A DNA stretch of 24,000 nt, from contig NZ_CP055305.1 in NCBI RefSeq assembly GCF_013377995.1, forward strand, positions 983,394 to 1,007,393, in the 5' to 3' direction. The position numbers and the translations under genes were made by a program. Position 1 is the stretch's first letter; the number at the start of each line of letters is the position of its first letter. Under the pieces are notes generated by a model that made no database searches, was not told the DNA's origin, and was given only the letters and a program-made list of their open reading frames with translations. Shown here in pieces: positions 1 to 24,000 of the stretch. Source of the DNA: Mannheimia pernigra. GTDB taxonomy: Bacteria; Pseudomonadota; Gammaproteobacteria; Enterobacterales; Pasteurellaceae.

Positions 1-734
1 CTTGGACCTTCTGGAAGTTAATGTTTAACTACAGTGGTACATCGGTAATGTCTATGGGGGTAATGTTATTCCAACTTTATATGGCCGTCTTGCTTGTTTG
101 GATTGCTATTATGTTTAAAGATTGGGTGGCTGTTTTTATCAATCGTTATCTTCCATCATTAAAATTATTGTTAGGTTGGATTGATACGCTTGAGGCAAAA
201 CTCCTAAAACCGATTGAATTTATCTTATTTGTATTAGCCGCTGTACTCGGGGCGTATACAGGTTTCCTACTTTCAGCGTTAATTAGTTACCCAATGTTAA
301 ATAACCCTGTATTGCCAGCGTTATTCTTAGCTTCTGGTGCATCATCGGGTATTGCAGCAACATTCTTAATGGTGCTACTGGCTGGCAAATTATCAGGTGA
401 AAGCCACGAAATTTACTTTATGCACAAATTTGAAGTGCCTATTATGGTAACGGAACTCGGCTTAATTGTTGCGTTCTTCGTAGGATTACACTTTGGTGGA
501 GCAGATAAATCACTTGCTTTAACGAATGCACTTAGTGGCTTTTGGGGAACGCTTTTCTGGATTGGGGTAATGCTCATCGGTATTGCCATTCCGCTGATTG
601 CCAATATTTTTGGCAGCCATCGCTTAAAGCATAACGTAAAATTTATTATCTTGATTTCTGTTTTCGATTTAATCGGTGTACTCTGTTTACGTTACTTTAT
701 TCTTTACGCAGGGCAGCTTACTGTGGCAAGCTAA
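1..734 (+). CDS. nrfD: NrfD/PsrC-family integral membrane subunit of nitrite reductase, C-terminal part (5' end lies outside the window; frame is open from base 3)
   Basis: Polytopic hydrophobic protein ending in ...LRYFILYAGQ, which is typical of NrfD. It is followed directly by nrfE/dsbE/nrfF/nrfG-like genes. The frame stays open upstream of the listed ATG to the window edge. Confidence 0.75.
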   Translation, partial: WTFWKLMFNYSGTSVMSMGVMLFQLYMAVLLVWIAIMFKDWVAVFINRYLPSLKLLLGWIDTLEAKLLKPIEFILFVLAAVLGAYTGFLLSALISYPMLNNPVLPALFLASGASSGIAATFLMVLLAGKLSGESHEIYFMHKFEVPIMVTELGLIVAFFVGLHFGGADKSLALTNALSGFWGTLFWIGVMLIGIAIPLIANIFGSHRLKHNVKFIILISVFDLIGVLCLRYFILYAGQLTVAS

Positions 735-881
735 AGGCAACATTGAATAAAATCATTGTTATGGGAGCTAGTTCTTTTTTGAGATCTCGCTCCCCTCTTT
801 GCTAAAGAGGGAAATCTACTTGAGTGTATATTATATTCTTTGCTAATTTTTCTTCACAAGCGGTTATTTTTTGGATAATTT

Positions 882-2795
882 ATGCTACCTGAACTGGGCT
901 ATTTTTCACTTTTATTGGCAGCGATTACAGCCATTTTTCAAGTCAGTTTTGCGATATGGGGCGAAGTTCGTAAGCAATATCATTGGCTGGCGTTATCGTC
1001 TTTGTTTACCTATTTGCAAGCTGCTTTCATAAGCATTTCCTTTTTTGCCTTAGTTTGTGCTTTTTTAACTGATGATTTCTCCGTGATTTATGTTGCTGCT
1101 CACTCTAATATCCAACTTCCTCACTTTTTTAAATTTGCAGCCTCTTGGGGTGGACATGAAGGTTCAATGCTGTTTTGGCTTATGGCGTTAGTGCTTTGGT
1201 CAGCCGTATTTTGTACATTTTCCTCGAAAATTGACCGCTTGTTTGCTCATCGAACCTTAGTAATGCTTGGGCTAATTTCACTTGGTTTTTTGCTTTTTAT
1301 TTTATTTGTCTCTAATCCTTTTGAACGAGGCTTTCCACCGCCGCCAGAAGGACGAGATCTCAACCCAATGTTGCAAGATATTGGCTTGATTTTCCATCCT
1401 CCGTTGCTTTATTTAGGCTATGTTGGCTTTGCAGTGAGCTTTGCGATGATTGTCGCTGCGTTGATTTCAGGTGGAATGGATGCTGCCATAATGCGTTGGA
1501 TTCGCCCGTGGGCGATGATTTCGTGGGGATTTCTTACTGCGGGAATCCTTTTAGGGGCTTGGTGGGCGTATTATGAACTAGGATGGGGTGGCTGGTGGTT
1601 CTGGGATCCTGTTGAAAATGCTTCATTAATGCCCTGGTTGTTAGGTACTGCCCTTGTGCATAGTTTAATTGTAAGCCAGCAGCGTGGGGTGTTCTATTAC
1701 TGGACGATTTTACTCGCTATTTTTGCCTTTGCATTGAGCTTATTAGGCACATTTATTGTTCGCTCTGGTGTTTTAACGTCTGTTCACGCATTTGCCATTG
1801 ATCCTGATCGTGGAATGGCGTTGCTGATATTATTTTTCAGCCTCAGCTTTATCGCCTTAGCACTTTTTGCATTTAGAGCAACGTTATGGCAAGGCAAAGT
1901 TCAGTTTAATTTGCTGTCAAAAGAAACCGCCTTTCTGATGATTAACGGTTTATTCAGTGTAGCTGCTTGCGTCGTGTTATTGGGCACATTCTACCCAATG
2001 ATCTTCACTATGATGAACTGGGGCGCAATTTCAGTTGGAGCACCTTATTTCAATAGTGTGTTTGCCCCTCTTGCTTTATTGCTGATGATTATGATGAGCT
2101 TGGCGACTACGTTACGTTGGAAGCAGCTCCCAATCAAACAAATTTTAGTGAAATTATGGCTATTTCCAGTAGCATTTGCTATCGCTATAGGGCTGATTTA
2201 TCATTCTATTTCCACCCGACCGCATTTTGAGTTGGTGTTATTGCCAATTGTGTTTATAAGCCTTGCGATCTGGATTATTCTAACTCACATTCCCTATTTG
2301 CGATTTATGTTTAACATCCGCCCGCTTGCAATGCGATTAGCTCACATTGGCTTTGCAGTAGGCGTGGTTGGCGCAATGATGAACAGTTATTACGGCGATG
2401 AAATCGGCGTTCGCTTAAAAGTAGGTGAGCAGGCTGAATTAGCAGGTTATACTTTCAAATATGAAGATTACAATGATTTAATTGGCCCAAACTACACGGC
2501 TGAGCAAGCCGTTTTCTCGATTAGTAAAGAAGGTGAAACTCTCGCTAATGTGATGCCAGAAAGACGATATTATGATGTTCGTACGATGACAATGGCAGAA
2601 GTAGGGCTATACCACCACTATTTGGACGACATTTACATTGTAATGGGCGATAAATTTGGTCACCTAGAATATGCTTTCCGCCTACACTACAAGCCTTATG
2701 TACAAGCCCTGTGGCTTGGTGGGCTGATTATGATTTTAGGTGCATTGCTGGCGTTGTTGGGGTATTGCAGACCCTCTTTTTCAAATAAAGACTAA
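882..2795 (+). CDS. nrfE: CcmF/NrfE-family cytochrome c heme lyase membrane subunit
   Basis: 637 aa polytopic protein with a Trp-rich WGGWWFWDPVENASLMPWL motif (the CcmF WWD-type heme-handling motif). It lies downstream of nrfD. Confidence 0.85.
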   Translation: MLPELGYFSLLLAAITAIFQVSFAIWGEVRKQYHWLALSSLFTYLQAAFISISFFALVCAFLTDDFSVIYVAAHSNIQLPHFFKFAASWGGHEGSMLFWLMALVLWSAVFCTFSSKIDRLFAHRTLVMLGLISLGFLLFILFVSNPFERGFPPPPEGRDLNPMLQDIGLIFHPPLLYLGYVGFAVSFAMIVAALISGGMDAAIMRWIRPWAMISWGFLTAGILLGAWWAYYELGWGGWWFWDPVENASLMPWLLGTALVHSLIVSQQRGVFYYWTILLAIFAFALSLLGTFIVRSGVLTSVHAFAIDPDRGMALLILFFSLSFIALALFAFRATLWQGKVQFNLLSKETAFLMINGLFSVAACVVLLGTFYPMIFTMMNWGAISVGAPYFNSVFAPLALLLMIMMSLATTLRWKQLPIKQILVKLWLFPVAFAIAIGLIYHSISTRPHFELVLLPIVFISLAIWIILTHIPYLRFMFNIRPLAMRLAHIGFAVGVVGAMMNSYYGDEIGVRLKVGEQAELAGYTFKYEDYNDLIGPNYTAEQAVFSISKEGETLANVMPERRYYDVRTMTMAEVGLYHHYLDDIYIVMGDKFGHLEYAFRLHYKPYVQALWLGGLIMILGALLALLGYCRPSFSNKD

Positions 2796-2798
2796 AAA

Positions 2799-3332
2799 AT
2801 GAAGAAAATATTTTTACTGATTCCGCTGTGTCTCCTGATTGCCATTGTAGGCTTTCTTTCTGTTCCACTCATAAATAAAGATGCCCTTTCTCCAACGGAA
2901 GATTGGCAGGGCAAGCCATTTCCAGAATTTGTGGGCAAGAATTTGCTCGATAGCAACGCCCATTTGAACAATAACAGCCTACCGAAAGAGCCTTATATTC
3001 TCAATGTGTGGGCGAGCTGGTGTACTTGGTGCATTAAAGAATTTCCAATTTTGTTAGAACTAAAACAGCGAGGCGTACCGATTGTCGGCTTAACCTACAG
3101 CGATCGCCCAAATGATGCACTGAAAGCGTTAGAAAATTGGGGAAATCCGTTTAGCCTAATTATTGATGACTACGAAAAAGGCGTTTTAATTCAAATGCTT
3201 AAGGTTTCTTCAGCACCTTCAACTTATTTGATAGATCGTAACGGCATTGTGCGTTACCAGCAAAAAGGCTACAACCCTGATTTTGCCCAAGATTTTTTGC
3301 CAAAGTTAGAGGTGCTACGTAATGAAAAGTAA
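2799..3332 (+). CDS. dsbE: DsbE/CcmG-family periplasmic thiol:disulfide oxidoreductase
   Basis: N-terminal membrane anchor and a thioredoxin-type active site WASWCTWC (CxxC). It sits between the nrfE- and nrfF-like genes, 3 nt after the nrfE stop. Confidence 0.8.
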   Translation: MKKIFLLIPLCLLIAIVGFLSVPLINKDALSPTEDWQGKPFPEFVGKNLLDSNAHLNNNSLPKEPYILNVWASWCTWCIKEFPILLELKQRGVPIVGLTYSDRPNDALKALENWGNPFSLIIDDYEKGVLIQMLKVSSAPSTYLIDRNGIVRYQQKGYNPDFAQDFLPKLEVLRNEK

Positions 3333-3741
3333 GCGGTCATTTTTGCAAAAAATTTGGCTAATTCTACCGCTTGTATTTGGTATGGCTGCCATAGTTCAAG
3401 CGGATATGGTGGATACCTTTCAATTTAAAAATGAGGCAGACCGAGTGAGGGCAATCTCACTTGCTCGCGCTTTACGCTGCTTACAGTGCCAAAACCAAAA
3501 TTTGGTTGAATCGAACGCGACTGCAGCTTATAACTTGCGGATTGAAGTTTATGAAATGGTGAGTGAGGGGAAAAGCAATGAGGAAATTATCCGCATTATG
3601 ACGGACCGCTTCGGTAATTTTGTAAATTATAACCCACCACTTACGTCACAAACTTGGGTACTTTGGGGTTTACCTGTTGGGCTATTTAGTTTGTTATTTC
3701 TTGCCATTTTATGGCGAACCCGAAAAAAAGAAATGAAATAA
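3322..3741 (+). CDS. nrfF: CcmH/NrfF-family cytochrome c maturation protein
   Basis: Signal peptide, LRCLQCQNQ (the CcmH LRCxxC motif) and a C-terminal TM helix. The start overlaps the dsbE stop. Confidence 0.8.
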   Translation: MKSKRSFLQKIWLILPLVFGMAAIVQADMVDTFQFKNEADRVRAISLARALRCLQCQNQNLVESNATAAYNLRIEVYEMVSEGKSNEEIIRIMTDRFGNFVNYNPPLTSQTWVLWGLPVGLFSLLFLAILWRTRKKEMK

Positions 3742-3752
3742 GAGTAAATATA

Positions 3753-4520
3753 ATGGAAAGTCGCGATCAATTAAGCAGAGAAAATTACCAACAAGCGGTC
3801 AAATTTGCTCAACAGTTTGCAGATGATGTGAAGCAAGAATATGAGCGTGAGGCAGAGCAGCGTTACCAGTTCGAGAAAGCTCAATTTGAACAAAGTGAGT
3901 TGCAAAATAATGCTAAAAAGCGACCGCTTGCTAGAATGACAACACTTTCACTTCTTGCAATTTTATTGTTAGGCGTTGCTTACTATAGTTTCTCAGGGCG
4001 TTATCAAGTTGTACAAGAAGGCTTGAACGTCCACAAAGATTTTCAGCAACAAATGAGTGAAGCTCACGGCACGTCAAAAAATGAACGCTACATTATCAGC
4101 CTACAAAATCAGTTAAGAGAGAACCCCAATAATGGCGACTTGTGGTATGAGCTAGGGCAGGCTTATGTGTTAAGTAATGACTTCGATTCAGCCTTAGTTT
4201 GCTATGACAATGCTCAAAAACTACTCGGTAAAAAAGCGGCGATTTTAGGCGCAATCGCAACGGCTCGTTATTATGATAATGGGCAGAAAATGAACAAAGA
4301 AATCAGTGCAATGATTGATGAAGCATTGAGCTTAGATAAGAATGAAAGTGCCAGTTTGTTGTTACGAGCTTCAGATGGCTTTTTAAATAATAACTACCAA
4401 CAAGCACTAGATTATTGGCGAAAAGTGTTAGATGGAAACGATAATGCAATTAATCGCCGAGCCATCATTCAAAGTATGGAGATGACGAGGCAGATCTTGG
4501 AAGGGCAACAAGGAAAATAA
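3753..4520 (+). CDS. nrfG: NrfG/CcmI-like TPR protein for cytochrome c (NrfA) maturation
   Basis: Charged N-terminus, one TM helix (LSLLAILLLGVAYYSF) and TPR-like repeats (DLWYELGQAYVLSNDFDSALVCYDNA). The ATG at 3753 lies 12 nt after the nrfF stop, so I prefer it to the ORF-track start at 3711, which is inside nrfF. Confidence 0.65.
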   Translation: MESRDQLSRENYQQAVKFAQQFADDVKQEYEREAEQRYQFEKAQFEQSELQNNAKKRPLARMTTLSLLAILLLGVAYYSFSGRYQVVQEGLNVHKDFQQQMSEAHGTSKNERYIISLQNQLRENPNNGDLWYELGQAYVLSNDFDSALVCYDNAQKLLGKKAAILGAIATARYYDNGQKMNKEISAMIDEALSLDKNESASLLLRASDGFLNNNYQQALDYWRKVLDGNDNAINRRAIIQSMEMTRQILEGQQGK

Positions 4521-4609
4521 ATATAAGTGGTATTTTTCTAGAGATGTTGAACATGACGAACAAAAAGCAGCGTCTAAATTCCTATTTAAACGATGTTTTA
4601 TTTTGAAAA

Positions 4610-4641
4610 TCAATTCATCAATTCATCAATTCATCAATTCA
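4610..4641. repeat. Four perfect tandem copies of the 8-bp unit TCAATTCA, plus a partial fifth copy to about 4652
   Basis: Read directly: tcaattca x4. The stop codon of the minus-strand NMO-like gene (4626-4628) lies inside copy 3. Confidence 0.9.
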
Positions 4642-5573
4642 TCAATCAATTCTTGTACGCTTTTGATTTTGTCAATTTGTGATATGCCTGTACCCACCGA
4701 CACATAGCCATTATCAAAATCGCCTTCTAGCATACCCAAACGCATTCCCGTGCCTGCATTCATAACGACTGCAATCTCGCTACGGCTCGCCCCATTTTCA
4801 CTAAGTTCAAAGCATTTTTGGGCAAGTGTGGTTGGCAATGAGCGGTAATAATACGGCTCGGTGCGAAACAATAACAAATCATTAGCCGTTGAATTGACAA
4901 TCCATTCTTTGACTTTTTGATGGCTTCGGCACTCGGTTGTGGCGATAAACGCTGTGCCAACCCACACACCTTCTGCCCCTAGTACCAAACTTGCTTGCAC
5001 CGCTTTTTTGTCGCCAATGCCCCCTGCAAGCATTATGGGCAAATCCACCTTACCGACAAACTCTGCCAAAACGCTAAAACTGCCCACTTCTTTCATCGGC
5101 AAAGTTCCGCCTTCGTCAAAGCCTGTCAAAACCAAAATATCCGCCCCAAGTTTTTGGGCTTTTAGGGCATCGGTCAAATTGGGATTGGGCAGACGGCAGA
5201 TGATTTTGATGCCCGCAGTTTTGAGTTTGGCGTAAATGGCAGGGTCAAGCCAGCCGTTGTCCAGCACCACAGGCACACTCTCGTCAATCAGCAAATCCAC
5301 CATTAAGGGAATGAGCGACAAATCATAAGACAGCATAAACGGCACGCCAAAGGGCTTATCGGTCAAGGCTTTGACCTTATGGATTTCGTTACGCATACGC
5401 TCTAAAACTTCTTCGTTGGAGCTTGGGTTGGTCGTCTGCCCTGCGTGTGGGGCTAAAAAGCCCAGTCCGCCAGCGTCCGCCACGCTTGCCACCAGATGAG
5501 CGTCCGTCAGCCACGACATTGGGGCTTGGACAATGGGGTGTTTGATGTTTAAGATTTGGCTAATGCGGTTCAT
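4626..5573 (-). CDS. Nitronate monooxygenase / FabK-like FMN-dependent oxidoreductase (NMO/NPD family)
   Basis: 315 aa. N-terminal IKHPIVQAPMSW..AGGLGFL, central DKPFGV, and C-terminal LAGGIGD...LGAEGVWVGTAF match the TIM-barrel NMO/FabK layout. Confidence 0.7.
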   Translation of the reverse strand: MNRISQILNIKHPIVQAPMSWLTDAHLVASVADAGGLGFLAPHAGQTTNPSSNEEVLERMRNEIHKVKALTDKPFGVPFMLSYDLSLIPLMVDLLIDESVPVVLDNGWLDPAIYAKLKTAGIKIICRLPNPNLTDALKAQKLGADILVLTGFDEGGTLPMKEVGSFSVLAEFVGKVDLPIMLAGGIGDKKAVQASLVLGAEGVWVGTAFIATTECRSHQKVKEWIVNSTANDLLLFRTEPYYYRSLPTTLAQKCFELSENGASRSEIAVVMNAGTGMRLGMLEGDFDNGYVSVGTGISQIDKIKSVQELIDELMN

Positions 5574-5657
5574 AAAATTGCTCTGTTTGGTTGGAATGGG
5601 GGTATTATAAGATTTAAAAACTGGTAAGGGAATGGCGGTTTTTGGAAAGGTGGTTTT
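5571..5657. repeat. 87-bp direct repeat, copy 1 (partner at 11749-11835). It covers the start codon and upstream region of the NMO-like gene.
   Basis: Hand alignment gives 78/87 identities. The last 74 bp have only 4 mismatches. On the minus strand it contains a perfect TATAAT. Confidence 0.85.
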
Positions 5658-5671
5658 CGTTTTTGGAAATA

Positions 5672-5716
5672 TTATTTTCAGACTGCCTGAAAGTTTTTAA
5701 AATAAAAACACCGCTT
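5672..5716. repeat. 45-bp composite intergenic element, copy A: DUS-like near-palindrome TTTCAGACTGCCTGAAA plus the AAAAACACCGCT terminator arm (partner at 10202-10246)
   Basis: ttattttcagactgcctgaaagtttttaaaataaaaacaccgctt differs from the 10202-10246 copy at 2 of 45 positions. Confidence 0.85.
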
Positions 5717-5736
5717 TATCAAAAACGGTGCTTTTG
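5705..5736 (-). terminator. Rho-independent terminator downstream of the DUF305 gene
   Basis: The minus strand reads CACCGTTTT-TGAT-AAAGCGGTG followed by TTTTTATTTT (about 9 bp of stem including one G-U pair). Confidence 0.55.
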
Positions 5737-5747
5737 CCTTATTGCCC

Positions 5748-6491
5748 CTACTGTTTTAGCCAATCTTCCATCAGCTTAATTTCAGGCTCTTGGGCATTGA
5801 TGATTTGCTTTGCTAAATCTTGCATTGCTTTATCTTTGCCGTATTCTAATTGCACTTTTGCCATATTGACCGCTCCCTTGTGGTGGGGAATCATCGCTTT
5901 GGCAAAGGCGACATCAGGGTCGGTCTCATAAATTGCCGTCATCATTTCGCTGTGTGAATTGTCCAAGGCATAGGCTTTGGCGTGTGGGGCGTTGGCGTTT
6001 TGGGTGGTCGTGTCTTTGCCATTCAGCCAGCCATTCATCAAGTCAATTTCGGCTTGTTGCCCATCAATAATCGCTTGGGCAAGTTTTCTCATTGTTTCAT
6101 CTTTACCATATTCAAGCTGTACTTTTGCCATCTCAACTGCTCCGATATGGTGCGGAATCATACCTTTGGCAAAAGCAGTATCAGCATCGGCAAGATTGCC
6201 CGCTTTGCTCATCTCATCGCCCATCTTGTTCATCATTGCAAGATAGGCTTGGGTATGGGGCGGAGCATTTTGAGTGTCCATCGCCATAGCAGAGTGGTTC
6301 ATATTAGCGTGGTTCATCTCTGCGTGCCCGTTTTGGTTATTTGGGCTGTCGTGGGTGGTTTGGGTGTGGTTATTGTCGCCTACCATCGAGTGCGTCGGCA
6401 CTTCGTTTTTGCCGTCGGCACAAGCGGTTAAAGTCGCCAAAATAAGGGCAAGGGCAGATAATTGTACGGCACGGTTTTTAAACATTTTCAT
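5748..6491 (-). CDS. DUF305-family lipoprotein with a His/Met-rich N-terminal region (putative periplasmic copper/metal-binding protein)
   Basis: Two DUF305 half-repeats (AFAKGMIPHHIGAVEMAKVQLEYGKD... and AFAKAMIPHHKGAVNMAKVQLEYGKD...). Lipobox LATLTAC. His/Met-rich stretch HAEMNHANMNHSAMAM. The ATG at 6491 is preceded by AAGGAAA and is preferred to the ORF-track start at 6551. Confidence 0.75.
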   Translation of the reverse strand: MKMFKNRAVQLSALALILATLTACADGKNEVPTHSMVGDNNHTQTTHDSPNNQNGHAEMNHANMNHSAMAMDTQNAPPHTQAYLAMMNKMGDEMSKAGNLADADTAFAKGMIPHHIGAVEMAKVQLEYGKDETMRKLAQAIIDGQQAEIDLMNGWLNGKDTTTQNANAPHAKAYALDNSHSEMMTAIYETDPDVAFAKAMIPHHKGAVNMAKVQLEYGKDKAMQDLAKQIINAQEPEIKLMEDWLKQ

Positions 6492-6524
6492 TACAGTTTT
6501 CCTTATCAAAATGGGATTTGGCAA

Positions 6525-6554
6525 ACATTGGGCAAACATAAGTCCGCCCAATGT
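6525..6554. terminator. Intergenic hairpin between the Cys-rich gene and the DUF305 gene (possible attenuator or partial terminator)
   Basis: ACATTGGGC (6525-6533) pairs with GCCCAATGT (6546-6554): a 9-bp perfect stem with a 12-nt loop. T-rich sequence follows on both strands. Confidence 0.35.
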
Positions 6555-6568
6555 TTTTAGCTAATCAA

Positions 6569-6712
6569 TTACTTGCAATCACAATCGCCACAAGTGCAGT
6601 TTTGACAAATGCACGGCTCGCCATTTTGGCAGTTGCATTTTGGATTGCAATTTTGCCCTGTGCAAGATTGGCAACCGCAGTGGGCGTTTGGGTTTTTGAT
6701 GATGTCGTTCAT
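6569..6712 (-). CDS. 47-aa cysteine-rich protein, metallothionein-like (12 Cys, five CxC motifs)
   Basis: MNDIIKNPNAHCGCQSCTGQNCNPKCNCQNGEPCICQNCTCGDCDCK. The ATG at 6712 is preceded by GGAGA with a 6-nt spacer. It lies directly upstream of, and co-oriented with, the DUF305 gene. Confidence 0.6.
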   Translation of the reverse strand: MNDIIKNPNAHCGCQSCTGQNCNPKCNCQNGEPCICQNCTCGDCDCK

Positions 6713-6733
6713 AACAATTCTCCAAATTAAAGG

Positions 6734-7297
6734 TTGATTATCAAAACAAAAACCGTTTTTAAACCCATTAATAAAAAAATGCCATTTAAAACGGTCACTT
6801 TTGCACAAGCAACAACCAATGATGGTCAATCCTTATTAGCGGTTAATGACTTATTTATTGGCCCTAAAAGCCACACTTCCGCACAGTATATTTTGCAATG
6901 GAATGGCGCTGAAGAAGTGCAATCTTCATCAGGCATTATTGTATCAACAGGATTGGGATCAACGGGGTGGTTTCAATCTATTCTTGCTGGTGCGATGGCA
7001 ATTACAGGAGAAGCTTCGCACCCTCTATTACAAGGCTTTAGCTGGAGTGATCGAAAGCTACAATTTAGTGTAAGAGAGCCATTTCCAAGTAGAACAACAG
7101 GTGTTGCACTGACTTTTGGCACTATTGAGCCTGACTCACCACTGCAATTAGGATCTTTGATGCCAGAGAATGGCGTAATTTTCTCTGATGGCATCGAAGA
7201 TGACTATTTACAATTTAATGCAGGTTGTATTGCTCACATTGGTATCGCTGACATACAAGGGCAACTAATTAGCCAAAAAGGGCGTCAGCGAATTTAG
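6734..7297 (+). pseudogene. 5'-truncated NAD kinase-like (ATP-NAD kinase family) gene; only the C-terminal domain is retained
   Basis: LLAVNDLFIG...SSGIIVSTGLGSTGW resembles the NadK C-terminal motif (NE..., GDG.IVSTPTGSTAY). The N-terminal GGDG-containing half is missing. The first ~20 codons of the ORF are AT-rich junction sequence. Confidence 0.55.
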
Positions 7298-7299
7298 AT

Positions 7300-7926
<627 letters not shown>

Positions 7927-7947
7927 CTACCTCAAAATAAAATAGCC

Positions 7948-8000
7948 TTGACAATCTATCACTGATAGAGATATATTACACCCACTCCATCACTGATAGA
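7948..8000. promoter_or_regulatory. tet control region: TTGACA(7948-7953)-N18-TATATT(7972-7977) promoter with two tetO operators
   Basis: tetO-like palindromes TCTATCACTGATAGA (7955-7969) and TCCATCACTGATAGA (7986-8000) lie between divergent tetR and tetA. Confidence 0.85.
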
Positions 8001-8014
8001 TTTTTAGGATCTCA

Positions 8015-9217
8015 ATGAATAAATCAATTATTATTATACTGCTGATCACCGTATTAGATGCCATTGGTATCGGGCTTATCATGCCAGTACTCCCTACTCT
8101 ATTAAATGAATTTGTCAGTGAAAATTCACTGGCAACCCATTACGGTGTGCTATTAGCGCTCTATGCTACCATGCAGGTTATTTTTGCTCCTATTCTAGGA
8201 CGACTGTCTGATAAATACGGCAGAAAACCCATCTTGCTGTTTTCCCTTTTAGGCGCGGCACTCGACTATCTTTTAATGGCATTCTCAACCACACTTTGGA
8301 TGCTCTATATTGGGCGCATCATTGCGGGGATCACAGGCGCAACAGGTGCCGTATGTGCATCAGCGATGAGTGATGTGACTCCCGCTAAAAATCGAACTCG
8401 CTATTTTGGTTTCTTAGGTGGTGCTTTTGGTGTTGGCCTTATTATCGGCCCAATGCTAGGGGGATTATTAGGTGATATCAGTGCTCATATGCCATTTATT
8501 TTTGCCGCTATTTCACACTCGATATTATTAATACTCTCTTTGCTCTTTTTCCGAGAAACACAAAAAAGAGAAGCGCTTGTTGCCAATAGGACACCTGAAA
8601 ACCAAACTGCCTCAAATACAGTCACTGTTTTTTTTAAGAAAAGCCTCTACTTTTGGTTAGCAACCTATTTTATTATCCAGCTTATCGGGCAAATTCCTGC
8701 CACCATCTGGGTGCTGTTTACACAATATCGTTTTGATTGGAACACAACTTCTATCGGTATGTCTTTGGCGGTTCTGGGTGTATTACATATTTTCTTTCAG
8801 GCGATTGTCGCTGGGAAATTGGCACAAAAATGGGGCGAAAAAACCACCATTATGATCAGTATGTCTATTGATATGATGGGCTGTTTATTATTAGCGTGGA
8901 TAGGCCACGTTTGGGTCATCTTACCAGCATTAATTTGCTTAGCGGCAGGAGGTATGGGGCAACCCGCATTACAAGGTTATTTATCAAAATCTGTCGATGA
9001 TAATGCGCAAGGGAAATTACAAGGTACTCTGGTGAGCCTAACCAATATTACCGGGATCATTGGTCCCCTTTTATTTGCCTTTATTTATAGTTATAGCGTC
9101 GCTTATTGGGATGGTCTGTTATGGCTGATGGGGGCAATACTTTATGCTATGTTGCTTATTACCGCTTATTTTCACCAAAGAAAAACCACACCTAAAGCTG
9201 TTATTTCAACCCCTTAA
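8015..9217 (+). CDS. tet(H): Tetracycline efflux MFS transporter (12-TMS), class H-like
   Basis: 400 aa. N-terminus MNKSIIIILLITVLDAIGIGLIMPVLPTLLNEF and motif GRLSDKYGRKPIL. Lengths of 400 aa (TetA) and 207 aa (TetR) fit class H as I recall it. The class call needs an alignment. Confidence 0.8.
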   Translation: MNKSIIIILLITVLDAIGIGLIMPVLPTLLNEFVSENSLATHYGVLLALYATMQVIFAPILGRLSDKYGRKPILLFSLLGAALDYLLMAFSTTLWMLYIGRIIAGITGATGAVCASAMSDVTPAKNRTRYFGFLGGAFGVGLIIGPMLGGLLGDISAHMPFIFAAISHSILLILSLLFFRETQKREALVANRTPENQTASNTVTVFFKKSLYFWLATYFIIQLIGQIPATIWVLFTQYRFDWNTTSIGMSLAVLGVLHIFFQAIVAGKLAQKWGEKTTIMISMSIDMMGCLLLAWIGHVWVILPALICLAAGGMGQPALQGYLSKSVDDNAQGKLQGTLVSLTNITGIIGPLLFAFIYSYSVAYWDGLLWLMGAILYAMLLITAYFHQRKTTPKAVISTP

Positions 9218-9240
9218 TACTAGAAATTATAAAGATCATA

Positions 9241-9286
9241 AAAGTCCTGTCCGCTCTTAATAACGTTGATAGGACTTTATTTTTAT
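9241..9286 (+). terminator. Hairpin plus T-run downstream of tet(H)
   Basis: AAAGTCCT (9241-9248) pairs with AGGACTTT (9271-9278) and is followed by ATTTTTAT. The 22-nt loop is large. Confidence 0.4.
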
Positions 9287-9319
9287 CGCTTGAATTTTCC
9301 CCCAAGCGGTGTTTTTTTT
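9287..9319 (+). terminator. Truncated copy of the island-type terminator (CGCTTG-N10-CAAGCG followed by GTG and eight T residues)
   Basis: The right arm CAAGCGGTGTTTTTTTT matches the island terminator family. The left arm lacks the AACAC part seen at 11411-11422. This marks the right edge of the tet module. Confidence 0.5.
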
Positions 9320-9650
9320 AATGCCCACCCATTTTGGACAGCGTATTCATCATTATCACACCTGCCAAAATCAAGCCAATGCTCGCAATTCCCCAAAAAT
9401 CGACCTTTTCGCCAAACACCACCACGCCCACAATCGCCGTCAAAACCAAGCCCACGCCAGACCAAATCGCATACGCCATTCCCAAAGGAATGCTTTTTAA
9501 CGCCAATGACAGCAAATAAAACGCCAAGCCAAAACCCAGCACAAAACCAATACTCGGCAAAGGCTTACTAAACCCTTGTGATAATTTTAGCATCGTAGAG
9601 CCAAATACTTCGCAAACAATGGCAATCGCCAAAAAAACAGACCAATGCAT
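9318..9650 (-). CDS. Small multidrug resistance (SMR, EmrE/SugE-like) efflux protein
   Basis: 110 aa with four TM helices. The conserved membrane-embedded Glu is at position 14 (AIAIVCEVFGSTMLK). The ATG at 9650 is preceded by GGAG; the ORF-track start at 9662 is a TTG. Confidence 0.8.
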   Translation of the reverse strand: MHWSVFLAIAIVCEVFGSTMLKLSQGFSKPLPSIGFVLGFGLAFYLLSLALKSIPLGMAYAIWSGVGLVLTAIVGVVVFGEKVDFWGIASIGLILAGVIMMNTLSKMGGH

Positions 9651-9678
9651 AAAAATCTCCAAAATAAAAAGTTAAAAA

Positions 9679-10122
9679 TTAATTTTCCAAACGCTGTGCC
9701 AGCATTTTTTGCAACGCATTCATTTCATTGAGCAAAAATACAAGTCGTTCAATGCCAAATTCATCAATCACTTGCCCTTCCTGCCTTAATAAAGGGGCGA
9801 TAATCGGGCGGGCAAACGCTTTGCCTTTATCGGTCAAAGAAATGACTTTTTCTCGTTTGTTATTTTCTTTGACATCGCTTGCGATGAAACCGTCCGTTTC
9901 AAGGCGTTTGCACAAGCTGTTAATGGTTTGTTTGGCAAGATGATATTTGTCGGCAATGTATTTTTGCGTGGCTTGTTCTTGCGTCCAGAGTGTATAAAAT
10001 ATGGCAAGTTCATTGGCGTTCATCTGATGATTTTTGGCAAAAACTGCATAACTTAAATTGACCTGCGTGCAAACATCGCCAATTTGTTCCAACAGATTGG
10101 GGGAATGGTTAAAAGTTGTCAT
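9679..10122 (-). CDS. MarR-family transcriptional regulator
   Basis: 147 aa with a winged-helix region (QKYIADKYHLAKQTINSLCKRLETDGFI). It lies 28 nt upstream of, and co-oriented with, the SMR gene. Confidence 0.75.
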   Translation of the reverse strand: MTTFNHSPNLLEQIGDVCTQVNLSYAVFAKNHQMNANELAIFYTLWTQEQATQKYIADKYHLAKQTINSLCKRLETDGFIASDVKENNKREKVISLTDKGKAFARPIIAPLLRQEGQVIDEFGIERLVFLLNEMNALQKMLAQRLEN

Positions 10123-10133
10123 AAAAATAGTCC

Positions 10134-10181
10134 GAAAATTGACCTTGAAACTATTATAGTCAATTTTCAGACTGTATGCAA
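10134..10181 (-). promoter_or_regulatory. Putative marR-SMR promoter (TTGCAT-N17-TATAAT) overlapped by a perfect 10-bp inverted repeat
   Basis: Minus strand: -35 TTGCAT (10181-10176) and -10 TATAAT (10158-10153). The inverted repeat is GAAAATTGAC (10134-10143) and GTCAATTTTC (10159-10168) with a 15-bp spacer. Confidence 0.5.
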
Positions 10182-10201
10182 GTTTTTTTTGTAAAGAAAT
10201 G

Positions 10202-10246
10202 TTATTTTCAGGCTGTCTGAAAGTTTTTAAAATAAAAACACCGCTT
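10202..10246. repeat. 45-bp composite intergenic element, copy B: TTTCAGGCTGTCTGAAA plus the AAAAACACCGCT arm
   Basis: 43/45 identical to 5672-5716. The hairpin ACACCG...CGGTGT (to about 10270) with flanking A/T runs acts as the terminator of the CDF gene on the minus strand. Confidence 0.85.
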
Positions 10247-10273
10247 GAACATCAATCCAAACGGTGTTTTAAA

Positions 10274-10888
10274 TCAACTGACTTTTAATTCCGCCCAAGC
10301 CCTTTTGATGATTTCTTGACTGGCTTGTAATGCCAAAAATGCCAAAACAAACGCCACAATTAAATCAGGATATTTTGATTGAAAAAAATAAACTGCCATA
10401 CCCGCCAAAATTACCGCCACATTACCAATCGCATCGTTTCGGGAACACACCCACACACTGCGGACATTGCTGTCGCCATCACGAAATTTTAATAATATCA
10501 ACACTGCCGACACATTGACCAATAACGCCAAAAATCCCACAATGCTCATTTCAGAAGAACTGGGCATTTCCCCATAAAACACACGATAAATGGTCGTCAT
10601 TAAAATAAATAAACCAAAACCGCCCATCGTTAGCCCCTTAACCATAGATGCTTTGGCTCGGTAACTTAACGCCATTGGCAAAACAATCAAACTTATCAAA
10701 TAATTGGCACTGTCGCCCAAGAAATCCAAACTGTCCGACAACAGCGAAGTTGAACCCGATTTAACCCCCATCACAATTTCCACAAAAAACATTGATAAAT
10801 TTAATATCAAGACAATCCACAAGGCTTTTTTGTACTTGGGCGATTGATGAATGGGCTGATTTGAAGTGCAACAATTTTGGCACGCCAT
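10274..10888 (-). CDS. Short cation diffusion facilitator (CDF) metal efflux protein; transmembrane domain only
   Basis: 204 aa with six predicted TM helices. The TM2 motif DFLGD and TM5 motif CSRNDAIGN align to the CDF (H/D)xxxD motifs. N-terminal MACQNCC. RBS GGAG lies 6 nt upstream of the ATG. Confidence 0.7.
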   Translation of the reverse strand: MACQNCCTSNQPIHQSPKYKKALWIVLILNLSMFFVEIVMGVKSGSTSLLSDSLDFLGDSANYLISLIVLPMALSYRAKASMVKGLTMGGFGLFILMTTIYRVFYGEMPSSSEMSIVGFLALLVNVSAVLILLKFRDGDSNVRSVWVCSRNDAIGNVAVILAGMAVYFFQSKYPDLIVAFVLAFLALQASQEIIKRAWAELKVS

Positions 10889-10921
10889 TTTTTGCTCCTG
10901 TTTTAAGATGAAATTTGCTAC

Positions 10922-10952
10922 ACTATAAACTCCGTAGTCATTACAGGGTCAA
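10922..10952 (-). promoter_or_regulatory. MerR-type metal-responsive promoter of the CDF gene: TTGACC-N19-TATAGT with an imperfect dyad in the spacer
   Basis: Minus strand: -35 TTGACC (10952-10947), a 19-nt spacer, and -10 TATAGT (10927-10922). The dyad ACTCCGTAGTCATTACAGGGT (10929-10949) resembles CadR/ZntR operators as I recall them. Confidence 0.7.
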
Positions 10953-10958
10953 GCCAAA

Positions 10959-11357
10959 ATGTCAAAATTTTTTAAAATAAAACAAGCCAGTGAACAAACA
11001 GGCGTGCATTTGGAAACCATTCGTTATTATGAAAAACAAGGCTTAATCGCCCCCACACATCAACAAAATGGCTATCGTGTGTTTGACGAACAAACCCTTG
11101 CTCAATTACGCTTTATTAAAGCCTGTCGCAATATCGGTTTTTCTTTAAATGACATCAAAACGCTGTTGCAATTACAACAAACGCCTAACAAACAATGCAA
11201 TGAAATCAATGCACTTGCCGAACAACATTTGGCATATTTGGACGAACAAATTAAAGAATTACAACAAGTTAAAACTTTTTTAATGCAATTTGTGGGTTGT
11301 GAAAATAAAACGGTTGATAAGTGTCAGATTATTCAAGGTATTAAAGAAAAAGAATAG
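10959..11357 (+). CDS. MerR-family heavy-metal-responsive regulator (CadR/ZntR-like)
   Basis: 132 aa. HTH IKQASEQTGVHLETIRYYEKQGLI. Cys80, Cys114 and Cys122 sit at positions analogous to the metal-binding Cys of MerR, CadR and ZntR. The gene is divergent from the CDF gene. Confidence 0.8.
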   Translation: MSKFFKIKQASEQTGVHLETIRYYEKQGLIAPTHQQNGYRVFDEQTLAQLRFIKACRNIGFSLNDIKTLLQLQQTPNKQCNEINALAEQHLAYLDEQIKELQQVKTFLMQFVGCENKTVDKCQIIQGIKEKE

Positions 11358-11367
11358 CGGAATATTT

Positions 11368-11382
11368 TTCAGGCTGCCTGAA
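11368..11382. repeat. DUS-like near-palindrome TTCAGGCTGCCTGAA
   Basis: The plus strand carries AGGCTGCCTGAA (11371-11382). The minus strand carries AGGCAGCCTGAA (complement of 11368-11379). It is intergenic, 11 nt after the merR-like stop. Confidence 0.7.
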
Positions 11383-11410
11383 AGTTTATTTTTCAAAATT
11401 CCAATCAAAA

Positions 11411-11442
11411 AAACACCGCTTGCCTTTCCCCAAGCGGTGTTT
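11411..11442. terminator. Bidirectional rho-independent terminator between the convergent merR-like gene and the LLM remnant
   Basis: AAACACCGCTTG (11411-11422) pairs with CAAGCGGTGTTT (11431-11442): a 12-bp perfect stem with an 8-nt loop, an A-run before and a T-run after. Confidence 0.8.
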
Positions 11443-11451
11443 CCCTTTCCC

Positions 11452-11751
11452 TTAACCTTTCAACCCATACTGATACGGCACGCCCAAATGCTCCCTTAGT
11501 GTATCGCCTTCATAATCGGTATGATAAATCCCACGCTCCTGCAAAATCGGCACGACTTTTTCCACAAATTCACGCACGCCCATTTGACTGTCAGGGGCAA
11601 GTGAAAAACCGTCTTGGGTTTTGATTGTTTGCACAAGCGATTTTGATAGACTGACCTTAACAAGCGGTTTTGGCGTTTTGGCAACTGCCACAGAACCAAA
11701 AGACAAAGACAATGCCAAGGCAATGGCGGTTGATTTTAATAAGGTTTTCAT
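11452..11751 (-). pseudogene. 99-codon chimeric ORF: Sec-type signal peptide fused to the C-terminal tail of an NtaA/DszA-type LLM flavin monooxygenase (probable gene remnant)
   Basis: DGFSLAPD...FVEKVVPILQERGIYHTDYEGDTLREHLGV resembles the conserved LLM C-terminus (..DGF....FVD.VVPELQRRGLFRTEYEG.TLRE.LGL). These enzymes are about 440 aa and cytoplasmic, yet the N-terminus MKTLLKSTAIALALSLSFGSVAVA is a signal peptide. Confidence 0.5.
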
Positions 11752-11835
11752 AAACTTCTCTTGTTTGATTGGAATGGGGATATTATAAAATTTAAAAATT
11801 GGTAAGGGAATGGCGGTTTTTGGAAAGGTGGTTTT
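11749..11835. repeat. 87-bp direct repeat, copy 2 (partner at 5571-5657). It covers the start codon and upstream region of the LLM-remnant ORF, within the intergenic region shared with the divergent LysR gene.
   Basis: Same alignment as copy 1; the core ...tggtaagggaatggcggtttttggaaaggtggtttt is identical. Confidence 0.85.
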
Positions 11836-11897
11836 TAAAAATGAAAATGTAAATTAAAACCTGCTAAAATAACCCAAATGTTTAAACAGTCAAACCA

Positions 11898-12767
11898 ATG
11901 AATCTCAACACCCTACATCTATTTGTTGCCATTGTCCAAACAGGCTCGCTTTCCAAAGCGTCCGAACGCACAGGCGTACCGATTGCCACCATCAGCCGTC
12001 AAATCAGTGAGCTTGAAAAATCCTTGCAAATTCAACTGTTTGACCGCCAAAAATCAGGCGTTAAGCCCACAATGGCAGGGCAAAAACTCTATGACGAAGT
12101 GCATTTGTCTATTGACAATTTATTAAATGCCAAACAAGTGCTTCTTGACGATGAGAAAAATTTAAAAGGCGTGTTACGCATTTCAGCACCGCCTGCTTTT
12201 GAGCCTTCGCTTTGGTGGATTGGCAAATTTCAACAGCAATTTGCCCACATTCACATTCATTGTACGCTGACCGAACGCTATTTGGATTTGGCAAATGACG
12301 GTATTGATGTGGCGTTTCGCATTGGCGACTTGCACGGCGATGATTTTATTGCCAAAAAAGTATTGACGCTTGGCACCAAATGGGTGGCAAGTCCTGATTT
12401 ATTGGCACGACTTGGCACACCAAAAACCATATCCGATTTGGCAAATTATCCCATTGCCAGTTGGGCAAAAAATGGCGAAAGCGAAATGGTCATTCAAATG
12501 AACAAAGAAAAAATTGCCTTGCCGATAGCATTTGCCAGCAATGACAGCTATGCGGTGGAATATATGATTTTGCAAGGCTTATATATTGGACAAATGTCTG
12601 CTGTTACCGCTGATAAATGGATAGCCAAAAAGCGTTTGGTGGAGATTTTGCCCCAATTTGATGCCCCTACTTTTGAAGTGTTTATGTTATACGCTGCTCA
12701 TCGTTATCGCTCTGCCATTGTCAAAGCCTTTGTGGAATTTGTATTGGATGAAATTCAGACTGACTGA
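11898..12767 (+). CDS. LysR-family transcriptional regulator
   Basis: 289 aa. N-terminal HTH LHLFVAIVQTGSLSKASERTGVPIATISRQISELEKSL and a C-terminal substrate-binding domain. It is divergent from the LLM remnant. Confidence 0.85.
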   Translation: MNLNTLHLFVAIVQTGSLSKASERTGVPIATISRQISELEKSLQIQLFDRQKSGVKPTMAGQKLYDEVHLSIDNLLNAKQVLLDDEKNLKGVLRISAPPAFEPSLWWIGKFQQQFAHIHIHCTLTERYLDLANDGIDVAFRIGDLHGDDFIAKKVLTLGTKWVASPDLLARLGTPKTISDLANYPIASWAKNGESEMVIQMNKEKIALPIAFASNDSYAVEYMILQGLYIGQMSAVTADKWIAKKRLVEILPQFDAPTFEVFMLYAAHRYRSAIVKAFVEFVLDEIQTD

Positions 12768-12839
12768 ACATAAAATACCATCCAAATGAAAGTTTGGGCG
12801 GTATTTATTTTTTAAAGCAACCCATCATCAAAATAGGCA

Positions 12840-14399
12840 TTAATGCGTATCTAAAATATCCACATCGTCTTTGTCTGATTTGCCAAAATTATCCACCAGC
12901 GTTTTGCTGGCTTCGTTTAAGCCAAAAACTTGCACGCTTGCCCCTTGTTTTTTGTAGCGTGTTACCACTTTATCCAAGGCACTGACCGCCGAAATGTCCC
13001 AAAAATGGGCGAGACTGACATCAATGCTCACGGTTTTGACGGTTTTTTTATCAAAATCAAAACTGGCGATAAAATCATCGGTTGATGCAAAAAACACCTG
13101 CCCTGTTACCCCATACGCCAAATCGCTCTCATCTGCGGTAGGCAAATTTAGCACCTTCATGTAACGCCCAATTTTATTGGCAAAAAACAACGCCGACAAC
13201 AACACCCCAAAAAACACCCCCAAAGCCAAATTATGACTGTACACCACAATAGCAACGGTGGTTATCATCACCACATTAAAGCCCAAAGGGTGCGTTTTTA
13301 GCTCTTTGATGGACTGCCATTTAAAGGTGCTAAGAGCCACCATAATCATAATGGCAACTAGTGCAGGCATTGGAATAATTTTAATCCAATCACCCAAAAA
13401 CACCACCAAAATCAACAAAAATATGCCTGCCATCAGCGTAGAAAGTCGGGTGCGTCCGCCAGATTTGATGTTAATTACCGATTGCCCAATCATCGCACAG
13501 CCTGCCATACCGCCAAACAGACCGCTGACAATGTTGGCGATGCCTTGCCCTTGGCATTCTTGGTTTTTGTTACTGTCGCTTTCGGTCATTTCATCAAGCA
13601 AATTGGCGGTCAATAACGATTCTAACAATCCCACCGCTGCAAGGCTCAATGAATAGGGCAAAATAATCCACAAAGTGTTCAAATTAAACGGCACATTCGG
13701 CAACAAAAACGCAGGCAAGCTGTCTGGCAACTGCCCCATATCGCCCACCGTGCGAACATCAAAGCCAAGCCCTACCGCCACTAAAGTAACCAGCACCACC
13801 GTTGCCAATGGCGACGGTATTAATTTGCCAATTTTGGGTAAATAACCAAAACCATACACCACTAACAACCCCAAGGCGGTTAAGGCGTAAGTTTGCCACG
13901 ACACGCCTGCTAAATTGGGGTTTAATTCGGGCAACTGTGCCAAAAAAATCAAAATCGCTAAAGCATTGATAAAACCAATCATCACCGCCTGCGAGATAAA
14001 CCGCATCAAACTGCCTAGTTTCATCCAGCCTGCTACAATCTGAATCATGCCTGTTAAAAGTGTAGCGGCAAGCATATAGTCCACACCGTGATTTTTAACC
14101 AGACTTGCCAGCACTAATGCCATTGCCCCTGTAGCGGCACTAATCATCGCAGGGCGACCGCCAAAAAAGGCAATCACAATGGCAATGCAAAAAGACGCAT
14201 ACAAGCCCACCTGTGGCGAAACCCCTGCAATGATAGAAAAAGCAATAGCTTCTGGAATCAACGCCAACGCCACCGAAAGTCCTGATAAAATATCTGCTCT
14301 AGGATTGGCAAGCCAGTTTTGCGAGAAATGTTTAATAGAAAAAGCAGAAAATGCTGTCAAAATAGATGTCCAAATTGTCAAAAAAATCGATTGTAACAC
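12840..14399 (-). CDS. SulP-family anion (sulfate/bicarbonate-type) permease with a C-terminal STAS domain
   Basis: 519 aa. [25 protein letters not shown] is the SulP signature region, and the C-terminal ~120 aa are STAS-like. The start is a GTG at 14399 without an obvious SD, so the start is uncertain. Confidence 0.8.
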
Positions 14400-14460
14400 A
14401 GCTTTTGGTTTGATTTAAATGATAAAAAACACCACTTACCTTTTTGCAAATGATGTTTTA

Positions 14461-15224
14461 AATCGTCATTATTTTACTTCAAAATATGCTATTTTATCGC
14501 GATAAAAAGAGTTTAAATAAGTCATACCTCGATGCAATACGGTAGAGACGTCACTCAAATCTTACGTATATTTGCCTTAAGTAAACGGGTGTTGCTGCCA
14601 AATTGTCGGGGTTGATGGTGGTGATGTGATAATTTGTCTTAACAGCTTGTCATCCGCCCAGTGCAAACTTTCAAATACGCCATAGCAAATAGCAATGTGG
14701 TTTGCTTAGTCAAGTGATGGCCAGCGTGGCAGCATTGGCATTCACTTCAAAAAATCTCAATGGTTACACGGATGATTTTTTTCAAAGACATTGTGATTGA
14801 CCGTATAAAGTAGCGATTTTCTCCCGCCAATCACACTAATGCTAATGGCGTGAATTTGTATTTTGTCAGCATGTGGCGGTGTCAGATGTGCTTGTGGTAA
14901 ACGTATTCCAGACCATACTCCCTTTGGATAAGTTGTTTAGTGTTTTTAATTGGCGAGCCAAATTATAAGGTTAGTTGTAAGTGGTTAGAAATTACACTTT
15001 TGTCATTAATGATGTGTATATCATTGAAAAATACGGTAAAAATGAACGAGGTATTGGAGTGGCTTTCGTGCTTTCACACTCAATGGAACATTGTTTGATT
15101 GGTGAATATGGCTTGGTAGAGGAGGCACGTCTAATTTAGACGTGGTTTGCTGTCTATTAAGGATCGCGAACAATCGGTATTTATGTGGGAGTTTTTGGAT
15201 TTTATGAATAGTAAATTACTTTAA
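14461..15224. other. Tract of about 770 bp with no ORF of 60 aa or more; all six frames are stop-rich. Probably decayed coding sequence or junction debris.
   Basis: The ORF track lists nothing here. My hand translation of both strands gives only fragments of 20-57 codons and no motif I recognise. Confidence 0.5.
15126..15144. repeat. Perfect 19-bp palindrome CACGTCTAA-T-TTAGACGTG
   Basis: Read directly: 9-bp arms around a single central base. Confidence 0.9.
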
Positions 15225-15254
15225 GCAAAAAATAAGGTGGGATAAGCCCACCTT
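15225..15254 (-). terminator. Rho-independent terminator of degQ
   Basis: AAGGTGGG (15234-15241) pairs with CCCACCTT (15247-15254) around a 5-nt loop. The minus strand then reads ATTTTTTGC. It lies 17 nt after the degQ stop. Confidence 0.8.
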
Positions 15255-15270
15255 ATAAGTTCACTATGAT

Positions 15271-16683
15271 TTATTGTAAAATCACATAGAAATTGCCACC
15301 GTCACGCAAGATGTTTAGTGCAACTACGGATGGTTTAGCATCTAAAATTTTACGTAAATCAGCGATGTTTTCGACTGAATGACGGTTTATGCCAATGATA
15401 ATGTCACCTTTTTTCAAGCTACGCATTTCAGCAATAGAACCTTTTTCTACGCTTGAGATTTCAACGCCTTTAACCCCTTTTGAGTTATAGTTGTTAAACT
15501 TAGCCCCTTTTAATGCAGGAATAATGTTTTCTGCTGTGGTTTTCACTTCTGAGTCTGATTGTAGGGTAACTTTTGTTTTGGCTTGTTTTCCGTCACGTAA
15601 ATAGGTTAGTTCGAGTTCCTTGCCAACACCAGAGGTTGCCACTTTAGCCCGCAATTCGCTGAAGCTATGGATTTTTTGACCGTTAATTTCAGTAATCACA
15701 TCGCCAGCTTTAAAGCCAGCTTTGGCTGCGGCAGAGTCTGGTAATACTTCACTAATGAAAGCACCTTGTTGCGTTGAAATATTAAACTCTTTCGCTAGAT
15801 TCGCATTTAGCTCCCCGCCTTTAATACCCAGCATACCGCGTTTCACTTCACCAAATTCGATAATTTGGCTCACAAGACTACTTGCCATATTGCTAGGGAT
15901 TGCGAAAGCAATACCAGCATTACCGCCACTTGGCGAAATAATTGCCGTGTTGATACCGATTAATTCACCATTTAAGTTAATGAGCGGACCACCTGAGTTA
16001 CCTTGATTGACTGCAGCATCAGTTTGGATATAGTTTTCATATCCTTCATCGGATTTGCCAGTTGAGCGACCCAGTGCAGAAACAATGCCTGATGTTACGG
16101 TTTGTCCTAAGCCAAATGGGTTACCAATGGCTACAGTAAAATCGCCCACCTGTAATTTGTCAGAATCAGCAAATTTAATTTCAGTGAGGTATTTTGGATT
16201 TTCAATCTGAACTAATGCGACATCTGAAAGTGGATCGCTGCCGACTAATTTTGCGTTAAATTCACGACCATCTTCGAGTTTTACGGTCATTTTATCTGCG
16301 TTATCAATAACGTGGTTATTCGTAATGATATAACCTTTTTCTGCATTGATGATAACACCTGAGCCTACACCACGAAAGTGACGAGGAGCAGATGAACGGT
16401 TACCGAATAGATCGGCATTCGGTCCGAAGAAAAATTCAAATTCGGGTGGAATTTCACGTGTGTAGCGAGAATCTTCTTGTGTTTTACCTTCAACTGCAAT
16501 GCTTACCACGGCAGGGCGAACTTTTTCTAACATTGGCGCAAGGCTAGGCAGTGCTTGTCCATTTACTTGTATTGGTAATGTAGCCTGTGCAGCCATTGGT
16601 ATGGCGGTAATACTTGAACCTAAAATTATGGCGCTGAAAAATGAATTTTTGAGAGTGTTATTCATATTGTATATGTTCCTCAT
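15271..16683 (-). CDS. degQ: Periplasmic serine endoprotease of the DegP/DegQ (HtrA) family with two PDZ domains
   Basis: Signal peptide, a trypsin-like core with GNSGGPL (catalytic Ser), and two PDZ-like regions. An alternative start is the ATG at 16665 (MNNTLKN...). Confidence 0.85.
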   Translation of the reverse strand: MRNIYNMNNTLKNSFFSAIILGSSITAIPMAAQATLPIQVNGQALPSLAPMLEKVRPAVVSIAVEGKTQEDSRYTREIPPEFEFFFGPNADLFGNRSSAPRHFRGVGSGVIINAEKGYIITNNHVIDNADKMTVKLEDGREFNAKLVGSDPLSDVALVQIENPKYLTEIKFADSDKLQVGDFTVAIGNPFGLGQTVTSGIVSALGRSTGKSDEGYENYIQTDAAVNQGNSGGPLINLNGELIGINTAIISPSGGNAGIAFAIPSNMASSLVSQIIEFGEVKRGMLGIKGGELNANLAKEFNISTQQGAFISEVLPDSAAAKAGFKAGDVITEINGQKIHSFSELRAKVATSGVGKELELTYLRDGKQAKTKVTLQSDSEVKTTAENIIPALKGAKFNNYNSKGVKGVEISSVEKGSIAEMRSLKKGDIIIGINRHSVENIADLRKILDAKPSVVALNILRDGGNFYVILQ

Positions 16684-16733
16684 ATCTATTTATTGCGTTT
16701 TTATAATCTACGAGTGAAATAGCTCGTGTTTAC

Positions 16734-16761
16734 TAAGACAAAGCTTTTTTTTTTCAGTTCA
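16734..16761 (-). promoter_or_regulatory. Candidate sigma-E-type promoter for degQ: TGAACTG-N16-TCTTA
   Basis: Minus strand: tGAACTg (16761-16755), a 16-nt spacer beginning with A10, then TCTTA (16738-16734). Compare the E. coli degP promoter GGAACTT-N16-TCTGA. Confidence 0.4.
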
Positions 16762-16892
16762 TCAATTTGCAAAATTTTTATGAAAATCGACCGCTTGTCA
16801 GAATAATTTTGCAAGCTTATTTAAAAGTTTTTTGACATTCGGTTAAATTTAATAGACCATACACCAATTTTGTTAATTTGAGTCCTATTTTG

Positions 16893-17693
16893 ATGTCTAG
16901 AGAAAATTTGGTTGAAGTAAAGCATCTGACCTTTAAACGAGGGAGCCGAGTGATTTATGACAATCTCAATTTGCAAGTGCAAAAAGGTAAAGTAACTGCC
17001 ATTATGGGGCCGTCTGGAATAGGTAAAACTACGTTGTTACGCTTAATTAGCGGTCAAATTTTACCTGAATCAGGCGAAATATTGTTTGATGGCAGAGATA
17101 TTTGTAAAGCAAATAATAAAGAGCTTTATGAAATTCGCCAGAGAATGGGGATGCTGTTCCAATCAGGTGCGTTATTTACCGATATTTCTACATTTGATAA
17201 TGTGGCTTTCCCTATTCGTGAGCACACTTGTTTGCCCGAAGAGCTAATTAGAAAATTAGTGCTGTTGAAACTAGAAGCCGTTGGGCTTCGGGGCGCGGCA
17301 AGTCTAATGCCTTCCGAATTATCTGGTGGTATGGCGCGTCGTGTCGCACTTGCTCGTGCGATAGCACTAGATCCTGATTTGATAATGTATGATGAACCCT
17401 TTGCAGGACAGGATCCGATTAGTATGGGTGTGATTGTAGAGTTAATTAAAGAGTTAAATCAGGCATTAAATCTCACCTCTATTGTTGTATCTCACGATGT
17501 AAAAGAGGTGCTAAGTATTGCGGATTATGCTTATATTGTGGCGGATAAACGCATTATTGCAGAAGGAACACCAGAAATGTTACTCGAAAGCCAGGATCCA
17601 CAAGTAGTGCAATTCTTAGCAGGTAAATCTGACGGCCCCGTGCGTTTCCACTACCCGGCTAAAGATTATACGGAGGAGCTATTTAATGGTTAA
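16893..17693 (+). CDS. mlaF: Phospholipid ABC transporter ATP-binding protein MlaF
   Basis: Walker [10 protein letters not shown], signature LSGGMARR and Walker B LIMYDEP. It is the first gene of a mlaFEDCB-like cluster. The ATG at 16893 is preferred; the ORF-track start at 16878 is a TTG. Confidence 0.85.
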
Positions 17694-18462
17694 TTTTATT
17701 AGCTCTGTTGGGATTTGTGTTATTAATTTTATCCGTACGTTTGGGCGTTCCGCTTTTATGTTATGGGGAGCATTAATTGGTAAACCTGAATTTAGAAAAC
17801 ACAAACCGTTATTGATTAAGCAGCTTTATGTGCTAGGGGTACAATCGCTTTTAATTATTATGCTTTCAGGCTTATTTATCGGTATGGTGTTAGGTTTACA
17901 AGGTTATGTGGTATTAACAGATTTTGCCGCTGAAAGCAGTTTGGGGACGTTAGTATCGCTTTCGCTATTGCGTGAATTAGGGCCTGTAGTTACCGCTTTA
18001 TTATTTGCAGGGCGAGCTGGCTCAGCATTAACAGCAGAAATTGGTTTAATGAAAGCGACAGAGCAACTTTCCAGCCTTGAAATGATGGCCGTTGATCCAT
18101 TAAGAAGAATTATTGCACCTCGCTTTTGGGCTGGAGTAATCTCAATGCCTATTTTGGCAGCCATTTTTACCGCAATTGGTATTTGGGGAAGCTCGCTTGT
18201 TGGCGTCGACTGGAAAGGTGTTGATAGTGGAAGTTTTTGGTCTGTAATGCAAAGTTCTGTTAATGCTAGCGATTTAGTTAATGGTTTCATTAAAAGTATT
18301 ATTTTTGCCTTTGCTATAGTGTGGATTGCTTTATTTAATGGTTATGATTGTATACCTACTTCAGAAGGTATTAGCCAAGCAACAACAAAAACCGTGGTAA
18401 ATGCATCACTTGTGATTTTAGGATTAGATTTTATTTTAACTGCGATTATGTTCGGTGGTTGA
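17686..18462 (+). CDS. mlaE: Phospholipid ABC transporter permease MlaE
   Basis: 258 aa polytopic permease with conserved [27 protein letters not shown]. The start overlaps the mlaF stop. Confidence 0.85.
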
Positions 18463-18483
18463 TTTTAGTAAAAGGAATAGACA

Positions 18484-19002
18484 ATGCGTCAATCAATTAA
18501 ATATGAATTCTGGGTAGGGTTATTTGTGCTACTAGGGTTAGCAGCTCTTGTCTTTTTAGGTTTAAGAGTGGCCAATGTGCAAGGGTTCGCTAGTGAGAAA
18601 ACCTACACGCTTTATGCAACTTTTGACAATATTGGTGGACTAAAGGTACGTTCGCCAATAAAAGTGGGTGGCGTAGTAGTAGGGAGAGTTACAGATATTT
18701 CTCTTGACAAGAAAAGCTATACGCCTAAAGTTGCCTTAGCTGTGAATGAGAATTTTAACCAAATTCCAGATACCAGCACGCTTTCAATTAAAACCTCTGG
18801 CTTATTAGGCGAACAATATATTGCGTTAAATGTCGGCTTTATGATTGAAGGCGAAACGGCAATAATGAAAGAGGGGGATACTTTTGTAGATACTAATTCT
18901 GCAATGGTGTTGGAAGATTTAATCGGTCAGTTTTTATATGGCGATAAAAAGTCAGATAAAATTGAAGGTGAAAAAGCGGTTGATTCTGTCACGGCAGAAT
19001 AA
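18484..19002 (+). CDS. mlaD: MCE-domain phospholipid-binding protein MlaD
   Basis: N-terminal TM anchor and an MCE domain (FDNIGGLKVRSPIKVGGVVVGRV). Confidence 0.8.
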   Translation: MRQSIKYEFWVGLFVLLGLAALVFLGLRVANVQGFASEKTYTLYATFDNIGGLKVRSPIKVGGVVVGRVTDISLDKKSYTPKVALAVNENFNQIPDTSTLSIKTSGLLGEQYIALNVGFMIEGETAIMKEGDTFVDTNSAMVLEDLIGQFLYGDKKSDKIEGEKAVDSVTAE

Positions 19003-19051
19003 TCAACCTAACAACAATAACCTCTAATTTAGAGTTTGGAGATTATCAATA

Positions 19052-19687
19052 ATGTTAAAAAACATTAAAAAAATTATCGTAACAGGTTTAGTGGCAGTTT
19101 CTGCCTTATTCTCAACTTCTGCATTTGCGGAAACAAGTCCTTATGTATTAATGCAACAAACAGCAGATAAACTATTTGGTAATATCAAAAGCAATCAAAG
19201 TAAAATTAAATCAAATCCTGAATATTTGCGTACTATCGTGCGTAACGATTTAATGCCATACGTCCACGTTAAATATGCAGGTCAGTTAGTATTAGGTAAA
19301 AATTTATCTTCTGCAACGGACGCACAAAAAGAAGCCTTTTTTAACGCATTTGGTCAATTTGTCGAGCAATCTTATGCACAAGTATTAACTCAATATCAAG
19401 GTCAAAATGTACAAATTGAAAGCCCAAAATCAGTTGATGGTAAATCAATTGTAAGCATTCGTGTGAATGTAGCAGGAAAAGGTGCTGCACAGCCAATTAA
19501 ATTAGATTTTAAATGGCGTAAAAACAGTAGAACAGGTGAATGGCAAGCATACGATATGGCTGCTGAAGGCGTGAGTATGGTTGCAACTAAACAAAATGAA
19601 TGGGCAGGTGTTATTCGTCAAAAAGGTATTGATGCTTTAACTGCTCAAGTTGCTCAATCAGCAAAACAGCCTATTATCTTAAAATAA
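19052..19687 (+). CDS. mlaC: Periplasmic phospholipid-binding protein MlaC (Ttg2D family)
   Basis: Signal peptide ending AFAE, 211 aa, and position within the mla cluster. Confidence 0.75.
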   Translation: MLKNIKKIIVTGLVAVSALFSTSAFAETSPYVLMQQTADKLFGNIKSNQSKIKSNPEYLRTIVRNDLMPYVHVKYAGQLVLGKNLSSATDAQKEAFFNAFGQFVEQSYAQVLTQYQGQNVQIESPKSVDGKSIVSIRVNVAGKGAAQPIKLDFKWRKNSRTGEWQAYDMAAEGVSMVATKQNEWAGVIRQKGIDALTAQVAQSAKQPIILK

Positions 19688-19698
19688 GTCGCTTAGTT

Positions 19699-20022
19699 AT
19701 GCCGCAAAAAAAATTACAATGGGATGTTCAGCAAAACAATGAAAGTCTTTTTGTGAAACTATCGGGCGAATTAACTCGTGACACGTTGCTTCCATTGTGG
19801 GAGCAACGTGCTTCTTTTTTATCTCCTAAAACTACTCAAAGATTGTATTGGGATTTAAAAGAGATCACGCGTGTTGATTCTGCTGGTTTTACATTACTTG
19901 CTGAATTATTAAATCACTATCATAAAATCATACCAAATAGCTTAATCCATACACCAGATTCTGTGAGAACATTAGCAGAACTGTACGATTTAAACGATTG
20001 GTTTGAGCAATTTATTATTTAG
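19699..20022 (+). CDS. mlaB: STAS-domain protein MlaB
   Basis: 107 aa. STAS-like VDSAGFTLLAELL. Position after mlaC. Confidence 0.7.
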   Translation: MPQKKLQWDVQQNNESLFVKLSGELTRDTLLPLWEQRASFLSPKTTQRLYWDLKEITRVDSAGFTLLAELLNHYHKIIPNSLIHTPDSVRTLAELYDLNDWFEQFII

Positions 20023-20046
20023 AGAACTAGAAATTAGGACTTAATA

Positions 20047-20307
20047 ATGACCCCATCACAAATTGAAGAAATTTTAAAACAAAGCTTAACCGATGTTGCG
20101 GAAGTGTATGCACAAGGCGAAAATGCACATTTTGGCGTTATTGTCGTCAGTGATAGCATCGCTTCACTTTCAAAAGTAAAACAGCAGCAAGCTGTTTATG
20201 CACCATTATCAGACTATTTCACTACAAATGAAATTCACGCATTAACGATCAAAGTATTCAGTACAGAAAAATGGAAAACTGAGCGTTTACTAAATATGGT
20301 AGGATAA
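20047..20307 (+). CDS. ibaG: BolA-family protein IbaG (YrbA)
   Basis: 86 aa. HFGVIVVSD...KVKQQQAVYAPL...IHALTIKVFS resembles E. coli IbaG. It sits between mlaB and murA, as in other gamma-proteobacteria. Confidence 0.75.
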   Translation: MTPSQIEEILKQSLTDVAEVYAQGENAHFGVIVVSDSIASLSKVKQQQAVYAPLSDYFTTNEIHALTIKVFSTEKWKTERLLNMVG

Positions 20308-20321
20308 TGGATAATATTTTG

Positions 20322-20379
20322 ACAAGCGGTTAAAAAATTCATCTTTTTTGCAAATTTCTAGACAAAAATGACCGCTTGT
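20322..20379. terminator. Inverted pair of Apl-type USS (ACAAGCGGT ... ACCGCTTGT) between ibaG and murA
   Basis: ACAAGCGGT at 20322-20330 and its complement at 20371-20379, with a 40-nt loop. The loop is long for a terminator, so a terminator function is uncertain. Confidence 0.4.
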
Positions 20380-20411
20380 ATTTCGTTACCACTTACATAT
20401 TCTTAATTTAG

Positions 20412-21698
<1,287 letters not shown>

Positions 21699-21721
21699 TT
21701 GCAACATTTCCTGAAAAGAAG

Positions 21722-21753
21722 ACCGCTTGTTAGTATTTTTTCAAGCGGTTTTT
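21722..21753. terminator. Bidirectional terminator built from an inverted USS pair, between convergent murA and ruvC
   Basis: ACCGCTTG (21722-21729) pairs with CAAGCGGT (21742-21749) around a 12-nt loop, followed by TTTT. Confidence 0.75.
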
Positions 21754-21755
21754 AA

Positions 21756-22334
21756 TTATGCTTTCAACCTAAATCTTCCTCTACTATAACGAGTTTTTAT
21801 TAGAGCCAAAATTTGCTCTTTCTCACTATTTACACGTTGTTGGCTTTGTTTTGCCACAATTAATGAGTGCTGTATAGAATGAGCGTGAGTAATAGCAATT
21901 GCTAACGCATCAGCGGCATCAGCTTGTGGCTGGGCAGAAAGTTGTAGCATTCGCGTTACCATATCTTGAACCTGCACTTTATCTGCTGAACCAATCCCTG
22001 TAACTGTTTGTTTCACGAGTCTTGCTGCATATTCAAAGACTGGCAAATCGTGATTAACTGCCGCTACAATCGCAGTGCCCCGTGCTTGCCCAAGTTTTAA
22101 AGCTGAATCGGGGTTTTTCGCCATAAAGACTTGCTCAATTGCAAACATATCTGGGTGAAATTGGGTGATAATTTCGCTCACGCCAGCATAAATACGTTTA
22201 AGGCGGGTAGGTAAATCGTCAGCTGTTGTGCGAATTGCACCGCTTCCAAGATATTCTAGATGCCGCCCCTTTTGGCGAATGACACCATAACCTGTTACCC
22301 GAGAGCCAGGATCAATTCCTAAAATAATAGACAT
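21756..22334 (-). CDS. ruvC: Holliday junction resolvase RuvC
   Basis: 192 aa. [19 protein letters not shown] (catalytic Asp) and the conserved ...[13 protein letters not shown]. Confidence 0.95.
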
Positions 22335-22352
22335 TTCTGTTATAAATAAAAT

Positions 22353-22378
22353 AAGCGAGAAGGTATATCTTCTCGCTT
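22353..22378 (-). terminator. Rho-independent terminator of the lipoprotein gene
   Basis: AAGCGAGAAG pairs with CTTCTCGCTT: a 10-bp perfect stem with a 6-nt loop. The minus strand then reads ATTTTATTT. Confidence 0.8.
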
Positions 22379-22398
22379 ATGGTTGAATTAATCAATTC

Positions 22399-22932
22399 TT
22401 ATTTATTTAATTTTTTCGTTAATTTGCTATCAACATCGCAAAGTTTTGCAAGGATTTCATCTGTTTCTTTTCCTAGCTTCGTGAGCATACCAGTAGTTTC
22501 GTCGGTTGCATTTGATAGCATAAATCCAGTTGAAACATTCCAAATATAACGATCAGACTTAAATGATGTAAAGTCTTTATTTGCAACATCACGTGTTAAC
22601 GTAGGGATTTTTTGTATTTTTTGACCGTTCTGTAACAGAATGTTTACGGCTTTAGCTTCTTCGCCTTGGAAAACATAATTTGCTGTTACCCATTTACCAC
22701 TTTGGCAACGATATACAATTGATTTTGAGGAATCAGTTGCTTTTTCTACTTTAACAGCTGCAACTCCATGAGTGACATTACCTGCAATATCATTTACTTG
22801 TTGAATTGCTTGATCTGCTACTTTTGCTACAGGATCTACTGTTGGTTGAGGAACTACCTGGTTATTCGCATTAGAGCAAGCGGCTAATACTAAAGTTGCT
22901 GCTAGAGCAGGAACGAATTTGACTAATTTCAT
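22399..22932 (-). CDS. Lipoprotein, possibly MliC-like (membrane-bound lysozyme inhibitor fold)
   Basis: The ATG at 22932 is preceded by AAGGAGAA. Lipobox LVLAAC. The YRCQSG...Y...W pattern loosely resembles the MliC domain. The family call is weak. Confidence 0.6.
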   Translation of the reverse strand: MKLVKFVPALAATLVLAACSNANNQVVPQPTVDPVAKVADQAIQQVNDIAGNVTHGVAAVKVEKATDSSKSIVYRCQSGKWVTANYVFQGEEAKAVNILLQNGQKIQKIPTLTRDVANKDFTSFKSDRYIWNVSTGFMLSNATDETTGMLTKLGKETDEILAKLCDVDSKLTKKLNK

Positions 22933-22944
22933 AGTTTTCTCCTT

Positions 22945-22996
22945 AAGTAATTTTAATATATAGAAGCAACAAGTAATTTTAATATATAGAAGCAAC
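22945..22996. repeat. Perfect 26-bp tandem duplication (AAGTAATTTTAATATATAGAAGCAAC x2) immediately upstream of the lipoprotein RBS
   Basis: 22945-22970 and 22971-22996 are identical on direct reading. Confidence 0.9.
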
Positions 22997-23199
22997 AGCT
23001 TCGTTTAATTAGTATAGATTTTTTTATAAAAGTTCATTTATTTTATCGCTAAACATAAACCTAATTTCGCATATAAGTTATAACTATTTGATTTTATTAT
23101 TTTTATTTTATGGATTTATAAATAATTTCTTTTGCAAAAAATTTTACTTTTTTAACCGCTTGTAGATCTTCAATTAAAAAAATAAATGAATATTTTGTA

Positions 23200-23288
23200 T
23201 TGTCATAAAACTGTCATAAAACTGTCATAAAACTGTCATAAAACTGTCATAAAACTGTCATAAAACTGTCATAAATCTTTGCTATTTT
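23200..23288 (+). promoter_or_regulatory. PhoB-type promoter: seven tandem 11-bp Pho-box half-sites (CTGTCATAAAA) plus a -10 TATTTT
   Basis: Units occupy 23200-23276: five perfect CTGTCATAAAA, the first TTGTCATAAAA and the last CTGTCATAAAT. TATTTT (23283-23288) lies 10 nt after the last CTGTCAT, the same spacing as I recall for E. coli pstS. The array is upstream of ugpB, a Pho-regulon gene. Confidence 0.7.
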
Positions 23289-23344
23289 CCTGGTGTGCGA
23301 AATGCACAATGCTTAATTAACCTATCAACCATAGCGAGGTTTAA

Positions 23345-24000
23345 ATGAAACGCTTATTGACTAAAACAGCATTAATCACTGCAATCACATTAGGAACCCC
23401 AGCGTATGCTGCGACAGAAATTCAATGGTGGCATTCAATGGGAGGGGCATTAAATGATTGGGTAAATGGTTTAGCACAAGAATTTAATGATAGCCAAAAA
23501 GAGTATAAAGTTGTGCCTGTTTTTAAAGGCTCTTACCCTGAGGCGATGGCGGCGGGAATTGCTGCAGTAAGAGCTGGTAATGCACCGGATATTCTACAAG
23601 TGTATGAAGTCGGTACTGCATCAATGATCTATGCAAAAGGGGTGACAAAATCTGTTACACAAATTATGAAAGATGCCGACCTGAAGTTTAGCCCGTCAGA
23701 TTATATTCCAGCTATAAGTAGCTATTACACTGCCCCAAATGGCGAAATGCTCTCTCTCCCTTTTAACAGTTCGACAGCTGTGCTTTATTACAATAAAGAT
23801 GCTTTCCAAAAAGCAGGGTTAGACCCTGAAACAGCACCAAAAACGTGGAAAGATGTTCGTGCGGTCACCGAAAAATTAAAACAGTCTGGTAGCACTTGTC
23901 CTTTAACCGTGTCTTGGATGGGCTGGACGCAATTAGAAAACTTCTCTGCGTGGCACGATGTTCCTTTTGCAACTAAAAATAATGGTTTTGACGCTTTAGA
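23345..24000 (+). CDS. ugpB: sn-glycerol-3-phosphate ABC transporter substrate-binding protein, N-terminal part (3' end lies outside the window)
   Basis: Not in the ORF track because it has no stop codon in the window. ATG at 23345 with GAGG 5 nt upstream. Signal peptide ...GTPAYAA. EIQWWHSMGG...LSLPFNSSTAVLYYNKDAFQKAGLDP is UgpB-like. Confidence 0.75.
   Translation, partial: MKRLLTKTALITAITLGTPAYAATEIQWWHSMGGALNDWVNGLAQEFNDSQKEYKVVPVFKGSYPEAMAAGIAAVRAGNAPDILQVYEVGTASMIYAKGVTKSVTQIMKDADLKFSPSDYIPAISSYYTAPNGEMLSLPFNSSTAVLYYNKDAFQKAGLDPETAPKTWKDVRAVTEKLKQSGSTCPLTVSWMGWTQLENFSAWHDVPFATKNNGFDAL

Follow-up and report, generated by a model that had tools for sequence, protein, structure and literature searches.

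A 47-residue, Cys-rich peptide encoded in Mannheimia pernigra is the product of a genuine gene. It falls in no described family and, we predict, binds Cu(I) in the cytoplasm in the manner of a metallothionein. The gene lies in a 24,000-nt stretch of the M. pernigra genome (hereafter the window), and the prediction draws on its reading frame, its conservation between two allele types, and the genes and operator that accompany it in related bacteria.

A Cys-rich reading frame and its competitors

The peptide gene is on the minus strand (Table 1) and its 47-aa translation is MNDIIKNPNAHCGCQSCTGQNCNPKCNCQNGEPCICQNCTCGDCDCK. The reverse complement of 6569..6712 gives exactly the protein described in the initial annotation, which left the strand unstated; the plus strand of the same interval translates to an unrelated hydrophobic string. 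Twelve of the residues are Cys (25.5%; positions 12, 14, 17, 22, 26, 28, 34, 36, 39, 41, 44 and 46), arranged as five CxC motifs – the CGC, CNC, CIC, CTC and CDC originally listed are all present – and three CxxC spacings. This Cys density is far above chance expectation: the maximum per 35-codon window is 12, versus 5-9 across 100 shuffles, the binomial expectation of such a density over all six-frame windows is about 8e-5, and there is no second Cys-rich ORF of this kind elsewhere within the 24,000 nt. The peptide has a single His, three Ile and no aromatic residues, in keeping with the claimed absence of a hydrophobic core (type A, to which it belongs, lacks aromatics, and type B has one Phe, in the N-terminal tail), and there is no signal or leader sequence, also as first noted. 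The ribosome-binding site was likewise correctly read, with GGAGA followed by 6 nt and the ATG (6712..6710). In size and composition the peptide thus fits the operational definition of a metallothionein, with a mass below about 10 kDa, a Cys content within the range of about 15-30%, motifs of the CxC/CxxC/CC kind, few or no aromatics and no hydrophobic core.

Table 1. Features of the M. pernigra window discussed in the text.
Feature	Coordinates	Strand	Basis or remark
Terminator-like hairpin and U-run closing the peptide–copM unit	5699..5735	-	-17.7 kcal/mol, z = -4.2
DUF305/CopM-family lipoprotein gene	5748..6491	-	Pfam PF03713, E = 3.7e-50; NCBIfam CopM NF049983, E = 1.7e-58
Strong hairpin in the 77-nt peptide–copM spacer	6523..6556	-	-27.9 kcal/mol, z = -4.6
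Antisense hydrophobic ORF, 59 aa, spurious	6551..6730	+	dN/dS 1.18
47-aa, 12-Cys peptide CDS (type A allele), with stop codon	6569..6712	-	Translation; database identity; dN/dS
Native 5' leader, surviving 53 nt	6713..6765	-	Alignment; homology to the canonical CueR-controlled region ends at about 6765
Ribosome-binding site GGAGA	6719..6723	-	Direct reading; GGAGA and ATG common to both allele types
orf187, 5'-truncated remnant of a 314-aa hypothetical gene	6734..7297	+	Flanks tetR(H) in tet(H) plasmids
tetR(H), same strand as the peptide gene	7300..7923	-	NCBIfam NF010319, 310 bits (cut-off 265)
tet(H), tetracycline efflux gene	8015..9217	+	NCBIfam NF012195, 903.9 bits (cut-off 840)
Short CDF metal-efflux transporter gene, island member	10274..10888	-	Pfam Cation_efflux; TIGR01297
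Second MerR-family metal regulator gene, 132 aa, divergent from the CDF gene	10959..11357	+	Best NCBIfam match CadR/PbrR

Two allele types, A and B, are 67% identical and occur together with mosaics of both. All 12 Cys residues are conserved with a spacing (Cx1Cx2Cx4Cx3Cx1Cx5Cx1Cx2Cx1Cx2Cx1C) that is identical in the two types, and several other residues are invariant across the alleles (H11, G13, Q15, S16, T18-N21, P24, Q29-G31, P33, I35 and T40). Because the spread of the gene has been recent there is little nucleotide diversity inside each type, and the selection signal therefore depends essentially on one deep comparison, A versus B, together with a few singletons; in that comparison dN/dS is 0.14 in the sense Cys-rich frame. 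Of the remaining five frames, four have values of 0.9-1.5, and the fifth has a value of 0.23 yet contains stop codons in both alleles. Variable sites between A and B are distributed 12/8/21 over codon positions 1/2/3, many alignment columns are synonymous only (among them TGC/TGT at three Cys codons), and synonymous sites are saturated between the alleles. Judged by this substitution pattern, the 47-aa ORF is evidently a genuine gene with its Cys-rich frame under purifying selection. Frameshifted relatives, which the initial annotation had counted as potential evidence against the gene, are confined to a single lineage (P0009), with roughly 60 copies intact, and two single-genome variants (L027 and P0004) have one Cys replaced by Tyr; some backgrounds can thus do without the gene.

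The sense frame competes with two other ORFs in database records and ORF lists. The 59-aa antisense ORF is the sole feature annotated at the peptide locus of a Glaesserella parasuis plasmid in RefSeq (NZ_CP071488.1), several pipelines call it, and at several loci it is annotated together with the peptide gene. Even so, it is extremely improbable that the antisense ORF is the real gene or that the region is non-coding, given an antisense dN/dS of 1.18 versus 0.14 for the sense frame and the lack of an Rfam family match; the CueR promoter and ribosome-binding site are also oriented with the sense frame, as is the operon that follows. An 86-aa ORF starting at a TTG (6829..6569) had been called spurious, and we agree: a 7-nt indel means that the frame upstream of the ATG is not kept between allele types, so this ORF is an over-extension of the 47-aa frame. 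The accompanying expectation that automated annotation would fail here holds for those records with the antisense ORF only, but many Moraxella genomes carry the 47-aa call at NCBI. The identical protein is named 'MULTISPECIES hypothetical protein [Moraxella]' at NCBI and 'Metallothionein' in UniRef, and the UniProt name 'Metallothionein' is already attached to two Moraxella entries, M. nasicaprae among them. Although 11 species genomes carry the type B allele, just 2 contigs supply it to the protein collection.

Scans of the peptide against Pfam-A (hmmscan) and NCBIfam, each at E up to 10, match no families, PF02069 and PF00131 included, and phmmer finds no match among PDB chains. Because no Pfam, NCBIfam or PDB family matches, the peptide is not a member of the SmtA/BmtA group, from which it had been distinguished at the outset; it also differs in Cys spacing and in having no aromatics. 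The proposal that it is a metallothionein is strengthened by the dN/dS of the sense frame, the 12 invariant Cys residues and the linkage to CueR and copper proteins, and the peptide is still best termed a candidate. A single-sequence, metal-free AlphaFold model has low confidence (pLDDT 69.7, pTM 0.36), with five discordant models, no predicted helices and no structural neighbour in a Foldseek search of the PDB, and was set aside as evidence. BLAST alignments to known metallothioneins were Cys-driven and came from a toy database; they were rejected for homology and used only to tabulate Cys spacing. No paper on the peptide emerged from literature searches that paired metallothioneins with Moraxella, Pasteurellaceae, CueR, DUF305 or CopM.

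The native module in relatives

In the relatives with an intact locus, a divergently transcribed MerR-family gene (128-134 aa) always adjoins the peptide gene, and the 3' neighbour encodes a DUF305 or DUF411 protein. Tabulated across loci, the neighbours are thus a CueR-type gene, DUF305/CopM, sometimes DUF411 and once CopA, genes of the kind that the initial annotation had singled out; one locus extends into a CopA-type P-ATPase, and the peptide gene is usually without an adjacent copA. The best NCBIfam match of the regulator is to CueR (TIGR02044; 145.4 and 149.9 bits, cut-off 147.4), its PGAP label is 'Cu(I)-responsive transcriptional regulator', and it contains a CxGx5C loop (CRGDDMPEC) and an S-x2-V motif (SCEV), both of which are cited as CueR signatures (PMC10187127). 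Both allele types share a promoter of TTGACC, a 19-bp spacer and TATGAT that includes the dyad ACCCTAA-N7-TTAGGGT. Of the 48 fetched loci, 42 have this pattern exactly, and its geometry agrees with that of the CueR operators which PMC10187127 describes for E. coli and H. influenzae. By these features the relatives belong to the CueR regulon, with a predicted MerR-type operator beside the CueR gene. A CueR gene and operator upstream and a periplasmic copper protein gene downstream point to a CueR-induced cytoplasmic Cu(I) thionein.

Most loci also contain, within the same island, a CDF transporter and a CadR/PbrR-like MerR regulator, and the CDF product is 94-98% identical across Pasteurellaceae, Neisseriaceae and Moraxella loci. 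This pair lends some weight to an alternative in which the peptide is a metallothionein for divalent Zn or Cd and the partner of the efflux system, and, chemically, 12 Cys could build an M(II)4 cluster like that of the mammalian alpha domain. We regard this as unlikely, since the peptide gene lies directly 3' of a CueR-type operator and CueR gene and not of the promoter of the 132-aa MerR regulator, the adjoining regulator has a monovalent signature (the CxGx5C loop, and a dimerisation helix that begins with Ser in place of Cys), and the downstream partners are the copper proteins CopM, DUF411 and, once, CopA. CueR-type sensors do respond to Ag(I) and Au(I) as well, and Cys-rich peptides bind Zn and Cd, so that Cu(I) specificity is only a candidate property.

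In the window the peptide gene lies, as first described, 5' of a DUF305 lipoprotein gene in the same orientation; the two are 77 nt apart, and the latter has strong profile matches to the CopM family (Table 1). Direct reading of its product shows an LTAC lipobox and, after it, an N-terminal stretch rich in His and Met; the CopM of Synechocystis is a resistance protein of the periplasm that binds Cu(I) with a KD of about 3e-16 (PMC4335983). The spacer contains a strong hairpin, possibly a partial terminator or an mRNA-stabilising element, whose stem is also preserved, with a different loop, after the second copy at locus L003. A terminator-like hairpin closes the unit; it is absent from the list produced by our promoter and terminator scan, which accepted only 3-8 nt loops. 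An Rfam scan of 5600..7000 gave no relevant match. The very stable hairpin, and the position of a short ORF immediately 5' of copM, could suggest that the ORF is a cis-acting translated leader that tunes copM together with the hairpin, the peptide itself being unimportant. That is very unlikely: non-Cys residues are invariant while synonymous sites are saturated, other loci have an unrelated DUF411 gene after the same ORF, the ORF is tandem-duplicated as an independent unit, and copM has its own spacer and start.

The native order of the module is divergent cueR, MerR-type promoter, peptide gene, hairpin, copM/DUF305 (sometimes a DUF411/CopG-like gene) and terminator. A rise in cytoplasmic Cu(I) would lead Cu-CueR to remodel the promoter across its 19-bp spacer, and the operon would be transcribed; the peptide, having no signal sequence, would remain in the cytoplasm, where its 12 thiolates (in CxC and CxxC motifs) would wrap a polynuclear Cu(I)-thiolate cluster and so buffer copper, while the CopM lipoprotein would bind copper in the periplasm. 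We infer both the Cu(I) binding, with a stoichiometry, judged from other copper thioneins, of perhaps roughly 6-8 Cu(I) per peptide, and the cytoplasmic location. This mechanism applies to the relatives and not demonstrably to the operator-less copy in the window.

The regulatory logic is also that of the CueR-controlled tandem copZ genes of Haemophilus influenzae (PMC10187127), and a tandem duplication of the peptide gene in M. nasicaprae is a similar variation in gene dosage; both would be compatible with the peptide being a thiol-rich cytoplasmic stress peptide or a copper chaperone, engaged for instance in delivery to an efflux ATPase or in scavenging oxidants under copper stress, instead of a thionein for storage or buffering. 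We find this quite unlikely, because the peptide has no CopZ-like fold, MxCxxC motif or Pfam HMA match, a density of 12 Cys over 36 residues characterises thioneins that form clusters rather than chaperones with a single site, and copA is usually not adjacent.

Rearrangement and spread of the module

The copy in the window has neither a cueR gene nor the CueR operator/promoter pattern, which was not found anywhere in the window with up to 3 mismatches allowed; by the two marks of operator and adjacent cueR it falls outside the CueR regulon. The region of orf187 is 99.3% identical, up to about 6752, to Moraxella osloensis pNP7-1 and Acinetobacter lwoffii plasmids, and orf187 marks a rearrangement that deleted cueR and the promoter, in which a tetR(H)-tet(H) fragment was evidently joined 53 nt 5' of the peptide ATG via a short microhomology. 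Because cueR and the copper-responsive promoter have been deleted, the window copy is out of copper control, and it may be poorly expressed. Between 7300 and 6712 the minus strand shows no terminator-like sites (scanned with 3-8 nt loops), and the tetR(H) transcript seems to be the only obvious upstream source of read-through for peptide–copM. On the minus strand, a promoter scan of the window yielded only weak 9/12 matches, at 6962..6935 and 6744..6717, and these were rejected as promoter evidence; the scan gave 11 sites in total versus 7.1 +/- 2.4 in shuffles, and the 6744..6717 match overlaps the ribosome-binding site. Transcription of the window copy would thus come only from tetR(H) read-through, which we also infer, or from weak fortuitous promoters. 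The metal-resistance island that the initial annotation placed around the gene is there in part: a CDF gene and a MerR-family regulator are nearby, but tet(H)/tetR(H), an SMR pump and a MarR regulator intervene. That MerR-family regulator scores 111 bits with CadR/PbrR, below the cut-off of 151, and is not CueR.

The peptide gene is present in at least 17 representative species genomes from four families (Moraxellaceae, Neisseriaceae, Pasteurellaceae and Alcaligenaceae), a lower bound since the scans were limited to relatives keeping [NH]AHCGCQS or CTGQNC, and it is also found on 17 metagenome contigs. Contamination was considered as a source of the 'Glaesserella parasuis' entries, at least some of which are genuine because a complete circular plasmid of this species carries the module. 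Word-index searches return the two allele clusters, one frameshifted product and no others. A phmmer search of 1.84 billion representative proteins finds the peptide's own cluster only, which says little about the breadth of the family, because A and B probably fall together at 50% clustering and matches rich in Cys are marked down by composition filters. From this distribution the module appears to be horizontally mobile among animal airway and mouth bacteria, with recombination giving rise to the mosaic alleles. A small, Cys-rich product that passes horizontally between competitors in one niche could be an exported or modified peptide, such as a disulfide-rich bacteriocin or RiPP precursor. 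Here this is highly improbable: a signal or leader sequence is lacking, the gene is predicted to be under copper-sensor control in relatives, and a maturation enzyme, immunity gene or transporter is a neighbour in 0 of roughly 45 loci.

The module occurs in Moraxella, Actinobacillus, Glaesserella, Pasteurella and Neisseria, genera of veterinary and human association, and is in physical linkage with resistance genes of the tet(H), SMR and CDF kinds. Its place on a mobile island next to tet(H), and its presence on a G. parasuis plasmid, bear on metal and antibiotic co-selection in livestock, and if the prediction is true, copper (from host immunity or feed additives) and tetracycline use could co-select the module. 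With a 47-aa peptide, one regulator and one operator, the system is compact and easily testable, and it is a clean case of a real small gene that is sometimes displaced by an antisense ORF in annotation pipelines.

Relationship to known copper and metal-binding proteins

Few bacterial metallothioneins are well characterised. With somewhat less assurance than for the copper-binding role itself, we lean towards the peptide being the founding member of a third bacterial metallothionein family, a eukaryote-like CxC Cu(I) thionein under CueR control in a mobile module with a periplasmic copper binder across four bacterial families. A third unrelated family, if true, would widen the view of cytoplasmic copper buffering in Gram-negatives. 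A 2020 review of copper homeostasis in bacteria lists only SmtA/BmtA and MymT (PMC7558416). MymT of Mycobacterium tuberculosis is a small cytoplasmic Cu(I) metallothionein encoded by a non-annotated ORF, up-regulated by copper and needed for copper resistance (PMC7558416). Like MymT, the peptide is very small, Cys-rich and from a host-associated bacterium, with a presumed role in cytoplasmic Cu(I) buffering. A sequence relationship to MymT is undetectable, the Pfam and NCBIfam scans matched no MymT profile, and Cys number and spacing differ: the peptide has 12 Cys and five CxC motifs, whereas MymT has 7 Cys. The mycobacterial mymT regulator is of the CsoR/RicR type, and the peptide differs in having a CueR (MerR)-type regulator, a Gram-negative host, a mobile module and a coupled periplasmic CopM.

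SmtA is a Zn4 protein (PMC7558416). The peptide resembles SmtA/BmtA as a small bacterial Cys-rich candidate metal binder whose gene, in relatives, lies beside that of a metal sensor, but SmtA/BmtA proteins are of the Cys9His2 type, zinc-finger-like and with aromatics, whereas the peptide has one His, no aromatics and a copper context. Unlike the peptide, which has 47 residues and, in the low-confidence AlphaFold model, no predicted helices, the copper storage proteins (Csps) exceed 100 residues and are pre-folded as four-helix bundles. Csps are Cys-lined and serve in high-capacity bacterial Cu(I) storage (PMC7558416). In H. influenzae, CueR-controlled tandem copZ chaperone genes act in cytoplasmic Cu(I) buffering (PMC10187127), and the peptide gene shares with them the Pasteurellaceae airway niche, the regulator family, the operator geometry and a variable tandem copy number. 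CopZ, however, is a ferredoxin-fold protein with a single-site CxxC, and its genes are followed by copA, whereas the peptide would form an unstructured Cys cluster and is followed by periplasmic CopM.

Also comparable are the Neurospora and Agaricus Cu-metallothioneins, yeast Cup1 and the vertebrate beta domain, which like the peptide are dominated by CxC motifs 2-5 residues apart and have no aromatics. The beta-domain and fungal proteins have the spacing CxC-x5-CxC-x3-CxC-x2-C, which the C-terminal half of the peptide (CxC-x5-CxC-x2-CxC-x2-CxC) resembles. The peptide has no meaningful similarity to these eukaryotic proteins in Pfam, the PDB or the 1.84-billion-protein library, and, unlike theirs, its gene is set in a bacterial operon with promoter and ribosome-binding site to match; its resemblance to the eukaryotic copper thioneins may be convergent.

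The cysteine-rich peptide gene and its alleles

The initial annotation placed a cysteine-rich peptide at 6569-6712 and left its strand unstated; the coordinates hold, and the minus strand carries the gene. Read in reverse complement, this interval translates to MNDIIKNPNAHCGCQSCTGQNCNPKCNCQNGEPCICQNCTCGDCDCK followed by a stop codon, and the plus strand gives a hydrophobic string unrelated to it. Translation bears out the 12 cysteines in 47 residues and the five CxC motifs, and the reported ribosome binding site (GGAGA) is present six nt 5’ of the ATG at 6712; no signal peptide is found in the 47-aa peptide. There are two allele types, A (in the window) and B (MNADFVQNRHAHCGCQSCTGQNCRPDCQCQNGKPCICDDCTCNGCACES; 49 aa, 67% identical), which upstream of the ATG are separated by a 7-nt indel, with GGAGA and the ATG kept in both. 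For this reason we take the ATG at 6712 as the start and regard the enclosing 86-aa TTG ORF reported by the ORF finder as an artefact, as had been proposed. The peptide gene has 12 cysteines in 35 codons against a maximum of 5-9 across 100 shuffles, with a binomial expectation for such a density of about 8e-5 over all six-frame positions, and none of the other stop-free segments of the window is comparable.

The exact 47-aa protein is present in public databases on 9 contigs, under the NCBI title ‘MULTISPECIES: hypothetical protein [Moraxella]’ and the UniRef label ‘Metallothionein’ (Moraxella nasicaprae). All 12 cysteines, spacing included, are the same in types A and B, and mosaic alleles swap the N-terminal tail or the C-terminal end between them; the alleles of fetched loci L001-L046 are mosaics of three exchangeable segments (N-terminal tail, middle and C-terminal end). 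Among 12 distinct DNA alleles, variable sites at codon positions 1/2/3 number 12/8/21, and 11 columns vary only synonymously, among them three cysteine codons that alternate between TGC and TGT. Between types A and B, dN/dS (Nei-Gojobori) is 0.14 in the peptide frame, 1.18 in the antisense frame holding a 59-aa ORF, and 0.9 to 1.5 in three further frames; the last remaining frame has a value of 0.23 and cannot be coding because both alleles contain stop codons in it. The peptide gene is genuine, with purifying selection acting on it, and we regard it as practically certain that its ORF is protein-coding. The exceptions are a frameshift after codon 20 in a single lineage, represented by GenBank CP163374.1 and a Logan assembly, and the replacement of one cysteine by tyrosine in two single-genome variants (locus L027 and protein variant P0004). 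The frameshifted allele is a type B variant (P0009) seen in two independent assemblies, at L047 5001-5159 (CP163374.1) and L048 1320-1478 (Logan SRR24954748); at L047 the adjoining CDF and tetR genes are likewise split or shortened, which suggests that the island is decaying or that the assembly is error-prone.

The expectation that annotation pipelines would miss the gene is only partly right: in some records an antisense ORF is called instead, but the calls are inconsistent rather than uniformly absent. On Glaesserella parasuis plasmid NZ_CP071488.1 (L028 8983-9162), for example, RefSeq calls an antisense 59-aa hydrophobic ORF (WP_010787307.1) and not the cysteine-rich gene. We reject the antisense 59-aa ORF of the window as coding, as its substitution pattern carries no coding constraint.

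The native copper-linked module

At all loci with intact flanks a divergent 128-134-aa MerR-family gene lies 5’ of the peptide gene. In NCBIfam it matches CueR best (TIGR02044; 145.4 and 149.9 bits, cut-off 147.4), well above ZntR, CadR and MerR, and it carries the metal loop CRGDDMPEC (CxGx5C) and SCEV (S-x2-V), both of these patterns being CueR signatures (PMC10187127). Because of this best match, the two motifs and the PGAP name (‘Cu(I)-responsive transcriptional regulator’), the regulator is identified as CueR. The intergenic region contains CTTGACC-CTAACnnAAGGTTAGGnTT-TATGAT, in which the -35 and -10 elements are 19 bp apart and enclose a perfect dyad, ACCCTAA-N7-TTAGGGT; promoter and dyad are conserved in both allele types, with the exact pattern in 42 of the 48 fetched loci. 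The geometry is that of the CueR operators of Escherichia coli (ACCTTCC-N7-GGAAGGT) and Haemophilus influenzae (ACCTTaA-N7-TaAAGGT) (PMC10187127).

The 3’ neighbour is a DUF305/CopM gene, or, in L024 and at a second L003 copy, a gene for a CxCC-containing DUF411 protein, and in one contig a CopA-type P-ATPase is encoded further along. A DUF305 gene had been noted downstream in the window and is indeed there on the same strand, 77 nt from the peptide gene, its 247-aa product bearing a lipobox and, at the N-terminus, a His/Met-rich region. The very stable hairpin between the two genes is possibly an attenuator or a transcript-stabilising element. The native unit thus consists of cueR, a CueR promoter, the peptide gene, the hairpin, a periplasmic copper protein gene and a terminator.

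Additional copies are seen in Moraxella. The second L003 copy (8516-8662; Moraxella sp., CP089975.1) is unannotated, joins a type B N-terminal tail to a type A core, comes with a cueR gene and an operator of its own, and is followed by the DUF411 (CopG-like, CxCC) gene in place of DUF305; the hairpin stem is kept after it and the loop differs. In M. nasicaprae the peptide gene, leader and hairpin are in tandem duplicate with start codons 235 bp apart; CP089977.1 (L001/L002) has three peptide copies within 6.3 kb, the tandem pair behind cueR and the third behind a tet(H) junction of the window type.

The peptide gene is linked both to a CueR sensor with its operator and to periplasmic copper proteins. 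Cu(I)-CueR would switch on the 19-bp-spacer promoter, and the peptide would stay in the cytoplasm, fold round a polynuclear Cu(I)-thiolate cluster and buffer copper, with CopM holding copper in the periplasm and the hairpin perhaps setting the peptide:CopM ratio; CopM of Synechocystis is a high-affinity Cu(I) binder conferring resistance (PMC4335983). By analogy with copper thioneins, 12 cysteines would accommodate either some 6-8 Cu(I) or some 4 divalent ions, and a divalent-metal or chaperone role is the main rival; we consider a copper-binding thionein the probable role.

Features of the window
Feature	Position	Strand	Evidence
Housekeeping flanks	21-4520, 16878-19002
Terminator-like hairpin and U-run, 3’ of copM	about 5699..5735	minus	folding
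copM (DUF305/CopM)	6491..5748	minus	Pfam DUF305 3.7e-50; NCBIfam CopM metallochaperone 1.7e-58
Hairpin, 3’ of peptide stop and before copM start	6523..6556	minus	-27.9 kcal/mol, z = -4.6
Antisense 59-aa ORF (rejected)	6551..6730	plus	
Peptide gene	6712..6569	minus	translation
86-aa TTG ORF (artefact)	6829..6569	minus	ORF finder
GGAGA	6723..6719	minus	
tetR(H)-tet(H) block with orf187 remnant	6734-9217		
tetR(H)	7300..7923	minus	NF010319, 310 bits
tet(H)	8015..9217	plus	NF012195, 904 bits
SMR pump	9318..9662	minus	Pfam, NCBIfam
MarR regulator	9679..10122	minus	Pfam, NCBIfam
CDF gene and second MerR-family regulator, beyond MarR gene	10274..11357		
99-aa ORF	11452-11751	minus	

Rearrangement and spread

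In the window only the last 53 nt before the ATG match the native upstream region; the homology ends near 6765, within a short microhomology (...ATGG/GTTTAAAAAC...). Beyond this junction the DNA is 99.3% identical to tetR(H)-flanking plasmid DNA of Moraxella osloensis, Acinetobacter lwoffii and others, where the neighbour is a 314-aa hypothetical protein gene of which the window keeps the 3’ part only (‘orf187’). Plasmids from Moraxella, Acinetobacter, Psychrobacter and Pasteurellaceae carry the 314-aa gene next to tetR(H). The tetR(H)-tet(H) block with its 5’-truncated remnant, followed by the SMR pump and MarR regulator genes, stands in place of cueR, which is absent from the window, as is the CueR operator pattern over its whole length with three mismatches allowed; the copper switch is lost in this copy. 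No terminator-like site was found between tetR(H) and the peptide gene on their common strand, and promoter consensus matches upstream of the peptide gene are weak and not above chance. These leave only putative tetR(H) read-through or the weak matches as sources of peptide-copM transcription. M. nasicaprae CP089977 shares the rearrangement, at 98% identity across 4 kb, with an intact cueR module alongside.

A second metal module pairs the short CDF transporter (204 aa) with the divergently oriented second MerR-family regulator, whose best match, CadR/PbrR, falls below cut-off; the two accompany the peptide module in different families, with 94-98% protein identity. The 99-aa ORF resembles NtaA/DmoA-family FMN monooxygenases over only their last ~45 residues and probably represents what is left of a gene at the island edge. 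The island is chromosomal in the window, since ordinary housekeeping genes flank it, with the cytochrome c maturation genes nrfD and ccmF/G/H at one end and mlaFED at the other.

A pattern scan with one genome per species finds the peptide gene in 17 species, with carriers in Moraxella (M. lacunata, M. oblonga, M. porci, M. canis and strain VT-16-12), Neisseria (N. dentiae and N. wadsworthii), Alysiella crassa, a Conchiformibius MAG, Pasteurellaceae (Actinobacillus minor, Pasteurella langaaensis, two Rodentibacter species, Muribacter muris and one Pasteurellaceae bacterium) and Pelistega suis. A metagenome scan adds 17 contigs, and the gene is also on a complete G. parasuis plasmid. Within each allele type nucleotide identity is nearly 100% across different bacterial families, which, with the mosaicism, indicates recent horizontal spread and recombination.

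Relationship to known metallothioneins

No Pfam or NCBIfam model, including those of the eukaryotic metallothionein families, matches the peptide, nor does any PDB sequence, and among 1.84 billion representatives it has no match outside its own cluster; its AlphaFold model is unreliable and yielded no structural neighbours. The proposal of a candidate metallothionein unlike SmtA/BmtA stands: membership of that family fails on the profile (no match to PF02069), the ligand set and the aromatic residues. By its composition the peptide falls within the operational definition of a metallothionein. We found no paper describing it, and it is best filed as a new, uncharacterised family-level variant among metallothioneins, with a database name that already flags this in one species. 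In the C-terminal half, the spacing of the CxC motifs is reminiscent of fungal Cu-thioneins and the vertebrate beta domain, only a resemblance and not evidence of homology. For the predicted role the nearest functional analogue is MymT of Mycobacterium tuberculosis, a small, initially unannotated, copper-induced peptide required for copper resistance (PMC7558416), although the two differ in cysteine pattern and in type of regulator.
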